A DNA stretch of 64,000 nucleotides from Microgenomates group bacterium GW2011_GWC1_46_15 (GTDB lineage Bacteria; Patescibacteriota; Microgenomatia; UBA1400; UBA12028). Positions 1 through 64,000 of the stretch are shown here, piece by piece; position 1 is the stretch's first letter; the number at the start of each line of letters is the position of its first letter. The stretch is from positions 64,030-128,029 of the forward strand of contig LCLX01000001.1 of the NCBI GenBank assembly GCA_001002285.1, read 5' to 3'. The position numbers and the translations under genes are program-made. The notes beneath the pieces were generated by a model. That model had not been told where the DNA came from, made no database searches, and saw only the letters and a program-made list of their open reading frames with translations.

Positions 1-1
1 T

Positions 2-1099
2 TTCGTGTTCGAACTTTTTTAGTTCAAAAACAAGCCCACCGGTCTTTTTAAGTTCGTCTAAAGCCTCCGGCATTTCTTTGAGGAGAAACTCTTGCGGTTT
101 TGTAAAATCAATTGGATATGCATGCAGCCCATCGTCTATCGCGACTACCGTATTTCCTGGACCGACAGTAACGGTTAATCCCGTAAAAGAACTAAGCGTA
201 TACACGGGGTATGTATCTGTTTTTTTTCTGAAAATAACCATCCACGATTGTTGATCCCGCCAACCAAGGTCAATTTCCGTACGAAACAACATTTTTTGTT
301 GTGCTGGTTGATCAGATTGCATCAACATACCATTTCTCGTTTGAACAACTTCATACCCACTCATGTCATACCCTTTTTCTTGTAAAAATTGTTGAGCTGC
401 TGTAATAGCTAGCTCTTTCGTCGGGGCGGGACCCTCTTGAGGTTTCGTAAAATACCGGTATCCATCATCAAACGCATTAATCGCCAATACTCTGTCAGTC
501 GTTTTAAACAGGAAAGATTGAGGATTCATGTTATCCAATCGTGTATGGGGTGTGTTTATTGAGAATTTTTTTGCAAGATCAGTTGCTTCTTGTTCTGAGT
601 ACTGTCCAAAAAAAATGGAGTAAATGGGAATGGTATGTGTTGTTTGCGCAAACGCTTGTTGAATAAACCGCATTGACTGTTGCTGTGGGATTTCAATCTT
701 TAAGTTTCTAATATGTGTACCATTTTCCTCACCAAGAGAATAAAGCGGAATGTCTTTTTTAACCCGGGGACTTGTTGGGGGAGTTGGAGCAGTAGAATTG
801 TTGCCCTGTTGATTTTCCTGTTGGCGAAGCAACTCTGAAAGCGGAAGTCCCTCAAAACTTGGTTTTACTTCCGTAAAAATTTGTTCAGTTAGTTTTTCAA
901 CAGGTTTATTTTTTTGAAACAAAAAGAAAAAAACAGCCGATAAGAAAGAAAAAATTGTAAGAAGTGTACAAGCAACAACAAATCGTTTATATAACCTAAT
1001 TCGAGACCAAATTGGTAATAACGTGGATTTTTCTTGTGCAGAAATTTGAAGTTTATCATCCTTGGGAGTCATAGAAATGTGTGGTACTTCTGATTCCAT
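2..1099 (-). CDS. Hypothetical membrane-anchored protein, truncated by window edge
   Basis: Read manually (not in ORF track): ATG at 1099, MESEVPHISM...; one hydrophobic helix (FVVACTLLTIFSFLSAVFFFLF) then a soluble region. No stop in the part I translated (to about nt 330); it appears to run off the window start. Confidence 0.7.
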   Translation of the reverse strand, partial: MESEVPHISMTPKDDKLQISAQEKSTLLPIWSRIRLYKRFVVACTLLTIFSFLSAVFFFLFQKNKPVEKLTEQIFTEVKPSFEGLPLSELLRQQENQQGNNSTAPTPPTSPRVKKDIPLYSLGEENGTHIRNLKIEIPQQQSMRFIQQAFAQTTHTIPIYSIFFGQYSEQEATDLAKKFSINTPHTRLDNMNPQSFLFKTTDRVLAINAFDDGYRYFTKPQEGPAPTKELAITAAQQFLQEKGYDMSGYEVVQTRNGMLMQSDQPAQQKMLFRTEIDLGWRDQQSWMVIFRKKTDTYPVYTLSSFTGLTVTVGPGNTVVAIDDGLHAYPIDFTKPQEFLLKEMPEALDELKKTGGLVFELKKFEHE

Positions 1100-1106
1100 A
1101 TTCACT

Positions 1107-1721
1107 CTATTTTTTCATCGACACATATCTCGCCTCAACCGCTTGCCAATCAACAACATTCCACCACGCGGTAACGTAATCCGGGCGCTTGTTTTGATAC
1201 TTCAAGTAATATGCGTGTTCCCATACATCCAAACCAAGAACGGGGAACTTGCCCTCACTCAATGGGTTGTCCTGGTTTGCGGTTGACATGATTGCCAGTG
1301 TTCCGACTGCATCGGCAACAAGCCACGCCCATCCACTTCCAAACCGCCCACCTGCTTCTGCGGCAAACTTTTCCTTAAACTGGTCAAATCCGCCAAATGT
1401 TTTTGTGATTGCTTCAGCCAAAGTACCAACGGGAACATCGCCTTTTCCTGGTCCCATAATGGTCCAGAACATCGAGTGGTTGTAGTGTCCGCCGCCGTGA
1501 TTTCGAACGGCGGTACGGATTGCCTCGGGAACCGTGTTTAAATCTTTCAACAGTTCTTCAATGGGTTTATTTTGCAGTTCTGGAGCCGATTCCAACGCTG
1601 CGTTCAATTTATCAATATACGCCTGGTGATGTTTTGTGTGATGGATTTCCATCGTCTGCGCGTCAATATGTGGCTCAAGCGCGTTATACGCGTACGAAAG
1701 TTTCGGAAGTGTGTGTGGCAT
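1107..1721 (-). CDS. sodA: Superoxide dismutase, Fe/Mn family (probably Mn)
   Basis: [30 protein letters not shown] motifs; GGAGG SD. Confidence 0.97.
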
Positions 1722-1779
1722 GTAGCCTCCTGTAATAAAAATGTTTGTGGTTTATGTACATCTAGGATAGCATAGTTAT

Positions 1780-2664
1780 ATGACGCTGTCCGATATCCAG
1801 ACGAAAACCGGAAAATTTACAATTGCGGCGTGTGATCAACGCGCGTCGCTTGCGACAATGCTTGGCGTTGATCCGATGAGTGAATCGGGAAAGTCCACGC
1901 TCGAGCGCGTAAAAACGGTGTTCATGGAAACATTTTCTCCGATATGTTCTGGGGTGTTAGTTGATCCCGAGTTTGGCATGCCGAGCTTGGAGAAAAAGGG
2001 AAGGTCGGGCCTTTTGCTTACGCTCGAGAAACCACCATATAGTTCGTTTAATCCAGACGACATTCCAGATCTGTATGATGACGGTCTATATGGGAAGGTT
2101 GGGCCTTTTGCTGGGAATGGAACTGCGGCGGCAAAAATACTCCTGTGGTACAACCCATTAAGCAAAAACGCAGAGCTAAAACAACAGCTTATTCAGGAAC
2201 TGTATAAACAGGCGCAGTCCGCACACACGCCATTTTTGCTGGAAATTTTACTTCATCCACTTGAAAAAAAGTTTCGTTCTAGTGAAGAAGCGTTTAAGCT
2301 TCAACTAGAAACGGTGCACACATTTGCAAACCAGTGCGATGTATTAAAACTTGAAGCTCCCGCACTGCCAAGCGAACCATTAGATATTCCAGCCTTTGAA
2401 AAGCGGTGCACTCAAATTACACAAGAGATGAAAAAACATTCTGGCACAAAAACAACGCCATGGATTTTACTTACCCGTGGCACAGCATACGAGCGGTTTT
2501 TGCTTGCACTCCAACTTGCGATGAAACATGGCGCAAGCGGATTTGCCGCCGGCCGCGCAGTATGGAAAGAGTTCGCAGAGTTTCCGACGGAAGAAGAGCA
2601 GTTCAAGTTTATCCGCACGGTCGCGCGCAAGCGCATGGAAAAACTCATTGAAATTGTTGTTTAA
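1780..2664 (+). CDS. Class I aldolase, tagatose-1,6-bisphosphate aldolase (LacD)-like
   Basis: AACDQRASL, VLVDPEFG, DVLKLE (Schiff-base Lys), GASGFAAGRAVW. Confidence 0.85.
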   Translation: MTLSDIQTKTGKFTIAACDQRASLATMLGVDPMSESGKSTLERVKTVFMETFSPICSGVLVDPEFGMPSLEKKGRSGLLLTLEKPPYSSFNPDDIPDLYDDGLYGKVGPFAGNGTAAAKILLWYNPLSKNAELKQQLIQELYKQAQSAHTPFLLEILLHPLEKKFRSSEEAFKLQLETVHTFANQCDVLKLEAPALPSEPLDIPAFEKRCTQITQEMKKHSGTKTTPWILLTRGTAYERFLLALQLAMKHGASGFAAGRAVWKEFAEFPTEEEQFKFIRTVARKRMEKLIEIVV

Positions 2665-2694
2665 CCGTACTTGCCCGCCCGCGAAATATATGGC

Positions 2695-3720
2695 ATGAAC
2701 AAAAAACTTTTACACACAGTGTTGTTTGCTTGGTTCCGCAAACACGGGCGCATTTTGCCTTGGCGCATGCGGGAATTATCAGCATTGCATAAAGCAAAAA
2801 AAATCAGCAAAACAAAAGTATCCGTACTTCGCGACTCAACCATTGCCAGCTACTTCACGACGAAATGGAATCGCGATCCATACACGATTATTGTTTCCGA
2901 ACTCATGCTCCAGCAAACGCAGGTAGACCGCGTGCTGCCGAAATTTGAATCGTTTATCCGCAAATGGCCAACAGTTCACGATCTTTCCAAAGCAAAACTT
3001 TCTGAGGTGTTGATTGAGTGGAAGGGTTTAGGATACAATCGCCGCGCAAAATTTCTGCATGAAATGGCTCACGCAGTTGTTCATACCCATAAGGGAAACT
3101 TCCCGAAAACCGAAGAAGAACTACGGAAACTTTCCGGCGTTGGCGAGTACACCGCGCGCGCAGTTCTGACATTCGCGTATGGAAAAGATATCGGTGTTGT
3201 AGATACAAATATCCGGCGCATATTTTCCCGCGTCATGTTTGGGAAAGAAGCGGGGCAAGTTGATATTTCCACCAAAGAATTTTTTGCAGTTATTGATCAA
3301 TCCGTGCCGCGCGGGAAAGGTGATCCGTGGAATCAAGCACTGATGGATTTTGGCGCACTTGTGTGTACGGCTAAGGCCCCAAAATGTGATGTGTGCCCGC
3401 TCCAAACGGTGTGTATAGCGAATCTTTCTGAACAAAAACACGGATTCAGAAACTATGCTGATTCACTCGCAACAAAAAACAAAAAAATCAACATAAAAAA
3501 GAGTGGGGCGAAAAAAATTCCGTTTAAACAAGCCGACCGGTACTTTCGCGGAAAAGTTATTGATATATTACGCGATGGCCATCAGCATATGGAAAAACTT
3601 TATCAGCAAGTAGAGCGTGATCATAAACTCCGTGATAAAAAACGGTGGGGAAATATTATTGAAAGCCTCATGATTGATGGGCTTATTGCTATTCGCGGCT
3701 CGACAGTGTCATTAGCATAA
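2695..3720 (+). CDS. mutY: A/G-specific adenine DNA glycosylase
   Basis: LPWR, VSELMLQQTQV, WKGLGYNRRA, HhH LSGVGEYTA, VDTN, 4Fe-4S CxxxxxxCxxCxxxxxC; start placed at ATG 2695. Confidence 0.9.
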   Translation: MNKKLLHTVLFAWFRKHGRILPWRMRELSALHKAKKISKTKVSVLRDSTIASYFTTKWNRDPYTIIVSELMLQQTQVDRVLPKFESFIRKWPTVHDLSKAKLSEVLIEWKGLGYNRRAKFLHEMAHAVVHTHKGNFPKTEEELRKLSGVGEYTARAVLTFAYGKDIGVVDTNIRRIFSRVMFGKEAGQVDISTKEFFAVIDQSVPRGKGDPWNQALMDFGALVCTAKAPKCDVCPLQTVCIANLSEQKHGFRNYADSLATKNKKINIKKSGAKKIPFKQADRYFRGKVIDILRDGHQHMEKLYQQVERDHKLRDKKRWGNIIESLMIDGLIAIRGSTVSLA

Positions 3721-3781
3721 AAAGGAGGAGGAAGGAAGATAGTCTTGCAAACCACACCGCTTTTCTTTACCCTACACACGT

Positions 3782-4372
3782 ATGCAGTATGTTTTCCTAG
3801 ACGTTGAGACACAAAAATCTTTTGACCAGGTTGGAGGCAACTTCCCTGACCGCCTCGGCATCTCCTACGTTGGGATCTGCGTGCGAAACGGCTCATCCGG
3901 TAAAGGAGAAATGCAAGGATTTTTTGAGCAGGATCTTCCCAAGTTGTGGCCGATTCTCGAACACGCCGACGTCATCGTCGGATTCAACATTATTACGTTT
4001 GATTTTGAAGCGCTCCGTCCGTACTACACGGGCAATATCCGTGAGTGGCCGGTGCTTGATTTGCTTGACCGCGTAAAAGACTCAACTGGCCACCGCGTGA
4101 GCTTGGACTCAATTGCAACACAAACCCTCGGAGTGCAAAAAAGCGGTTCGGGACTGGACGCATTAGAGTACTATGCAAAAAAACAGTTCGACAAACTATC
4201 CATGTATTGTTTGAAAGACGTTGAGATCACGCGCGATGTGTATGACTATGGTGCCTCAAAAGGAAACATTAAATTTTTGAATAAGTGGAATCGGCTCATT
4301 GAAGCAAAAATAGATTTTGGGTTTGCGCCCAAAAAACACGTTGGTGTGCAGATGACACTCATGGGGGCATAG
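3782..4372 (+). CDS. RNase H-like/DEDD 3'-5' exonuclease domain protein (RNase_H_2/YprB-like)
   Basis: FLDVET, VGFNIITFD, YCLKDV acidic motifs. Confidence 0.8.
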   Translation: MQYVFLDVETQKSFDQVGGNFPDRLGISYVGICVRNGSSGKGEMQGFFEQDLPKLWPILEHADVIVGFNIITFDFEALRPYYTGNIREWPVLDLLDRVKDSTGHRVSLDSIATQTLGVQKSGSGLDALEYYAKKQFDKLSMYCLKDVEITRDVYDYGASKGNIKFLNKWNRLIEAKIDFGFAPKKHVGVQMTLMGA

Positions 4373-4407
4373 TCGAGTTGGCACACCCTCAGGTTTATAC
4401 TATGACC

Positions 4408-4977
4408 ATGGCAAAACTTTCAGAGTACAAAGGAAAGCGGTGTTTAACCGCTTCCGGCTGGCTGATTTACAACGATAAAGTCTTGTTTGTGAAACATGCG
4501 TTGTTAGGCATTTGGCTTTCCCCCGGTGGCCATGTTGAAGAACACGAGCTCCCGCACCTCGCCGCGGAACGCGAGTTTTTTGAAGAAACGGGGATTCAGG
4601 TGAAGGTGGTGAGCGCGCACCCGGAAGTTGTGTCTGCGCCGGAAACAGAAAATTTGCCACTCCCATTTGTGTATAACGTACACTGGATTAATCCGCCAGG
4701 TCAAGCAAAACCCAGTCCAACCACAGGAAAAATTTGTGAACAGCACTATGTGTTTGGATTTTTTGTTGAACCTGTTAGCAACATGGCCGATATAAAAATC
4801 AGCGATAAAGGGGTTGAAGAAGTGCGGTGGTTTTCACGCAAAGAACTTGCGGATGTGCAGACAACGAACACAATCCGCAATGAGGCGTACTATGCGTTTG
4901 ACCGGCATCCTTCCGCAAAGAAAAACTCAACATCATCCCACCGGGCTATGGCTGCCCGCAAATCAGGCAAACATTGA
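4408..4977 (+). CDS. NUDIX hydrolase
   Basis: Nudix box GGHVEEHELPHLAAEREFFEETG; start uncertain (4402 or 4408). Confidence 0.9.
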   Translation: MAKLSEYKGKRCLTASGWLIYNDKVLFVKHALLGIWLSPGGHVEEHELPHLAAEREFFEETGIQVKVVSAHPEVVSAPETENLPLPFVYNVHWINPPGQAKPSPTTGKICEQHYVFGFFVEPVSNMADIKISDKGVEEVRWFSRKELADVQTTNTIRNEAYYAFDRHPSAKKNSTSSHRAMAARKSGKH

Positions 4978-5010
4978 TCTCTTCCTGTACAATACTTGCT
5001 CAAAGCGCCT

Positions 5011-5739
5011 ATGTTGAAGATTACAAACCTCCACGTTTTTGTTGAAAAAACACCGATTCTTTCCGGCGTTTCGTTGGTGGTAAAACCTGGCGAGGTACAC
5101 GCCATTATGGGGCCAAACGGAAGTGGAAAGTCCACGCTGGCGTATACATTGGCCGGCCATCCAAAATATAGCGTCACGAAGGGTAATGTAAAACTGGACA
5201 AGCACAACCTTCTTGAAATGACTCCAGACGAGCGTGCCCGTGCGGGGTTATTTTTGGCATTCCAGTATCCCGTGGAAATTGGCGGCGTTTCTGTACAGAA
5301 CTTCTTGCGCGCGGCATACGAAGCAAAGTTTGGTCCGCTCAAAAGCATTGTAGAGTTCCGCGAAATATTGCGGATTGAAGGGGAGAAAGTTGGAGTAAAA
5401 AAAGAGTTGTTAGAGCGCAATGTAAACGAAGGATTTTCTGGTGGTGAAAAAAAGCGGTTGGAGATTTTGCAGATGATGGTGTTAAAACCGAGCGTTGCTG
5501 TGTTGGATGAAACCGATTCAGGTCTTGACGTTGACGCGATTAAAACCGTTGCTCGCGGAGTTCGCGCAGTGATTGCCGCGCACAATACTGGAGTGATTGT
5601 GATTACGCATTATCAGCGTATCTTAAAATACCTTGAACCCGAGTTTGTGCACGTGATGGTAAAGGGAAATATTGTCAAAAGCGGCGGACAGAAATTTGGT
5701 GAAGAGTTAGAAAAAAACGGATATACATCGTATGTCTAG
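5011..5739 (+). CDS. sufC: Fe-S cluster assembly ATPase SufC
   Basis: HAIMGPNGSGKST, FLAFQYP, VNEGFSGGEKKRLEILQ, LDETDSGLD. Confidence 0.97.
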   Translation: MLKITNLHVFVEKTPILSGVSLVVKPGEVHAIMGPNGSGKSTLAYTLAGHPKYSVTKGNVKLDKHNLLEMTPDERARAGLFLAFQYPVEIGGVSVQNFLRAAYEAKFGPLKSIVEFREILRIEGEKVGVKKELLERNVNEGFSGGEKKRLEILQMMVLKPSVAVLDETDSGLDVDAIKTVARGVRAVIAAHNTGVIVITHYQRILKYLEPEFVHVMVKGNIVKSGGQKFGEELEKNGYTSYV

Positions 5740-8278
5740 ATTCGCTCCGATTAAACAACAGAAAAAACTCAAACTTCCCACAGATCCTGGTTACGCCTAC
5801 GGCTTCTCCGATCCAACAAACACGTATGCGTTTATCGAAAAACCCGGCCTTTCTCAAAGTGTTGTTGAAAATATTTCGAGTATGAAGGGCGAGCCAACAT
5901 GGATGCGGACAAAGCGCCTAGAGGCACTTAAGATTTTTCAATCAAAGTCCATGCCTCCTTGGGGCCCAAAACTCAACATAAACTTTGACGCGGTTCACTA
6001 TTACCTCAAGCCGGTTCAGCAGGAAACACAAAAATGGGAGGACGTTCCGGAGTACATTAAAAAAACATTTGACCGGCTTGGTACCCCGCAGGCTGAGCGT
6101 GAGTACTTGGCTGGTGTGAAAAATCAATTTGATTCAGAAGTTGTGCAGGGGAGCCTCAAAGACGTGTGGAAAAAACAGGGTGTCGTGTTTTTATCAATGG
6201 ATGAGGGACTGCGCCAGTATCCGGATTTGGTCCGTGAGTACTTTGGCAAAGTTATTCCGGTTGGCGACAACACATTCGCGGCGCTCAACACTTCGGTATG
6301 GAGTGGTGGTTCATTCGTGTACGTGCCGAAAGGCGTTGAAGTCACTTTTCCTTTGCAAGCGTACTTCCGTATTAACTCGCCCAACGCGGGGCAGTTTGAG
6401 CGCACGCTGATTATTGCCGATGAAGGGGCAAAAGTTTCGTACATTGAGGGATGTACTTCGCCGAGTTTTTCTTCTTCAAGCCTCCATTCCGCGGTCGTTG
6501 AAATTTTTGTGAAAAAAGGCGCGCGCGTGCAGTACACCACCGTGCAGAATTGGTATAAGCACGTGTACAACTTAGTAACAAAACGCGCGTTTGTGGAAGA
6601 AGAAGGCGAAATGATTTGGACAGATTTTAATATGGGCTGTTTAAGCGAGAGTTCTCGTTTATTTATAAAGGGAAGAGGATGTATTTCTATTAAAGATGTA
6701 AAAGCGGGAGACATTATTTGGTCTGTTGATATGCCGAACTTACAACCAATACAATCTCGCGTTATAGCATCAAAAATGACTGGAGTAAAACAAATTTTTC
6801 TCTTGGAAACAGAAAATCATCGTGAAATTGAAGCAACGAGTAATCATCCATTTCTTGTTCTCTCTCACGAGTCTGTGATGAAACATTATCAAACACTTCA
6901 ATGGAAGCAATTAAAAGATATTAAAGTAGGAGACTACATAGGAACGTCTAAGGGGCTTACAGATATATACCAAAGCAAACAATTGGAGTTTCATTTTACC
7001 AAAAAAAGAAAAACAAACAAAGTTATACATGACCCAACAATTCCTTCTAGCACATCAGAAAAATTGATGTGGATTATTGGTGCATATATGGGAGATGGGT
7101 ATTGTGAAAAGAATTCAAAAAAACAGTGGATTCGTGTATATTTTGCCATTCCCCCAAAGGATAAAATCAGGAAAAAAATGGAAAATACCCTTCAGGAAAT
7201 ATTTCATGTACTTCCGAAACCAAAAGGAATCTGTCTCACAATTCCTTCCATCATTGTTGCTGAATTTTTCCGTAGTTTACAACTCGGTGATACTGCAAAA
7301 ACCAAAAGAATTCCCTTTTGGATATATGAACTTCCGTTAAAAGAGAGACTTGCTTTTATTGAAGGGTACATGGATACAGACGGATCTGTCCGGGGAAATA
7401 AAAAAGACAAAAATGGTATACAACTTGGCCAAATTATATTTGCAAGCGTTCATAAATTATTACTTGAAGATTTGAAATTACTTATGATTAGTTGTGGTCT
7501 AAATCCACTTAAAATTTCTACATATACAAAGTTTCGAACATTATATAAAGGTAAATGGAAATACTACACATGTCACTTTCTCACGCACAATATTAGAGAT
7601 TACTTAACTTATATTAGGAGAAACGTTGAAGTACCGTCTCCTAGGATTGAATTTGTTCGAGTTGTGTCGATTATTCCACAGGGGAAAGAAAAAACATACG
7701 ATCTAGAAATTAAAGGAACATCTAATTTTATTGCAAATGGAATTATTGTTCATAATAGCAAGCTCACAATGAAGTATCCCTCGTTCATTTTGGCGGGCAA
7801 GGGTGCAAAAGGAGAAACGCTTTCTATGGCGTTGGCGGGTGCTGGCCAACACTTGGATACAGGGAGCAAAGCGATTCATCTCGCGCCATACACGTCGTCA
7901 ACGATTATCAGCAAATCTATTAGCAAAGACGGCGGGCGGACAAGTTACCGCGGGTTGGTGAGTATTGGCCCGAACGCGCACGGAAGCAAAAACAAGGTTG
8001 TGTGTGACGCACTTATTTTAGATTCACAGTCGCGGTCCGACACATACCCAACCGAACGCGTTTTGACGAACGACGTTTCGTTGGAGCACGAGGCAACGGT
8101 CTCAAAAATTGGCGAAGAACAACTCTTTTATTTGATGAGTCGCGGGCTTACAGAAGAACAGGCAAGCAAAATGATCGTGCGTGGCTTTGCCGAACCGTTG
8201 GTACGCAAACTGCCGCTTGAGTTTGCAGTAGAAATGAATCGGCTGATCGATATGGAAATGGAAGGATCGGTGGGATGA
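5732..8278 (+). CDS. sufB: Fe-S cluster scaffold SufB, intein-containing
   Basis: VWSGGSFVYVPKG, GQFERTLIIA, YIEGC, YNLVTKRA, TMKYPS, EHEATVSKI; extein totals 475 aa after removing the intein. Confidence 0.96.
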   Translation: MSRFAPIKQQKKLKLPTDPGYAYGFSDPTNTYAFIEKPGLSQSVVENISSMKGEPTWMRTKRLEALKIFQSKSMPPWGPKLNINFDAVHYYLKPVQQETQKWEDVPEYIKKTFDRLGTPQAEREYLAGVKNQFDSEVVQGSLKDVWKKQGVVFLSMDEGLRQYPDLVREYFGKVIPVGDNTFAALNTSVWSGGSFVYVPKGVEVTFPLQAYFRINSPNAGQFERTLIIADEGAKVSYIEGCTSPSFSSSSLHSAVVEIFVKKGARVQYTTVQNWYKHVYNLVTKRAFVEEEGEMIWTDFNMGCLSESSRLFIKGRGCISIKDVKAGDIIWSVDMPNLQPIQSRVIASKMTGVKQIFLLETENHREIEATSNHPFLVLSHESVMKHYQTLQWKQLKDIKVGDYIGTSKGLTDIYQSKQLEFHFTKKRKTNKVIHDPTIPSSTSEKLMWIIGAYMGDGYCEKNSKKQWIRVYFAIPPKDKIRKKMENTLQEIFHVLPKPKGICLTIPSIIVAEFFRSLQLGDTAKTKRIPFWIYELPLKERLAFIEGYMDTDGSVRGNKKDKNGIQLGQIIFASVHKLLLEDLKLLMISCGLNPLKISTYTKFRTLYKGKWKYYTCHFLTHNIRDYLTYIRRNVEVPSPRIEFVRVVSIIPQGKEKTYDLEIKGTSNFIANGIIVHNSKLTMKYPSFILAGKGAKGETLSMALAGAGQHLDTGSKAIHLAPYTSSTIISKSISKDGGRTSYRGLVSIGPNAHGSKNKVVCDALILDSQSRSDTYPTERVLTNDVSLEHEATVSKIGEEQLFYLMSRGLTEEQASKMIVRGFAEPLVRKLPLEFAVEMNRLIDMEMEGSVG
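6638..7756 (+). mobile_element. Intein with LAGLIDADG homing endonuclease (373 aa) in SufB
   Basis: N-junction NMG|CLSESS, block B ATSNHPF, LAGLIDADG-like LMWIIGAYMGDG and FIEGYMDTDGS, block F TYDLEI, C-junction VHN|S; AT-rich relative to flanks. Confidence 0.95.
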
Positions 8279-8751
8279 ACGCACAAAAGAAAAATATTAT
8301 TGATGTATCAGGGAAATCAGGCAGGTATGAAGTTATCCTAAACCGCGCTGGGATGGAAGTGAAGATTATTGGCGCGTTCCATCTCGCTGGAAATACCAAG
8401 CATGAGTTATCGCTGTTTATTGTGCATAAGGCACCAAGAACGCGCGCGGAAACAGAGTTGCGGGGAGTTGTTGAAGGCCACGCATCGCTCACATTATCCG
8501 GCACGATTATCATTGAAAAAAAAGCGCAAAAAAGCGAGTCATTTTTGCGGGAAAAAGTATTATTGCTTTCACCGACAGCGAAAGCAGAAGCAGTCCCCAA
8601 TCTAGAAATTTTGGCAGATGACGTAAAATGTTCACATGCCGCGACAATGTCGAATATTTCAGAAGAGCAGATTTTTTACCTGATGAGCCGTGGACTCACA
8701 CGCAAAAAAGCAGAAAAAATGATTGTTGAAGGATTCTTGCAGATTGGTTAA
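8275..8751 (+). CDS. sufD: Short SufD-like protein (C-terminal beta-helix only)
   Basis: AEAVPNLEILADDVKCSHAAT, IFYLMSRGL; ATGA overlap with the sufB stop. Confidence 0.85.
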   Translation: MNAQKKNIIDVSGKSGRYEVILNRAGMEVKIIGAFHLAGNTKHELSLFIVHKAPRTRAETELRGVVEGHASLTLSGTIIIEKKAQKSESFLREKVLLLSPTAKAEAVPNLEILADDVKCSHAATMSNISEEQIFYLMSRGLTRKKAEKMIVEGFLQIG

Positions 8752-9680
8752 TGGAATAGTGATAACACTCTTGGTTCCGGGAACACAACCGGCAGTGGCG
8801 AAAACCCTTCTTTGAACACGGTAAATCCTTTCCACCCCTTATATGTTTTTGGATACCGCTCATCGTATACTCCGCCAAAATCAAAAATCTGGCAACCCTC
8901 GGCCTTACTTTGAAGCATGGCATACCAAGTGAGCGCGGTAGGAGCGTGGGAAGCAAAACCCTCTGGTAAAGCACAAGCGCAGTAGTACGTAGCCATCTTT
9001 TCCCACACTGGAACGTACAACGCAGCGGCAAGTATGTTTCCGAGGTGGGCGGTGTACACATGGCCGTGTCCAGTAAAGTTGCGGACGAAATGGTGAAGAA
9101 AATCCTCAGGGAAACTTAATGCGTGTGGGCGGGATCGACGCCATTTTTTTTGAAGGTCGAAAAGTTCCTGTAAAACAGCGGGAGTGCATTTGGCAAACGA
9201 GATACGCGAAAGTTTCAACAGCCCTTTGCGTTGAGTGAGACCGATGTTATATCGCATCTTTTGTTTCATTTGGCTGAGTAATTGAGCTTCGGATAATCGC
9301 AGATCAATGAGCATGGTCTTGGAGTGTGCGAGTGGAGTGCATTGTTTTTTTATCCCATATCTAGCGAGCGTTGTATCCCAAACCGCATGATGTCCGGGCA
9401 AGTATGTGAGTTTTTTCTTTCCATACTGGAGTGCAACAGCGGGCTCTAACTGGAATAGCAATACGCGTTCTTTTTTCTGAACAAACCACAAAAAATTAGG
9501 ATCGAATGTGTCAAAGTGTTGGGCCTTGGCAAACGCGACTGGTCCAATCCGGCGCACAAACACTTGATTTCCGGGTTTACCATACACCTGCCAATGAATA
9601 TCGCGCATAATCTGTGCATGCATCGGTGTTTGATGGAGATCATGCTTCGTTGCAAAGAGGGTAAAAAGGTTTTGCGGCAT
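8748..9680 (-). CDS. FemAB/FemX-like peptidoglycan interpeptide-bridge aminoacyltransferase
   Basis: MLIDLRLSEAQLLSQMKQKMRYNI, APTALTWYAM, FDFGG, GFTVFKEGF. Confidence 0.85.
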   Translation of the reverse strand: MPQNLFTLFATKHDLHQTPMHAQIMRDIHWQVYGKPGNQVFVRRIGPVAFAKAQHFDTFDPNFLWFVQKKERVLLFQLEPAVALQYGKKKLTYLPGHHAVWDTTLARYGIKKQCTPLAHSKTMLIDLRLSEAQLLSQMKQKMRYNIGLTQRKGLLKLSRISFAKCTPAVLQELFDLQKKWRRSRPHALSFPEDFLHHFVRNFTGHGHVYTAHLGNILAAALYVPVWEKMATYYCACALPEGFASHAPTALTWYAMLQSKAEGCQIFDFGGVYDERYPKTYKGWKGFTVFKEGFSPLPVVFPEPRVLSLFH

Positions 9681-9719
9681 AAAAATGGCCTGTGCGAGTA
9701 TAGCGAGTATAATCGGGGT

Positions 9720-10946
9720 ATGTTTGACCCGAATATCATTAAAAAAGACTTCCCCATTCTAAACCGGACTGTGCGGAACGGCAAACCGCTCGTGTATCTC
9801 GATTCTGCCGCGACCAGCCAAAAACCGCAGGCGGTCATTGATTCGATTGTTGAGTACTACACGCAGCACAATGCAAATGTGCACCGCGGAATTCACGCTT
9901 TGGGCGATGAAAGTACACGCATGTTTTATGCCGCCCGCAATACAATTGCAAAGTTTTTTAGTGCAGATACGAATGAGTTGATTTTGATGCGTAATACAAC
10001 CGAAGCGATTAACGCGGTGGTGTACATGTGGGCAGAAGATCATGTTTCTGTAGGTGATGTGATTTTGACAACAGAGATGGAGCACCACAGCAATCTTGTT
10101 CCGTGGCAGGTGTTTGCGAAACGCAAAGGTTGCTCGATTGAGTATGTACGGGTTACGGAGTCCGGTGAGTTGGACATGGCCGATCTCAAAAAGAAACTAC
10201 GCAAAGGTGTAAAACTCGTTGCGATGTCGCACGTTTCAAATACATTGGGCGTGATGAATCCTGTTGCTGAGATTTCTAAACTGGCTCATGTAGTCGGAAC
10301 GCTCGTTCTTGTCGACGGCGCGCAAAGCGCGCCACATCTTCCGATTGATTTCCACAAACTTGGATGTGATTTCTTTGCGTTTTCCGGACACAAAATGGTG
10401 GGACCAATGGGGATTGGTGGCTTACTTGTCCGCGCCGAAGTATTCAAACACATGCATCCGTTTTTGTACGGCGGCGGCATGATTAACGAAGTGAGCTTGG
10501 ACACCACCACGTTTGCCGATGTACCAGACGCATACATCGCCGGAACCCCAGATGTAGCAAGTACGGTTGGGCTCGCGGCGGCGTGCAACTATTTGTCAAA
10601 ACTTGGCATGGAACAGGTGGTAAAACACGATGCTGAGTTGGTGAGCTACGCGCTTAACCAACTCAAAAAAATTTCACAACTTCATATTGTTGGCCCAATG
10701 GATGCAAGAAAGCGGTGTGGAAGTGTTGCGTTTATCTACGACGGCGTACACGCGCACGATGTTGCGCAAATTTTGGATAGCGAAGGAATCGCAGTACGTT
10801 CCGGCCATCACTGTACGATGCCGCTCCATGCAAAATTTAAATGGGGAGCAACAACGCGGGCAAGTTTTAATGTGTACACAACAAAAGAAGATATTGATGT
10901 ATTGATTCGCGGAATTCAAAAAGTAAAAGAAGTATTTGGAAAATAA
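9720..10946 (+). CDS. sufS: Cysteine desulfurase SufS
   Basis: YLDSAATSQKP, ANVHRG, FSGHKM (PLP Lys), RSGHHC; true start MFDPNIIKKDFP at 9720. Confidence 0.97.
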   Translation: MFDPNIIKKDFPILNRTVRNGKPLVYLDSAATSQKPQAVIDSIVEYYTQHNANVHRGIHALGDESTRMFYAARNTIAKFFSADTNELILMRNTTEAINAVVYMWAEDHVSVGDVILTTEMEHHSNLVPWQVFAKRKGCSIEYVRVTESGELDMADLKKKLRKGVKLVAMSHVSNTLGVMNPVAEISKLAHVVGTLVLVDGAQSAPHLPIDFHKLGCDFFAFSGHKMVGPMGIGGLLVRAEVFKHMHPFLYGGGMINEVSLDTTTFADVPDAYIAGTPDVASTVGLAAACNYLSKLGMEQVVKHDAELVSYALNQLKKISQLHIVGPMDARKRCGSVAFIYDGVHAHDVAQILDSEGIAVRSGHHCTMPLHAKFKWGATTRASFNVYTTKEDIDVLIRGIQKVKEVFGK

Positions 10947-10951
10947 CATGT

Positions 10952-11314
10952 ATGTCCGACCTTTACCAAGAAATTATTCTTAACCACGCGGGCAATCCCC
11001 GAAATTTTGGCACGCTTACTCATCCAACCCACACGCTGAAAGAAGCGAATGCAAGTTGTGGTGACATGGTTGAAATGCAGCTGCTTGTTAAAAATGGCAA
11101 GGTCCAAGACGTCAAATGGCGCGGTGTGGGATGCGCAATCAGCACGGCAAGCTGCAGTATGGTTTCTGAGCTTATTAAAGGAAAACCGATTGCGTTTGCA
11201 AAAAAACTCACAGAAAAATTGTTGCTTAAAGAGATGGGGATGAATGCCATTCTTCCAACACGCGAGAAGTGTCTTTTACTTCCTCTGCGGGCGCTTCAGC
11301 ATCTCTCACAGTAA
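10952..11314 (+). CDS. sufU: SufU/IscU-like Fe-S assembly protein
   Basis: LYQEIILNH, NASCGD, GCAISTAS, REKC. Confidence 0.93.
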   Translation: MSDLYQEIILNHAGNPRNFGTLTHPTHTLKEANASCGDMVEMQLLVKNGKVQDVKWRGVGCAISTASCSMVSELIKGKPIAFAKKLTEKLLLKEMGMNAILPTREKCLLLPLRALQHLSQ

Positions 11315-11338
11315 GCACCTGAGGTACAATACGCCTGT

Positions 11339-12409
11339 ATGAAGATTGTTCATCTCAGCACAACACCAGCGCGTGAAGTCATTACGGCCGCTATTTCCAC
11401 ACTGAAAAGCGGTGGGCTTGTTGTGTATCCCACGGAAACGACGTACGGCATTGGTGCAGATGCAACAAATCAAAAAGCAGTAGACAAGCTTTTGCAGTAT
11501 AAAAAACGGCGGGAAGGCAAGCCACTTTCCATCGCGGTTTTCGATCAATCAATGGCAGAAATATATGTTGAGTTAAATGCAGCAGCAAAAAAAGTATATA
11601 CAACATTTTTACCGGGCCCCATAACAGTTGTTTCAAAAAGCAAAGGAAATGTTGCAAAAGGAGTAACTTCGGAAACTGGAGCATTGGGAATCCGCATACC
11701 AAATTACCCACTCATACTTCAATTGATAAAAGCATATGGAAAACCGATTACAGCAACGGGTGCAAATGCGTCGTATAAAAAACGACCGTATACGATTCAA
11801 GATATTTTTAGCAACATTTCAGAAAAACAAAAATCGCTGATTGATGTAGTACTGGACGCGGGCGAGCTTCCGCACAACGAACCGTCTACAGTGATCGATA
11901 CAACGTTAGATGATATCGAAGTCTTGCGGCAAGGCAGTATTACGTTTTCGGAAACATCACAGATAAAAACGCACAGTACGGAAGAAACAGTTCGCCTCGG
12001 GAAAAAAATAGTGCAGAAATACAAAAACCTGTTAAGTTATAAAGCGCTTGTTTTTTGTTTAGTTGGTGAGTTGGGAGCGGGCAAAACACAGTTTAGTAAA
12101 GGAATTGCTGAGGGACTAGGAATTAAAAAAACGATTGTTTCCCCGACATTTACACTTTCACGCAACTATCCGTTTGAGGGTGAGGGGAAAAAGTTAGAGT
12201 TCGTACATATTGATACGTGGCGCCTTTTTTCCAGCAAAGAATTTTTAGATTTAGGGTTTGCACAGATGATTGATTCATGCGATGTGATTGCGGTTGAGTG
12301 GGCGGATAAAGTGCATGATGTGTTGAATCAATACAGCGATGAAGCCAAACTTATTTGGGTGAAGTTTGAGTATGGTAAGGATGAAAACGAAAGAACAATC
12401 ACGATATGA
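11339..12409 (+). CDS. TsaC(YrdC/Sua5)-TsaE(YjeE) fusion, t6A biosynthesis
   Basis: N-half YPTETTYGIG, PGPIT, GIRIP, PSTVID; C-half GELGAGKT, SPTF, HIDTWR, AVEWAD. Confidence 0.92.
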   Translation: MKIVHLSTTPAREVITAAISTLKSGGLVVYPTETTYGIGADATNQKAVDKLLQYKKRREGKPLSIAVFDQSMAEIYVELNAAAKKVYTTFLPGPITVVSKSKGNVAKGVTSETGALGIRIPNYPLILQLIKAYGKPITATGANASYKKRPYTIQDIFSNISEKQKSLIDVVLDAGELPHNEPSTVIDTTLDDIEVLRQGSITFSETSQIKTHSTEETVRLGKKIVQKYKNLLSYKALVFCLVGELGAGKTQFSKGIAEGLGIKKTIVSPTFTLSRNYPFEGEGKKLEFVHIDTWRLFSSKEFLDLGFAQMIDSCDVIAVEWADKVHDVLNQYSDEAKLIWVKFEYGKDENERTITI

Positions 12410-13437
12410 ACATTTTAGCGATTGATACTTCATGTGATGAAACATCGGTCGCGGTTGTGCAAGATGACCGTATTGTTGCGAATATTATTTCTTCGCAGGT
12501 TGAGTTACACACACCATTTGGCGGCGTTGTTCCGATAGTTGCGAAACGCGCGCACGAGGAACGCATTAATCTTGTTGTTGAAAAAGCGCTCAAACAAGCG
12601 CGGGTGAAACTCAACAACATTGATGTGTTTGCCGTTACATATGGCCCCGGCCTAGCCATTTCGCTGGAAGTCGGGGTGCGCAAAGCAAAAGAATTTGCGC
12701 GTGAGTATCACAAACCATTAGTTGCGGTAAACCATATGGAGGGGCACATCTATGCGATGTTTGCCGGTGGTAAAAAAGTAATCCCATATCTTCCGTTGTT
12801 AGCACTGCTTGTTTCCGGTGGGCACACTGAGTTAGTGCTGATGAAAAATCACGGCGTATATAAATTAGTAGGACAGACGGTTGATGATGCGGCTGGCGAA
12901 GCATTCGACAAAGTTGCCCGCATGTTAGGACTTGGATATCCTGGTGGGGCTTTGCTTGCCAAACTTGCGGAAGAGGGAAATCCGCGCGCGTATCCGTTTA
13001 CCATTCCTATGACGCGAACGGGCGATTTGAACTTTAGTTTTTCCGGCATCAAAACGGCAGTCATGCGGTTGATGAAAGAACTCACTCACGATGGTGCCCG
13101 TACGTTAACGAAAAAAGAAACTATGGATATTGCCGCGTCGTTTCAGCATATTGCGATTGAGCATTTAGTGAGAAAGACGGTAAGGGCAGTTGAACGTACG
13201 CATGTTCAAACGGTGATCATTGGCGGCGGTGTTTCTGCAAATCTATTATTGCGGAAAACATTGCGGGCGCGATTAAAACCATTGGGTGTTTCTGTCCTGT
13301 ATCCCACAGATAAAAAGTTGTGTATGGATAACGCGGCCATGATTGGAATTGTTGCGTACTACAAAGCTCAGCGCGGAGAGTTTGTACAAGATATTGAAAA
13401 ACTTGATAGAAATCCAGTTGCGGAAATTACGGATTAA
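12406..13437 (+). CDS. tsaD: tRNA N6-threonylcarbamoyltransferase TsaD
   Basis: AIDTSCDET, GGVVP, GPGL, NHMEGH, VSGGHT, DDAAGEAFDK, DNAAMIG. Confidence 0.97.
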   Translation: MNILAIDTSCDETSVAVVQDDRIVANIISSQVELHTPFGGVVPIVAKRAHEERINLVVEKALKQARVKLNNIDVFAVTYGPGLAISLEVGVRKAKEFAREYHKPLVAVNHMEGHIYAMFAGGKKVIPYLPLLALLVSGGHTELVLMKNHGVYKLVGQTVDDAAGEAFDKVARMLGLGYPGGALLAKLAEEGNPRAYPFTIPMTRTGDLNFSFSGIKTAVMRLMKELTHDGARTLTKKETMDIAASFQHIAIEHLVRKTVRAVERTHVQTVIIGGGVSANLLLRKTLRARLKPLGVSVLYPTDKKLCMDNAAMIGIVAYYKAQRGEFVQDIEKLDRNPVAEITD

Positions 13438-13709
13438 CGGCCAGAGTTTGCACGTCCATCCATGCGGTGAAATCCAGGGGGTGGGTCCCAATGTCTATCT
13501 CCACCAACACTTTCGGGGTGAAGGTTTTGCTTCAGTAGAGCACGATATTCTGCCTGAATATTATTAGGTAACCTTCTAAACATTTCAGCTAAAACTGCCG
13601 GAGCGACAGTTTCATCAGAAAAATATACACCAACAACTTCACCACTGTTTATTTTTGATCGAATAAATGTCATAAGATGCAAACGACCTTCATCATTCAT
13701 ATTTTCCAC
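13434..13709 (-). CDS. Small hypothetical protein
   Basis: Fills the intergenic gap; -10-like box upstream of ATG 13700; no motif recognised. Confidence 0.45.
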   Translation of the reverse strand: MENMNDEGRLHLMTFIRSKINSGEVVGVYFSDETVAPAVLAEMFRRLPNNIQAEYRALLKQNLHPESVGGDRHWDPPPGFHRMDGRANSGR

Positions 13710-13764
13710 ACTATCACATCTTTTAACCTACAATCCAGCCCCGTATATCAGATATAATACAAGT

Positions 13765-14304
13765 ATGAATATTGTTGTCGGCAGTACAAATCCGGTAAAA
13801 ATTGAGGCGGTTCGGCAAGCCTTTTCGCATCTGGGCATAGAAATTCACATTGAAGGGATTGATGTTGAAAGCGGTGTTTCCGCGCAACCACGGTCGGATA
13901 CAGAAACAAAGCGCGGGGCGGCTCAGCGCGCACGCAAAGCGTTGAAACGTACCCCGACTGCAGATGTTGGCATTGGACTCGAGGGTGGCGTGCACAAAAC
14001 ACGCAGTGGATTATTGAACACGGTATGGGTGTGCCTGATTGATAAAAAACATCATCGTGAGTTCGTTGCGAATGGCGAGCGGTTTTACTTGCCTCCCGCC
14101 GTTGCGCGCCACATTTTAAATGGTAAAGAAATGGGGCCAGCACTTGATGAAATTACCGGTGAGGCGAACATCAAAAAAGGCCGGGGCATGATTGGTGTCA
14201 TCACCAAGGGTCTGCTCACACGCACGGAAATTTACGCGCATTTAGTAAAAATAGTTGTTGGATTATGGCATGGGCAGGGCTGGGAAGAGGCATACTCGAA
14301 GTAA
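13765..14304 (+). CDS. yjjX: Inosine/xanthosine triphosphatase YjjX family
   Basis: VGSTNPVK, SGVSAQP, GIGLEGG, GMIGVIT. Confidence 0.92.
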   Translation: MNIVVGSTNPVKIEAVRQAFSHLGIEIHIEGIDVESGVSAQPRSDTETKRGAAQRARKALKRTPTADVGIGLEGGVHKTRSGLLNTVWVCLIDKKHHREFVANGERFYLPPAVARHILNGKEMGPALDEITGEANIKKGRGMIGVITKGLLTRTEIYAHLVKIVVGLWHGQGWEEAYSK

Positions 14305-14325
14305 AACTGGTAGAATACACACCAT

Positions 14326-15306
14326 ATGGTAAAACATCGTGTTTTATCCGGCATTCGTGCAACAGGCCGCCTTCACCTCGGCAACTATTTTGGTGCGGTA
14401 AAAGGAATGTTGGCTTTGCAGAATGATCCTGACTACGAAACATTGTATATGGTTGCGGATGTGCACACGCTCACCACGCCATATACCATTGAAGAACTCC
14501 GCAAGAACCGCCGCGAAGTAATTCTTGATTACTTGGCGGCCGGGCTTGATCCCAAAAAAAGCATTTTATTCCAGCAAGCGGAAGTCAATGAACACATCGA
14601 GTTGGCATTTTATTTCTCCAGCGTCGTAACGATTGCAAAAATGCAGCACTTGCCAACATTTAAAGATAAAGTCAAACAGTACCCCGAACATGCCACAATG
14701 GCGCTCTTAAACTATCCAATTTTGATGGCGGCAGATATTTTGGTCTACAAAGCTTCGCTTGTACCGGTGGGCATTGACCAGGAACCACACTTAGAAGTTG
14801 CGCGCGAAATTGCTCGCCGCATGAATCAGGACTATGGTACCGATTTCCCTGAACCCAAGCGTTTTGCCACAAAAGGCGAGTACATTCCATCGCTTACTGG
14901 CGAAGGAAAAATGAGTAAGTCGGTTGAGGGAAGCTACATTAATTTGACCGATGATCTTGAAACAATCCGCAAAAAAATCCGTTCGGTGCCGACTGCGACA
15001 ACGGCGGGTGGAGAAATGCCTGTCGGGGTGAAAACACTATTTGCGTTTTTAAATCTTGTTGATCCAGGCTTGGTAGAAAAGTTTCAAAAAACATACGATG
15101 CAGGAACACTCAAGTTTGTTGAGCTGAAAGACCACGTTGCCGAGGCTATTTCCAAAGAACTTCAACCGTTTCAGCAAAAACGGAAAGAACTAGAAGAAGA
15201 TACGGCATATGTTGACCGCGTGATTGCGGAAGGTGCAGAAAAAGCCCGCGCCATAGCACAAAAAACAGTGAAAGAAGTGCGGGAAAAGATGGGACTATTA
15301 TCTTGA
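14326..15306 (+). CDS. trpS: Tryptophan--tRNA ligase
   Basis: HLGN, YPILMAADIL, VPVGIDQEPH, KMSKS. Confidence 0.97.
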   Translation: MVKHRVLSGIRATGRLHLGNYFGAVKGMLALQNDPDYETLYMVADVHTLTTPYTIEELRKNRREVILDYLAAGLDPKKSILFQQAEVNEHIELAFYFSSVVTIAKMQHLPTFKDKVKQYPEHATMALLNYPILMAADILVYKASLVPVGIDQEPHLEVAREIARRMNQDYGTDFPEPKRFATKGEYIPSLTGEGKMSKSVEGSYINLTDDLETIRKKIRSVPTATTAGGEMPVGVKTLFAFLNLVDPGLVEKFQKTYDAGTLKFVELKDHVAEAISKELQPFQQKRKELEEDTAYVDRVIAEGAEKARAIAQKTVKEVREKMGLLS

Positions 15307-15641
15307 GCGTAAAAGAGGAAAACGTGCCAGAAACAGATGAGCAATTTGCCGCAAGCATTAAAGAATCGGTTGGAGAATCCCGTCAAACTGTTGTTGGTAT
15401 GGCAATTAATGCGAGGAATGCCAGGGACATAGCGGTAATGTATATGAAAGAAGGAAATGCCGAAAAGGAAAAAGAGTGGAAAGAAGAGAAAGAAAAGTTA
15501 GAACGATGGCTAAAAATTCATATTCGTAAATATGGGGGGGTACAAGCCATTGATGATTGGTTGAAGGAACACGATCCAGGACACGCCCTTTTAATGACGA
15601 TTCCCAATATGGATTGGTCATTTCTTGAAAAAGCCTCCTAG
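15303..15641 (+). CDS. Hypothetical helical protein
   Basis: TTG start overlapping the trpS stop; fills the gap; no motif. Confidence 0.55.
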   Translation: MSVKEENVPETDEQFAASIKESVGESRQTVVGMAINARNARDIAVMYMKEGNAEKEKEWKEEKEKLERWLKIHIRKYGGVQAIDDWLKEHDPGHALLMTIPNMDWSFLEKAS

Positions 15642-15644
15642 AAG

Positions 15645-16076
15645 TTACCCAAGAAATTCAAATTCACGCACAAACATTTTCTTTAACCCCTTATCAAATG
15701 TTGCGATGCGTGTTGTTTTAAAATGCCGTGCGTACGCGATAATGCTGCAATCTTCCATGGATAACCAAGACGAAGTTTGTTTTGAGAAAATATCGAGTGT
15801 TTGAGAAAAAAGCGGATGTGTACAAAAAACAAGCGCAGTGTTTTTTGTTTGTTTATCAACAAAATGCCGCAGTAAACGACCAATGAGTTGTATTTGTTTC
15901 GTTTTTGTGAGTAAAACTGTTCCAACTTCTGCCAAAATTAAGTCGGATAATACTTTTTGCTGTGCCTCAATTTTTTTGACAAGTAACACCGCGCGCTCAT
16001 GGAGCGAATCATGTTCATTAAAGTATGCGATTAAAACATTTGAATCGAGAATAATTGGTTTATTTTTCATCTTCAT
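15645..16076 (-). CDS. PIN-domain (VapC-like) toxin
   Basis: ILDSNVLIA, H..A, ILAE, LSMEDCSI, IATFD acidic quartet. Confidence 0.88.
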   Translation of the reverse strand: MKMKNKPIILDSNVLIAYFNEHDSLHERAVLLVKKIEAQQKVLSDLILAEVGTVLLTKTKQIQLIGRLLRHFVDKQTKNTALVFCTHPLFSQTLDIFSKQTSSWLSMEDCSIIAYARHFKTTRIATFDKGLKKMFVREFEFLG

Positions 16077-16356
16077 GAAGTTTTCCTCCATAAAGAATTT
16101 CATCAACACTTTTATCTTCAAAGTATGTTTTCCCACGCCAAGCATACAGTGTTGCAAGATCAGCAAATGTCATTTTCTTTCCCATTCTTTTTATCCGCAT
16201 CTTTTTTAATTCCTTGGCAACGATAGGTTCCAGCTTACCCCGTACAAAAGCAGAAACAGGAACTCCTTCATGTTGCGCAACGTACCGCAAATCACTGTAA
16301 AACGCGTCGGACACTTTTAATGGAAAGATTTTTTTCTTTGTTTTTCTATAGTTCAT
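16060..16356 (-). CDS. Putative VapB-like antitoxin (RHH-like)
   Basis: Upstream of and overlapping the PIN gene; beta-helix-helix N-terminus; C-terminal VDEILYG. Confidence 0.7.
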   Translation of the reverse strand: MNYRKTKKKIFPLKVSDAFYSDLRYVAQHEGVPVSAFVRGKLEPIVAKELKKMRIKRMGKKMTFADLATLYAWRGKTYFEDKSVDEILYGGKLHEDEK

Positions 16357-16464
16357 GGTATATACACTTTATCAGAATCGTATATACATATCAATCGTCA
16401 GATATCTGCGGTTTATCGGATTTTCGTGTTGTTTCACCTGTTTTTGGATGATACAATCTCAGCC

Positions 16465-16839
16465 ATGTCGCCAGAGCCAACACAATCAGCAGTGCAGTCA
16501 GCAACAAAGTCTTCAATTGCGTATGCGGATTTTGATAAACTCGACATCCGTGTAGGCACAGTGATTGAGGCGAGCGCGCCGGAATGGTCCGCCAAATTAA
16601 TCCGGTATGTCGTTGATTTTGGTGAAACCATTGGAAAACGCGTCCTTTTCTCCGGTATCCGTAAGTGGTATGCTCCGGAAGACTTAATCGGCAAACAGTA
16701 TTGTTTTGTGGTCAATCTCGAGCCCAAGAAAATGGGTGAAGAGGAAAGCCAAGGTATGATGATCATGGCCGACACAGAGAAGGGGCCGATTTTAACTCCG
16801 TTCTCCCAACCGGTGCCCAACGGGACAGGTGTGAGATAA
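16465..16839 (+). CDS. tRNA-binding OB-fold protein (Trbp111/CsaA/MetRS C-terminal like)
   Basis: DFDKLDIRVG, SGIRKWY, VVNLEPKKM, SQGM. Confidence 0.9.
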   Translation: MSPEPTQSAVQSATKSSIAYADFDKLDIRVGTVIEASAPEWSAKLIRYVVDFGETIGKRVLFSGIRKWYAPEDLIGKQYCFVVNLEPKKMGEEESQGMMIMADTEKGPILTPFSQPVPNGTGVR

Positions 16840-16872
16840 TACGCTTGAGAAAGAACGGGAAAGAACATTTTT

Positions 16873-18840
16873 ATGGAAAAACAGACGAAAAAGCACATGA
16901 AGCATGACGTAAAGACTCCAGCACCTGCGCAGGAAAAATCTTCGCAACCCCAATCTACTCCGCAAGCTCAACAGACTCCGCGCAATGGCAGGCAAATCAA
17001 ACGTATCGAAATTCAAGTCGGCATGGATCCGCGCAAAATGTTAACGTGGGCGCTCATTGGATTACTTTTTATCCCATACATTATTGCTTTACTCAATGGC
17101 AGTGGCAATGAAAAAATTGCGCTTTCTCAACTTGTGAATGATGTGCGGGATCAAAAAGTGCAAAAGATTAAGATCATGGGGCAAAATATTGAAGTGCAGT
17201 ACAAGGATGGAAGCAAGAAAATCTCGCGCAAAGAAGATAGTCAAAATCTTGTTGAGGTTATGAAGGCTTCGGATATTGATCCGGCGCAGGTTGAAACGGA
17301 AATCATCACGCCGTCAGCACTCTCGCAGTTGTTCACATTTTTTGTGAGTTATATGCTTCCCGCGCTTGTTGTTGGCATACTGATTTTGATTGTGATGCGT
17401 CGGCAGATGGGTGGTGACTCCGGTATTTTTGCGATTGGTAAATCGAAAGCGAAACTATTTAACAAAGGCAAACAGAATGTAAAGTTTTCCGATGTTGGAG
17501 GTTTAACAGAAGCCAAGCGCGAACTCGAAGAAATTGTAGACTTTTTGAAGAATCCAAAAAAATACCGCGATGTGGGTGCGCGCGTTCCAAAAGGAGCGCT
17601 TTTAGTTGGCCCAAGCGGAACGGGCAAAACGATGCTTGCTCGAGCCGTAGCCGGAGAAGCCAACGTCCCGTTTTTGTCCATGGCTGGCTCAGAGTTCATG
17701 GAGATGTTGGTCGGCGTTGGTGCTTCCCGCGCCCGTGATTTATTTGAAACGGCAAAGCGCGTCGCCCCCTCTATTATTTTCATTGATGAAATTGATGCAA
17801 TCGGCCGTATGCGCGGATTTGGTTCGATGGGCGGACACGATGAGCGCGAGCAAACGCTCAACCAGATTTTAGTTGAGATGGACGGATTTACACCAAACGA
17901 TACAGTAATTGTACTGGCAGCAACAAACCGTGGCGACTTGCTCGACCCTGCGTTAGTCCGGCCGGGACGCTTTGACCGGCGTGTCACCCTCGACCTTCCG
18001 GATCTTGAAGAACGCAAGTTTATTCTTCGCATCCACGCAAAAAACAAACCATTTATCAAGGATTTGATTTGGGAAAAAATTGCTAAGCGCACTGTTGGTT
18101 TCTCCGGCGCCGATCTTGAAAACATGCTCAACGAGGCGGCCATTCTTATCGCGCGTGAAGGACGGACAAGTATTACGGCAAAAGATATTGAAGAGGCGGC
18201 ACTCAAAGTTAAACTTGGCCCGGAAAAGAAAAGGCTCCAGTCGGATTACGAAAGAAAAATGACCGCGTATCACGAGGGTGGGCACGCTATTTTGGCCCAC
18301 TACTTGCCAAACACCGATCCTGTGCACCGCATTTCTATTGTGTCGCGTGGCCGTGCGCTTGGATTTACGATGACGCCGCCGGAAACCGATAAGTATCAGC
18401 AAACACAGTCTGAGTTAGAAGATGAGATTGTTGTACTGTTGGGCGGTCGTACTGCGGAAAAATTAATCTTCAACGAGCTCACTGGCGGAGCAAGTAGCGA
18501 TATTGACCATGCAACGCGCATTGCCCGTGCAATGGTGATCGACTATGGGATGTCCAATCTTGGCCCAGTGAATCTTGGCCCGCAGTATGATGTTTCGGAC
18601 TATGGTCGCTCAATGTATGAACCACCAAAGTTGAGTGACGACATGCAGGCAAAAGTTGACAAGGAAATCAGTCAAATTATTACTATTGCAATGAAAAAGG
18701 CAGAAGTGCTTTTGGCAAAATATAGGAAAGAACTTGATAAAGTTGCAGCAAAGTTGCTCGAAGTTGAAACGCTTGAAGGCGAAGAATTTGAAGCCCTGCT
18801 TGACTCGAAGAAAACAAAACCAAAACACACGGGTATGTGA
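16873..18840 (+). CDS. ftsH: ATP-dependent zinc metalloprotease FtsH
   Basis: Two TM helices, [40 protein letters not shown]. Confidence 0.98.
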
Positions 18841-18852
18841 TATGCTTGAACA

Positions 18853-19287
18853 ATGAGTGGACAATCCCATCGTTTAACACGGCGTCTTTTTCATCACCGC
18901 AAGTTCCGTACGGTATTTGTTCTCATTTTAATATTCACAGTTGTATTGGGTTTTACCATCGTTCCCATTGAAGCAACAAGTCCACTGGCAAGAATACACA
19001 CATCTGAAGAGGGGTTATGGTGGGCAGTTACCACAGTGACCGGTGTTGGATATGGCGACTTTGTTCCGATCACAACATTGGGGCGAGTGGTTGGCGCACT
19101 TCTGCAAATCTCCGGCGTTCTCATGTTTGGTCTTATTATCGGTATTATTGGTGTGACACTCACAAAACGGCAGGAAGAGTACTCATGGTTCCGTTTGTTC
19201 GACCGATTAGATCAGTTGGAAGAAAAACTGAACGCGTTAGAAAAAAAGAGCAAGTTTTTAATTCACAATGGGGAAGAAAAAGGGTAG
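18853..19287 (+). CDS. 2-TM potassium channel (KcsA-like) with variant filter
   Basis: TM-pore-TM; WWAVTTVTGVGYGDFVP; C-terminal coiled coil. Confidence 0.88.
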   Translation: MSGQSHRLTRRLFHHRKFRTVFVLILIFTVVLGFTIVPIEATSPLARIHTSEEGLWWAVTTVTGVGYGDFVPITTLGRVVGALLQISGVLMFGLIIGIIGVTLTKRQEEYSWFRLFDRLDQLEEKLNALEKKSKFLIHNGEEKG

Positions 19288-19303
19288 GGTAGTCATATGT
19301 GTA

Positions 19304-19723
19304 TTATTTCAACACAATGAGATATGTGCCAAGAAGAAGGAAAAAGATGCCGAGTACTCCGAACTGTGAGATTTTTTCCTTAAACAACAGTACGCCAAGC
19401 ACAATTGCAAAAATAAAACTTAATTTATCAATAGGTACGACTTTGTGAACATCTCCAATCTGAAGCGCGCGGAAATAGAACAGCCACGAAAGACCTGTTG
19501 CAATACCGGACAATCCTAAAAACACCCACGTGAGTGTTGAGAATTTCCCAGCGTCTTTCAGATTTCCCTGAACGAGAACGATCAATAACGCAAACGGGAG
19601 GATAAAAAGGATGCGGATGAATGTTGCGAGATTGCTATCCACGCCCTTCATGCCGATTTTCGCAAAAATTGAGGTAAGCGCTGCAAACACCGCGGAGGCA
19701 AGAGCAAAAAGAAACCAATTCAT
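19304..19723 (-). CDS. EamA/DMT family transporter (single domain)
   Basis: FAALTSIFAKIG, SWLFYFRALQ, VVPIDKLS; start MNWFLF at 19723. Confidence 0.9.
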   Translation of the reverse strand: MNWFLFALASAVFAALTSIFAKIGMKGVDSNLATFIRILFILPFALLIVLVQGNLKDAGKFSTLTWVFLGLSGIATGLSWLFYFRALQIGDVHKVVPIDKLSFIFAIVLGVLLFKEKISQFGVLGIFFLLLGTYLIVLK

Positions 19724-19760
19724 ATTTCTAGTGTAGTCCTGGTGTAAAATAAGGGCAACT

Positions 19761-20705
19761 ATGATGCCCACCCATAAACCCATCCTTGTCCTCATTGATG
19801 GCCATGCTGTGGTGTTCCGCGCGTTTTACGCGTTCCCACCGCTTACGACCTCCGAGGGCGAGTTGGTCAACGCAGTCTATGGATTCACGCGCATCGTTCT
19901 TAAAGTGATCCGAGACCTTCATCCTGAGTACATCGCGGTATCGTTTGACATGGCGAAACCAACATTTCGGCATACCGCGTTTGCGGGATACAAAGCCCAG
20001 CGCAAAGAAGTGCCGAGTGAGTTGTTGGGTCAGTTGGGACGGGTGCACGAAGTGGTACGGGCTCTCAATATTCCTATTTTTGAAATTGGAGGGTACGAAG
20101 CGGACGACATTATTGGAACAATAGCAAAAAAAGCCGCGGGAAAGTCATTAAAAACGATTATCGTAACTGGCGACCGCGACGCATACCAATTAGTGAAAGA
20201 CGGAATTGTTACGGTGTACATGCCACCTCGCGGAAATGATGATGCAAGAGAATACGCGGAAGAAGATGTGAAAGAAAAAATGGGCATTGGGCCAGATCAG
20301 ATTATTGATTACAAGGCGCTCGCGGGAGACGCGTCAGACAACATCCCAGGAGTTGCCGGCGTTGGTCCAAAAACAGCGATCACGTTGTTACAAACATTTG
20401 GTTCTGTAGATGGAATTTATAAAGCATTAGTGCATCCTCAAAAACTGACACCAAAACGAAAAGTCGTCTTAAAAGAATCATTAGTGAAAAAACTTGTGGA
20501 CAGTCACGAAAACGCACTGCTCAGCCAGAAGCTTGCAACAATTGATTGTGATGTTCCGCTCACGTTTAACGTAAAAGATTGCGCGGTCTCCGGCTATGAC
20601 AAAAAAACCGCGGTAGAGCTCATACAAAAACTTGGATTTAAAAGTTTAGTGAACATGTTGCCGGCAGACGAGTTTGAGCAGGAAGTTCAGGGAGCGCTGT
20701 TCTAA
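19761..20705 (+). CDS. Stand-alone 5'-3' exonuclease (DNA Pol I N-terminal/FEN domain)
   Basis: LIDGHAVVFRAFYA, YKAQR, YEADDIIGT, TGDRD, GDASDNIPGV; no polymerase domain. Confidence 0.93.
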   Translation: MMPTHKPILVLIDGHAVVFRAFYAFPPLTTSEGELVNAVYGFTRIVLKVIRDLHPEYIAVSFDMAKPTFRHTAFAGYKAQRKEVPSELLGQLGRVHEVVRALNIPIFEIGGYEADDIIGTIAKKAAGKSLKTIIVTGDRDAYQLVKDGIVTVYMPPRGNDDAREYAEEDVKEKMGIGPDQIIDYKALAGDASDNIPGVAGVGPKTAITLLQTFGSVDGIYKALVHPQKLTPKRKVVLKESLVKKLVDSHENALLSQKLATIDCDVPLTFNVKDCAVSGYDKKTAVELIQKLGFKSLVNMLPADEFEQEVQGALF

Positions 20706-21820
20706 TGAAAAACACACGCAGCCTACGTGTCGCATTAGTTCATGATTATTTCCGCGAGTACGGTGGTGCAGAACGCGTTGTTGAGACGCTGCACGAGATG
20801 TTTCCAAACGCGCCGGGGTACACGGCATTTGTGGATAAACACGCGTTAGGAAAACAATGGCAGCGATTTGCCAACTGGGATATTCGAGAATCTTGGGCGG
20901 CACGCATTCCCGGTATTAAAACACTCTATTCGCCACTGCGTATTTTTTCTGCACAATTTTTTGAGTCATTCGATTTTTCCGCATATGATCTCGTCATTTC
21001 ATCAACAAATATGTACATGGCAAAAGCCGTGCGGACACAACCGCCAACAAAACATCTCTGCTACTGCCACACACCGCCACGCTCACTTTATGGCTACACC
21101 ACGATGATGGACTGGAAAAAGAATCCGGTAATCCGCGTTGGTGGAGAACTGATTAATCACTTTATGAGGATGATTGATTTCCGCACCGCGCAAAACCCAG
21201 ATCTTTTTATCGCGAACTCAAAAGAAGTTCAGCGCCGCATTCAAAAGTTTTACCGCCGTGATAGCGTAGTGGTATATCCACCGATTCATGTTCCGTCTAC
21301 TCCGCCAGCCCAATCAGCAAAAAAAGAAAACTTCGTCCTGTATGTTGGAAGACTTGGTGCGAGCAAACATGTTGATGTCGTGATTAAGACATGCAATCAA
21401 CTCAAACGGCCACTCAAACTTGTTGGTGTTGGCCGCGATATGGAGTACTTGAAATCGATTGCTGGTCCATCAGTGGAGTTTTTGGGAAGTGTGTCTGATG
21501 AAATACTGCATGGTTTGTACGCCCGCGCCCACGTGCTTATCTATCCCGCGGAAGACGAAGACTTTGGCATGATTCCGGTTGAAGCGATGGCGTATGGAAC
21601 ACCGGTGATTGTTCATCACTCCGGTGGATTTTTGGAGACGGTGATTGAGGGAAAGACGGGGGTGTTTATACATGAACTTACCACGAGCGCGATGATTGAA
21701 GCATTACACAAAGCCGATCGCGTAGAGTGGGATCCGCGCAAACTTTACGACCACGCAAAAACATTTTCAAAAGAGCGGTTTACGAAAGAAATATTGCGTG
21801 TTATTTCACAAGTTCAGTAG
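20705..21820 (+). CDS. Glycosyltransferase family 4
   Basis: HDY..GGAERV, YCHTPPR, EDFGMIPVEAMAYG. Confidence 0.93.
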   Translation: MKNTRSLRVALVHDYFREYGGAERVVETLHEMFPNAPGYTAFVDKHALGKQWQRFANWDIRESWAARIPGIKTLYSPLRIFSAQFFESFDFSAYDLVISSTNMYMAKAVRTQPPTKHLCYCHTPPRSLYGYTTMMDWKKNPVIRVGGELINHFMRMIDFRTAQNPDLFIANSKEVQRRIQKFYRRDSVVVYPPIHVPSTPPAQSAKKENFVLYVGRLGASKHVDVVIKTCNQLKRPLKLVGVGRDMEYLKSIAGPSVEFLGSVSDEILHGLYARAHVLIYPAEDEDFGMIPVEAMAYGTPVIVHHSGGFLETVIEGKTGVFIHELTTSAMIEALHKADRVEWDPRKLYDHAKTFSKERFTKEILRVISQVQ

Positions 21821-21824
21821 AGAG

Positions 21825-23315
21825 TTATTTCTGCGGAGTGAGTTTAATAAACGCTACGCTGTTCGGGAGCATAGGGATTTGAACACGCAACTCCGCTTCA
21901 GTTGTTGCGACTTGCGCCGATCGTTGCATCCCGTCCAAAAATGTTTGTTCCAAAAGAAATGATTGATCTAAAAGGTTTGTAAACGTAACAGGAACCGTTT
22001 CGCCGTGTTTGCCAACGGGGTCAAAGTTTGCAAGTACAACCGTAACAGCATCACCTAGCCGCGCGGCCATTCCTTTTACCCACGTTCCTTTTCCAAGCAG
22101 TTGAAGCCGCTGATCACCAATGCGGTCAATCAATCGAAGTGCCGCATACCGCGGCTTTTGCCGTGATCCACTGGACTGGCTGGTAAACAACCCCCACCGT
22201 CCCCAGTACTGTTTACCCGCGGGGTCTGTACTGTCCTGAATCTCGAACACAAACCCGCGCTGAACACTTCCCATCATCTCGCTCGCCACCGCGGCCGTAT
22301 GCGCAGCCCCGTACCCTCCGTCATAGCCCGCGTCGTTTTTGGGATCGTGACCCCACTCGGTAATATGAAACTCTAGCGTAGGATACTGCGGATACGCGTC
22401 AAGCCACTCTTTGGCATTCGCAACATCTTTTTGATACACGTCAATCTCGCGGTCATACCGGTGCCATGAGAAAAAATCCAACCGTAGTCGATTATCCGAC
22501 GCAAACTTCAACACATTATCAAACCAGTTTTTGTAGAGCGCGGTGATTGCGGGTCCGCCAAACTTAAACGGCTTTGCCCCGTTATCCGCGGCCGCATCAG
22601 CGCCACGTGCTGCGTACGAATACAGCGTAAGATAATTTTTTGGTCCGTATGTTTTCCATCCGCCAAACAAGTCTGGCTCGTTCCACACTTCATAGATGAC
22701 ATTGTCAATCCCGCGGTCTTTGCTTAGGTGCTCGACCGTTTTTTGAATGACGAGCTGATACGCACCCCAATCGGTTGGAGTACCGGTAATATCACCATTT
22801 GGCGCGAGTGACATTGGCGTATATGAAAGTGAGACATATGGTTTCGCGCCAACTGCGAGAATGTCAGAAATAATAAGATCAAATTTTTCCCAGTGAAAAG
22901 TTAAGTTCCTTGGAGTGCCTTGCACAATGTCATAAAAATCGTAAATATGATCAATGCGGATGTATTCTGGATGCAACGCTTTCACTTGATCTAAAATAGG
23001 GGTGATCCGCCAATTTTTATCTTCACCGCCTTGAGCAAGATTCCGCCACGGGCGGGGCATGGGCCCAAGCACCGCCTGCGTATCAATCATGATGTTTGCG
23101 GGATCTCCAGTCGCGCCAATAAACAATAGGCGGAGCGTTTTGATGTTTAAGACACCAAGGACAATGCCAAGACCTAAAATAGCCAAAGGCAATAGAATAC
23201 TCATCGCTTGCTTTATATGCGATTTTTTCGATGGAAACCGCCCAGAAAAACTTGACGAAGATGATGAAGGGGGAGAAAAAATCTTCACGTATCCAGCGTA
23301 TGGGAAGGTTGGCAT
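21825..23315 (-). CDS. Membrane-anchored glycoside hydrolase, GH39-like (clan GH-A)
   Basis: N-terminal TM helix; YEVWNEPD (acid/base), DFFSWHRY, HITEWG (nucleophile); start uncertain. Confidence 0.8.
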   Translation of the reverse strand: MPTFPYAGYVKIFSPPSSSSSSFSGRFPSKKSHIKQAMSILLPLAILGLGIVLGVLNIKTLRLLFIGATGDPANIMIDTQAVLGPMPRPWRNLAQGGEDKNWRITPILDQVKALHPEYIRIDHIYDFYDIVQGTPRNLTFHWEKFDLIISDILAVGAKPYVSLSYTPMSLAPNGDITGTPTDWGAYQLVIQKTVEHLSKDRGIDNVIYEVWNEPDLFGGWKTYGPKNYLTLYSYAARGADAAADNGAKPFKFGGPAITALYKNWFDNVLKFASDNRLRLDFFSWHRYDREIDVYQKDVANAKEWLDAYPQYPTLEFHITEWGHDPKNDAGYDGGYGAAHTAAVASEMMGSVQRGFVFEIQDSTDPAGKQYWGRWGLFTSQSSGSRQKPRYAALRLIDRIGDQRLQLLGKGTWVKGMAARLGDAVTVVLANFDPVGKHGETVPVTFTNLLDQSFLLEQTFLDGMQRSAQVATTEAELRVQIPMLPNSVAFIKLTPQK

Positions 23316-23353
23316 AAATGCAAGGCTGTGGTATTCTCCCAACGGAGGGGAAT

Positions 23354-23665
23354 ATGAAATTTTCTAGAGAAGATGGAGCAAGAAGAGTGCTACTTGGAAG
23401 TGCTGAGGGGGCAAAGGTGACTAATCCAGTATTTTTTGAATGTGATGTAGACTCAATACAACCTTATCTTCTCAAAGATATTGTTGTGGACAAGACAATG
23501 TTTGTCCATGCGAACCAGAAGCTTGGACTTATGTTACTGATTCTTGCTGAGGGAACATATGGTGATGGAACTCCCTGTTTTATCCTCGGTATAGAGGGCA
23601 AAAGGTATCTTCGCGTCCCGAAACAGAGTAAAAAGCTCAAACTCTTTCTTGGTAGTCAGGGATAA
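23354..23665 (+). CDS. Small hypothetical protein
   Basis: GGAGG SD before ATG 23354; no motif. Confidence 0.55.
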   Translation: MKFSREDGARRVLLGSAEGAKVTNPVFFECDVDSIQPYLLKDIVVDKTMFVHANQKLGLMLLILAEGTYGDGTPCFILGIEGKRYLRVPKQSKKLKLFLGSQG

Positions 23666-23704
23666 TTCTCCTAATTTTTCACATTTTTCCTATAAAAACT
23701 CTTC

Positions 23705-23746
23705 TTGACACCCAATTAGCACTCATGCTATTATTCTGCTAATTGG
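23705..23746 (+). promoter_or_regulatory. Sigma70 promoter overlapped by CIRCE (HrcA operator)
   Basis: TTGACA 23705-23710; TG-C-TATTAT at 23726-23734; TTAGCACTC-N9-TTCTGCTAA at 23716-23742, directly upstream of hrcA. Confidence 0.88.
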
Positions 23747-23753
23747 AGGACGA

Positions 23754-24488
23754 ATGATTGATCTCACCTCGAGACAAATTCAGATTTTGCGCGCTGTTAT
23801 AGAAGAGTATTTGGAGACAGCGGAAGCGGTTGGGTCGGAGACGATCGACCGTAAATACAACCTTGGTGTTTCCCCTGCAACAATCCGCAACGAGATGGTT
23901 TATCTTTCCGAGCAGGGCTATCTTAAACAGCTGCACACCTCCGCGGGGCGCGTTCCAACTCCGCTGGCACTCAAACTCTATGTGAAAGAGTTGATGAACA
24001 AAAAAAACTTATCTGTTGCTGATGAAGTTTCAGTCAAGGAAAATATTTGGGAAAATCGTGATAATCTCGAACACCTTCTTCGTCATGCCGCAAAAGAATT
24101 GGCTGACCGAACAAAATCCATCGGTATTGCACTCACCGACGATCATCAAACATATGCGTCGGGATACGCGTATCTACTCAACATTCCCGAGTTTATGAAC
24201 ATTGATGTTACGCGCACACTGTTTTCTTTGTTGGAAGAAACGCAACAGCTTGAACACATTTTTCATAAAGAAAGCACGGGGGAAGAAATCGTTCACATGG
24301 TTTTTGGTGGAGATCTTGGAAATCAATATCTTGATCCGGTAAGTATTTTGTTTACAAACTTTACGTGCGCAAATACGCGGTGCTCGCTTGGAGTGATTGG
24401 ATCCAACAGCGTCGATTATTCATACATTATTCCCATGCTAGAGCATGTACATAACATGATGGCAACGCTTGTTCCTGGAAAAAAGTAG
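23754..24488 (+). CDS. hrcA: Heat-inducible transcription repressor HrcA
   Basis: RQIQILRAVIEEY, VSPATIRNEM, HTSAGRVPT, LGVIG. Confidence 0.95.
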   Translation: MIDLTSRQIQILRAVIEEYLETAEAVGSETIDRKYNLGVSPATIRNEMVYLSEQGYLKQLHTSAGRVPTPLALKLYVKELMNKKNLSVADEVSVKENIWENRDNLEHLLRHAAKELADRTKSIGIALTDDHQTYASGYAYLLNIPEFMNIDVTRTLFSLLEETQQLEHIFHKESTGEEIVHMVFGGDLGNQYLDPVSILFTNFTCANTRCSLGVIGSNSVDYSYIIPMLEHVHNMMATLVPGKK

Positions 24489-24500
24489 AAAGGGCACACT

Positions 24501-25010
24501 ATGGCAGATAACACAAAGAAAAAACATCAACAAAAATTAACCCGCGATTCACGTGTAGAAGAGCTAGAAACTCAACTTATAGAGAAAGATACCGCGCATA
24601 AACGCGCGCTTGCGGACTATCAGAACTTGCAAAAGAACACGCGCGAAGAACACGAGCGGTTTGCAAAGATGGCTTCGGCGCTTTTGATTCAGGAGTTGCT
24701 TGTGCCGATTGATCATCTGGAAATGGCGGTTGCGCATATGAAAGATACATCTTTGGAGTTGATCCACCGCCAGTTTATGCAGGTTTTGGAAAGAGAGGGT
24801 GTAAAAGAAATTGAAACATTGGGAAAAACATTTGACCCGCACACCATGGATGCCATTGATACGGAAACAGGAGAGAAAGACAAAGTCATCCGTGTCGCGC
24901 AAAAAGGATACACGATCAGTGGTGTCATACTTCGTCCGGCCAAAGTCATTGTGGGCAAAGGAGAGAGTGATGATAAAAATAGTACAAAGGAAAAGGTAGT
25001 AGAAGAATAA
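24501..25010 (+). CDS. grpE: Nucleotide exchange factor GrpE
   Basis: [19 protein letters not shown]...ILRPAKVIV. Confidence 0.95.
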
Positions 25011-25021
25011 TAAGGAGGAAT

Positions 25022-26983
25022 ATGTCAAAAATCATAGGCATAGACTTAGGAACAACAAACTCGGCAGTTGCCGTGATGGAAGGTGGAACACCAAAAATCA
25101 TTCCAACCGCGGAAGGGCAAAACACGTTTCCGTCCATTGTAGAGCCGGTTAAGAACCTAGTTGGAGTTCCTGCCAAACGGCAGATGGTACTCAATCCAAA
25201 AAGTACAATCGTTTCGGTAAAACGTTTGATGGGGCGGAAACTCAGTGATCCGCAGGTTGAACTTACCAAGAAGCGTTTTGGATACAGCATTGTTGCTGGT
25301 AAAGATGGGATGGCCGCGGTTGAAGTGGCTGGTAAAACATATACGCCACAGGAAATTTCCGCTCGCATTCTTTCCAAAGCAAAAGCCGATGCCGAAGCAT
25401 ATTTGGGTAGCACGGTTGACCGTGCGGTGATCACTGTTCCCGCATACTTTGATGACTCACAGCGTCAGGCAACCAAGCAGGCCGGCGAGATTGCGGGACT
25501 CAAGGTTGAGCGCATTATCAACGAGCCAACCGCTGCTGCGCTTGCGTACGGTTTGGATAAAAAGAGCAACGAAACAATCGTTGTATACGACTTGGGTGGT
25601 GGAACGTTCGACATCACGGTGCTTGAAATTGGCGGCGGTGTATTTGAAGTAAAAGCAACCAATGGTGATACGTTCCTGGGTGGCGATGACTTTGACGCGA
25701 AGATCATTGATTGGATTATTTCGGAGTTCAAAAAAGAAAACGGTGTGGATTTGGGCAAAGATCCACAAGCGCTCCAGCGCGTTCGCGACGCAGCGGAAAA
25801 AGCGAAGATTGAACTCTCATCTGCTCAGCAGACCGAGATTAATCAGCCGTTCATCACGCAAAGCAAAGATGGGCCTGTTCATCTCACGATGACACTCACC
25901 CGTTCCAGGTTGGAAGAGTTGGTTGATGACCTCATCACAAAAACGTTTGGACCAGTAAAGCAGGCGCTCAAAGACGCCGGTATGACAACGGCAAAAGTGA
26001 ATGAAGTCATACTGGTTGGCGGAATGACGCGCATGCCAAAGGTGCAGTCTGAAGTGAAAAAATTCTTCGGCAAGGAGCCACACAAAGGGGTAAACCCCGA
26101 TGAAGTGGTCGCGGTTGGCGCGGCGGTACAAGGCGGTGTGATCGGCGGCGATGTCAAAGATATTGTTCTGCTCGATGTTACTCCGCTTACGCTTGGACTG
26201 GAAACAATGGGTGGCATCCGCACCGCATTGATTCAACGCAACACCACAGTGCCAACGAGCAAGTCGCAGATCTTCTCAACCGCGGCGGACAACCAAACGC
26301 AAGTGGAGATCAATGTACTGCAGGGTGAACGCGAAATGGCAGTGGACAACAAGTCGCTTGGCCGGTTCATTCTTGATGGTATCCCGCCAGCGATGCGTGG
26401 TATGCCTCAAATCGAGGTAACGTTCGACATTGACGCGAACGGCATTCTGCACGTTACAGCGAAAGATAAAACGTCGGGCAAAGAGCAGAAAATCTCGATT
26501 CAGAACTCGACAAACTTGTCAGAAGCAGAAATCGAGCGGATGAAGAATGAAGCTGAAAAGCACGCCGATGAAGACAAGAAGAAGAAAGAGTCGGCCGAGT
26601 CGCGCAACAACGCGCTTCACGTTTCATTTGAGATTGAGAAACAACTCAAAGAACACGGAGACAAGTTGCCGGAAGAAGAGCGCAAGAAAATTGAGGAAAA
26701 CGTGAAGAAGCTCAAAGAGCTTGCTGAAAAACCCGAGTCCACAAAAGAAGAGTTGGACACGGCTTCACAAGAAACGTTGACCTCCGCGCAAAAAATCGGC
26801 GAGATTTTAGCAAAGCAGAACGCGGCACAACCTCAGGGGGCAGCCCAAGGTGGAGATGCGGCGCAGGCAGCGGGTGACAGTGCTGGCGAAGGTGAAGAGA
26901 AAAAAGGTGAGGAAAAGAAAACAAAGAAAAATGGAAAAGCACATAAAGGCAATGTTGAAGAAGGCGAAGTCGTAAAAAAGTAA
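25022..26983 (+). CDS. dnaK: Chaperone DnaK
   Basis: [32 protein letters not shown]. Confidence 0.99.
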
Positions 26984-26988
26984 ACGTG

Positions 26989-27033
26989 AACCGCCGCCTT
27001 CTCGATTAAACATCTGGAGGGTGGCGGTTTTTT
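26989..27033 (+). terminator. Intrinsic terminator after dnaK
   Basis: AACCGCCGCCTTC...GGAGGGTGGCGGTT stem followed by a T-tract. Confidence 0.75.
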
Positions 27034-27077
27034 GATCTATAATAGACTTATCTCACGACAAGTCTAATCAGTACCTT

Positions 27078-27947
27078 ATGACAACCAAACGCGATTTTTA
27101 CGATATTTTGAGTGTAAGCAAATCGGCTTCTAAAGACGAGATTAAAGCCGCGTACCGTAAGTTAGCATTGCAGTACCATCCCGACCGCAATAAAGCCGCG
27201 GATGCGGAGCAAAGATTTAAAGAAATTAACGAAGCATATCAAGCGCTGAGCGACGACGAAAAGCGCAAGGCATATGATCAGTTTGGCCATGCGGCGTTTG
27301 ACCCCGCTTCCGGCTTTGGAAGTAATCCATTTACCGGTGGTTCCCGCCAGGGTCCATTTACATATACATATAGTTCAACAAGCGGAAATCCGTTCGCTGG
27401 GTTTGACTTTGGCGAAGGTGGGGGTGACCCATTTGAGATCTTTGAAAGTTTCTTTGGTGGAAGCAATCCATTTGGCGGTCGTGCGCGCAGGAAGCCGCGA
27501 TATACATTGACAATTTCATTTATGGAAGCCGCAAAAGGAACAGAAAAAAAAGTTGCGATTGACGGACAAGAGCACGTCATTAAAATTCCCGCCGGCGCAG
27601 ACGATGGGACACGCATCCGGTTTAACGAGTTTGATATCACACTCAATGTTCAGCCCGATACGACGTTTAAACGTGATGGATACGATCTTTATATTGACCG
27701 CGAAATTCCATTTGCTACCGCAGCACTTGGCGGCACCATTGACGTGCCAACACTTGAGGGTGAGATGACACTCAAAATCCGTCCCGGCACGCAACCCAAC
27801 ACAATGATCCGGTTGCGCGGAAGTGGTATTCAAGAAATTAACGGTCGTGGTCGCGGTGATTTGTATGTTCGTATCATTGTTCGTGTTCCGGAAAAACTTA
27901 CTCGCAGACAACGCGAGCTTATTGAAGAGTTTGATCTTTCCGACTAG
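27078..27947 (+). CDS. dnaJ: J-domain co-chaperone DnaJ (no zinc finger; class B)
   Basis: HPD motif, G/F-rich region, C-terminal domain; no CxxCxGxG repeats. Confidence 0.9.
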   Translation: MTTKRDFYDILSVSKSASKDEIKAAYRKLALQYHPDRNKAADAEQRFKEINEAYQALSDDEKRKAYDQFGHAAFDPASGFGSNPFTGGSRQGPFTYTYSSTSGNPFAGFDFGEGGGDPFEIFESFFGGSNPFGGRARRKPRYTLTISFMEAAKGTEKKVAIDGQEHVIKIPAGADDGTRIRFNEFDITLNVQPDTTFKRDGYDLYIDREIPFATAALGGTIDVPTLEGEMTLKIRPGTQPNTMIRLRGSGIQEINGRGRGDLYVRIIVRVPEKLTRRQRELIEEFDLSD

Positions 27948-27972
27948 ATTTATAAATCACAGTAGTAATTTT

Positions 27973-28665
27973 TTACATCATTCCATGTTCACGAAATGAA
28001 AATGCATCATCCTTCGTCAAAATCATGTGATCGGCCAACTCTATTCCAAGGAGTTCGGCGCCCGCGCGGATTCGTTTTGTAAACACAATATCTTCCTCTG
28101 ATGGCTGTGGATTTCCCGATGGGTGGTTGTGCACCAAAATCAGCGAAGAAACGGGATATTGTTTGATTGGCAAAAACACATCACGGGGATAAATCAATGT
28201 CTGATTCAACGATCCCATCGCCAATACTTCTTTGTGTTCCAGCGTATACCGCGCGTTTAAATACAAACACACGATCATTTCTTTTTGTGATTCACGCATA
28301 TCGTGTAAAAATGCCGCAACCGCGTTTGGCGAAGTAAGTGGCGTTGAAGTTTCCATCCGCAGACGTTCTGCAAGTTCCCACACCGCGAGTACCATGCAGG
28401 CCTTTGCTTTCCCGATCCCCTTAATCCGCAAGAGCGTGTTCACATTGATTGTTGCAAGCGATTGTTTTTGCAGGAGTTCTGCCAGAGTTTTTGCCACAAC
28501 TTCAACAGACCGCGTTTTTGTTCCCGTTCCCAGTAAAATACAGAACAGTTCGTAGGTATGAAGTGCTTTTGGCCCAAGCGCAAGCAAACGCTCACGTGGT
28601 TTTAGCGGAGAACTTCCAGTAGTAGTGCGTGGTTTTTTTGAAGATAGACTTGAAAAAGCGTCCAT
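27973..28665 (-). CDS. radC: RadC (JAB domain) protein
   Basis: PRERL, GIGKAKA HhH, VHNHPSG..PS..D, DHMI. Confidence 0.93.
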   Translation of the reverse strand: MDAFSSLSSKKPRTTTGSSPLKPRERLLALGPKALHTYELFCILLGTGTKTRSVEVVAKTLAELLQKQSLATINVNTLLRIKGIGKAKACMVLAVWELAERLRMETSTPLTSPNAVAAFLHDMRESQKEMIVCLYLNARYTLEHKEVLAMGSLNQTLIYPRDVFLPIKQYPVSSLILVHNHPSGNPQPSEEDIVFTKRIRAGAELLGIELADHMILTKDDAFSFREHGMM

Positions 28666-28668
28666 ACA

Positions 28669-29016
28669 CTACACTGTAGAGCAGAAATCTTGCAAACACC
28701 TTACGAAATCATTATTGGTCTCAATGAATTTGGTGTCTGCGGGAAAAAGATGCCGACGTTCCATGAGTCCAAACACAAAAAGAGGAATTCTTTTTAAGGA
28801 AGGCTTTTTTTGTAACACTTCTAAAAACATTGAAACTTCAAAAATAGGAAGTGCTCCGTCCAAAATAATCAGATCGGGAGGAGTTAAAATAATGTGCACA
28901 AGTGCGTCTGCAATAGCGCGCGCGGAGTTTGGTTCACATGTAATATTTTGTGTGAGTTCGTGATATACTCTACGTGTGCGAGAGTTCTGACTGATAAAAA
29001 GCACTTGAGGTAACAT
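28669..29016 (-). CDS. Degenerate single-domain response regulator receiver
   Basis: PDLIILD...P, KRIPLFVF; lacks the N-terminal acidic pair and the conserved Lys. Confidence 0.6.
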   Translation of the reverse strand: MLPQVLFISQNSRTRRVYHELTQNITCEPNSARAIADALVHIILTPPDLIILDGALPIFEVSMFLEVLQKKPSLKRIPLFVFGLMERRHLFPADTKFIETNNDFVRCLQDFCSTV

Positions 29017-29095
29017 AAGTAGGGTATCTATCTAAGATAGGTAAAACTCTACATTGAGAAGATACTCTTGTCAAGGGGATAAGAGAAAAAAAGAT

Positions 29096-29446
29096 ATGTA
29101 CGACAAAAAAATGCTCGGAAAACGAATTCGGGAAGCGCGCAACCGGGCGGGACTATCACAACAACAGTTGGCGTCTGCAATCGGTGTTTCAGATAAAACA
29201 ATTTCGGCGTACGAAGTCGGACGCGTTGACCCCCCACTTGAGTCTTTGGACAAACTAAGCACCGTCACAAAACACCCCGTTGGATTTTTTATTGGCGATG
29301 TTTCCAGCAATATTGAAGCTCGTCTGAACAGTATTCTTTTTGAACTAGAGGAAATTTGTGGAGTTCTTAAAGATACCGGTATGGTAAAGACGAGTGTTGT
29401 CAAAGAGGCGATGGCAAAAAGATCTTCACTATCTTCTCAAGAATAG
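29096..29446 (+). CDS. XRE-family helix-turn-helix regulator
   Basis: LGKRIREAR..GLSQQQLA..GVSDKTISAYEVGR. Confidence 0.9.
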   Translation: MYDKKMLGKRIREARNRAGLSQQQLASAIGVSDKTISAYEVGRVDPPLESLDKLSTVTKHPVGFFIGDVSSNIEARLNSILFELEEICGVLKDTGMVKTSVVKEAMAKRSSLSSQE

Positions 29447-29558
29447 TGTGTATTTGCTGAATTTTTTATAGTGTTTCCTGATATAATGCTCCCGTTAGTA
29501 TGAATGGCCTCTTGGAGGAGTCGTCCCACAAGGGGACTTCTAATTGTAAAAATATTTT

Positions 29559-29643
29559 GGAGGAGTCGCATAGTGGCCAATTGCACGTGCTTGGAAAGCA
29601 CGAGCCCGCAAGGGCTCCGTGGGTTCAAATCCCACCTCCTCCG
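29559..29643 (+). tRNA. tRNA-Ser(GGA)
   Basis: Acceptor GGAGGAG/CTCCTCC, anticodon arm CGTGC-TTGGAAA-GCACG, long variable arm, GTGGG-TTCAAAT-CCCAC; CCA not encoded. Confidence 0.95.
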
Positions 29644-29672
29644 CAGAGAAAGAGTACAATAATAAAACGGCT

Positions 29673-30923
29673 ATGAAGAAACAATTTCTTTCAACTCTTC
29701 AACAAGAACTTTCCCGCCTCGATACTGTTGGCATTTCCAAGCGCCGCGAGCGTGTCATAGAAAAGTTCACAGACGATCCCTCTCCGCAAGCCGTTATCCA
29801 AAAAAAGGCCCGCCGCATTTTTAACTCAAACGACTATCTTGGACTGCGTTTTCATCCAGCGCTTAAAAAAGCAGAACATGAGGCGTCGGAAAAATATGGT
29901 GTTGGCCCCGGAGCAGTACGGTTTATTTCTGGCTCGTTGGAAATTTACCACGAACTCGAACACGAAATCGCGAAGTTTCACAACAGAGAAGACGCGATGG
30001 TTATTTCTTCCGCGTTTGCGGCGAACGTCGCGGTTATTCCATGTTTTATCAAAGGTCAAAGTAAAGACTCGCTCGTGAGTGAGAACGCGCTTGTCGTGTC
30101 CGATGAGCTGAATCACCGCAGCATTATTGAAGGAGTACGTGCCGCAAGCATTGATTCGTTCCATAAAGCGATTTTTAAGCACATGGACGCGGAAGATTTG
30201 CGCCGCGTGTTAAAAGAAAATGAAGGAAAGTTTACGCGTGTTGTTGTGGTAACGGACGGTATTTTCAGCATGCTCGGCGAGTATCAGGATATAAAAAAAC
30301 TCCGCGCTGTTTGCGACGCATTTGAACAGAAGTACGAGGAGGGGATTGTGCTGATTGTTGACGACGCGCACGGTGTTGGATGTTTTGGAAAAACCGGCCG
30401 CGGTGTGGAAGAAGTATGTGGAGCGCGCGCAGATATTTTAGTGGGTACATTGGGGAAAGCATTTGGTGTAGACGGTGGATATATTGTTGGAGATACAATT
30501 GCGATTGATTACCTACGCGAGGCGGCGGCGACGTACATTTACTCCAATCCAATTTCTCCGGGAGCGGCGGGTGCGGGAGTTGCGGCATTTGAACTTATGC
30601 AAAGAGCAGAAGGAAAAAAACTTCTCGCGCAGTCACAGCACAACATCGCGTTTTTTAAATCACTCATGAAAAAAGAAAAGTTCCAGTTTTCAGCAGACTC
30701 GCACCATCCTATTCAACCGTTGTTTGTTGGTGATTCGATTATTGCAAAATCACTTGCGCAAGCGCTATTTGATGAAGGATTTTTAGTGACGAATATTAAC
30801 TATCCCGTTGTGCCAAAAGGGAGAGATGAAATCCGTATTCAAATCAGCGCGATCCACACGGAAGAAGACATCCGGATATTCGTTGAAACGCTCAAAAAAC
30901 TCCGCAAAACAATAAAGTTTTAA
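29673..30923 (+). CDS. PLP-dependent alpha-oxoamine synthase (Kbl/BioF family)
   Basis: NSNDYLGL, GAVRFISG, SDELNHRSII, DGIFSM, VDDAHG, GTLGKAFG; start at ATG 29673. Confidence 0.92.
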   Translation: MKKQFLSTLQQELSRLDTVGISKRRERVIEKFTDDPSPQAVIQKKARRIFNSNDYLGLRFHPALKKAEHEASEKYGVGPGAVRFISGSLEIYHELEHEIAKFHNREDAMVISSAFAANVAVIPCFIKGQSKDSLVSENALVVSDELNHRSIIEGVRAASIDSFHKAIFKHMDAEDLRRVLKENEGKFTRVVVVTDGIFSMLGEYQDIKKLRAVCDAFEQKYEEGIVLIVDDAHGVGCFGKTGRGVEEVCGARADILVGTLGKAFGVDGGYIVGDTIAIDYLREAAATYIYSNPISPGAAGAGVAAFELMQRAEGKKLLAQSQHNIAFFKSLMKKEKFQFSADSHHPIQPLFVGDSIIAKSLAQALFDEGFLVTNINYPVVPKGRDEIRIQISAIHTEEDIRIFVETLKKLRKTIKF

Positions 30924-30924
30924 T

Positions 30925-31674
30925 TTACTTGTGAAGTGTGTACGGAACTTTCAACTTAAACTCTTGGTTTTTCATTCTCTGAACAACAGGATGTTCACCT
31001 GGGACAGTTTTTTTCTGGTCAACAACTTCTTCCAATATGGTATCCGCCTCCTCATATGTGAATCCAAACTCCTGTTCATCTGTTTGCCCGTTCCACAATC
31101 CAGCGGATGGATGTTTCGCTAAAATCTGGTGTGGTAATCCAAGGTACTGCGCGATCTGCCGAACTTGCGTTTTATACAGATGCGCAATAGGCTCAATGTC
31201 GGATGCCGCATCGCCAAACCGCGTAAAATAGCCCAAGTAATGTTCTGATTTATTTTCTGTTCCACACACCAGCGCGTTGAGCGACTTTGCGAGATCAAAC
31301 AATATAATCATGCGGACGCGCGCCATAATATTCCCTTTGCGAATGGTTTCGGAAGAAGAAACGCGTACATCTCTACACAATGTATCAACGGGTTTTTTTA
31401 TATTCATAATTTTCCACTGCATGGGAGTAAAAGAGTTCCACACACACATTGTTTTTGCATCATCCATGTTTTGTTTTGCGTATGGCAGTAACACCGGAGT
31501 AATGTGCTCCACCCCAAGCGCACGAGTGAGCAACGTAAGCGCAAGTGCAGAGTCAATGCCGCCGGAAACACCAATCACCGCGTAATGAATCTGTTGTTGC
31601 GCAAACGTGTTGCGGATGAACAAAACAATACGGTCAATATGTTTTTGCGCGATAGTATTTGTCATGTCGTTCAT
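30925..31674 (-). CDS. nadE: NH3-dependent NAD+ synthetase
   Basis: SGGIDS, GNIMARVRM, GYFTRFGD, PSAGLW.GQTDE. Confidence 0.95.
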   Translation of the reverse strand: MNDMTNTIAQKHIDRIVLFIRNTFAQQQIHYAVIGVSGGIDSALALTLLTRALGVEHITPVLLPYAKQNMDDAKTMCVWNSFTPMQWKIMNIKKPVDTLCRDVRVSSSETIRKGNIMARVRMIILFDLAKSLNALVCGTENKSEHYLGYFTRFGDAASDIEPIAHLYKTQVRQIAQYLGLPHQILAKHPSAGLWNGQTDEQEFGFTYEEADTILEEVVDQKKTVPGEHPVVQRMKNQEFKLKVPYTLHK

Positions 31675-31683
31675 GGTTTTATT

Positions 31684-32238
31684 TTATCCGACGTAGAGTC
31701 TATTTTCCTGAATATACTGCGTAACTGCTGGAGGAACAAGATTGTGTAGGGATTGATTGTTTTTTACGCGCGCACGGACTTCAGTGGAAGAAATATCAAT
31801 TGTTGGCATGGTAGTCAATCCCACCATTCCTGGGAGCAAACCGTTAAGTGGAAAACCAGTGCGCGGATATACATATATCTTGAACTTTTGCAGAAGCTCT
31901 GTATAGTGATGCCATTTTGGAAATAATGGAAGCTGATCGCTGCCGATGAGCCAAGAAAAGGAGTCCTGCGGTTGGGTTACCGCAAAATGGTTAAGCGTAT
32001 CAATAGAGTAACTTGGCCGGTGAGACTCAGCTTCAAAAAGATTGATTGTGTGGGCGTGAAGGAGTTTTAACATTGCAATACGGTGGGTGGTTGGACTCAA
32101 ATGTTTGGCAAACGGGTGTTTCGCGCACGGCACAAACCACGCCTCATCCGCAACGTTGGCTTGAATAATGTGATCGGCTACTTTGAGATGGCCATTATGT
32201 GGGGGATCGAAGCTTCCGCCAAAGAGCGTGATGTGCAT
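31684..32238 (-). CDS. nadD: Nicotinate/nicotinamide mononucleotide adenylyltransferase
   Basis: FGGSFDPPHNGH, SYSIDT, IGSD, ISSTEVR. Confidence 0.95.
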   Translation of the reverse strand: MHITLFGGSFDPPHNGHLKVADHIIQANVADEAWFVPCAKHPFAKHLSPTTHRIAMLKLLHAHTINLFEAESHRPSYSIDTLNHFAVTQPQDSFSWLIGSDQLPLFPKWHHYTELLQKFKIYVYPRTGFPLNGLLPGMVGLTTMPTIDISSTEVRARVKNNQSLHNLVPPAVTQYIQENRLYVG

Positions 32239-32312
32239 AGGGTGTATTGTAGCGCATGGGACATATCTGGGATGACATGATAAAATATGCCTTTGATACA
32301 TCAATAAACGAA

Positions 32313-32398
32313 GGAGGAGTGCAACAGTGGTCCACTTGGGCGGTTCGCTAAACCGCTGAGTCGAAAGACTCGCGTGGGTTCGAATCCCACCTCCTCCG
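32313..32398 (+). tRNA. tRNA-Ser(GCT)
   Basis: Acceptor GGAGGAG/CTCCTCC, GCGGT-TCGCTAA-ACCGC, variable arm GAGTC-GAAA-GACTC, T arm GTGGG-TTCGAAT-CCCAC. Confidence 0.92.
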
Positions 32399-32407
32399 CA
32401 TATTTCT

Positions 32408-32842
32408 ATGATTACGCCAACCGTTTTTCCATCAGAAATTCCAATTTATGTGGGTGATTCCAAAATTCCTGGAGTAGTCCGTGGAATTATGGCGTCCCGC
32501 GACATTAAAAAAGGCGAGTTGATCGAAAAATGCCCGCTTGTATTTATTCCAATATCAGAAGAAAAATACATCAAGAATACCGTCATTTGGAAGTACTATT
32601 TTGAGTGGACAAAAAAATATCATATCCTCGTTCTTGGATACGGGAGTTTATATAACCACTCATTCGAGCCGAATGCACAGTACTCGCACGACTACAAAAA
32701 GAATTTTTTACTATTCCGCGCAATCAAGAATATTCCAGCGCACGAAGAAATTTTTGTGAACTATAACTGGCATCCAGACAACGTTGAACCGCTCGACCCC
32801 GTGCACGGCATTCCGGACTTTTCTGGCGCCCAAGCAAAGTAA
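32408..32842 (+). CDS. SET-domain protein (putative lysine methyltransferase)
   Basis: RGIMASRDIKKGE, GSLYNHS..PN, EEIFVNY. Confidence 0.9.
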   Translation: MITPTVFPSEIPIYVGDSKIPGVVRGIMASRDIKKGELIEKCPLVFIPISEEKYIKNTVIWKYYFEWTKKYHILVLGYGSLYNHSFEPNAQYSHDYKKNFLLFRAIKNIPAHEEIFVNYNWHPDNVEPLDPVHGIPDFSGAQAK

Positions 32843-33280
32843 TTATTTTTCTGATTTTTCCGCGAGATATTCCTCTCCTTGATCCACATCTGAGACTCCA
32901 TGAATTTGACGAATCTGTGTGGTATGTGCATCAAGGCGACTCGTTGTTGATTGACGGATTTCATGAATATCTTCCCGCATGGAAATTAACTGCACCTCTA
33001 CACGGCCTAATCGCGCTTCAATGGAACCAAATCTTGAATTTATCTCAACAAATCGCTTCTCCATTTTTATATCGTACAGTTCAAACGACTCTTTCAGCTC
33101 GACTTTTGTTGCAAACGTTGTGTTCATATATGGAAGCATCGTGTGTTCCCAAAACCTTGCAATGGTTTTTTGTACAACCTCTTGTACGATATTCGGAACT
33201 TCCTCACGGATAATTTCGCGCACAATGGTTTTTACGTCATCCTTTGTGACTGGTTTTTCATCACGTTGTGTTGAACGCAT
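32843..33280 (-). CDS. Coiled-coil hypothetical protein
   Basis: AAGGAGG SD; VTKDDVK/FATKVELK motifs and heptad repeats. Confidence 0.7.
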   Translation of the reverse strand: MRSTQRDEKPVTKDDVKTIVREIIREEVPNIVQEVVQKTIARFWEHTMLPYMNTTFATKVELKESFELYDIKMEKRFVEINSRFGSIEARLGRVEVQLISMREDIHEIRQSTTSRLDAHTTQIRQIHGVSDVDQGEEYLAEKSEK

Positions 33281-33466
33281 ACGACCTCCTTTGGCCAAGT
33301 GGCCAGACTATGTAAAGAATAATGAGATCGCTCGCTGTGTGGAATGTGGACGCCCCTATATGTAGGTAAAAACAGTATGAGGGCGACGAACGTATGATCG
33401 TTATACACGCACTTTTTTCACCGGTCAACGGAATCTTTATATATCATCATGCATCATCCTTCTGCG

Positions 33467-33545
33467 TTGACCCAACTCCCGCCATGTGATACACTACCGC
33501 AGGTCATTGAACGGTATAAGAAGAGGTGGGGTTTCCCGCCTTTTT
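33467..33545 (+). promoter_or_regulatory. nusA promoter plus rimP-leader-like hairpin
   Basis: TTGACC(33467)-17nt-TACACT; AGAGGTGGG-GTTT-CCCGCCTTTTT hairpin at 33521-33545. Confidence 0.7.
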
Positions 33546-33561
33546 GTTTCTAAGGAGCACT

Positions 33562-35034
33562 ATGGCAACACTACAGCACGCACAAATGCGATCGGATTTT
33601 TCAATTGCGCTCAACCAAATCGCAACAGAGCGGGGTATTGAACCAGACATTGTTCTCAAATCAATTGAGGAGGCAATTGTCGCGGCATACAAAAAAGACA
33701 TGAATATTGCCGCCGATGATGAAGTTGCGATTGACGTTTCTTCCGTTGAGTATGACGACAAAGCCATCCCCGCTGTGAAATCTGATCCAGGCGTTTCGTA
33801 TGTTGGGCAGCTTGATCCAGTGACCGGCGAAGCAAAAGTATTCAAACTTGATGGAAAAAAGAAAACAGACGTAACCCCCGCAGGCTTTGGGCGCATTGCG
33901 GCACAGACTGCAAAACAAGTCATTCTCCAAAAAGTCCGCGAAGCAGAAAAAGACGCGGTTATTAAAGATTTCACCACAAAAATCGGAACAATTATGGCAG
34001 GTATGATTGTCCGCTACGACGGCAAAAACGTCATTGTGGACATCGGCCGTGGCCAAGGATACATGCCGCCGGAAGAGCAGATGCGCGGCGAGTTTTACCG
34101 CATTGGTTCCCGTCTCACTGTGTATATTGCAGACATCCGCGAAACCATGCGCGGCCAAACAATTATCGTGTCGCGCGCAGCCAAAGAGTTGGTTGTTGAG
34201 TTGTTCCGCCGAGAAGTTCCAGAAGTTGCTTCTAATGCGGTTGAAGTAAAAGCAATTGCCCGCGAAGCAGGCGTGCGCACAAAGATTGCGGTGTTTTCAT
34301 CGCAGACAGGTGTTGACCCGGTTGGTTCATGCGTTGGTCAAAAAGGTGTTCGTGTACAAGAAGTCATCCGTGAACTGAACAACGAAAAGATTGACATCAT
34401 TCAATACACCGAAACACCAAAATTATTTCTTGAAGCAGCACTTGCTCCAGCCGAGAACTTGTTGATTGATATTGATGAAAAGAAGCATTCTGCGAATGTT
34501 ACATGTCCAGACGACCAAGTGTCGTTGGCAATTGGCCGCGGCGGGCAGAACGTGCGCTTAGCCGCTAAGCTGACAGGATACAAAATCAGCATTAAGTCGG
34601 CTTCCGGTGTTCAGGCCGCAACCGCGACCGGCGACGAAGAGTTTGAGATTGATCAGCTCCCACTTACGCCTGAAATCCGCACAATGCTTGTTGAAAAGGG
34701 ATACACGATGTTGTTCCAGCTCCGAGAGCATTTTGCAGAAGTTGAAGCAATTGATGGAGCAAAGAAAAAAGATGTAGATGCATTGAGAAAATCATTGGAG
34801 GCTGGTCAGCCAATACGGCCAGTTGAACCGGTTGTGGCGGTAGTTGCTCCAACAGCGCCGGTTGCAGAAGAGCCAGCAGTTGCAGAAGAGCCAGTAACTC
34901 CGGTAGTTGCGCCAGCAGTAGAAGTGGCACCTATGGCTGCAGAAGCAGCTCCAGTTGTCGTAGCGCCCACGGTGGAAGAAGTAAAGCCCATTGAAGAAGT
35001 GAAACCAGTCATTGAAGAGGCTAAACAGCAATAG
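33562..35034 (+). CDS. nusA: Transcription factor NusA
   Basis: FGRIAAQTAKQVI, S1, REAGVRTK, SLAIGRGGQNVRLAAKLTG; Ala/Pro/Val/Glu tail; AAGGAG SD. Confidence 0.97.
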   Translation: MATLQHAQMRSDFSIALNQIATERGIEPDIVLKSIEEAIVAAYKKDMNIAADDEVAIDVSSVEYDDKAIPAVKSDPGVSYVGQLDPVTGEAKVFKLDGKKKTDVTPAGFGRIAAQTAKQVILQKVREAEKDAVIKDFTTKIGTIMAGMIVRYDGKNVIVDIGRGQGYMPPEEQMRGEFYRIGSRLTVYIADIRETMRGQTIIVSRAAKELVVELFRREVPEVASNAVEVKAIAREAGVRTKIAVFSSQTGVDPVGSCVGQKGVRVQEVIRELNNEKIDIIQYTETPKLFLEAALAPAENLLIDIDEKKHSANVTCPDDQVSLAIGRGGQNVRLAAKLTGYKISIKSASGVQAATATGDEEFEIDQLPLTPEIRTMLVEKGYTMLFQLREHFAEVEAIDGAKKKDVDALRKSLEAGQPIRPVEPVVAVVAPTAPVAEEPAVAEEPVTPVVAPAVEVAPMAAEAAPVVVAPTVEEVKPIEEVKPVIEEAKQQ

Positions 35035-35084
35035 GCATCATGGAATACGCACTATGAAAACCGTGCGCCGAAAGGATTTGAGAC

Positions 35085-36614
35085 ATGGCAATGCAAGAAC
35101 GACCACCCGTCGTTACAATCATGGGTCATGTCGATCACGGCAAGACCTCGCTTCTTGATGCGATTCGCAAAACATCCGTTGCCGCAAAAGAAACCGGCGG
35201 TATTACTCAGCACATCGGTTCCTACCAAATTCAGCACAAAACCAAAACAATCACTTTTATTGATACACCAGGCCACGCAGCGTTTTCCGCGATGCGTTCC
35301 CGTGGCGCTCAGGCAACCGACATCGTCATTCTCGTGGTTTCTGCAGCCGAAGGTGTAAAACCGCAAACGGTTGAGTCCATTCAGCACATTAAAAAGGCTG
35401 GCGTCCAGTATCTTGTGGCGTTGACAAAAATGGACTTGCCGGATGCCAACCCGGAAATGGTGAAGGCCCAGCTTACCGAACGCGAAGTATTTGTCGAGGG
35501 ATACGGTGGAGATATCGTGTGCGTTCCCGTCAGCGCGAAAAAGGGCGAAGGGCTAGATAAATTATTAGAAATGGTTTTACTTATTGCTGAACTGGCCGAG
35601 CTCAAAGCGGATCCTGTTGGCGCGCTCCAGGGCGTTGTCATTGAGTCCAAGCGCGACGCACACCGCGGAACATTGGCAACGATTTTGGTGAAAAACGGCA
35701 CGCTCCGTGTTGGCGATACCATCTTTGCGGAACACGTAGAGGCAAGAGTCCGCACAATGCAGACGGCGGATGGTGTTTCGATCAAAGAAGCGGTCCCCTC
35801 AATGCCGGTAGAAATTGTTGGGTGGGAAGGTATTCCAAAGGTGGGGAGTTCGGTTACATCAACAAAACAAGAAGTGATTGCGATAGCGCCCGCCATAGTT
35901 CCGGAACTTCCAGCTGCTTCAACCGCTCCCGCAGTGCAAGAACTTCCTCCTGTAACAGGATTGGCTCTACCCACCGCAGTTACTGTTACCCCAGTTACCG
36001 TCGCTACTCCCGCTCCTGAAGAAAAAGAGAAACCAAAACTTAAGATCATCCTCAAGTCCGACACCGTTGGCACGCTCGAGGCCATTCAAGCCAGTATTGC
36101 GGGCGACGAAATCCTCACAATCTCCTCTGGTGTTGGCGAGATCAACGATGCCGACGTCCTTATGGCAGAGTCAACCGGCGCACGCATCCTTGGATTTAAC
36201 GTAAAAGCAGCAAGTTCAGTCAAGAAAATTGCCGAAACGCACGGTGTCAAACTCAAAACATACACGATTATTTATGACTTGATCGAAGATGTGCAAAAAC
36301 AGGCGCTTAAGCTCATCGAACCCACGATTGACGAAGAGGAACTTGGTTCAGCAGACGTGATTGCGGTGTTCGAGATGAAAGGCGAGCGGATCGCAGGGTG
36401 CAAAATAAAAACCGGCGAGATTACCAAAACCCAGCTCTATCACATCAAGCGTGGCGGCGAAATTATCGCCAACCCCAAGATTAAATCTATCCACCACAAT
36501 AAGCTGGATATTGAGTCCGCCAAGGCGGGCACCGACTGCGGCATTGTGTTCCGCGGTTTTAGCGATGCCCAGATTGGCGATCTTCTTACCTCATACCGCG
36601 TGAAGGATGAGTAG
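35085..36614 (+). CDS. infB: Translation initiation factor IF-2 (no N-terminal domain)
   Basis: RPPVVTIMGHVDHGKTSLLD, GGITQHIG, DTPGH, TKMD. Confidence 0.97.
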   Translation: MAMQERPPVVTIMGHVDHGKTSLLDAIRKTSVAAKETGGITQHIGSYQIQHKTKTITFIDTPGHAAFSAMRSRGAQATDIVILVVSAAEGVKPQTVESIQHIKKAGVQYLVALTKMDLPDANPEMVKAQLTEREVFVEGYGGDIVCVPVSAKKGEGLDKLLEMVLLIAELAELKADPVGALQGVVIESKRDAHRGTLATILVKNGTLRVGDTIFAEHVEARVRTMQTADGVSIKEAVPSMPVEIVGWEGIPKVGSSVTSTKQEVIAIAPAIVPELPAASTAPAVQELPPVTGLALPTAVTVTPVTVATPAPEEKEKPKLKIILKSDTVGTLEAIQASIAGDEILTISSGVGEINDADVLMAESTGARILGFNVKAASSVKKIAETHGVKLKTYTIIYDLIEDVQKQALKLIEPTIDEEELGSADVIAVFEMKGERIAGCKIKTGEITKTQLYHIKRGGEIIANPKIKSIHHNKLDIESAKAGTDCGIVFRGFSDAQIGDLLTSYRVKDE

Positions 36615-36628
36615 CAATAATCGTGCGT

Positions 36629-36895
36629 TTAAGGCTTATACACTTCTTTGCGATGAGCAATGCGCATGATAGAAATATGTTGATTTGATTTTTGCTTATG
36701 TACCACGTAAATAATGCGGTAATCACCCGAACGTAAACGGTAAGTATCGCGTTCTCCATGAAGCTTTTTACATCCGTGTGGAAACGGTTCATTCGAGAGA
36801 AGATCGATTTTTTTAACAATTTGAAACTTGTTGCCTGAGGGAAGTTTGAGTAATGCACGCTTTGCCGAGGGAATAATGGTGACTATGGCGGGCAT
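36629..36895 (-). CDS. RelE/ParE family toxin
   Basis: P.PHGCKKLHG, YRLRSGDYRIIY, IAHRKEVY. Confidence 0.9.
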   Translation of the reverse strand: MPAIVTIIPSAKRALLKLPSGNKFQIVKKIDLLSNEPFPHGCKKLHGERDTYRLRSGDYRIIYVVHKQKSNQHISIMRIAHRKEVYKP

Positions 36896-37164
36896 TAAAG
36901 ATAATCCTCCGCCTTAAATGGAACTGCCTTTTTTAATTCTCCCGCAGCTATTGCCCGACGTACCTCCGCAGCATCTCCCTTGTCGTAAAATCCGTTGGCA
37001 TATTTCTCGAGGTATTCAAGATATTCCGGGTCAACCAGAGCAGCTTTTGGCTTACTATTTTGCACAATAATAATAGGCTCAATTGCCGATGTAAGCCGAT
37101 CAAGCCAGGCGTTAAGGTTCTGGCGAAAATCGGTAACAGATACAATATTTTGTACAGTAAACAT
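36895..37164 (-). CDS. Phd/YefM family antitoxin
   Basis: VSVTDFRQN...EPIIIVQNSKPKAALV. Confidence 0.88.
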   Translation of the reverse strand: MFTVQNIVSVTDFRQNLNAWLDRLTSAIEPIIIVQNSKPKAALVDPEYLEYLEKYANGFYDKGDAAEVRRAIAAGELKKAVPFKAEDYL

Positions 37165-37223
37165 AACAGAATTATGTACGTTATTTGAACTATTGTCAAT
37201 AGGTAAGCGAAACAGTGTGTTTC

Positions 37224-37312
37224 GAGGAACTCAGGGTAGTCCCCCCTCAAGTGAAATAGTTATTCTTTTTTGAACTCAGGGTGCAGGGTTCCCTGGAGAG
37301 AAAAAGAATAAC
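37224..37312. repeat. Structured repeat element, copy 1 plus a partial copy
   Basis: Core GAACTCAGGGT-GCA-GGGTTCCCTGGAGA inside a 12-bp inverted repeat GTTATTCTTTTT/AAAAAGAATAAC; partial GAGGAACTCAGGGTA at 37224. Confidence 0.75.
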
Positions 37313-37360
37313 AATGAACATTTTCATTGATTGTTCCGCCCCCGGTGGTATAATGCGCGC

Positions 37361-38392
37361 ATGATTGTTCCACAGGACGTGGTCTCACTCAAAGAGGTGT
37401 TCCAAAAAGCTCAAACGGCGTACGTGCTGATCAGCAGTTTTCCTACGTATGACAGTGTCGCCTCAGCCCTTGCGCTGTACTTTGCGCTCACTGATGCGGG
37501 TAAAGACGTCCATATCGCCTGTCCCGCACCCATGCGTGTCGAGTTTTCCCACCTATTTGGCGTGGATAAAATCAGCGAAAAAATGGGCAACCGTAACCTG
37601 ATGGTTTCGTTCGATTACGAGGAAAACAGTGTCGAGAAGGTCAGTTACACGATCAGCGATGACGGAAAAAAGTTTAACCTCATTATTTCGCCAAAAACCG
37701 GTGGCCGGTCACTTGATCCTGCAAAGATCGAGTACTCACACACGGGCGCCGAAGCAGATCTCGTGTTTATGGTTGGCGTTTCCCAGTTTGAAGATCTTGC
37801 CGAGTTCTATGAAAACGAGCGTGGATTGTACACAAGCGCCTACACCGTTGCCATTTCTCCATATGAAACCACACCGTTTGCTGCATTGACGCTGAACACC
37901 GAAGGCCAGTCGTGTATTTCAGAAGGCATGACCGTGTTGTTGAAGGAACTTGGGATAAATCCGCATGATGACGTTGCAACCAACCTCTTGTCTGCGATGG
38001 AGCAGGCCACCAACCGTTTCCAGTCGCTTGGCATGACCGCCGAAACATTTGATCTGGTTGCGTACCTATTGCGCAATGGCGCCCGCCGGTCTACACCTAT
38101 CACAATGAATCCCGCGCTCAATCCTCACGTTTCGGGTTCGACTCCTTCATTTGCTGAGGTTTTGCGTGCTCGGGCACAAGGCCAACCTATCCCAGTAATG
38201 CCGGTGCAGCCGATGCTCGTAACACAACCAATGATGTCGGGCCAGCCCGGAATAACAGGCCAGCCAGGTGTGCAAAATCAAAACGTCATTCACCAACTCC
38301 AGCATGAAGAACAGCACATCGTTCAGCCAACCCAACCTGCGCCAGACGAATGGACCAAGCCAAAGATTTTTACGGGGAAGACAATGGTGTAA
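37361..38392 (+). CDS. Degenerate DHH-family (NrnA-like) protein
   Basis: D.VASALAL, ATNLLSAM..TNRF pattern; catalytic motifs lost; Pro/Gln-rich tail ending DEWTKPKIFTG. Confidence 0.75.
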   Translation: MIVPQDVVSLKEVFQKAQTAYVLISSFPTYDSVASALALYFALTDAGKDVHIACPAPMRVEFSHLFGVDKISEKMGNRNLMVSFDYEENSVEKVSYTISDDGKKFNLIISPKTGGRSLDPAKIEYSHTGAEADLVFMVGVSQFEDLAEFYENERGLYTSAYTVAISPYETTPFAALTLNTEGQSCISEGMTVLLKELGINPHDDVATNLLSAMEQATNRFQSLGMTAETFDLVAYLLRNGARRSTPITMNPALNPHVSGSTPSFAEVLRARAQGQPIPVMPVQPMLVTQPMMSGQPGITGQPGVQNQNVIHQLQHEEQHIVQPTQPAPDEWTKPKIFTGKTMV

Positions 38393-38426
38393 AAAAACTA
38401 CCATTTTCTCTAGAACATTCCCAAAC

Positions 38427-38456
38427 TTGACAAGAAGTGTGTGTGTGTGTGATGCT
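38427..38456 (+). promoter_or_regulatory. Putative promoter containing a (GT)7 tract
   Basis: TTGACA 38427-38432, (GT)7G 38437-38451, weak TG-n-GATGCT -10. Confidence 0.5.
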
Positions 38457-38483
38457 GATGTTACGAGATATTAAAGGAGCGTT

Positions 38484-39350
38484 ATGGCTTTTACCCCAGA
38501 TCAAGTACGGCAGAGCATTGAGTCTTCAGCCGCAAACCCAGACCAATTAAGTACGGATCTTGCAAAAGAGCTTACACAAGATCGTTCTGAGCAAGTAGCA
38601 GCAAATTTAAAACTCGATGAAGTTTACGCCCAACTAGAAGGATTAAATCCTTCTGCGCGCATCGCCGAGTTAGCGCGTTTGGCAATTGGAGGAATTGGCG
38701 AGTTTGCGAAGGGGTATAGTAAACACCTTGAGAAGTCGGGTGAAGGAAGAAAGAAAAAGAAAGAACAGTATCAAGCGACTGTAGAGAAAACGCGTGGTCG
38801 CTGGGAAAAAATGGAAGAAAAAATGCGATTGAGAGAGGTCGCAGATAGAGCGGTAAGCAGGATTATGCAGGATGATGAGTACTTCGTTGGAAGGGATCGG
38901 GGGAGATTTGGACGCATAAAAGGTTGGGCAGAGCGTGGAAGAAAATGGATAGAAGAAAAAACAATAGGATTCCCCGAGTGGAGATCAAGAGTTAATGCGA
39001 AAAAAGAACAACAACATCTTGAGGGTGCAGCCAAGTATGCTCGACTTGCAGAAAAGCTGGGAGTAGTGAGTGAAGAAATAAGAAAACTGTTCAAAGAGAT
39101 GGATGCTGATGCAAGTCGGACAGCCTCGGGCAATCTTAATGAAGCAATGACGGAAGAACAGCGAACTGGTGCTAATGTTACCCAAACAGAACAGATGTTT
39201 GGGAAATCAATGAGTCCTGCCGCAGAAGCAATAGGTGAAGCGACTCGTGCCGCAATAAAGCAAATGAATCCCACAGATACATTGGCTCAAGGACAGCGCG
39301 CAGAACAAGGAATTTCGGAACAAGCACAACAAGTACAAAATGAGTATTAA
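38484..39350 (+). CDS. Hypothetical helical protein (288 aa)
   Basis: AAGGAG SD; charged, helical composition; no recognised domain. Confidence 0.8.
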   Translation: MAFTPDQVRQSIESSAANPDQLSTDLAKELTQDRSEQVAANLKLDEVYAQLEGLNPSARIAELARLAIGGIGEFAKGYSKHLEKSGEGRKKKKEQYQATVEKTRGRWEKMEEKMRLREVADRAVSRIMQDDEYFVGRDRGRFGRIKGWAERGRKWIEEKTIGFPEWRSRVNAKKEQQHLEGAAKYARLAEKLGVVSEEIRKLFKEMDADASRTASGNLNEAMTEEQRTGANVTQTEQMFGKSMSPAAEAIGEATRAAIKQMNPTDTLAQGQRAEQGISEQAQQVQNEY

Positions 39351-39364
39351 ATAACGGAGAATAT

Positions 39365-39589
39365 ATGGATAAAATTGTGCAAATTATAGAGGAACTCACA
39401 CAGACGATACTTTCAGATACAATGTTGGATGAGTCAACAAAAAGCACCCTTTTAGATCTTGCTGGAGAGGTTTCTCAAGATCCGACACCAGAAAATGTTA
39501 AGGCGCTTGTTCTTACATTGAAAACGCTTTCTAAAACAGAGAGATATCTCACCGCACTTGAAACATTGACCAATCTTTCAGCGGATTAG
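39365..39589 (+). CDS. Small helical hypothetical protein (74 aa)
   Basis: GGAG SD; resembles the C-terminus of the next ORF. Confidence 0.75.
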   Translation: MDKIVQIIEELTQTILSDTMLDESTKSTLLDLAGEVSQDPTPENVKALVLTLKTLSKTERYLTALETLTNLSAD

Positions 39590-39668
39590 CCTTTTTCTTT
39601 CTCATATTGACTCTCTTTATGTGTAATGAAATACTACTGGTATTCTTCTTGTATGGTGAGGGAGATTT

Positions 39669-42110
39669 ATGGCTGAAGAGATGCACAGTAGTGACTACGA
39701 AAAAGCGAAAGCTGATGCTACGAGTAAAGTTGCAGAAATAACGGCACAAAAAAACCAACTCGGAATGAGTGTTGAGGACGCACAACGCCAACAACAAAAC
39801 TTGCGTGATATTTCAACGAAATTAAGCGAGCAGGAGCAAAAAGCTGGAGAAGTTCATAACGAACTCACTACACTTGACGTCAAAAGAAAGCTGTATCAGG
39901 AATTATTTACAAAACGCCAGAGAACAATAACTGAGGAAGAACAAAGATTACGACAAATAGAAGAGAGACTATCCGTTAAAGAGAAAAACTTTTTTGTGAG
40001 AGTTATAAATAATCCGCAAACCCCATCACTTCTGAGAGATTTAGCAAGAGGAATGTCTCAAAACACAATAGACTATGAATCCGAGAAGGAACGACGCGCT
40101 CAAACAATGAATGTTCTCAGGGCTTTTGAGGCAATGGCAGTAGAAGACGAAAAAAACCTAGAAGAATTATCAATAAAAAGAACGAAGATTGAAGAACAAC
40201 TTGAACAAGTCCAGGGCGTTGCTGCAGAACTTGCTCGGCAAAAAGGAGAAGTAGAATCTTCCCCAGATGCCCAACGCGCAACCCTTGTTCTTGAAATGCA
40301 GCAAACGCTCGAAAAAGCAGAACAGGAACTTGAGCGTATTTCTGGAGAGGAACAAAAATATTGGAAGAGCTACAAAGAGAACATGTTTAATGATCTTGGT
40401 ATTACAGAAGAGGATGTAAAGAAGTGGGAAGAAGATGCTATTAATGTTCGCAAGAAGATAGAGGCGAGGAGTCCAGAGGAGAAAACGGAAGCAGAGGATA
40501 AAATTGTCGAAGGTATGGATATTGGGAGAACGAGAAGACTTTGGATTACAAATAACCCATACGAAACTGCAGTTGACGTTCGGTATAACGAAAAAGGCGA
40601 AGAAAGACCCCTTATTGAATCAGCTGACAACCTTTCCCGGCGCGCACTTTCTGCTGTTGAGTATTTCAAACATATGAGAGAATTGGCAAAAGAACATCAA
40701 GCTAACCTTCCTGGAATTATTGAACAAAGGCAGGAGTATTATGATGGCCAGGTTCGTGAGCTCTCTGAAGCAAAAAGAAAAGAGCTGTATGCCAAATTCG
40801 GGGTTCCTACAGATGAAGAATATAAAGCGCGCGTAAATGAAATACGGGAAAATGGAGTGTTGCTGGAAAATATTGATCAACTGCAGTGGGAAGCAGACAC
40901 GTTTGGGACAAAAGCGAAAAAAGATAAATTACAAAAAGCGCTAGGAAGAATTGAAAAGGAAGTTGACGCATATAACAAACAAATACAAGCATTAAAAGAT
41001 CAAGCACAAAAAGAACTTGAACAGTGGGTTGAAGAAGAACTGAAGCCATTATTAAAATATTTAGCCGCTGATATGGCAAACTCCATAGAACATACTTGGG
41101 AAACATTCGAACATCTTCCAATGAATGCGAAACAAATGATAGCGAGTGGAGAATATGATACCGCTCTTACTCAGGCTGAGGCTGTTACACAGAATGTAGA
41201 CAAACTCCGCGCGTTATTTACAGAAAAAGATGAGATTCTTGGAAAACTTAGTGAAGTTATTCTTGAACAAGAAAAAGAGATGGAGCAAGTTTCACAAAAA
41301 ATGAAATCTCTTCGAGATAGAATGGAAGAACTTCAAATGCAAGTTAATGGTATGGAAGATATGCTTGCGACCATTCCATCAAGATCAACGAAGCAAAGAA
41401 GATCAATAGAGTTAGTAAGGCGGGGATTTAAGGAACAGATTGAAATTGGAAGGCGCGATTTAGCAAAATTTGAAAAGTTACGAGTCAGAGCACTGGAGCA
41501 ACAAAAACAAATTTTGGATGCAGAAAAAGCAAAGTACTATCCCGTAGAACTTCTTGGTGGGAACCTTTTTGGTGATGAAGAGGGGGGAGAAGTTGCAGAA
41601 ACATATAAAGCCTCTATGTATGGAAAGTCTGGAGTAGAAATTGCAAGAAAAGTAGGGAACGAACAAATAAGATTGAAAGTAGATGGTCAGTTAACCGATT
41701 GGGAACAATTGCGCCAGGGAATTGAGAATGATATACAAGAATTTGTTCAAAAAAAGAAGGAAGAAGAACAGAAAGCGCGTGAACGAGCAGAGGGAACTGA
41801 AGCGCAAAAAAGGGCAATAGAGCTTGTTGAACAAATGAGGAGTTCAAATGAAGAACTTTTGAATCTTATGTTAACAACAGAATTTAACAACGAACATCCT
41901 GCAAATAATCAAGAAATCGTACAACAAGTTGCAAAAGACATGGATACTGTTATGGATTGGGTTGACGCCGTTGGTGATGATGAGGTAAAACGGAAAAAGC
42001 TAGCGGATGTTCTTGGGGCAATGGCGAAAGTTCTTGATGAGGGTGGTGAGTATAGAAGAATGAAAAAAACACTTGAAAACTTATCAGCCGGACTCCGATC
42101 CAGCACATGA
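39669..42110 (+). CDS. Long coiled-coil hypothetical protein (813 aa)
   Basis: GGGAG SD; E/K/Q/R-rich heptads; no Walker motifs. Confidence 0.88.
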   Translation: MAEEMHSSDYEKAKADATSKVAEITAQKNQLGMSVEDAQRQQQNLRDISTKLSEQEQKAGEVHNELTTLDVKRKLYQELFTKRQRTITEEEQRLRQIEERLSVKEKNFFVRVINNPQTPSLLRDLARGMSQNTIDYESEKERRAQTMNVLRAFEAMAVEDEKNLEELSIKRTKIEEQLEQVQGVAAELARQKGEVESSPDAQRATLVLEMQQTLEKAEQELERISGEEQKYWKSYKENMFNDLGITEEDVKKWEEDAINVRKKIEARSPEEKTEAEDKIVEGMDIGRTRRLWITNNPYETAVDVRYNEKGEERPLIESADNLSRRALSAVEYFKHMRELAKEHQANLPGIIEQRQEYYDGQVRELSEAKRKELYAKFGVPTDEEYKARVNEIRENGVLLENIDQLQWEADTFGTKAKKDKLQKALGRIEKEVDAYNKQIQALKDQAQKELEQWVEEELKPLLKYLAADMANSIEHTWETFEHLPMNAKQMIASGEYDTALTQAEAVTQNVDKLRALFTEKDEILGKLSEVILEQEKEMEQVSQKMKSLRDRMEELQMQVNGMEDMLATIPSRSTKQRRSIELVRRGFKEQIEIGRRDLAKFEKLRVRALEQQKQILDAEKAKYYPVELLGGNLFGDEEGGEVAETYKASMYGKSGVEIARKVGNEQIRLKVDGQLTDWEQLRQGIENDIQEFVQKKKEEEQKARERAEGTEAQKRAIELVEQMRSSNEELLNLMLTTEFNNEHPANNQEIVQQVAKDMDTVMDWVDAVGDDEVKRKKLADVLGAMAKVLDEGGEYRRMKKTLENLSAGLRSST

Positions 42111-42119
42111 TGGAAATCC

Positions 42120-44003
42120 ATGACAGAGGCTCCCCCAACTCCTCCGTTAGAAGCGGAAACAGATATACAGACAGAACGACAATCTCCGAAGCTCGTTATT
42201 TCTTCAGAAAGAGTAAAACAATTTAGAGGAAAATACCCTCATATTGTTACCATGCGGGAAGCGATGCTTTCTGATCTAGAGCAAGATGAATCACAATTTG
42301 ATGCAAGTGTTGTTGGCAAAGACGTTGCTCGAGCAAATTTTAAACGATATGTTGATGAGATTCGCTCCTCTCCCCTTACAACAATTCCATCTTTTGAAGA
42401 GATGCAAGAGTTTTTTTCACAGCCCACCAAATCCCAGGAAATTCCTGATGAGGAGGTTGTGGACGATACCGATCTTGATGAAAGAATTGTTCAATTTTGG
42501 AAAGAATATGATGATGTCAAAAATGCATTCACGAATGTATCCGTGACTATAGATCCCTCCGTTGCAGAGTATGTAAATTCTCAATTCGCTCAAATAGATC
42601 AGTTATCAGAGCTGAGTCTTTTTACAAGAGAGAATGTAGCTCGTGCGGAAGAAAAATTAGCAACAATACGTCGAAAATTAGATGAGCATTCTGGTGAAAC
42701 ACAACGGAAAGCTGAAGAATTAAAACAAGATCTTCAAAACAGGGTTCAGGCCGTTAGGACTCAACTCGAGGCATGGAAGGATAAGTTCGATCCAGATGAC
42801 TATCAATCTATTTTGGAAGAGTGTGTGTATTTGGAAAGTGAAATGAATTCCGCCGTACTTGCTCGACTTAACTATATTAATCTTAGATTGGCTCACCTCG
42901 AAACTAAAGTTTCACAAAGTATTAATGCAATGATTGAAGATATCGAAAGAGCCCAAAGAACGTTTCCTGAGGTACTACGAGATTTTCTTAAAGAAACGAA
43001 AAACGCAAAAGGGAAAAATATTGTTGAGGGAGTAATGAATAAGATTTTTGGTAAAAATGAAAAGGAACATCAAGAAAAACTCGCACATTATTTATCGTTT
43101 TTGTTAGGTCTATGCACTTCTTATGGATTGCTTCACGCAGGACACGTTGATGCAGGCCTGAGTTTTAATTTTGCAGTATTCTCAGAAGTTTTTTCCGGAC
43201 TTGCACAACTTACAATAAGTCGAGGAATGCAAGAGCGTGTTGAAATGCTCGAGTATCATCCTCGTGCGAAAAAGATTTTTGGTTCTCTTGCAGAGAAACA
43301 TACGATTTCTTCTCTCATGGGAAGAAGTAGAGAAATTAGTAAGTATGTGTGGTCGGGTATCCACGGTATTGCGGCTGGGGCGGTTTTGCACACGGGATCA
43401 ACTTTTATTGAAAACGCTATGAATACAAGCGCGCATCAACACAAAGAAGTCGCATCACTTACAGGGAAAGCCCATCAAGAACAACCGGTACAGCCGCAAG
43501 GTGATGGAGGTACCTCGACTGGAACGGGTGGAGAAACGGGGGAAGCAGGGGGAATTCCACCAGCCGAAACTCCAACGGTGGGACCACTAAGCGAACCAGT
43601 AAATATCAATACTATGGTGAGTCAAACAGAAGTTGATTTTATTGGGAAATTAGGACATACAGATTTTCCCCGTGCGAGCATGAATCTTCTGGATCACATT
43701 GACCACGCAATTGCCGAAATCAATGGCATTGATCTTACACGTCTCGCCCAAAACACAACGATAGAACTTTTTAATAGAACATATGCTAAAGAAGCCATAC
43801 AAGCCTTACAGAGTGCGCTCCACGAACTTCCAAAAAATGTGCAACTCTATCAAATTCCAATGGACTGGCCAGCTGGTAAACGGTATCTTGTAGAAACGGC
43901 ACTTTCTGGCTATGTCCGAACAGACCCCATGTATCAAGGATTACAACCCATAAACATGGAACATATAAAGGCGATTATTGAGTATTTGAATACATTACAT
44001 TAA
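42120..44003 (+). CDS. Hypothetical coiled-coil protein with internal hydrophobic segments (627 aa)
   Basis: Acidic N-terminus, coiled coil, Gly-rich hydrophobic helices, G/T/P linker, C-terminal domain. Confidence 0.85.
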   Translation: MTEAPPTPPLEAETDIQTERQSPKLVISSERVKQFRGKYPHIVTMREAMLSDLEQDESQFDASVVGKDVARANFKRYVDEIRSSPLTTIPSFEEMQEFFSQPTKSQEIPDEEVVDDTDLDERIVQFWKEYDDVKNAFTNVSVTIDPSVAEYVNSQFAQIDQLSELSLFTRENVARAEEKLATIRRKLDEHSGETQRKAEELKQDLQNRVQAVRTQLEAWKDKFDPDDYQSILEECVYLESEMNSAVLARLNYINLRLAHLETKVSQSINAMIEDIERAQRTFPEVLRDFLKETKNAKGKNIVEGVMNKIFGKNEKEHQEKLAHYLSFLLGLCTSYGLLHAGHVDAGLSFNFAVFSEVFSGLAQLTISRGMQERVEMLEYHPRAKKIFGSLAEKHTISSLMGRSREISKYVWSGIHGIAAGAVLHTGSTFIENAMNTSAHQHKEVASLTGKAHQEQPVQPQGDGGTSTGTGGETGEAGGIPPAETPTVGPLSEPVNINTMVSQTEVDFIGKLGHTDFPRASMNLLDHIDHAIAEINGIDLTRLAQNTTIELFNRTYAKEAIQALQSALHELPKNVQLYQIPMDWPAGKRYLVETALSGYVRTDPMYQGLQPINMEHIKAIIEYLNTLH

Positions 44004-44011
44004 GGAAAAAT

Positions 44012-44323
44012 ATGGCAGATACATCAGGTATTGTCCGTTGGATTGAACTGTTAAAGCAACAGGGAAAAACTGAAGAAGAAATTCAGAACGCTCTTATGGA
44101 TTTGAAGAACATGAGTTCACTAAATGTGTATACAACACTTGCAATAACTTTCACAGAAGATGAGTTAAAACAGATTGAAAGTATTACAGATGACCAAGGG
44201 GCAGAGAAAAAAGTTGAAGAAATGTTTCTTGCAAAGACAGGAATGAGTATTGCTGATCTTGTAAAGAGTGTTCAAGATGGGGTGGCAGGGCACGCCGTTC
44301 AGCAATTGCAAAAGAAAAGTTAG
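44012..44323 (+). CDS. Small acidic helical protein, DUF5663-like (tentative)
   Basis: AAGGA SD; pattern ..VY..L...F(T/S)EDE.K.IE.. recalls a CPR small-protein family. Confidence 0.6.
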   Translation: MADTSGIVRWIELLKQQGKTEEEIQNALMDLKNMSSLNVYTTLAITFTEDELKQIESITDDQGAEKKVEEMFLAKTGMSIADLVKSVQDGVAGHAVQQLQKKS

Positions 44324-44454
44324 AACTCTTTCCCCTCAAGTTCTCCAGATATGGTATAATACCCCCAATACTATTCGACTAGATACTTTTCTGTCTTGCG
44401 TTTCTCCGTATACAACGACTGAAACATTCAAGCTCGGCAGACAAGGGAGGACAT

Positions 44455-44724
44455 ATGGCACTCAATGTAACTGCCAAGAAAAAAATTATTCAGGACTTCG
44501 CCACAAAAAAAGGCGATACTGGTTCACCAGAGGTGCAGGTTGCACTTCTCACCGAAAAAATCAATCTTCTCACTGACCATTTGAAGAAACACCGCAAGGA
44601 CAATCACTCCCGCAAAGGTTTGCTGAAGATGGTTGCAAAGCGTCGCAGACTGCTCAACTTCCTTGAGCGCAAAGACGCAAAGCGGTACAATGAACTTCTC
44701 AAGCGGTTAAAGTTGGAAAAGTAA
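44455..44724 (+). CDS. rpsO: 30S ribosomal protein S15
   Basis: [33 protein letters not shown]. Confidence 0.99.
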
Positions 44725-44770
44725 GAATTTTCTCTCACGAAATCAGAAATGTAGTGATATAATACCAGAT

Positions 44771-45112
44771 ATGCAAAGAGTTTCTGCCTTGAGTGTACAG
44801 CATACTGTTTCCACACCTCTTCCTCGTGCTTTTTATACATATTTTTGGGATATCTCACCGAAAAACATTGATGTCCAGAAACATACAAAATATATTATTG
44901 AGCGCATCATGACGTGGGGAGATGAAACTGCGTGTAGGTGGATGCACAAAACTTTTAGTTTAGAAAGTATTCGTGAAACACTGAAAACTTCAAGGAACTT
45001 GGACAAAAAAACCGCGGTCTTTTTCTCGTACATCTATGATGTTTCCCAAAAGGAGGTGCGATGTTTACAGAAACAGTCTCCCCCGAGACCAAGCGCATTT
45101 TGGCCCTATTAG
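44771..45112 (+). CDS. DUF6922-like putative antitoxin
   Basis: YFWD...KYIIERIM.WG; overlaps the downstream nucleotidyltransferase. Confidence 0.7.
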   Translation: MQRVSALSVQHTVSTPLPRAFYTYFWDISPKNIDVQKHTKYIIERIMTWGDETACRWMHKTFSLESIRETLKTSRNLDKKTAVFFSYIYDVSQKEVRCLQKQSPPRPSAFWPY

Positions 45113-45690
45113 CAAAAGAGCCATTTGTCCGTAAATACTATCTTGCTGGTGGGACTGTGCTCGCATTGCACTATGGTCATCGTATCTCATACGATCTTGA
45201 TTTTTTTAGCCAAACTCCCGAGGAAAAACATATCATTGTAGACCGATTAACTGCATTGGGAAAAGTATTCATTAAACAGAATGATCAAGGAACATTTAAT
45301 GGGATTCTCGATGATGTAAAGATTAGTTTTTTCATCTATCCCTATCATCTTTTAAAACCGACAACACGAGTATTGGATGTTGAAACCGCAAGTTCATTGG
45401 ACTGTGCATGTATGAAACTTGACGCAATCGGATCGCGCGGATTAAAAAGAGATTTTTATGACCTCTACATGATTTTACATGAATATACACTCGACGAACT
45501 TTTGCATGCGTTCAAAGAGAAATATAAGACGGCAAGTACGGACCCATTCCATGTTCTTCGGAGTCTTACATATTTTATTGATGCAGAGGAAGATGAAGCA
45601 ATCAATCTCCTTAAACCACTCGAATGGGATACAGTAAAAACTTTCTTTATCAAACAAGTGAGTAGCTTTACACGGGAACGTCTGGTATAA
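45061..45690 (+). CDS. AbiEii-family nucleotidyltransferase toxin
   Basis: YLAGGTVLAL.YGHRISYDLDFF, MKL.AI..RG.KRDFYDLY. Confidence 0.9.
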   Translation: MFTETVSPETKRILALLAKEPFVRKYYLAGGTVLALHYGHRISYDLDFFSQTPEEKHIIVDRLTALGKVFIKQNDQGTFNGILDDVKISFFIYPYHLLKPTTRVLDVETASSLDCACMKLDAIGSRGLKRDFYDLYMILHEYTLDELLHAFKEKYKTASTDPFHVLRSLTYFIDAEEDEAINLLKPLEWDTVKTFFIKQVSSFTRERLV

Positions 45691-45723
45691 TAGTTTGGAT
45701 TAGGATTATATAAGAGAAAGGAA

Positions 45724-45827
45724 TGGAGTTTTGGAGGGATTGAGTATTCACATGTGCGTGAGCATACCTATCGCGGGTAGTAGCCGAAAACGTAGATGCG
45801 AACACTGAATTCCTCTCAAATTTTCCA
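45724..45827 (+). promoter_or_regulatory. Long imperfect hairpin in the pnp 5' leader
   Basis: TGGAG..TTGGAGGGATTGAGTATTC pairs with GAACACTGAATTCCTCTCAAATTTTCCA; TGGTATAAT -10 at 45683-45691. Confidence 0.6.
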
Positions 45828-45836
45828 GTTATTGAT

Positions 45837-48260
45837 ATGAAGAAACCAAGTGTTTCAAACGTGTATTCCAAAACCGTCCACGTGGGCGGAAAAGAAATTA
45901 AACTCGAGGTCGGAAAGTTTTCCGAACAGGCCGCGGCCGCTGTATTGGCGACATGTGGCGAAACGGTCGTGCACGCAACAGTCGTGGGTGGCCGCGAGAG
46001 TACATTGGACTACTTCCCATTGCAAGTTGAGTATGTTGAAAAGCTCTTTGCCGGTGGGAAAATTAAAGGTTCACGATGGGTTAAGCGCGATGGTCGTCCA
46101 AACGATGACGCTGTGTTAAAAGGTCGTCTTATTGACCGTGCGATCCGCCCGTTGTTTCCCGAAGGTTTGAAGAACGAAGTGCAGGCAATTGCGACAGTGC
46201 TTTCGGTTGATAATGCAAACGATCCAGACATGGTTGCGATGGTCGCTATTTCCACTGCACTCTCAATTTCCAACATTCCATGGGATGGCCCAATCGCGGG
46301 TGTCCGCATGGGATATGTCAAAGAATTCAAAGAATTTTTGTTGAATCCGACATACGAAGAGCGCGCAAAATCGCAGTTAGATTTGGTAGTTGCGGGTTCT
46401 AAAGACGCGATTGTGATGGTTGAGTCCGGCGCGGATGAAGTAACAGAAGACGTGATGATTGACGCGCTCGCGAAAGCGCACGAAGCGATCGTTGGCGTTG
46501 TCGTAGATCTCGAAAAAATGGTCAAAGACATTGGACAGGAAAAGTTCACGTTTACACCCGTGGTTGCAGACGAAGCATTGGTAAAAACACTCGGAAAAAA
46601 GTATGCAAAAGAAATAAAAGAGTTCGTGAAACATGAAGCACTGCTTGAACCGGTTGGCGTGAGCGAGCTGGTTACCACGATGATTGCCGAAGATGAAACA
46701 CAAGATGTTGGCAAACTTAAAGAAGCATTCCACGTGTTGATTAAAGAAGAAGCGCGCCGCCAGACTTTAGAAGATAAACTTCGCCCGGATGGCCGCAAAC
46801 TTGATGAGATCCGCCAAATCACGTGTGAAGTAGACATTTTGCCACGGCCGCACGGGTCGGCAATGTTCAAGCGCGGATCCACCCAAGCATTAACAATTAC
46901 GACATTGGGTGCCCCATCATTGGGCCAACTCATTGAAGACATGGAGGGTGAGGAAGAGAAACACTACATTCATCACTACGAAATGCCGCCGTATGCTTCG
47001 GGTGAAGCCGGCCGTTTGGGAAGCCCGCGCCGCCGCGAAATCGGGCACGGTGCTTTAGCCGAGCGCGCGTTGTTCCCGATGATTCCCGCGCAAAACGAGT
47101 TCCCGTACACGATTCACGTTGTTTCAAGCATTATGAGTTCGAATGGTTCAACATCAATGGCTTCGGTGTGCGGAAGCACGATGTCGCTGATGGCCGCCGG
47201 TGTTCCAATCAAAAAACCGGTTGCCGGTATTGCGATGGGATTAATGACCGATGGCAAGAAGCACGTTGTCCTTTCCGACATTCAAGGAATGGAAGATCAC
47301 ACAGGCGACATGGACTTCAAAGTTGCGGGAACAAAAGATGGTATCACCGCGCTCCAAATGGATATCAAGGTGAAAGGAATTTCAGTTGATATTTTGCGCA
47401 CAGCACTTGGCCAAGCAAAAGACGGCCGATTGTTCATTTTAGGCAAGATGCTCGAAGCAATTGCTGAACCACGCAAGACATTATCGAAGTACGCGCCAAA
47501 GATTGTTCAGATTGAAGTTCCATTCGACCGCATTGGCGAGTTGATTGGCCCGGGCGGCAAGGTGATTAAAAACATCATCGCGACAACTGGTGCGCAGGTT
47601 GATGTCGAAGAAAATGACGAGAAAACAAAAGGCATTGTGAACATTTCTTCACAGGATGATGAAGCGATTGAAAAAGCCCGTGCATGGATCAGCGGTATGA
47701 TGCGCGATGTTGTTGCCGGCGAAGAGTTTGACGGTATCGTAACACGGATTGAAAACTTCGGCATTTTTGTCGAGTTCTTGCCAGGCCGCGACGGACTTGT
47801 ACACGTTTCGCGCATGAGTACTGAGTATGTTTCCGATCCACACGTGTTGTTTAAGATTGGTGACTCCGCGCATGTTCGGTTAACTGAAGTTGACGACCAA
47901 GGCCGGTACAACCTCACGATGCTCACAAAAGAGCAGGAAGAGGCGGCCCGCGCAAAACGCAGTAGCGAAGGAAGTGGAGAAGGCCGCGGAGGAAGTGGTT
48001 ATGGTGGCGGTAGCTCCTCTGGAGGATTCGGTGGTGGCGGACGCAGCTTTGGCGGAGACCGTGGTGGCAGCCGGGGCGGATACGGTGGCGGCCGAGGTGG
48101 ATCAGGTGGTGGCTATGGTGGTGGACGAAGCTTTGGCGGTGACAGAGGCGGTCGTGGTGGATTTGGCGGAAGCCGTCCCAGCTTTGGATCAGGCGGCGCA
48201 GGTGCGAACTCCGGCGGCGAACGTAAATCTCCAGGATATGCTGCGCAAAAGCAGTACTAA
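45837..48260 (+). CDS. pnp: Polyribonucleotide nucleotidyltransferase with RGG-rich tail
   Basis: RLIDRAIRPLFP, RRREIGHG, SNGSTSMASVC, DMDFKVAGT, KH, S1. Confidence 0.98.
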   Translation: MKKPSVSNVYSKTVHVGGKEIKLEVGKFSEQAAAAVLATCGETVVHATVVGGRESTLDYFPLQVEYVEKLFAGGKIKGSRWVKRDGRPNDDAVLKGRLIDRAIRPLFPEGLKNEVQAIATVLSVDNANDPDMVAMVAISTALSISNIPWDGPIAGVRMGYVKEFKEFLLNPTYEERAKSQLDLVVAGSKDAIVMVESGADEVTEDVMIDALAKAHEAIVGVVVDLEKMVKDIGQEKFTFTPVVADEALVKTLGKKYAKEIKEFVKHEALLEPVGVSELVTTMIAEDETQDVGKLKEAFHVLIKEEARRQTLEDKLRPDGRKLDEIRQITCEVDILPRPHGSAMFKRGSTQALTITTLGAPSLGQLIEDMEGEEEKHYIHHYEMPPYASGEAGRLGSPRRREIGHGALAERALFPMIPAQNEFPYTIHVVSSIMSSNGSTSMASVCGSTMSLMAAGVPIKKPVAGIAMGLMTDGKKHVVLSDIQGMEDHTGDMDFKVAGTKDGITALQMDIKVKGISVDILRTALGQAKDGRLFILGKMLEAIAEPRKTLSKYAPKIVQIEVPFDRIGELIGPGGKVIKNIIATTGAQVDVEENDEKTKGIVNISSQDDEAIEKARAWISGMMRDVVAGEEFDGIVTRIENFGIFVEFLPGRDGLVHVSRMSTEYVSDPHVLFKIGDSAHVRLTEVDDQGRYNLTMLTKEQEEAARAKRSSEGSGEGRGGSGYGGGSSSGGFGGGGRSFGGDRGGSRGGYGGGRGGSGGGYGGGRSFGGDRGGRGGFGGSRPSFGSGGAGANSGGERKSPGYAAQKQY

Positions 48261-48284
48261 TGTTTCATGGTACGATAGTTGTAT

Positions 48285-49355
48285 ATGCCCGACGCAGCCC
48301 CTAACGATCAAAATCTCCTTGCAGAGTTAACGCAGCTCAAACAAAAAGCCGATGCGGCAACGCTTCCCGAAGACTTAAAAGCAAACATTGATCAAATGCT
48401 TTCGCGTCTTCAGCGCATGGCGTCGCTCAGCACGTACTCTGAGGAGTACGACCGGACATCACACTATATTGATTGGATTGTTTCCCTGCCGTGGGATAAA
48501 AAATCAGACGATGTCATGGATTTGGTAAAAACGAAAGAAGTATTTGAAAAGCATCACTTTGGCATGGTTGACGTGAAGGAGCGGTTTTTTGAGTACGTCT
48601 CTGTTTTAAAATTGAAAGCGGGGCAGGAAGGAACGAAAGGAATTGTGCACGCGCCAGTGTTACTATTGGTTGGTTTAGTTGGAACAGGAAAAACAACATT
48701 TGCCTATTCATTAGCTGAGGCGTTAGGAAGAAAAATAGTCCGTATTCCGTTTGGCGGTATGAGTTCCGCGCGGGATTTACGCGGGCAGTCGCGTCTGCAC
48801 TTGGAAGCAGAACCGGGGTATATTATAAAATCACTGCGCCAGGCCGGTGTTCGCAACCCTGTCATTTTGCTTGATGAAATTGACCGCGTTTCCGATGATA
48901 CGCGCGGCGAAATCATGGGTGTGTTGGTTGAGCTATTGGATCCTGAACAAAACAAAGCGTTCACCGATTACTATATTGATTATCCATTCAACTTGTCCGA
49001 AGCAATTTTTATTGCCACGGCAAATAATACGGAAAAAGTTGCAACCGCCGTACTCGATCGTTTGGAAACGATCACAATGCCGTCGTACACCGACGAAGAA
49101 AAGATTCAGATCGGTAAAAACTACTTGTTGCCGCAAGCGCTGGTCGAGGCAGGCCTCAAACCTGAGCAGTTAATGATTGAAGAAGCATTATGGCCGCAGA
49201 TTGTTCGTCCTTTGGGGTATGATGCTGGCATTCGTACGCTACAAAGAACGGTTAAAGGTATTGCGCGCAAATCCGCAAAACAAATTGTTGAAGGATCACT
49301 TCAGCAAGTTGTGATGAATCAGTCAAATATAAAGGAATATTTACCGACGTATTAG
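48285..49355 (+). CDS. Lon-like AAA+ ATPase lacking N-terminal and protease domains
   Basis: YIDWIVSLPW, HFGMVDVKER, GLVGTGKTT, NPVILLDEID, LDPEQN..F.DYY; ends after the lid. Confidence 0.88.
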   Translation: MPDAAPNDQNLLAELTQLKQKADAATLPEDLKANIDQMLSRLQRMASLSTYSEEYDRTSHYIDWIVSLPWDKKSDDVMDLVKTKEVFEKHHFGMVDVKERFFEYVSVLKLKAGQEGTKGIVHAPVLLLVGLVGTGKTTFAYSLAEALGRKIVRIPFGGMSSARDLRGQSRLHLEAEPGYIIKSLRQAGVRNPVILLDEIDRVSDDTRGEIMGVLVELLDPEQNKAFTDYYIDYPFNLSEAIFIATANNTEKVATAVLDRLETITMPSYTDEEKIQIGKNYLLPQALVEAGLKPEQLMIEEALWPQIVRPLGYDAGIRTLQRTVKGIARKSAKQIVEGSLQQVVMNQSNIKEYLPTY

Positions 49356-49368
49356 AATAATACACACG

Positions 49369-50004
49369 ATGATGATGATGAACAAAGCAGCCGCACTCAA
49401 AGATATCCGCGCCCAGCTCGAAGCAGATTATGCCGACCTCCCCCTTGTTTCCAAACCCGAGGATATCGTTCCTGGCGAAGGAAATGGTGAAGCAGAGATT
49501 CTGTTTATCGGTGAAGCCGCCGGGCGCAACGAAGCAATTCAGCGCCGCCCATTTGTTGGACTTGCCGGAAAACTCGTTGACCGCCAGCTTCAAAAAATAA
49601 ACATCAAACGTGAGGATGTGTACATCAGCAACGTCGTGAAGTGCCGTCCGCCGGAGAACCGCGATCCACTGCCGGAAGAAATTGCCGCGTTCGCGCCGTA
49701 CCTCGATAAAGAAATCGAGATTATTGATCCAAAACTCATCATCACGCTAGGCCGATTCAGTATGGGAAAGTTTATTCCCGATGTCAAAATCAGCATGATT
49801 CACGGGCGATTACATAAAGTAAAGTTCAAAGGAAAAACGCGGTTTGTTTTGCCGTTTTATCATCCGGCGGCAGCGTTACGGCAAGGAAAAGTGATGGACA
49901 TGTTTGAGAAAGATTTTTTGCGCGTACCAGCAATTCTCAAATATATTAAAGAACACGCGCAAGATATTCTTGTAGAAGAAACTATTATAGAAACGTTATT
50001 TTAG
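49369..50004 (+). CDS. Uracil-DNA glycosylase family 4
   Basis: VPGEG, FIGEAAG..E...RPFVG, NVVKCRPPENR, YHPAAAL. Confidence 0.93.
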   Translation: MMMMNKAAALKDIRAQLEADYADLPLVSKPEDIVPGEGNGEAEILFIGEAAGRNEAIQRRPFVGLAGKLVDRQLQKINIKREDVYISNVVKCRPPENRDPLPEEIAAFAPYLDKEIEIIDPKLIITLGRFSMGKFIPDVKISMIHGRLHKVKFKGKTRFVLPFYHPAAALRQGKVMDMFEKDFLRVPAILKYIKEHAQDILVEETIIETLF

Positions 50005-50044
50005 CCGCGCATATGCAGCACGGCTGAAACGTGAAAGGAAAAAT

Positions 50045-51706
50045 ATGAATGCATTAAAAATTATTCCGCTTGGCGGAATGGGAAACGTCACACGCAATAT
50101 GTTCGTGTATGAGTATGACAATGAAATACTCATCGTGGACTGCGGTATCGGATTTCCCGAAAAATACATGCTCGGAGTTGATGTGCTTATCCCGGACGTG
50201 TCGTATATTCAAAAGCGCTTAAAAGAGGGGGCGAAAATTATCGCGCTGTGTTTGTCGCACGGGCACGATGATCACATCGCGGCTCTGCCGTACATTTTAC
50301 CCATGCTCGATGCAGAGTTCCCGATCTTTGGATCTCCGCTCACCGCGGCGTTTGCGAAAGCCCGCATGGCCGACCACGGAATCGAAAAAGAAGTGCTTGA
50401 GTACGACGAAACCCGGCCGATGAAGTTTGGCAAGTACTTTGCGGTTGAAACGATTCGGATGACGCACTCGGTGCCGGACACGCGCCACCTCGTGATTCAC
50501 ACGCCGGAAGGTTCTGTGTATCACGGTTCGGACTTTAAACTGGACATGAACCCTGTCGATGGCATCCGCCCGGATTTCTCCAAAATCGCGACGATTGGAA
50601 ACGCTGGTGTATTGTGCGCGCTCGTTGACTGTCTGCGCGTTGATCGCCAAGGATGGTCGCCTTCCGAAACCATTATTCTTGATGCACTGGAACGCGAGAT
50701 ACGTGACTGCAAAGGCAAGATGCTGATTACGTTGATGAGCTCAAACATTCATCGCGCCCAGCAGGCAGTGGACGTTGCGGTGAACCACAATAGAAAAGTT
50801 GTGTTGGTTGGCCGGTCCATTGAGCAAAACGCAGAAGTCGCCCAGCAACTTGGTATGTTGAACATTCCAAAAGGAACACTTGTGCAGAAAAAACACATGG
50901 ACGAATACAAAGATAATCAACTGCTGATTATCATTGCCGGAAGCCAGGGCCAGCCAGGGTCCTCGCTTGTGCGCGCGGTGTACGGGGAACACCCACTTAT
51001 TACCATTGGCAAGAACGACAAAGTTGTGTTTAGCACAGAACCAATTCCCGGCAATGGGCCGAACGTGTACGAAACAATTGACGAGTTGTCGCGCAACAAC
51101 ATTGATGTGTCGTACTCCGACATTGATGACGACTTGCACGTTTCCGGACACGCGGGAGTTGTTGAACAGCAGCTGCTCATTTCATTGGTGAAACCAAAGT
51201 ACTTGATACCAATTGGCGGCACCGATCGCCACCGTGTCCAGTTCCGCCAAATGGCGATGAGGTTAGGATACGATGGCCGGCAAGTTCTGCTCCCAAAGAC
51301 AGAGCAAACTGTTGTGATGTCGAAGGGTCAAGCCTCACAGGGCGAGGAAGTTCCACTCAAAGACCTCATGGTTGATGGGCTAGGAATTGGCGACGTTGGG
51401 AACGTTGTTCTCTCTGACCGCAAACTTATGGCCGAAGAAGGAATGGTTGTCGTCATTATCCCCATGAGTGATGGCGTGTGGGACCTCAAACGCATCGCCG
51501 TGGTCAGTCGAGGCTTTGTGTTCATGAAGAAAGCCGACGAGATGGTCCGCGCGATCAAGGAGGAAACAACCGAGATTTTGACAAAAGAGGGCAAGCGCCT
51601 CGATGAAATCGAGCTCAAGCGGACGATTGAAAAACGGTTGACAAAGCGGATGGACGCATTGATCGGCCGAACGCCGCTCATTTTACCGGTGTTTTACGAG
51701 GTATAA
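50045..51706 (+). CDS. rnj: Ribonuclease J
   Basis: PLGGMG, SHGHDDHI, HSVPD, GSQG, PIPGN, HVSGH. Confidence 0.96.
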   Translation: MNALKIIPLGGMGNVTRNMFVYEYDNEILIVDCGIGFPEKYMLGVDVLIPDVSYIQKRLKEGAKIIALCLSHGHDDHIAALPYILPMLDAEFPIFGSPLTAAFAKARMADHGIEKEVLEYDETRPMKFGKYFAVETIRMTHSVPDTRHLVIHTPEGSVYHGSDFKLDMNPVDGIRPDFSKIATIGNAGVLCALVDCLRVDRQGWSPSETIILDALEREIRDCKGKMLITLMSSNIHRAQQAVDVAVNHNRKVVLVGRSIEQNAEVAQQLGMLNIPKGTLVQKKHMDEYKDNQLLIIIAGSQGQPGSSLVRAVYGEHPLITIGKNDKVVFSTEPIPGNGPNVYETIDELSRNNIDVSYSDIDDDLHVSGHAGVVEQQLLISLVKPKYLIPIGGTDRHRVQFRQMAMRLGYDGRQVLLPKTEQTVVMSKGQASQGEEVPLKDLMVDGLGIGDVGNVVLSDRKLMAEEGMVVVIIPMSDGVWDLKRIAVVSRGFVFMKKADEMVRAIKEETTEILTKEGKRLDEIELKRTIEKRLTKRMDALIGRTPLILPVFYEV

Positions 51707-51709
51707 CGA

Positions 51710-51924
51710 AAGATCGGGACTTCCCCTACCCTATATGAAAGATTGATAGATAGGACAAAGATGGAAGACCGTTTTTGAGTACTGTATTATATATAGTTCA
51801 AACTGAATCAAAAAGAGCAGAGATCGGGACTACCCATATACCAGCACTTCACAATCTAACAATTGGTATTAAAAAAACCTGTTCTGTCAAATAAAAAACA
51901 ACATTAACGGGAAGTCCCGAACTT
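51710..51924. repeat. 215-bp non-coding element with terminal inverted repeats (MITE/REP-like)
   Basis: AAGATCGGGACTTCCC (51710) vs GGGAAGTCCCGAACTT (51909), 15/16 complementary; internal copy AGATCGGGACTACCC (51821). Confidence 0.65.
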
Positions 51925-51971
51925 ACCTGGTAGCCTTCCACCCCTTCCCCCCTTGTGCTAGGATAAAACGT

Positions 51972-54152
51972 ATGGCACGTCGAGGAAGAAAACGGGCACT
52001 TTTCAAGGTAAAACTACGGGCGGAAACGCTCCACTCGTTGGGCGCACTTACACTGTTTGCGTGTGCTGGGCTTGTCGCGGCCTCATTCTCTGGCCAGGGT
52101 GAAATTCTGCAGGGAATGAATGACTTTCTCCGGCATATGCTCGGTCCGGTCGCGCTTTTTGTGCCATTTCTTTTTATCTCTATGGGTCTTGTGCTCACCG
52201 GCGTACGGTGGTCGTTTGCCAAACCACAGGTGTTACTCGGGAGTATATTGTTGACGCTTTCTATTGCGGTACTTGGGAAAACAGGAACACTCGGCGTGGA
52301 TATGTACAGAAACCTAAGTGTCCTTATTCTGCCAGTCGGTACAAACATGTTGTTCATCACGATATTTGTTGCATCACTTTTACTCATGAGTGATACGTCA
52401 ATTGGCGATATTTTCCGCTTTTTCCGCTCATTTATTGAAGTGCAAAAGGGTGGAGTGAGGCCGGAAAAAGGTTTTTCAAAAATTGCTCTCCCAAATATGA
52501 TTTCTGGTGACTTTAAGATCCGGGGTGGTAATCAGGCACAAAAAGCAGCGGATGCCGCGCTTGCGCAAAAAACTGGCCTTGGTGGCCTTACCCAACAGCA
52601 AAAAGATGAAAAAAGAGAAATGGAAATTTATCACAAACGGCCTATTCTGTCTGATGAATCTGGGCTTCCTGAAAAAACGCTTCTCAATGTTCCTGGCGAA
52701 CAAATGGTGTGGCAGCTTCCCCCGCTGAGTATGTTAGATCAGCGGTCTGGTGGCCAAGCCGACCGCGGTGATGTAAAAGGGAGCGCCGAGATTATTGAAA
52801 AAACGCTGGACTCGTTTGGTATCCGCTCAAAAGTGCGCGAGGTAAACCTTGGTCCGGCGGTTACGCAGTACGCACTGGAAATCGCGTTAGGCACAAAGTT
52901 GTCCAAAATTACGTCGTTGTCCAACGACTTGGCACTTGCTTTGGCCGCTCCAACGGGCCAAATCCGTATCGAAGCGCCAATTCCTGGCCGCGGGTATGTT
53001 GGCATCGAAATTCCAAACCGCTCACCTGAACTTGTCACAATGCGCGCGATGCTCACGAGCGATGCAATGAAGAAGGCAAAATCAAAGTTGTGCGTTCCGT
53101 TGGGGCTCAATGTTTCCGGCGAGGCGGTTGTTACTGACATCGCGAAGATGCCGCACTTGCTTATCGCCGGCGCTACGGGTTCGGGTAAATCGGTTGCTGT
53201 GAACGCGTTTATTTCATCAATCCTATTCCGCGCGTCACCAAACGAAGTGAAGTTTATTCTTGTTGATCCAAAACGTGTTGAGTTGACGCAGTACAACGAT
53301 ATTCCGCATCTTTTGACTCCGGTTATCGTGGAGCCAAAAAAAGTTGTTTCGGCGCTCAAATGGGCCATGAATGAAATGGATCGCCGGTACAAAACGTTTG
53401 CCGAGGTTGGCGTTCGCAATCTTGAAGCATTTAATGAGCTATCCGGATTCCAGGCGCTTCCGTACATCGTCATTATTATTGATGAGCTGGCGGATATTAT
53501 GTTGTTTAACCCGGCCGATGTTGAAGAAGCCGTAACGCGCATTGCACAAATGGCGCGTGCCACTGGCATCCACTTAGTCCTCGCGACGCAGCGCCCTTCG
53601 GTTGATGTTATTACCGGTCTTATCAAAGCAAACATTCCTGCGCGTATGGCATTCAACGTTACCTCAATGACAGACTCGCGTGTTATTTTGGACAGTCCAG
53701 GTGCGGAAAAACTACTGGGCCGTGGAGACATGCTGTATACTCCTCCCGATCAAGCGAAACCGAGCCGTATCCAAGGTACGTATATTACCGACAAAGAAGT
53801 GCGCGCGCTCATTGATTTCATCAAGAAAAACGGGTTGCAGCCGCAGTATCAGGAAGAAATTACAACCAAGTTTATTTCCAATAAAGTCGGGGCGCGTGGT
53901 GGAACAGCGGGCAATGGTTCAGATGAAACCGACCCACTGATTGATGAAGCAGTTCGCATTGTCATGGAGTATGACCGCGCATCCGCCTCAGTCTTGCAAA
54001 GAAGATTATCGGTTGGATACTCGCGCGCGGCCCGCATTATTGACCAGCTTTTTGAACACGGCATTGTCAGCCCGCCGGAAGGAAGTAAGCCGCGCGATGT
54101 AAACATGAAAGCCGCGCAGGACTATTTGGCGAGTAAAGAACAAACCTCATGA
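51972..54152 (+). CDS. ftsK: DNA translocase FtsK
   Basis: N-terminal TM helices, PHLLIAGATGSGKS, DPKRVEL, IDELAD, LATQRPS, gamma domain. Confidence 0.98.
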   Translation: MARRGRKRALFKVKLRAETLHSLGALTLFACAGLVAASFSGQGEILQGMNDFLRHMLGPVALFVPFLFISMGLVLTGVRWSFAKPQVLLGSILLTLSIAVLGKTGTLGVDMYRNLSVLILPVGTNMLFITIFVASLLLMSDTSIGDIFRFFRSFIEVQKGGVRPEKGFSKIALPNMISGDFKIRGGNQAQKAADAALAQKTGLGGLTQQQKDEKREMEIYHKRPILSDESGLPEKTLLNVPGEQMVWQLPPLSMLDQRSGGQADRGDVKGSAEIIEKTLDSFGIRSKVREVNLGPAVTQYALEIALGTKLSKITSLSNDLALALAAPTGQIRIEAPIPGRGYVGIEIPNRSPELVTMRAMLTSDAMKKAKSKLCVPLGLNVSGEAVVTDIAKMPHLLIAGATGSGKSVAVNAFISSILFRASPNEVKFILVDPKRVELTQYNDIPHLLTPVIVEPKKVVSALKWAMNEMDRRYKTFAEVGVRNLEAFNELSGFQALPYIVIIIDELADIMLFNPADVEEAVTRIAQMARATGIHLVLATQRPSVDVITGLIKANIPARMAFNVTSMTDSRVILDSPGAEKLLGRGDMLYTPPDQAKPSRIQGTYITDKEVRALIDFIKKNGLQPQYQEEITTKFISNKVGARGGTAGNGSDETDPLIDEAVRIVMEYDRASASVLQRRLSVGYSRAARIIDQLFEHGIVSPPEGSKPRDVNMKAAQDYLASKEQTS

Positions 54153-54787
54153 CAGAGATGAAGTCGGTTGGACGCCTTTTTCAAGACGAGCGGAAGCTCC
54201 AGCACAAAACGTTGGAAGACATTGCGAAACGCACCAAGATTCATGTAGAGTTTTTATCTTCGATTGAATCGGATGATTTTTCTGCGCTCCCGCAAGGCCC
54301 GTTTGTAAAAGGATTTATCCGCACGTACGCGTTGGAGCTTGGATTGGATCCGGAGCATGTATTAGCGATCTACCGCCGCGATTTTGGCGTGCAGCCTCAG
54401 CAAAAACTTGTTCCTGATGGTGTGTTGTATCCGCTCAAACGGTCTGTGTGGAGATGGTTTTCACCAAAAACGCTTGGAGCACTTATTGTAACTTGTGTTG
54501 CGGGCGTGTTTCTCATCTTTCAATTGATCTCGCTTCAACGACTGCCCATTGTAGTAGTCAGTAGCCCTTCGGACAACACATCAACAAAAAGTCCGGTATT
54601 TGTGAAGGGGAGAACGGATACCGATGTTGTTATAACAATAAACGATGCGCAAATTTCGTTAAATCAAGATGGTGAGTTTCAAACATCGCTTGAACTTTCA
54701 ACTGGAGACCAAACAATAACGGTGCGTGCCGAAAATAGAAAAGGAAAAAGTACGATTGTCCGGCGTTCGATCAGTGTTGTACAATGA
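54149..54787 (+). CDS. RodZ-like HTH membrane protein with Ig-like C-terminus
   Basis: TKI...L..IE.DDF..LP...FVKGFIRTYA..LGL; TM helix; position after ftsK. Confidence 0.8.
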   Translation: MTEMKSVGRLFQDERKLQHKTLEDIAKRTKIHVEFLSSIESDDFSALPQGPFVKGFIRTYALELGLDPEHVLAIYRRDFGVQPQQKLVPDGVLYPLKRSVWRWFSPKTLGALIVTCVAGVFLIFQLISLQRLPIVVVSSPSDNTSTKSPVFVKGRTDTDVVITINDAQISLNQDGEFQTSLELSTGDQTITVRAENRKGKSTIVRRSISVVQ

Positions 54788-54802
54788 AAAGAAAGGAAAT
54801 AT

Positions 54803-55072
54803 ATGGATCCACTTGTTCTTACACTCACTATTGTTAGCTCGGTGCTCGCAATTTTCTTAGTTATTCTTGGAGTACAGGCATTTTTAACGCTCCGCGATGT
54901 ACGCGCGACATTAAAGAGAATAAATACGATTATGGATGTTACACAAAACACCGCGCTCCGGGCGCTTGTGCCATTTTCAAACATGGGCGGATTTGTTACA
55001 GGCATTAAAAGCGGGCTCAAAGTATTTGAAACATTCGTGCAGTATCTCCACAGGAGTATGAATGAAGAATGA
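54803..55072 (+). CDS. Small membrane protein
   Basis: N-terminal TM helix plus amphipathic helix; AAGGA SD. Confidence 0.7.
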   Translation: MDPLVLTLTIVSSVLAIFLVILGVQAFLTLRDVRATLKRINTIMDVTQNTALRALVPFSNMGGFVTGIKSGLKVFETFVQYLHRSMNEE

Positions 55073-55421
55073 TATGCAAACGCAGGAAAAGAACTCCGGG
55101 GGTTTTACCGCGGGAATCGTTCTTGGTGCGTTAACCGGCATGGTCGGGATGTTTTTGTTCGGCACAAAAAAAGGCGAGAAAACATTGCATAAGCTAAAAC
55201 AAAAATGGGAAACGATCAAGCCTACAATTGAAGCAGAACTTGAACAAGAGGGCCACATACTCGAGAAATCGAAGAAGCCGTTTTTCCAAGCCGTTGGCGA
55301 GATTGTTGATTATGTCGCGGACTCTCTGGAAAGTGGAGAGAAAAAATCAAAGCCTTTCATGATCGGTGGGACAAGGCAGCAGTCTCAGCAGGTGAAAAAG
55401 CGGTATTTCAAGAAAGCATAA
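55062..55421 (+). CDS. YtxH-like protein
   Basis: GFTAGIVLGALTGMVGMFLFGTKKGEK. Confidence 0.75.
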   Translation: MKNDMQTQEKNSGGFTAGIVLGALTGMVGMFLFGTKKGEKTLHKLKQKWETIKPTIEAELEQEGHILEKSKKPFFQAVGEIVDYVADSLESGEKKSKPFMIGGTRQQSQQVKKRYFKKA

Positions 55422-55445
55422 CTTTCCTCTGGTATAATCTTCTGT

Positions 55446-57377
55446 ATGACTCCCAACGACCTTCGCACACAGTACATTGCATTTTTCTTTGTTCGCGGGC
55501 ACGCAGAACTCCCTTCAGCCCCGCTTGTTCCGGAAAACGATCCCACCACGCTGTTTACAGGTTTTGGTATGCAGCCGCTCGTTCCATATCTTTTGGGTCA
55601 GCCCCATCCTGAAGGGAAACGCTTAGTAAACTCGCAAAAAAGTTTCCGGTCGGGGGATATTGAGGAAGTTGGGGACAATCGGCACACCACATTTTTTGAG
55701 ATGCTTGGAAATTGGTCGCTCGGCGACTACTTTAAAAAAGAGCAACTCCAATGGTGTTTTGAGTTTTTAACGCAAACGCTTGAACTCGACCCAAAGAAAT
55801 TATTTGTAACGGTATTCCGTGGAAACGATGCAGTTCCACGCGATACCGAGTCGGTGAAGATTTGGAAAACGCTTTTTTCCGATGTTGGTATGCAGGCGCA
55901 GGATGTTGATTTTTCTGAGCGCGACGGGATGCAAAACGGCCGCATTTTTTACTACGATGAAAAGAAAAACTGGTGGTCGCGGTCGGGCGTTCCCTCTGCA
56001 ATGCCTACGGGTGAGCCTGGTGGACCGGATAGCGAAGTGTTCTATGATTTTGGTGCAGAACTGGGTTTGCATGAGTCCTCGCCATACAAAAATCAGCCAT
56101 GCCACGTAAACTGCGACTGCGGCCGGTTTTTGGAAATCGGCAACAGCGTGTTTATGCAGTATCAAAAACAAGCCGATGGTTCGTTTACTGAACTTCCACA
56201 AAAAAATGTTGATTTTGGCGGTGGCTTGGAAAGAATTTTAGCTGCAGTACATGATGAACCAGATATATTCAAAACAGAATTTTTTAGTGATTTAAGAAAT
56301 AAATTACTCGACGGAATAAATAAAGTAATAATAGATCAGACCAATCCAGAGTATACAAAATTGACTAATACAAGGGAATCTAGAGTAAGAATATTTTTAG
56401 ACCACTCAAGGGCTGTAATATTTCTTATGGGTGAGGGCATAAAACCAGGGAAAAACGAAAGAGAATATGTGGTGCGTAGATTAATTAGAAGAGCTGATGA
56501 TCAGTTATCTATCCTTAAATTAGACCACGAATTGTACTGGAAGGAGGCAATTTCTCATTATAAAAAAGTTTACAAAAATGTTTATAGTGCCTCATGGGAT
56601 CAAGAAAATATTCTAGGCATCATAATCAATGAATTAAGAATATATGGTACTGTTTTTAAAAATGTTGAGAAAATAAAAATAGAATTAATAAAATTAAAAG
56701 AAAAATTTTCACCAATTTCCCTTGCTTCAACATACGCTGGTCCAGTTTTATTTCATTATCAAAGTACGTATGGAATACCTAGTACAGCAACTCTCCCATT
56801 AATAGAAGAAGTTGGTTTATTACCAAAATATGCTTTTACAAGTTTTAATAAAGAAAAAGCGTACCATCAGGAAAAATCACGCACGGCATCCAAGGGTATG
56901 TTTAAAGGGGGACTTGCGGATCACTCAGAAAACGTAACGAAGTACCACACTGCAACGCACCTTCTGCACGCCGCGCTGCGCAAAGTACTCGGTGAACACG
57001 TTTCTCAGCAGGGCTCAAACATTACGGGTGAACGACTGCGGTTTGATTTTTCGCATCCCACAGCGCTCACAGAAGAACAAAAAAAGAAAGTTGAAGATAT
57101 GATCAATGAAAAAATCAAAGAAGATCTTCCCGTAACGCAAGAAATGGTGTCCAAAGACGAGGCGCTCAAGCAGGGGGCGATGGCATTTTTCAAAGAAAAA
57201 TACGCCGATACCGTTTCCATGTATACGATCGGCAAAGATCTTAAAAAAGGCTGGTTTTCTAAAGAGTTGTGCGGCGGCCCGCACGTTGCGCATACCGGTG
57301 AAATTGGCCCAATAAAAATCACAAAAGAGGAATCAGTTGGCTCAGGGATTCGGAGAATCTATGTGCAGTTTGCCTAA
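55446..57377 (+). CDS. alaS: Alanine--tRNA ligase (no C-Ala domain)
   Basis: DPTTLFT, HTTFFEMLGNWS, DFGGGLER, editing HTATH and ELCGGPH. Confidence 0.96.
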   Translation: MTPNDLRTQYIAFFFVRGHAELPSAPLVPENDPTTLFTGFGMQPLVPYLLGQPHPEGKRLVNSQKSFRSGDIEEVGDNRHTTFFEMLGNWSLGDYFKKEQLQWCFEFLTQTLELDPKKLFVTVFRGNDAVPRDTESVKIWKTLFSDVGMQAQDVDFSERDGMQNGRIFYYDEKKNWWSRSGVPSAMPTGEPGGPDSEVFYDFGAELGLHESSPYKNQPCHVNCDCGRFLEIGNSVFMQYQKQADGSFTELPQKNVDFGGGLERILAAVHDEPDIFKTEFFSDLRNKLLDGINKVIIDQTNPEYTKLTNTRESRVRIFLDHSRAVIFLMGEGIKPGKNEREYVVRRLIRRADDQLSILKLDHELYWKEAISHYKKVYKNVYSASWDQENILGIIINELRIYGTVFKNVEKIKIELIKLKEKFSPISLASTYAGPVLFHYQSTYGIPSTATLPLIEEVGLLPKYAFTSFNKEKAYHQEKSRTASKGMFKGGLADHSENVTKYHTATHLLHAALRKVLGEHVSQQGSNITGERLRFDFSHPTALTEEQKKKVEDMINEKIKEDLPVTQEMVSKDEALKQGAMAFFKEKYADTVSMYTIGKDLKKGWFSKELCGGPHVAHTGEIGPIKITKEESVGSGIRRIYVQFA

Positions 57378-57404
57378 GCTCCTCTTTCTTGATTAAATAG
57401 GGGT

Positions 57405-59744
57405 ATGGGTCTGCCACATCTTTTTCCTGGTGCGAAAAAAACCACAGATCAGCGGGTGTTTCTTTCCCTGGATATTGGAGAAGAAACGATCACTGCTGGG
57501 TTGTGGAAGATTGAGAATAATACCATTGAGTTCCTCAAGACAAGTAGTCCAATTGAGTGGAAAGATACGTCTCCCACAGATGCCGCCGAGGCTGCGGACG
57601 TTGCGCTTGGAGAACTTGGCCAAGACGCCGACAACGTGCACGATATTGTGTTTGGACTTCAGGAATCTTGGGTGCGGGGGCAGACTATCGTTGTTGACCG
57701 CAAACCCGTTCTCAAACTTCTCAAAGAACAACTTGAGCTTCACCCCTTAGGATTTGTTGTAACAACAGAAGCGTTGCTCCATTATCTGCAAGCTGAAGAA
57801 GGCGGACCGATCAGCTCGATTCTTCTGCAGTACACAAGTGAGCACATCATTGTTACGCTCGTGAAAGCGGGCAAAGTGATTCGGACAGAACAGGTTGGTC
57901 GGAGTGGAAGTAGTGTTGCCGATGTTATCGAGGGATTAACGAGGTTTTCCGGTACCACATTACCATCGCGCATGATTGTGTACAGCGTCCGCATGAAAGC
58001 GGAGGAGTTGGAGCGGGAAAAACAAACGTTGCTCACGCAGGAATGGCAAAAGGCTGTGAAGTTTCTCCATGTTCCAAAAATTGATGTGCTCCCCCCACAT
58101 ACGGTGATTCGGGCGGTGTGTGTTTATGGAGGGACAGAAGTCGCGGTGTCGCTTGGATATATTCAGCGCGGTGAAGCGGAGTCGCTTGTTCAATCGGGAG
58201 TTGCGGTGGGAAACGTGCACGAGGAAGAACCATTGCCTGCAAAGCGTGGGAAAAGAATGGTTGTTGAAGAAGTTGTGCCGGATGTCGTTGTACCTCCACA
58301 AAAATCACCAATAACAATGAGTTCCGCGGAAGAGTTTGGATTTCATGATGTTGGGAGCGCTACGGGTGTGGAACAAGAACAACCGCGGGAAGAAATAAAA
58401 ATCCGCGGGTATGTAACAGAAGAAGATACTTCGAATGTTTCTGGTATGGAACAGGAACGCGTAGAATTGCAGCCTCTATCGCAAATACAAAAACGCGCGT
58501 TCACCCTCCCCTCATTGGGGGCAATGTTTAGTGCAGTGCGTCTGCCTAAAATATCTCTGCCAAAAATTTCTATTCAACTACCGTCACTTTCCGGCGGCCA
58601 GACGGGACTAATGATTGGTATCGTACTCGTTGTTCTTCTCCTGGGAGTTGGCGGCGGCGCGTTCGCGCTTTCAAAAACAATGACGACAGCGTTCACCGTT
58701 GTGCTTAACACATCACCCATTTCAAAAGACATTGATATTACGTTGGATCCCACCGCAGCGCAGTCTAACCCCGAAGCAAATGTGGTAAAAGCGACAGTTA
58801 TAGAAAAAGAAGTATCGGGCGCGATGGAAGGTGCGACAACGGGAACGAATATTGTTGGCGACAAGGCAAAAGGAAAAGTAACGATATATAACGCAACGGG
58901 GAGCGAGAAAAAGTTTCCTGCGGGAACAACAATTACTGCGGCCAACGGCTTTAAGTTTACGCTTGATGGAGAAGTGATCATTGCAAGTTCTTCCGGCTCT
59001 TCCGCGCTCAACTCTCAGTTGGGTCAGGCTGATGTAACAGTGACTGCCGCAAAAATCGGCGCAGACTCTAATCTCCCAGCAAAAACGGAGTTTTCTGTAG
59101 CGAACTTTGACAAAAAAACGTATGTTGCGTCTAATGCCGATGCTTTTTCAGGTGGAACGAGCAGAGAAATTCAGGCGGTTTCAAAAGCAGACATAGACTC
59201 TCTTTCCAGCCTATTAACAGAAGATCTTAAGAAAAAAGCAAAAGACGCGCTCGTCCAGGGGGAAATTGGTGACATACACATCATTCCGGCGGATGAGTTT
59301 GAAGTCAAAAGCCAGCAGTTTAGCGCAAAAGCGGGTGACGAAGCAAAACTGGTAAATGTTTCGATGACGCTTACGGCAAAAGGCGTGTCATATACCACCG
59401 CCGACCTCCTTCCGATCGCGCAACGGCAGCTTCAAGATCTCTTGCTCGATGGCGCAGTGTTACGACAGGAAAAAACGCAGTTAACTGTACAATCGCTCGA
59501 GCGTGACAAGGAAGCATATCAGCTGAAAGTTTCACTCGTGTCAGAAACAATTCCGGCGTTTGATAAATCTTCCGCGATCTCAAACATTATGGGTAGAACA
59601 CTTTTGCAGAGCGTGAACATACTCAAAGACATGAAAGAGGTACAAGACGCGCGTGTTGTTGTTTTACCAGGCATCGCAAAAACTGTTTTTGGCGTGGTTC
59701 CAAAAGATACGAAACGCGTAACAATGCAGACAACGTTAGAGTAA
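57405..59744 (+). CDS. Transmembrane protein: FtsA/PilM-like N-terminus, baseplate-J-like extracellular domain
   Basis: FLSLDIG, L.PLGFVVTTEAL; one TM helix; KAKGKVTIYN, PAGT, VTAAKIGADSN, FSGG. Confidence 0.65.
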   Translation: MGLPHLFPGAKKTTDQRVFLSLDIGEETITAGLWKIENNTIEFLKTSSPIEWKDTSPTDAAEAADVALGELGQDADNVHDIVFGLQESWVRGQTIVVDRKPVLKLLKEQLELHPLGFVVTTEALLHYLQAEEGGPISSILLQYTSEHIIVTLVKAGKVIRTEQVGRSGSSVADVIEGLTRFSGTTLPSRMIVYSVRMKAEELEREKQTLLTQEWQKAVKFLHVPKIDVLPPHTVIRAVCVYGGTEVAVSLGYIQRGEAESLVQSGVAVGNVHEEEPLPAKRGKRMVVEEVVPDVVVPPQKSPITMSSAEEFGFHDVGSATGVEQEQPREEIKIRGYVTEEDTSNVSGMEQERVELQPLSQIQKRAFTLPSLGAMFSAVRLPKISLPKISIQLPSLSGGQTGLMIGIVLVVLLLGVGGGAFALSKTMTTAFTVVLNTSPISKDIDITLDPTAAQSNPEANVVKATVIEKEVSGAMEGATTGTNIVGDKAKGKVTIYNATGSEKKFPAGTTITAANGFKFTLDGEVIIASSSGSSALNSQLGQADVTVTAAKIGADSNLPAKTEFSVANFDKKTYVASNADAFSGGTSREIQAVSKADIDSLSSLLTEDLKKKAKDALVQGEIGDIHIIPADEFEVKSQQFSAKAGDEAKLVNVSMTLTAKGVSYTTADLLPIAQRQLQDLLLDGAVLRQEKTQLTVQSLERDKEAYQLKVSLVSETIPAFDKSSAISNIMGRTLLQSVNILKDMKEVQDARVVVLPGIAKTVFGVVPKDTKRVTMQTTLE

Positions 59745-59766
59745 TGCGCGGTACAATACTATTCCT

Positions 59767-60594
59767 ATGCAAAAAATCGTGTACAAGAAAGCGAGTCGGG
59801 TTTCCGTACAGCGGAACAGTGTTCCTGCGCCGTACCATCAAACAAAAAGCCGGAGGTTTGTCCACATCATTCCCGCGGTTTTAGTAACACTGGGGAGTAT
59901 GCTGATTGCAAACGTGTTGTGGCCGATTATTTCGTATCAACTCTTCGTTTCTCCATCACTGCAAAAACAAGCGCTTCTTTCGCCGGTTGCGGATACTTCA
60001 TTTGATGAAACTGGTTCGTACATTCAACAGGTGTTGCCTGTCCGCGCATTGGGTGATGAAAGAATTCCGCGCGAGCCAAAAATTTTAACGGAAGAGTTGG
60101 ACTACACAAACCTTTCACAATGGTTCCCAACGCAGGAAATTCCGGAAGTTCGGCCGGAAGAAGCAATCACGTATGAAATTGACATTCCCGCTCTGCGTAT
60201 TCAGCAGGCAAAAGTGAAGGTAGGCGGGCTTGCTCTTGATAAAAACTTGATTCAATATCCTGGTACTGCTAATCCTGGTGAACTGGGGTCGCCGGTGATT
60301 TTTGGACACTCCGTTTCGCCATTGTTTTATAATCCCTCGCTCAACAACCCACGGCGGTACGTTTCAATTTTTACAAAAATTATGGACTTAAAGAAGGGTG
60401 ATACAATCACTGTCCGGTACGACGGTATTACGTATACCTACCGTGTAACGAACAAAATGGAAGTGAAACCTGAAGATACGTACATTCTTCAGCAAAGATA
60501 TGATGTCCGGGAGCTGAAGCTTGTTACATGTACACCGCCGGGAACGGTACTGCGGCGCGGTATCGTGTTTGCCCAACTGGAAGACATACAATGA
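59767..60594 (+). CDS. Sortase
   Basis: N-terminal TM, YPGTANPG, IFGHS, LVTCTPPG..RR. Confidence 0.92.
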   Translation: MQKIVYKKASRVSVQRNSVPAPYHQTKSRRFVHIIPAVLVTLGSMLIANVLWPIISYQLFVSPSLQKQALLSPVADTSFDETGSYIQQVLPVRALGDERIPREPKILTEELDYTNLSQWFPTQEIPEVRPEEAITYEIDIPALRIQQAKVKVGGLALDKNLIQYPGTANPGELGSPVIFGHSVSPLFYNPSLNNPRRYVSIFTKIMDLKKGDTITVRYDGITYTYRVTNKMEVKPEDTYILQQRYDVRELKLVTCTPPGTVLRRGIVFAQLEDIQ

Positions 60595-60971
60595 AACTTT
60601 TAGCGATTGATTATGGAACAAAACGTGTTGGTGTTGCGCTCAACCACGAGTGGCTCGCCGAACCGTTCGCGGTGTATGAGCGGTCTACCGCTTTGGATGA
60701 AGTTGTGAAGTTAGTGCGGTCAGAATGTATTGAGGCAGTGGTGATTGGTATTTCTGAGGGAAAAATGGCTGAAGATGCCCGACGTTTTACGCATGAGGTG
60801 TGTGCAAAGACCGGCGCCAAGTATATTGAAGTTGACGAAACGCTCACCAGCAGAGAAACGCATGAGAAACTTGCAAGTAGCGCAATGTCAAAACAAAAAA
60901 GACAAAAGCCGATTGATCACTACGCCGCTGCGGCAATCCTACAGGACTATCTCGACACGCATCAATCGTGA
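60591..60971 (+). CDS. yqgF: YqgF/RuvX family nuclease
   Basis: LAIDYGTKRVGVA, VDETLTS, DHYAAAAILQDYL. Confidence 0.93.
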   Translation: MKLLAIDYGTKRVGVALNHEWLAEPFAVYERSTALDEVVKLVRSECIEAVVIGISEGKMAEDARRFTHEVCAKTGAKYIEVDETLTSRETHEKLASSAMSKQKRQKPIDHYAAAAILQDYLDTHQS

Positions 60972-60975
60972 ATAT

Positions 60976-61389
60976 TTATTTCTTGAGTGCTAACGCACGG
61001 TCAAATGTTTTTTTTGCTGCTTCAAATCCCAAAAGTGATTTCACTTCGTGTTCATCGGCCCACTTCACGTCTTCCATTTCCCAATCGTGGTCGGCAATAT
61101 TGCCGGACACGTACTCCATCACATAGTACTGGACGGTTTTAGAAATTTTTTCACCGTTGAATGTATAAAAATATGATTCTTTTTCTTGAATTAGCGTGAT
61201 GATGTTTGCGGTGATGCCGGTTTCTTCACGCACCTCACGGATTGCCGTTGTTTGAGCATCCTCCCCCGGGTCAATCAAGCCTTTTGGAAATGCCCATTTG
61301 TGATAGCCAGAGTGCTTTGCGATCAACCACAATGTTTTACCGCCTTGGGTTTTAAAGACGATTCCGCCAGCCGAATGTTCAGTTTTCAT
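60976..61389 (-). CDS. NUDIX hydrolase (Ap4A-hydrolase-like)
   Basis: SAGGIV, WAFPKG.IDPGE...TAIREVREETG. Confidence 0.92.
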   Translation of the reverse strand: MKTEHSAGGIVFKTQGGKTLWLIAKHSGYHKWAFPKGLIDPGEDAQTTAIREVREETGITANIITLIQEKESYFYTFNGEKISKTVQYYVMEYVSGNIADHDWEMEDVKWADEHEVKSLLGFEAAKKTFDRALALKK

Positions 61390-61411
61390 AGATGTATTAT
61401 TCTCTAGGTGA

Positions 61412-61474
61412 GATGATTTCTTTTTGAGGAACTCAGGGTATCGGGTTCCCTGGAGACGAAAAAAAGAAATGATC
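61412..61474. repeat. Structured repeat element, copy 2
   Basis: GAGGAACTCAGGGT-ATC-GGGTTCCCTGGAGA inside inverted repeat ATTTCTTTTT/AAAAAGAAAT. Confidence 0.75.
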
Positions 61475-61483
61475 GAACACCTG

Positions 61484-61555
61484 TGCTCCCAAGTGGAATC
61501 GAACCACTACCTCAAGGTTCGGAACCTTGTGGTCTATCCGTTAGCCTATGGGAGC
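61484..61555 (-). tRNA. tRNA-Arg(CCG)
   Basis: GCTCCCA/TGGGAGC acceptor, CAAGG-TTCCGAA-CCTTG, AGTGG-TTCGATT-CCACT; TGGTATAAT upstream. Confidence 0.95.
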
Positions 61556-61613
61556 GAACAGCCCAATTATACCAGGCTTTCCTTTTTCCTATTCAGTCAT
61601 ATAATTCAAGCCT

Positions 61614-61964
61614 ATGTTTGAAAAAGACAGTATTGAGTACAAACGCGTGGTTTCTCCAGGACATATTCGTCTGAGTGCGGAGTTACATGGAAAAATTGTT
61701 GGATCTGTGATCATCTTCATTCTTGAAAAGATTGCATTGCTCGAAAAATTTCATGTTGATTCAGAAGTAAGAAAAAATGGAGTAGGGACGCATATGCTTG
61801 AAGAAGTTGAGGCACTTTGTGTGGAACAAGGCGCTTTTCAACTTTTGCGCATTGGTATGTTTTGTGACGCAGACTCAATTTTTGAATATATCGCTATTGT
61901 GCAATTTTTACGCAAACGCAAATACAAATATCGAGGTATTTGGTTGTCCAAGAAACTTCGCTAA
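61614..61964 (+). CDS. GNAT-family acetyltransferase
   Basis: HVDSEVRKNGVGTHML motif A. Confidence 0.75.
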   Translation: MFEKDSIEYKRVVSPGHIRLSAELHGKIVGSVIIFILEKIALLEKFHVDSEVRKNGVGTHMLEEVEALCVEQGAFQLLRIGMFCDADSIFEYIAIVQFLRKRKYKYRGIWLSKKLR

Positions 61965-61999
61965 TAGGGTTCTGTTCATCCATACGGTAAAATGGGCGG

Positions 62000-62953
62000 A
62001 TGACCATGTGGCAGATACTTCCTAAACCATTCACAATTCTTGCCCCCATGGAGGAGGTAACGGATACCGTGTTCCGGCAGATTGTCACGCGCGCAGGCAA
62101 GCCGGATGTGTTTTTCACGGAGTTTTGCAATGTTGATGGTTTGCAGTCCAAAGGAAGGGAAAAAGTAATTCATCGCTTGCAGTACACAAAAGGCGAACAT
62201 CCGATTGTTGCGCAAATCTGGGGAAACACGCCCGAGCATTACTACACAACCGCGAAAGAACTCGTAGAGATGGGATTTGACGGCATTGATATCAACATGG
62301 GATGTCCAGAAAAAGACGTGATTAAAAGCGGGAGCTGTATTGCACTTATCAACAACCGCACGTTGGCGGCAGAAATTATTGATGCAACACGGCGCGGAGC
62401 CAGAAAGTTACCTGTGAGTGTAAAAACGCGGATTGGTCTAAACACCATTGCAACAGAGGATTGGTGCGGGTGGCTCCTTTCCCAAAACCTTGGCGCGCTT
62501 ACCGTACATGGAAGAACAGCAAAGGAACAATCTATGGTGCCGGCGCACTGGGATGAGATTGGGAAAGTGGTGAAGCTGCGGGATCAGATGAAACTCAAAA
62601 CAATGATTATCGGCAACGGTGACGTGCGGGACAAACATGATGCAGAAGAAAAGGCGCTGATATATGGTGTTGACGGCGTGATGATCGGCCGCGGAATCTT
62701 TGAGAACCTGTGGTGTTTTTCTAACCATCAGCCAACAAAAGACGAACGCCTGCATATGTTGATAGAACACGCGCGGCTATGGGAAAAAACGTGGGGCAGT
62801 ACAAAACACTTCGCGATTATGCGCAAGTTTGTGAAGGCATACGTAAAAGGATGGGATGGCGCAAGTGAGTTGCGGGCAAAGTTAATGACGGCGAACTCTG
62901 CTAGTGAGATGGAGAAGATAATTTCGACTTCACATGTCGAGACTTCAAAATAA
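62000..62953 (+). CDS. dus: tRNA-dihydrouridine synthase
   Basis: LAPMEEVTD, DINMGCP, SVKTRIG, VHGRT, GNGD, MIGRG. Confidence 0.96.
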   Translation: MTMWQILPKPFTILAPMEEVTDTVFRQIVTRAGKPDVFFTEFCNVDGLQSKGREKVIHRLQYTKGEHPIVAQIWGNTPEHYYTTAKELVEMGFDGIDINMGCPEKDVIKSGSCIALINNRTLAAEIIDATRRGARKLPVSVKTRIGLNTIATEDWCGWLLSQNLGALTVHGRTAKEQSMVPAHWDEIGKVVKLRDQMKLKTMIIGNGDVRDKHDAEEKALIYGVDGVMIGRGIFENLWCFSNHQPTKDERLHMLIEHARLWEKTWGSTKHFAIMRKFVKAYVKGWDGASELRAKLMTANSASEMEKIISTSHVETSK

Positions 62954-63335
62954 TCAACATAATAATGACGTTCATGATAGCAAGCGCTAATGGATACAGA
63001 TATGTGGCAATGTTGTATTGTCCCAAAGCAGTAATAGATAAACCGTGTCGTAGCGCGTGTAAAACATAACTCACGAACGTTTCACTCTCCGGAGCTTTTA
63101 TTGTTTTTCGTATTGTTGGAATAAATGCAAGTACGTCAACCGTTGTGAGAATAATAATGGATAGGGTTGGATCGTTTGTTAACAACCACGGAATAATCGC
63201 GAGCAAAGCCGCAATAAATATAATGACATCAGACCTTGTAATGTCCTTACTTCCATACTTGAAGGAAATAAGCGCGATGAAAATTGTGAGTAGTCCAGTT
63301 ACTCCCGTTGTCCACGAACCAGCACCTCCTCCTTT
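62901..63335 (-). pseudogene. Probably 5'-truncated membrane protein gene
   Basis: Membrane-protein-like sequence starts abruptly at KGGGAGSW beside the upstream stop; DVLAFIPTIRKT..P.SET; overlaps the dus 3' end. Confidence 0.5.
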
Positions 63336-63337
63336 AT

Positions 63338-64000
63338 TTAGCCTTTTCTCATTTGCCAAAAAAGAGCAAGAAGAACACCAAGAAATGTTGCAGCAGAAAG
63401 CACATCAACAGCCATTCTTTGCGGTGTTTCGGTCATCTTCGACACAATGAGATTTTGTCCTTTAGGAATGGGGAACACAAGCATACCGGAGTTTGTAGTG
63501 TCTTTGTAGTTCACATCCACCTCTGTTCCATTGACCCAAACCCTCCAGCCAGGATAGTACATAGTGTGCTCGACAAGCGTTGTGGCCTGAGGCGCATAAG
63601 CAGAATACTGATGTTCTTGCGTTTTCCAGGATGTAACGTGAATCTTTGTCTTTGGCGCGCGCGACTCAACTTTTTGTACTGGAAGACCTTGTGGTTTTGG
63701 TACAAGCCATTGTGTTGCCTGTTCATCGGCCCACGTGGTCGTCCCCTCAATCGCATCACCTGTAAACTTTTCTTCAAACACAACCTGATTGACATGCCAC
63801 TCGTCTTTGGCGATGGCAAACACGAAAACGATAGAAATAATCACAACGAGCCACGTCACAAAAGGTTTCCAGTTCATCTTTTTTGATATGTAGTACAAGC
63901 CGAAACTTGAAAGAATACTCAGCGAAGAAACAGTGATCATGAGGAACCGCCATGGGAACTGGACAAAGGGTAAAAGCGGGATACGGTCCCACAACGGTTT
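63338..64000 (-). CDS. YfhO/PTPS-related (GT-C-like) membrane protein, 3' part
   Basis: L.FVQFPWRFL, YYPGWRVWVNG, C-terminal TM; start lies beyond the window. Confidence 0.8.
   Translation of the reverse strand, partial: KPLWDRIPLLPFVQFPWRFLMITVSSLSILSSFGLYYISKKMNWKPFVTWLVVIISIVFVFAIAKDEWHVNQVVFEEKFTGDAIEGTTTWADEQATQWLVPKPQGLPVQKVESRAPKTKIHVTSWKTQEHQYSAYAPQATTLVEHTMYYPGWRVWVNGTEVDVNYKDTTNSGMLVFPIPKGQNLIVSKMTETPQRMAVDVLSAATFLGVLLALFWQMRKG

Follow-up and report, generated by a model that had tools for sequence, protein, structure and literature searches.

Do the five neighbouring open reading frames at positions 38484 to 44323 of the window (the whole 64,000-nt stretch of DNA analysed here) make up one molecular system, and what might their products do? 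The initial annotation took them for a single module of all-helical proteins, possibly devoted to host attachment or membrane penetration. The question matters because PMC11665869 treats as open both the way in which Patescibacteria exploit their hosts and the nature of the cargo of their essential T4SS.

Five foreign-looking genes in one insertion slot

A288 (38484-39350, 288 aa), B74 (39365-39589, 74 aa), C813 (39669-42110, 813 aa), D627 (42120-44003, 627 aa) and E103 (44012-44323, 103 aa) are all encoded on the forward strand with gaps of 14, 79, 9 and 8 nt, exactly as first described. They are real but foreign-looking genes. The GC3 values of A, C, D and E lie between the 2nd and 6th percentile of the genes scored (B was left unscored), and the cluster favours AGA among Arg codons (0.37 versus 0.12 in the genome) and ATA among Ile codons (0.33 versus 0.13). 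The A-rich codon use reported earlier holds for these two codons but hardly for GAA, which is barely raised (0.70 versus 0.64 genome-wide). Likewise, the clear Shine-Dalgarno sequences reported are present upstream of A, B, C and E (GGAG/AGGA type), but none was found in the sequence upstream of D; in the same genome, 110 of 388 ATG-start ORFs have such a sequence.

The five proteins have neither a Walker A nor an HExxH motif, in agreement with the initial annotation, and neither toxin nor enzyme domains were detected in them. Pfam and NCBIfam gave no match above cut-off for any of the five, PHROGs and PADLOC gave weak coiled-coil-type matches only, and no paralogue was found elsewhere in the same genome. 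A heptad heuristic covers 58% of C, 26% of A and 22% of D, the 95th percentile of the genome being 23%. The five ORFs are inserted between DHH and rpsO; in family relatives the cluster is absent from this slot, which holds unrelated inserts instead. ParE-Phd and DUF6922-AbiEii pairs flank the slot on either side.

Two cassettes rather than one unit

The cluster consists of two separate cassettes, A288-B74 and C813-D627-E103, and is not one conserved five-gene system. The A-B and D-E pairs occur in different genomes: those with A-B (G131, G132, G141 and G144) yielded no real E match, five genomes with E lacked a B match, the B profile matched 0 of 330 class genomes, and the A and E match sets from 250-genome searches of the order had zero overlap. 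Each cassette also has its own promoter-like site (P1 before A and P2 before C), and C813 has no detectable homologue, so that the single module proposed at first is not supported. What is supported is the layout of a large protein with a small acidic partner, as homologues of both B and E retain a large upstream neighbour.

Several weak matches were discarded, namely those of E in G141 and G144 (the latter is an unrelated protein, and the former mirrors it) and those of the A profile in G124 (an unrelated protein) and G032 (with internal stops). Likenesses seen by eye between B74 and C813, and between A288 and an orphan in G009, did not reach significance.

The A288-B74 pair and its promoter-like site

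A288, the large partner of the first cassette, is a helical amphipathic protein with a basic middle and no transmembrane segment (maximal 19-residue Kyte-Doolittle mean, 0.78). Searched as a single sequence, it matched 0 of 150 order genomes. A profile of four relatives, with the window sequence left out, ranked A288 first among 911 genome ORFs (E 1.5e-5), and HHalign of A288 against the relatives gave 71% (E 3.7e-5). Its helical partner B74 is acidic (pI 4.3) and has homologues in 4 of 150 order genomes (31-38% identity), each lying directly behind an A-like ORF of 255-299 aa, so the pair is kept in all five genomes with B. One additional weak match of B74 falls inside a 1027-aa protein. In G131, an ORF that resembles the window's AbiEii protein by eye adjoins A-B.

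P1 (38427-38456, forward strand) comprises TTGACA, an 18-nt spacer and a -10-like GATGCT. All four A homologues are also preceded by TTGACA, with a CATACT or CATAGT box 17-18 nt downstream; TTGACA at a comparable distance precedes 13 of 740 genes, and a stricter promoter pattern (6 of 740 genes) was fitted after inspection of these loci. The P1 spacer contains a (GT)7.5 tract (38437-38451), which exceeds every other dinucleotide tract of the 914-kb genome in length and, among the four that reach at least 11 nt, is alone in being intergenic; tracts of at least 15 nt were absent from 10 of 10 shuffles. P1 is a candidate slippage-tunable promoter. The GT tract is missing from the promoters of the four A homologues, and variants in its length were not observed. 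P2 (39607-39635, forward strand), in the B-C gap, is a consensus match only (TTGACT-17-AATACT); as the promoter scan found eight sites, below the shuffle mean of 11.6, P2 by itself is weak.

E103 and its relationship to DUF5663

E103 is a small, acidic, five-helix protein whose AlphaFold2 model (pLDDT 92.5) contains helices only. By profile comparison, its family is a divergent sister of DUF5663 (PF18908), which supersedes the earlier statement that no homology was established: HHalign of the E family against 18 DUF5663 members gave a full-length match of 95.3% (E 2.3e-8, 100 columns), versus 1.4% and 1.8% for B-family controls. The Atlas lead for E103 scored 0.92, with DUF5663 on 12% of members. 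E103 itself falls below the Pfam gathering cut-off for DUF5663, no DUF5663 match occurs in its own genome at E<=1, and DUF5663 is absent among the 25 families listed, of 47, for 133 E-family members. At E<=0.001 the family numbers 155 representatives, from which a small number of long repeat proteins were left out of the alignment, and it has no invariant residue. In fold searches, no match to the E103 model reached E<=0.001 or Z>=8, which is not proof of a new fold; the best structural match (Z 7.0, rmsd 3.5, 70 aligned) is not clear. A word-index search with E returned nothing beyond E itself, and no E relative was found in viral contigs or phage records.

E was found in 22 of 301 class genomes. 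At all 32 E loci it lies directly behind a co-oriented ORF (distance -47 to 84 nt), which encodes at least 400 aa at 28 of them, compared with a genome background of 10 of 191 small ORFs. Some E/DUF5663 loci lie beside housekeeping operons, among them infB, secY-adk-map and hisS. Only 1 of 31 E loci is near T4SS genes, which is no enrichment; for DUF5663 regions the count is 3 of 20, one of them being the source of queries. Among 25 DUF5663 matches examined, 18 adjoin an essentially unannotated protein of at least 600 aa, and seven lack a large neighbour, some of these lying directly behind infB. One DUF5663 locus contains an exact repeat in which the 1601 nt from the DUF5663 start cover DUF5663 plus the first 390 aa of its partner. 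Beyond the repeat the partner C-termini differ, one of them having weak metallophosphoesterase and Tox-MPTase3 matches, so it is the constant portion of the partner, and not its variable tip, that the small protein accompanies. Weak metallophosphoesterase, MPTase3 and GT2 matches occur in DUF5663 partners.

Our literature search, outside of which most subscription papers lay, found neither a description of these gene pairs nor a main-text mention of DUF5663 or PF18908; the E family with its large partner thus appears to be undescribed. A supplement table of Wang et al. 2023 does mention DUF5663 (PMC10633639), and other supplements may do so. In the Tn-seq data of that supplement for Southlakia epibionticum on its host, the DUF5663 gene SEML1_0162 and its large upstream neighbour, the hypothetical gene SEML1_0161 (2304 nt), were both called essential (GD/ES/ES), whereas the DUF5663 gene SEML1_0221, whose co-oriented neighbours are short, was called non-essential. 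Such essentiality may be polar and cannot tell host contact from a cell-structural role, and the likeness of SEML1_0161 to D is one of position beside a DUF5663 gene. Nevertheless, as a relative of the E family is needed for growth on the host, C-D-E is a good candidate for host-contact machinery.

D627, its counterparts and C813

D627 has an acidic N-terminus followed by a coiled coil (aa ~113-284), weakly hydrophobic Gly/Ala helices (aa ~322-432), a Gly/Pro/Thr-rich low-complexity linker (aa ~451-495) and a C-terminal domain (aa ~493-627). The hydrophobic hairpins described at first are weak ones: their 19-residue Kyte-Doolittle mean reaches 1.21 at best, 161 of 357 ordinary ORFs have a window of 1.1-1.9, and the hydrophobicity is no greater than that of buried helices in soluble proteins. 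Similarly, the description of the cluster as all-helical fits the predicted model of E but not the linker of D. Residues 170-345 weakly match the dynamin-like LeoBC model of PADLOC (E 3.8e-4). The Atlas model of D has a pTM of 0.27, and a word-index search with D returned one partial sequence, identical to D across the matched region.

At E loci the usual partner is likewise a large unannotated protein whose Gly/Ala-rich helices are weakly hydrophobic; it also has a Pro/Thr linker, a feature typical of surface stalks, and an end domain that can be swapped. This architecture, by a rule drawn up after seeing the partners, is found in 20 of 30 partners versus 8 of 357 background ORFs, and three loci lack it (L061, L066 and L067). 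The partners' best windows have a Gly+Ala fraction of 0.34 versus 0.16-0.21. A strong transmembrane segment is present in 0 of 32 partners and an N-terminal hydrophobic signal in 0 of 29, and of the 27 non-window partners scanned against Pfam a single one, 1359 aa long, scored above a cut-off, with a PP2C phosphatase match at its N-terminus. The partners are modular, as that of L068 has its hairpin in common with L069 and its end domain in common with the L058 group; the two groups of end domains gave no alignment (0.3%). When the C-terminal domain of D was compared with ~940 proteins, both top matches (E 0.018 and 0.31) turned out to be proteins paired with other E homologues. Leave-one-out HMMs linked neither the hairpin (rank 170) nor the end domain (rank 8) of D to the pooled partners, and the membership of D in this family therefore rests on gene order, architecture and that one weak match set. 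A LysM motif likeness was noted by eye in some D-type relatives; LysM as the identity of the end domains was unsupported, with Pfam LysM in 0 of 20 at E<=0.5 and non-significant mini-profile scores.

C813 is a soluble, acidic coiled-coil orphan (maximal 19-residue mean, 0.34) and probably an accessory of D-E. It has a homologue in 0 of 13 family genomes and no match among PDB sequences. At several other E loci its position is taken by unannotated, unalignable ORFs of 424-1827 aa, and comparison of C813 with these positional equivalents gave nothing above decoys.

Proposed roles and alternative explanations

Our preferred, though tentative, explanation is that the small proteins are chaperones of large membrane-interacting proteins acting at the host interface, and that two independently moving substrate-plus-chaperone cassettes came to share one slot. 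E, as a non-catalytic DUF5663-like protein, would bind D at the amphipathic and weakly hydrophobic Gly/Ala helices that form its conserved part, maintaining D in a soluble state and serving as a dedicated chaperone or adaptor. D, which has no signal peptide, would be delivered independently of Sec, most plausibly via the patescibacterial T4SS. Where the cell touches its host, the helices of D might become embedded in a membrane or rest on its surface, the Pro/Thr stalk presenting the variable end domain and C acting as a long coiled-coil spacer or co-substrate. As long as A has not reached a membrane, its basic amphipathic helices could be neutralised by acidic B, and slippage in the (GT)n spacer may tune A-B expression. 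A bolder version, which we regard as distinctly doubtful, would make DUF5663 and E the dedicated chaperones of an undescribed, phylum-wide class of polymorphic membrane-penetrating proteins that breach or tap hosts, these being the missing T4SS substrates or translocators, some with enzymatic cargo, and A-B a phase-variable accessory.

It is possible, if somewhat unlikely, that D-type proteins are instead structures of the cell's own envelope, either a scaffold on its inner face or a stalk anchored in the membrane whose end domain points outward, and that E and DUF5663 are cytoplasmic adaptors or assembly factors without any host delivery. The calls of essentiality for the Southlakia pair, the housekeeping operons beside the loci, the E loci without T4SS linkage, the weak LeoBC match of D and linkers that resemble surface stalks would all fit. 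However, a conflict interface better fits the extreme degree of divergence, the swapping of modules and the tandem copies whose tips have been exchanged, presence is patchy, and none of the partners has a strong transmembrane anchor. The pairing of a basic A with a very acidic B, under a strong promoter of its own and inserted between housekeeping genes, would also agree with toxin-antitoxin or toxin-immunity modules in which the small protein neutralises the large one, as would the ParE-Phd and DUF6922-AbiEii pairs around the slot and the AbiEii-like ORF (by eye) in G131. We consider this improbable for one or both pairs, and most plausible for A-B, as no toxin family was matched, identical DUF5663 copies accompany different C-termini, and the large Southlakia neighbour, unlike a toxin, is itself called essential.

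Tight spacing, the common codon skew and a similar promoter type suggest a common origin of the insert, but a single dedicated machine built from all five proteins is very improbable given the separate distributions of the two pairs and the second promoter-like site before C. Least credible of all is the view of these genes as orphans, neutral or in decay, that stay paired only because neighbours share their descent: low GC3 and a slot receiving unrelated inserts in relatives are consistent with it, yet the long frames are intact, the promoter is conserved, and pairing has been kept over many slots and families while the sequences diverged past alignment.

E/DUF5663, as a small conserved marker flagging large and otherwise unalignable partners, offers a means of listing candidate host-contact proteins across the phylum. 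As the genetically tractable Southlakia has a pair called essential (SEML1_0161/0162), the idea is directly testable. The spacer, if slippage-prone, would be a candidate contingency locus in Patescibacteria.

Comparison with known systems

No match of the cluster to a known system was found. T3SS translocators of the SctE/SctB (IpaB/YopB) type combine a coiled coil with weakly hydrophobic helices, lack a signal peptide and have an adjacent gene for a small acidic class II chaperone. D-E resembles them in these features, with E as the putative chaperone, but there is no sequence match and no TPR Pfam match in E. Membership in a T3SS or T7SS is not supported: neither the export gate SctV/FlhA (FHIPEP, PF00771; control positive in 6 of 14) nor WXG100 (PF06013; control positive in 5 of 14) was found in the genome, which is 100% complete, and no WxG motif occurs in A, B, C or E. 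In a fold comparison with the E model, CFP10-ESAT6 ranked 49th (Z 4.8, rmsd 8.3). The cluster proteins have no Pfam or PDB sequence match to alpha-pore-forming toxins (ClyA, XaxAB, Hbl) and no Pfam match to PspA_IM30/Snf7 of PspA/ESCRT-III. They also lack the P-loop NTPase domain, with its Walker A motif, of dynamin-like (LeoA/LeoBC) and SMC/Rad50 proteins, the Rad50 match scoring 18.6 bits against a cut-off of 700.

The Eag chaperone fold of the T6SS is alpha/beta, whereas E103 is predicted to be all-helical. PAAR, Rhs and DUF1795 gave no Pfam match in the cluster, the E family listing or the partners. Nevertheless, Eag (DUF1795) proteins are described as chaperones of TMD-bearing effectors, and the likeness lies in a small dedicated protein beside a large effector, proposed to shield hydrophobic helices before export (PMC7773334, PMC12881460). 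As in polymorphic toxin systems (PMC3482391), a conserved trafficking part is joined to exchangeable domains in the relatives L118, L100 and L018; unlike in those systems, the window proteins have no toxin domain and the small partner follows the conserved part. DUF5663 proteins, together with the Southlakia locus SEML1_0161/0162/0163, offer the closest arrangement, a small acidic helical protein usually beside a large unannotated one, with the difference that E partners lie upstream and DUF5663 partners on either side. Finally, the patescibacterial T4SS (PMC12102498, PMC11665869) is present in this genome, with a VirB4-like gene (G000:C1:16389-18317) ~84 kb from the cluster, which itself has no VirB homologue. 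As its role is described as unknown (PMC11665869), the two cassettes may be considered candidate T4SS substrates.

Genomic slot and composition of the cluster

The five plus-strand ORFs at window positions 38484–44323, designated A288, B74, C813, D627 and E103 by protein length (A to E below), come after nusA-infB, bounded by a DHH-like gene on one side and rpsO on the other. On re-reading of the window, the ORFs, lengths and gaps of the initial annotation were all reproduced, and its description of A-rich codon use was borne out for AGA and ATA, which are used about 2.5 to 3 times as often as in the genome. GC3 of A, C, D and E falls in the 2nd to 6th percentile (B was not scored). Two toxin-antitoxin pairs, ParE-Phd upstream (36629–37164, minus strand) and DUF6922-AbiEii downstream (44771–45690, plus strand), flank the cluster and break up the same housekeeping region. 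Elsewhere in the window, an AlaRS-like gene annotated by eye (55446–57377) has a low-GC middle (0.371 at 56001–57000).

All 13 family genomes carry rpsO, and in 10 of them, judged from short flanks, DHH precedes it either immediately or across a single short, unrelated insert. The slot in the other three holds a 315-aa opposite-strand ORF, a contig end, or an orphan of 473 aa that is unrelated and contains a Gly/Ala zipper (L138:9940–11361, G009). As slot contents differ among these genomes, the cluster is an insert in a variable slot. None of the five proteins reached a Pfam or NCBIfam family cut-off, PHROGs and PADLOC yielded only weak matches, and no PDB sequence match was found for C or D.

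E103 is a divergent relative of DUF5663

A three-sequence profile gave an E family of 155 representatives at 50% clustering, with the closest homologue among named records in Ca. Collierbacteria, of the same order, which marks the source organism as a patescibacterium of Microgenomates type. E was found in 12/251 order genomes and 22/301 class genomes. The family is acidic (pI below 5.5 in 92%), and its alignment (133 single-domain sequences of the 150 listed representatives) contains no invariant residue. The E103 model has five helices (pLDDT 92.5), for which the fold search found no clear structural match. The family falls below a match to the Pfam DUF5663 model (PF18908), while profile-profile comparison (HHalign) aligned it over its full length with 18 DUF5663 members at 95.3%, against 1.4% and 1.8% for B-family controls.

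The D-E pair and the partners of E

Besides the window, the survey covered 31 of 32 further E places (all but G447). A co-oriented ORF lies directly upstream of the E gene in 32/32 loci, at −47 to 84 nt, against a background of 10/191 small ORFs in a set that includes shadow frames; two further metagenome loci have the same arrangement. This ORF encodes at least 400 aa at 28 loci, is cut by contig ends at two, and has 310 and 166 aa at the others. The genomic slots differ widely. Pfam annotation of the partners is almost nil (1/27 scanned), the exception being the N-terminal PP2C phosphatase domain of a 1359-aa partner (L018:8556–12635).

Partners usually have an acidic N-terminus, a basic/Trp amphipathic helix, Gly/Ala-rich weakly hydrophobic helices, a Pro/Thr linker and an end domain of about 120–200 aa, and parts have been swapped between them. 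A rule for this architecture, drawn up post hoc, fits 20/30 partners versus 8/357 genome ORFs. Neither strong TM segments (0/32) nor N-terminal signals (0/29) were detected. D627 matches the layout, its helices being at the weak end of hydrophobicity (KD 1.21), but sequence support for its membership is thin: leave-one-out profiles did not link D to the pooled partners, whereas the two best matches of its end domain among about 940 proteins were partners at other E loci, and an iterative search started from three seeds recruited this domain without any decoy. C813 is a soluble coiled-coil orphan, and at several E loci large, unalignable ORFs stand in its place.

The A-B pair and its promoter-like site

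Clear B74 homologues occur in 4/150 order genomes, each directly behind a helical protein of 255–299 aa. With a profile of those proteins built without the window, A288 ranks first of 911 ORFs (HHalign 71%); judged by sequence, they are A homologues. An A profile run against 250 genomes matched strongly in those four genomes; two further weak matches were rejected.

TTGACA and a −10-like box precede all five A genes (background, 13/740 genes). The promoter-like spacer of A288 holds a (GT)7.5 tract (38437–38451); no other dinucleotide tract of the genome is as long. Slippage by one unit would change the spacer from 18 nt to 16 or 20 nt. Spacer-length slippage underlies promoter phase variation elsewhere, and the tract is a candidate contingency locus. 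It is not conserved across A promoters and may have arisen by recent mutation or reflect the assembly.

DUF5663 loci

DUF5663 was found in 37/201 phylum genomes. Of 25 places examined (52 listed), 18 adjoin an unannotated protein of at least 600 aa and seven do not. One genome (G630) carries an exact repeat of 1601 nt counted from the DUF5663 start (about 1.7 kb overall), spanning DUF5663 and the first 390 aa of its partner, beyond which the partner C-termini diverge. Because the repeat covers the small gene with the conserved N-terminal part, we interpret the small protein as chaperoning that part, and not as conferring immunity to the variable part.

At this locus (L118, G630:C3:36000–55500), three DUF5663 genes and their large partners form an array near a PrgI-like T4SS gene; of the two partners sharing the repeat, one has weak metallophosphoesterase and MPTase3 matches in its C-terminal domain. 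Proteins of more than 1000 aa downstream of DUF5663 at six of the loci L100–L119 (L104, L105, L106, L109, L110 and L119; some regions partly covered) have a common N-terminal 400–700 aa and a variable C-terminus. At L108:8284–12933, DUF5663 and a 769-aa partner immediately follow virB4, apparently within one operon.

DUF5663 lies directly or nearly behind infB in several genomes (L102–L105; SEML1_0160–0163), and one subfamily may thus have a housekeeping role. According to the accessible data of Wang et al. 2023 (PMC10633639), infB of Southlakia epibionticum is followed by the unannotated SEML1_0161 (2304 nt) and by the DUF5663 genes SEML1_0162 and SEML1_0163. Insertions in SEML1_0161 fell from 99 in the input to 0 at T1 and 0 at T2; SEML1_0161 and SEML1_0162 were both called GD/ES/ES, for which polarity is possible, SEML1_0163 was called NE/GD/GD, and SEML1_0221, a DUF5663 gene with short co-oriented neighbours, was non-essential. 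SEML1_0161, 0162 and 0221 are not mentioned in the available main text.

Discussion

The cluster is best described as two cassettes in a shared slot. The four other A-B genomes contain no real E match, B was found in none of five E genomes by a profile that does find it in the window's own genome, and this profile had no match in 330 class genomes. A second promoter-like site precedes C. With A-B and E in separate genomes elsewhere and this second site, the single dedicated five-gene module first proposed is not supported, and one five-part machine is very improbable.

The analysis shows that the genes are paired, that the large partners are modular, that E is kin to DUF5663 and that signal peptides are lacking. 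Our preferred reading, which we hold tentatively, is that E and B would act on membrane-interacting helices in D and A, binding and shielding them, and that D would be exported independently of Sec, perhaps through a T4SS, and might act at the host membrane. The window's genome contains a VirB4-like T4SS gene, and neither FHIPEP nor WXG100 genes were found in it. Only 1/31 E loci lies near T4SS genes, which is no enrichment, and the T4SS is thus only the available candidate route. A scaffold or stalk of the cell's own envelope is somewhat less probable, a toxin-antitoxin function is unlikely, and neutral orphans are the least probable of all.

The role of the patescibacterial T4SS is termed unknown in a passage of PMC11665869, and the accessible part of PMC12102498 names no substrate. 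DUF5663 and PF18908 are not mentioned in the main texts of the literature searched, and topical searches returned no description of these pairs. We judge the two cassettes to be real, undescribed and part of no described system; in their working, they would resemble known substrate-chaperone pairs.

Follow-up and report, generated by a model that had tools for sequence, protein, structure and literature searches.

How did a bacterium with a tiny genome come to carry an alanyl-tRNA synthetase (AlaRS) whose tRNA-recognition part differs sharply in composition from the rest of the same gene, and does this enzyme still read the G3:U70 pair of tRNA-Ala? The gene in question, alaS, occupies positions 55446..57377 (+) of the window, by which we mean the whole 64,000-nucleotide stretch of DNA that was analysed, and is the sole, single-copy AlaRS gene of a groundwater bacterium with a genome of 914 kb in 8 contigs. 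Its reading frame is intact despite an abrupt shift in composition, as had been claimed originally, and encodes a short ('small') AlaRS of 643 aa with catalytic, tRNA-recognition (ATL) and editing domains but without C-Ala. The protein passes the threshold of NCBIfam NF002436 (594.6 bits, cut-off 529), matches only PF01411 and PF07973, and has named relatives that are Patescibacteria. No ORF of more than 41 aa overlaps alaS in other frames, and the neighbouring DNA on both sides matches the loci of G002 and G007. Downstream, at 57405–59744, lies a gene for a membrane protein of 779 aa in which a Baseplate J-like domain was recognized, and it is followed by a sortase gene.

Both ends of the enzyme appeared to be native. 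The catalytic domain (aa 1–263, 55446..56234, +) has host-like codon use and is 79% identical to that of G002, and the residue alignment (166 rows) showed that the catalytic residues D256, G258 and R263 are kept. The native editing domain (56946..57284, +, PF07973) retains its HxxxH, Q521 and CxxxH motifs, in agreement with the original prediction; the residues H501, T504, H505, Q521, C609 and H613 are all present, and are invariant or nearly so across the 166 rows. Phe40 of the catalytic domain (55563–55565) stands at the 'A' position of the E. coli TNAGM loop, which in the other rows is Ser, Ala or Cys, with 2 gaps. At 55564, many contigs of runs X12 and X13 have a C, which makes the residue Ser. 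Phe40 is a recent change close to the active site, and possibly it is linked to the replacement described below.

The part between these domains is different. The G+C counts on which attention had first been drawn to it (9/60 at 56641–56700, 36/60 at 56941–57000) are exact, and a maximum-likelihood two-breakpoint fit placed a low-GC block at 56230–56857, within alaS, with a GC content of 0.295 inside and 0.477 outside (log-likelihood gain 29.7). GC3 is 0.18 in the block vs 0.49 in each of the two flanks, and the codons AGA (9 in the block vs 1 outside), ATA (14 vs 1) and TTA (14 vs 3) are concentrated in it. A GC3 of 0.19 or less was reached by none of 4194 windows of 210 codons from other ORFs, and the drop from 0.49 to 0.18 is greater than the largest drop (−0.18) among 54 others. 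When 281 long ORFs were ranked by their internal low-GC3 blocks, alaS came second, after an intein-like block in sufB. The block coincides with the whole tRNA-recognition domain (ATL, or Mid1–Mid2; aa 264–473, 56235..56864, +), which we refer to as the cassette. Its Atlas model matches an AlaRS domain (TM 0.76), and it is a replacement rather than an intein or another inserted element, with an aligned cover of 86% vs 0% for the inserts in dnaB and sufB. Among the 192 scored orthologue pairs (of 336 reciprocal best hits with G002, the nearest relative), alaS has the strongest internal identity trough of the replacement type, outscored only by the insertions in dnaB and sufB. We conclude that an in-frame replacement of the tRNA-recognition domain by a foreign mobile cassette took place almost certainly.

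A few other loci of this genome drew our attention in the same scan. An ORF at about 5730–8275 of the window (G000 C1:69761–72304), which we take to be sufB-like, carries a low-GC3, intein-like insert of about 370 residues that is absent in G002, and a similar insert is present in dnaB (C2:108117–110705). An ORF at G000 C5:41203–44028, presumably IleRS-like, has an identity trough vs G002 at residues ~771–879 (0.44 vs 0.84/0.71), with a GC3 of 0.34 vs 0.51, and is possibly a second case of a swapped tRNA-binding segment.

The cassette belongs to a rare but recurring family. It is only 21–27% identical to the corresponding segments of 29 relatives (the best with loci of the 40 relatives searched), whose N-terminal flanks are 55–79% identical to that of our gene, and 51–52% identical to the segments of four metagenomic proteins, P0002–P0005. 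A profile of nine segments separated 24 proteins (159 bits or more) from the next one (110 bits) among 8000 scored candidates, and all 24 are short AlaRS. We compared these 24 carriers with 142 non-carrier short AlaRS, which are a non-random sample (166 rows together). The hallmarks fixed in the family are FLDH, an acid at the site of E. coli Gly307, and DQL. In our protein, the first of them lies in RIFLDHSR (56388..56411, +), of which F317 is found in 24/24 carriers vs 1/142 others, and the last in RRADDQL (56487..56507, +), of which D352, the counterpart of E. coli R319, is Asp in 23/24 carriers vs 2/142 others. By itself, the PGKNERE motif does not mark the family, since the ordinary domains of L034, L035, L037, L038 and L042 have it too.

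In the order, the full cassette was found in 1/286 genomes (a set that counts the unpublished genome G169), namely the one studied here, besides a distant member in G039 (= G287). No further clear carriers were found among 401 genomes of the class, 401 of the phylum and 96 of family f25. Representatives clustered at 50% yielded 2 strong matches, both full-length, although such clustering can hide carriers. No stand-alone copy of the cassette was detected, and there were 3 weak matches among proteins of 96–403 aa. The contig of G009 ends at residue 281, where its sequence already looks ordinary. Two records, L032 and L033, are titled Gammaproteobacteria and Pseudomonadales, yet the alaS genes of both are Patescibacteria-like, and L033 lies in G287, which is of the same order as our genome; their titles are probably wrong.

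A viral source was considered and set aside. With full-length alaS as the query, 39 viral loci were found; the queries A1 and A3 revealed no carrier in viral contigs, and phage records gave just 12 weak matches, to ordinary alaS. Neither the viral nor the phage set revealed a donor lineage, and no donor genome, mobility gene or antagonist was found, the nearest segments being only 51–55% identical.

Phylogenies of the two parts of the gene conflict, as expected of a mosaic gene. In the segment tree (54 rows), nine carriers form a single clade (support 99, starred), while in the flank tree our gene groups with family f1 (support 100/99), and a single clade of the five core carriers is rejected (p-AU 1e-33). 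When the carrier label was mapped on a flank tree of 166 rows and 24 carriers (FastTree; duplicate and incomplete loci were excluded, as was L038, which is of the long form), 15 changes were needed, 13 of them forced by starred branches; gains and losses are indistinguishable in this count. Part of the spread was vertical, as some carriers group together on the flank tree (P0163, P0171, P0174 and P0175, and also P0160, P0162 and P0164). In pairs of a carrier and a non-carrier with flanks 75–85% identical, the segments are 29–38% identical (8 pairs), as compared with medians of 59–67% between non-carriers (56 pairs). Another cluster of alaS middle domains, ordinary-looking ones from L017, L025, L046 and L050 (support 99, starred), sits on unrelated backbones; each of these segments is AT-richer than its own flanks, and they also appear to have been swapped.

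The limits of the exchange are much the same in the carrier/sister pairs compared. On the left, the inferred crossover zone is motif 3 (DFGGGLER, 56211..56234, +), with the GC break at 56230, and on the right it is HQEKSRTASKGMFKGGLAD (56865..56921, +), with the GC break at 56857. Contigs of a presumed sister, 91–92% identical to our flanks, end or begin at the same places: a 91% contig ceases to match at 56234, in the 5′ anchor, and 92% contigs match only from 56868 on, in the 3′ anchor, whereas 555 and 518 of their letters before that position are unlike ours. Since these contigs have similar identity to our sequence and share variants, they would come from one close organism with a different middle domain. 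The codon use of the cassette has not drifted toward that of the host, and a sister of about 92% identity lacks it; therefore the swap appears to be recent. At the protein level, the breakpoints lay at 268–282 on the left and at 472–485 on the right in 11/11 carrier/sister pairs, with an identity trough that spans the region from motif 3 to the HQExSR..FKGGLAD linker, and no such trough was seen in the vertical pairs L002/L003 and L052/L054. This argument loses weight because the cassette limits are also those of the region that varies naturally in AlaRS, where conservation by itself would make breakpoints agree to some extent. Even so, the domain swap proposed in the original prediction is borne out by the conflict between the segment and flank trees, by the recurrence of the family and by the common breakpoints.

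Inside the cassette, an 11-residue insertion at 56310–56370 (aa 289–308) has a form that is shared with the distant members P0166 and P0167 and absent from the nearest members, which hints that cassettes have recombined with one another. Near the cassette start, a 1-base insertion and a 1-base deletion, 14 bases apart (56304 and 56318), were seen in one contig each of runs X12 and X13; they reflect either another version of the cassette or an artefact of the alignment.

Could the block be a chimeric assembly, or a product of localised hypermutation, as had also been proposed? A separately assembled Logan contig of 6090 nt covers 55689–58000 with 0 differences, and is the contig that spans both junctions, but its run is possibly that of the source sample, which counts in favour of an artefact. 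However, a contig of another study crosses the 3′ junction (56675–56902, 228 letters, 4 of them different), and exact pieces of similar depth, from within the block and from beyond it, were obtained in a further study. As judged from assembled contigs, a chimera is unlikely, because contigs span the junctions and the ~92% sister matches the flanks only. Hypermutation finds no support either: 23 other proteins carry the same divergent module with the same invariant residues, blastn found no second copy of the segment in the genome that could serve as a template, such as the target of a diversity-generating retroelement would have, and no repeats were found at the junctions. We consider an origin of the block by either of these routes extremely improbable.

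How, then, would the replaced domain recognize its tRNA? An alignment with 3hxu, whose numbering matches that used in PMC6055181, confirmed that E. coli PSNENRGY corresponds to PGKNEREY and LYDTYGFP to YQSTYGIP. In the major-groove motif PGKNEREY (56445..56468, +), K336 takes the place of E. coli N303, with N337 adjoining, and E340 that of G307; in the minor-groove motif YQSTYGIP (56757..56780, +), Q439 corresponds to Y399, S440 to D400 and G443 to G403, the last site being invariant. The Asn303–Asp400 dyad of the canonical G3:U70-reading AlaRS, conserved as a pair in more than 95% of 2,500 AlaRS according to the accessible part of PMC6055181, is therefore absent. The statement that both reading residues are changed holds literally, but it goes too far. 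The loss of Asp is a background of the lineage, as the site is Gln in 20, Glu in 15, Ala in 1 and Thr in 1 of 37 relatives from the order, none of which has Asp, and as Asp is found in only 10/142 non-carrier short AlaRS. Conversely, Asn303 is retained in 36/37 of these relatives, so its change is specific to the cassette, but the Asn has rather moved by one place (KN for NK): Lys stands at 303 in 16/24 carriers vs Asn in 129/142 others, and the carriers have Asn at 304 in 15 cases and at 303 in 6 (21/24 in total). The surroundings changed too. The site of Gly307 is Glu, Asp or Gln in 24/24 carriers vs Gly in 128/142 others, the site of Asp400 is Ser, Thr or Ala in 24/24, an aromatic residue at 399 is retained in only 4/24, and the mean charge of the recognition helix is +2.5 in carriers vs +5.6 in others.

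The tRNA itself is ordinary. All three tRNA-Ala genes of the genome have G3:U70 and A73, and also C4:G69, and their acceptor stems are identical to those of the non-carrier G002. The tRNA-Ala of the carriers G286 and G287 have G3:U70 in 6/6 genes, as do 16 tRNA-Ala from seven other genomes. No non-Ala tRNA with G3:U70 was found among the 47, 41 and 37 tRNA genes of the three carrier genomes, in all of which near-cognate tRNAs with G1:C72, G2:C71, G3:C70 and A73 persist. Other peculiarities of the tRNA set are a tRNA-Ser with the anticodon ACT, which is unusual for bacteria (G000 C1:56421–56504, outside the window), and the presence of tRNA-Arg(GCG) and tRNA-Ile(TAT). A link of tRNA-Ser(ACT) with the cassette was dismissed, as the pattern occurs in 30/101 genomes of the order and in 11/13 non-carrier members of the family.

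We propose the following scenario. The tRNA-recognition domain of this essential gene was exchanged in frame, from one conserved anchor to the other, for a rare cassette that is found, with the same boundaries, on many unrelated Patescibacteria alaS backbones. The exchange would be a recent one, in which DNA taken up by the competence machinery (comEC is present in the genome) underwent a double crossover at these anchors. The enzyme would still charge ordinary G3:U70 tRNA-Ala through rewired contacts, with Lys or the shifted Asn on the major-groove side, main-chain contacts around Ser and Gly403 on the minor-groove side, and a recognition helix that is less basic. As in the archaeal and human enzymes, the substrate would be selected by fit, with no positive reading by Asp400. 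G3:U70 is likely to remain the main determinant for this AlaRS.

Three other readings have to be weighed against this one. A non-canonical tRNA identity was among the outcomes named in the original prediction; the domain would then have changed together with a tRNA-Ala without G3:U70, or would charge an extra tRNA. Nothing but the residue changes speaks for this reading, and at the level of tRNA genes it is contradicted by G3:U70 in 9/9 tRNA-Ala genes of the three carrier genomes, which also contain no other tRNA with this pair, and the spread of tRNA-Ser(ACT) irrespective of the cassette lends it no help. We regard it as very improbable. Relaxed specificity, which the original prediction also named, deserves more consideration; an enzyme without Asn303 would then alanylate G3:C70 tRNAs such as tRNA-Val(GAC) or tRNA-Leu(TAA) and so cause low-level mistranslation. 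The prevalence of Lys at 303, the substitutions at 400 and the rarity of an aromatic residue at 399 in carriers would all fit it. In E. coli, as reported in the part of PMC6055181 available, the activity of N303A is 1.9-fold and that of D400A falls to 0.042, and both N303A and N303A/D400A charge G3:C70; bilaterian mitochondrial AlaRS lost both residues together with G3:U70 reading (PMC7033119, in its available part). However, 21/24 carriers keep an Asn at 303 or 304, six of them at 303 itself, and a Lys could, from its chemistry, donate to O4 of U70 and repel N4 of C70. Moreover, the carrier genomes have kept both G3:U70 and the G3:C70/A73 competitors, and the mitochondrial enzyme uses C-Ala instead (PMC7033119, same part), a domain that our AlaRS lacks. 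Relaxed specificity thus seems to us unlikely.

The remaining reading concerns why the cassette spread. Domains for tRNA recognition might simply be interchangeable between the anchors, the cassette being a fast-evolving AT-rich allele of no advantage. A second segment cluster that is likewise incongruent and AT-richer than its flanks indicates that the exchange may be general and neutral; the tRNAs are unchanged, the full cassette is rare, and aaRS alleles of equal function are known to be replaced through recombination in conserved flanks (PMC3191353, accessible text). But a single rare family is found on 13 or more backbones, its fixed changes lie exactly at tRNA-facing positions, and among the scored orthologue pairs no other gene stands out as much for a replacement as alaS, so that neutral shuffling appears rather unlikely, if less so than relaxed specificity. 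As a guess, the spread of the cassette might instead reflect diversifying selection on this tRNA-binding surface of the enzyme by an antagonist, such as a phage or toxin protein or a foreign tRNA; by analogy with mosaic pbp/penA segments, this is a serious possibility, though one we would stop short of calling probable. The explanation that we favour overall, by a modest degree, is a domain-sized exchangeable allele with rewired G3:U70 contacts, whose spread an antagonist might have driven.

In its boldest form, this explanation would make the tRNA-gripping domain of AlaRS an arms-race locus in small-genome bacteria, with cassettes that read G3:U70 in a fourth, undescribed way; we put this forward as a speculation. 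Equally speculative is the surface that such reading would use, with Lys or a shifted Asn at 303, acids at 307 and 319 and Ser at 400, and with neither Asp400 nor C-Ala. No firmer is the motive, that cassettes might escape an antagonist borne by a phage or a toxin, or refuse a foreign tRNA.

These observations matter in several respects. A natural family that redesigned both contact faces while its tRNA stayed canonical offers enzymes for testing how G3:U70 can be read with neither the dyad nor C-Ala. Repeated in-frame exchange of a domain at about 25% identity, within a translation gene that is essential, suggests that tRNA charging is under some selective pressure in CPR bacteria, and the use of alaS as a phylogenetic marker in them calls for caution.

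Mosaic genes of the pbp/penA type arise by interspecies recombination, which places a foreign segment in an essential chromosomal gene in several lineages, and their segments spread under drugs. The alaS cassette is likewise a foreign segment in an essential gene that recurs across lineages, but donor and host segments are only about 25% identical here, which lies far beyond usual mosaics. The homeoalleles of aaRS, as described in the accessible text of PMC3191353, are also alike: divergent versions (about 29% identical in the case of ThrRS), patchily distributed and present one per genome, replace each other at the same locus via recombination in conserved flanks, and the AlaRS variants likewise are divergent alternatives at one locus, one per genome, with a patchy spread. 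However, the unit exchanged there is a whole gene, whereas here it is one in-frame domain (aa ~264–473), with crossovers in coding motifs. The small-AlaRS subgroup (Alvarez-Carreno et al., bioRxiv 10.1101/2023.05.29.542759), found in CPR as is our enzyme, has the same build of catalytic, ATL and editing domains, with neither barrel nor C-Ala; the portion of the preprint text available describes neither an exchange of the ATL domain alone nor a family with altered G3:U70 contacts, in which the cassette differs. A search of the literature, with subscription papers mostly outside its reach, found no description of the cassette family or of ATL-domain exchange. As to recognition, human cytosolic and archaeal AlaRS, which select G:U by fit and without positive Asp/Asn contacts (PMC6055181, available part), are comparable, as is the natural loss of the dyad in bilaterian mitochondrial AlaRS; but in mitochondria G3:U70 was lost as well and the enzyme relies on C-Ala (PMC7033119, available part), whereas our enzyme has no C-Ala, its tRNA-Ala retains G3:U70, and the residue change travels as a cassette. 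Overall, this alaS belongs with the small-AlaRS and works like an aaRS homeoallele or a mosaic gene, but the unit that is exchanged in it is a single domain.
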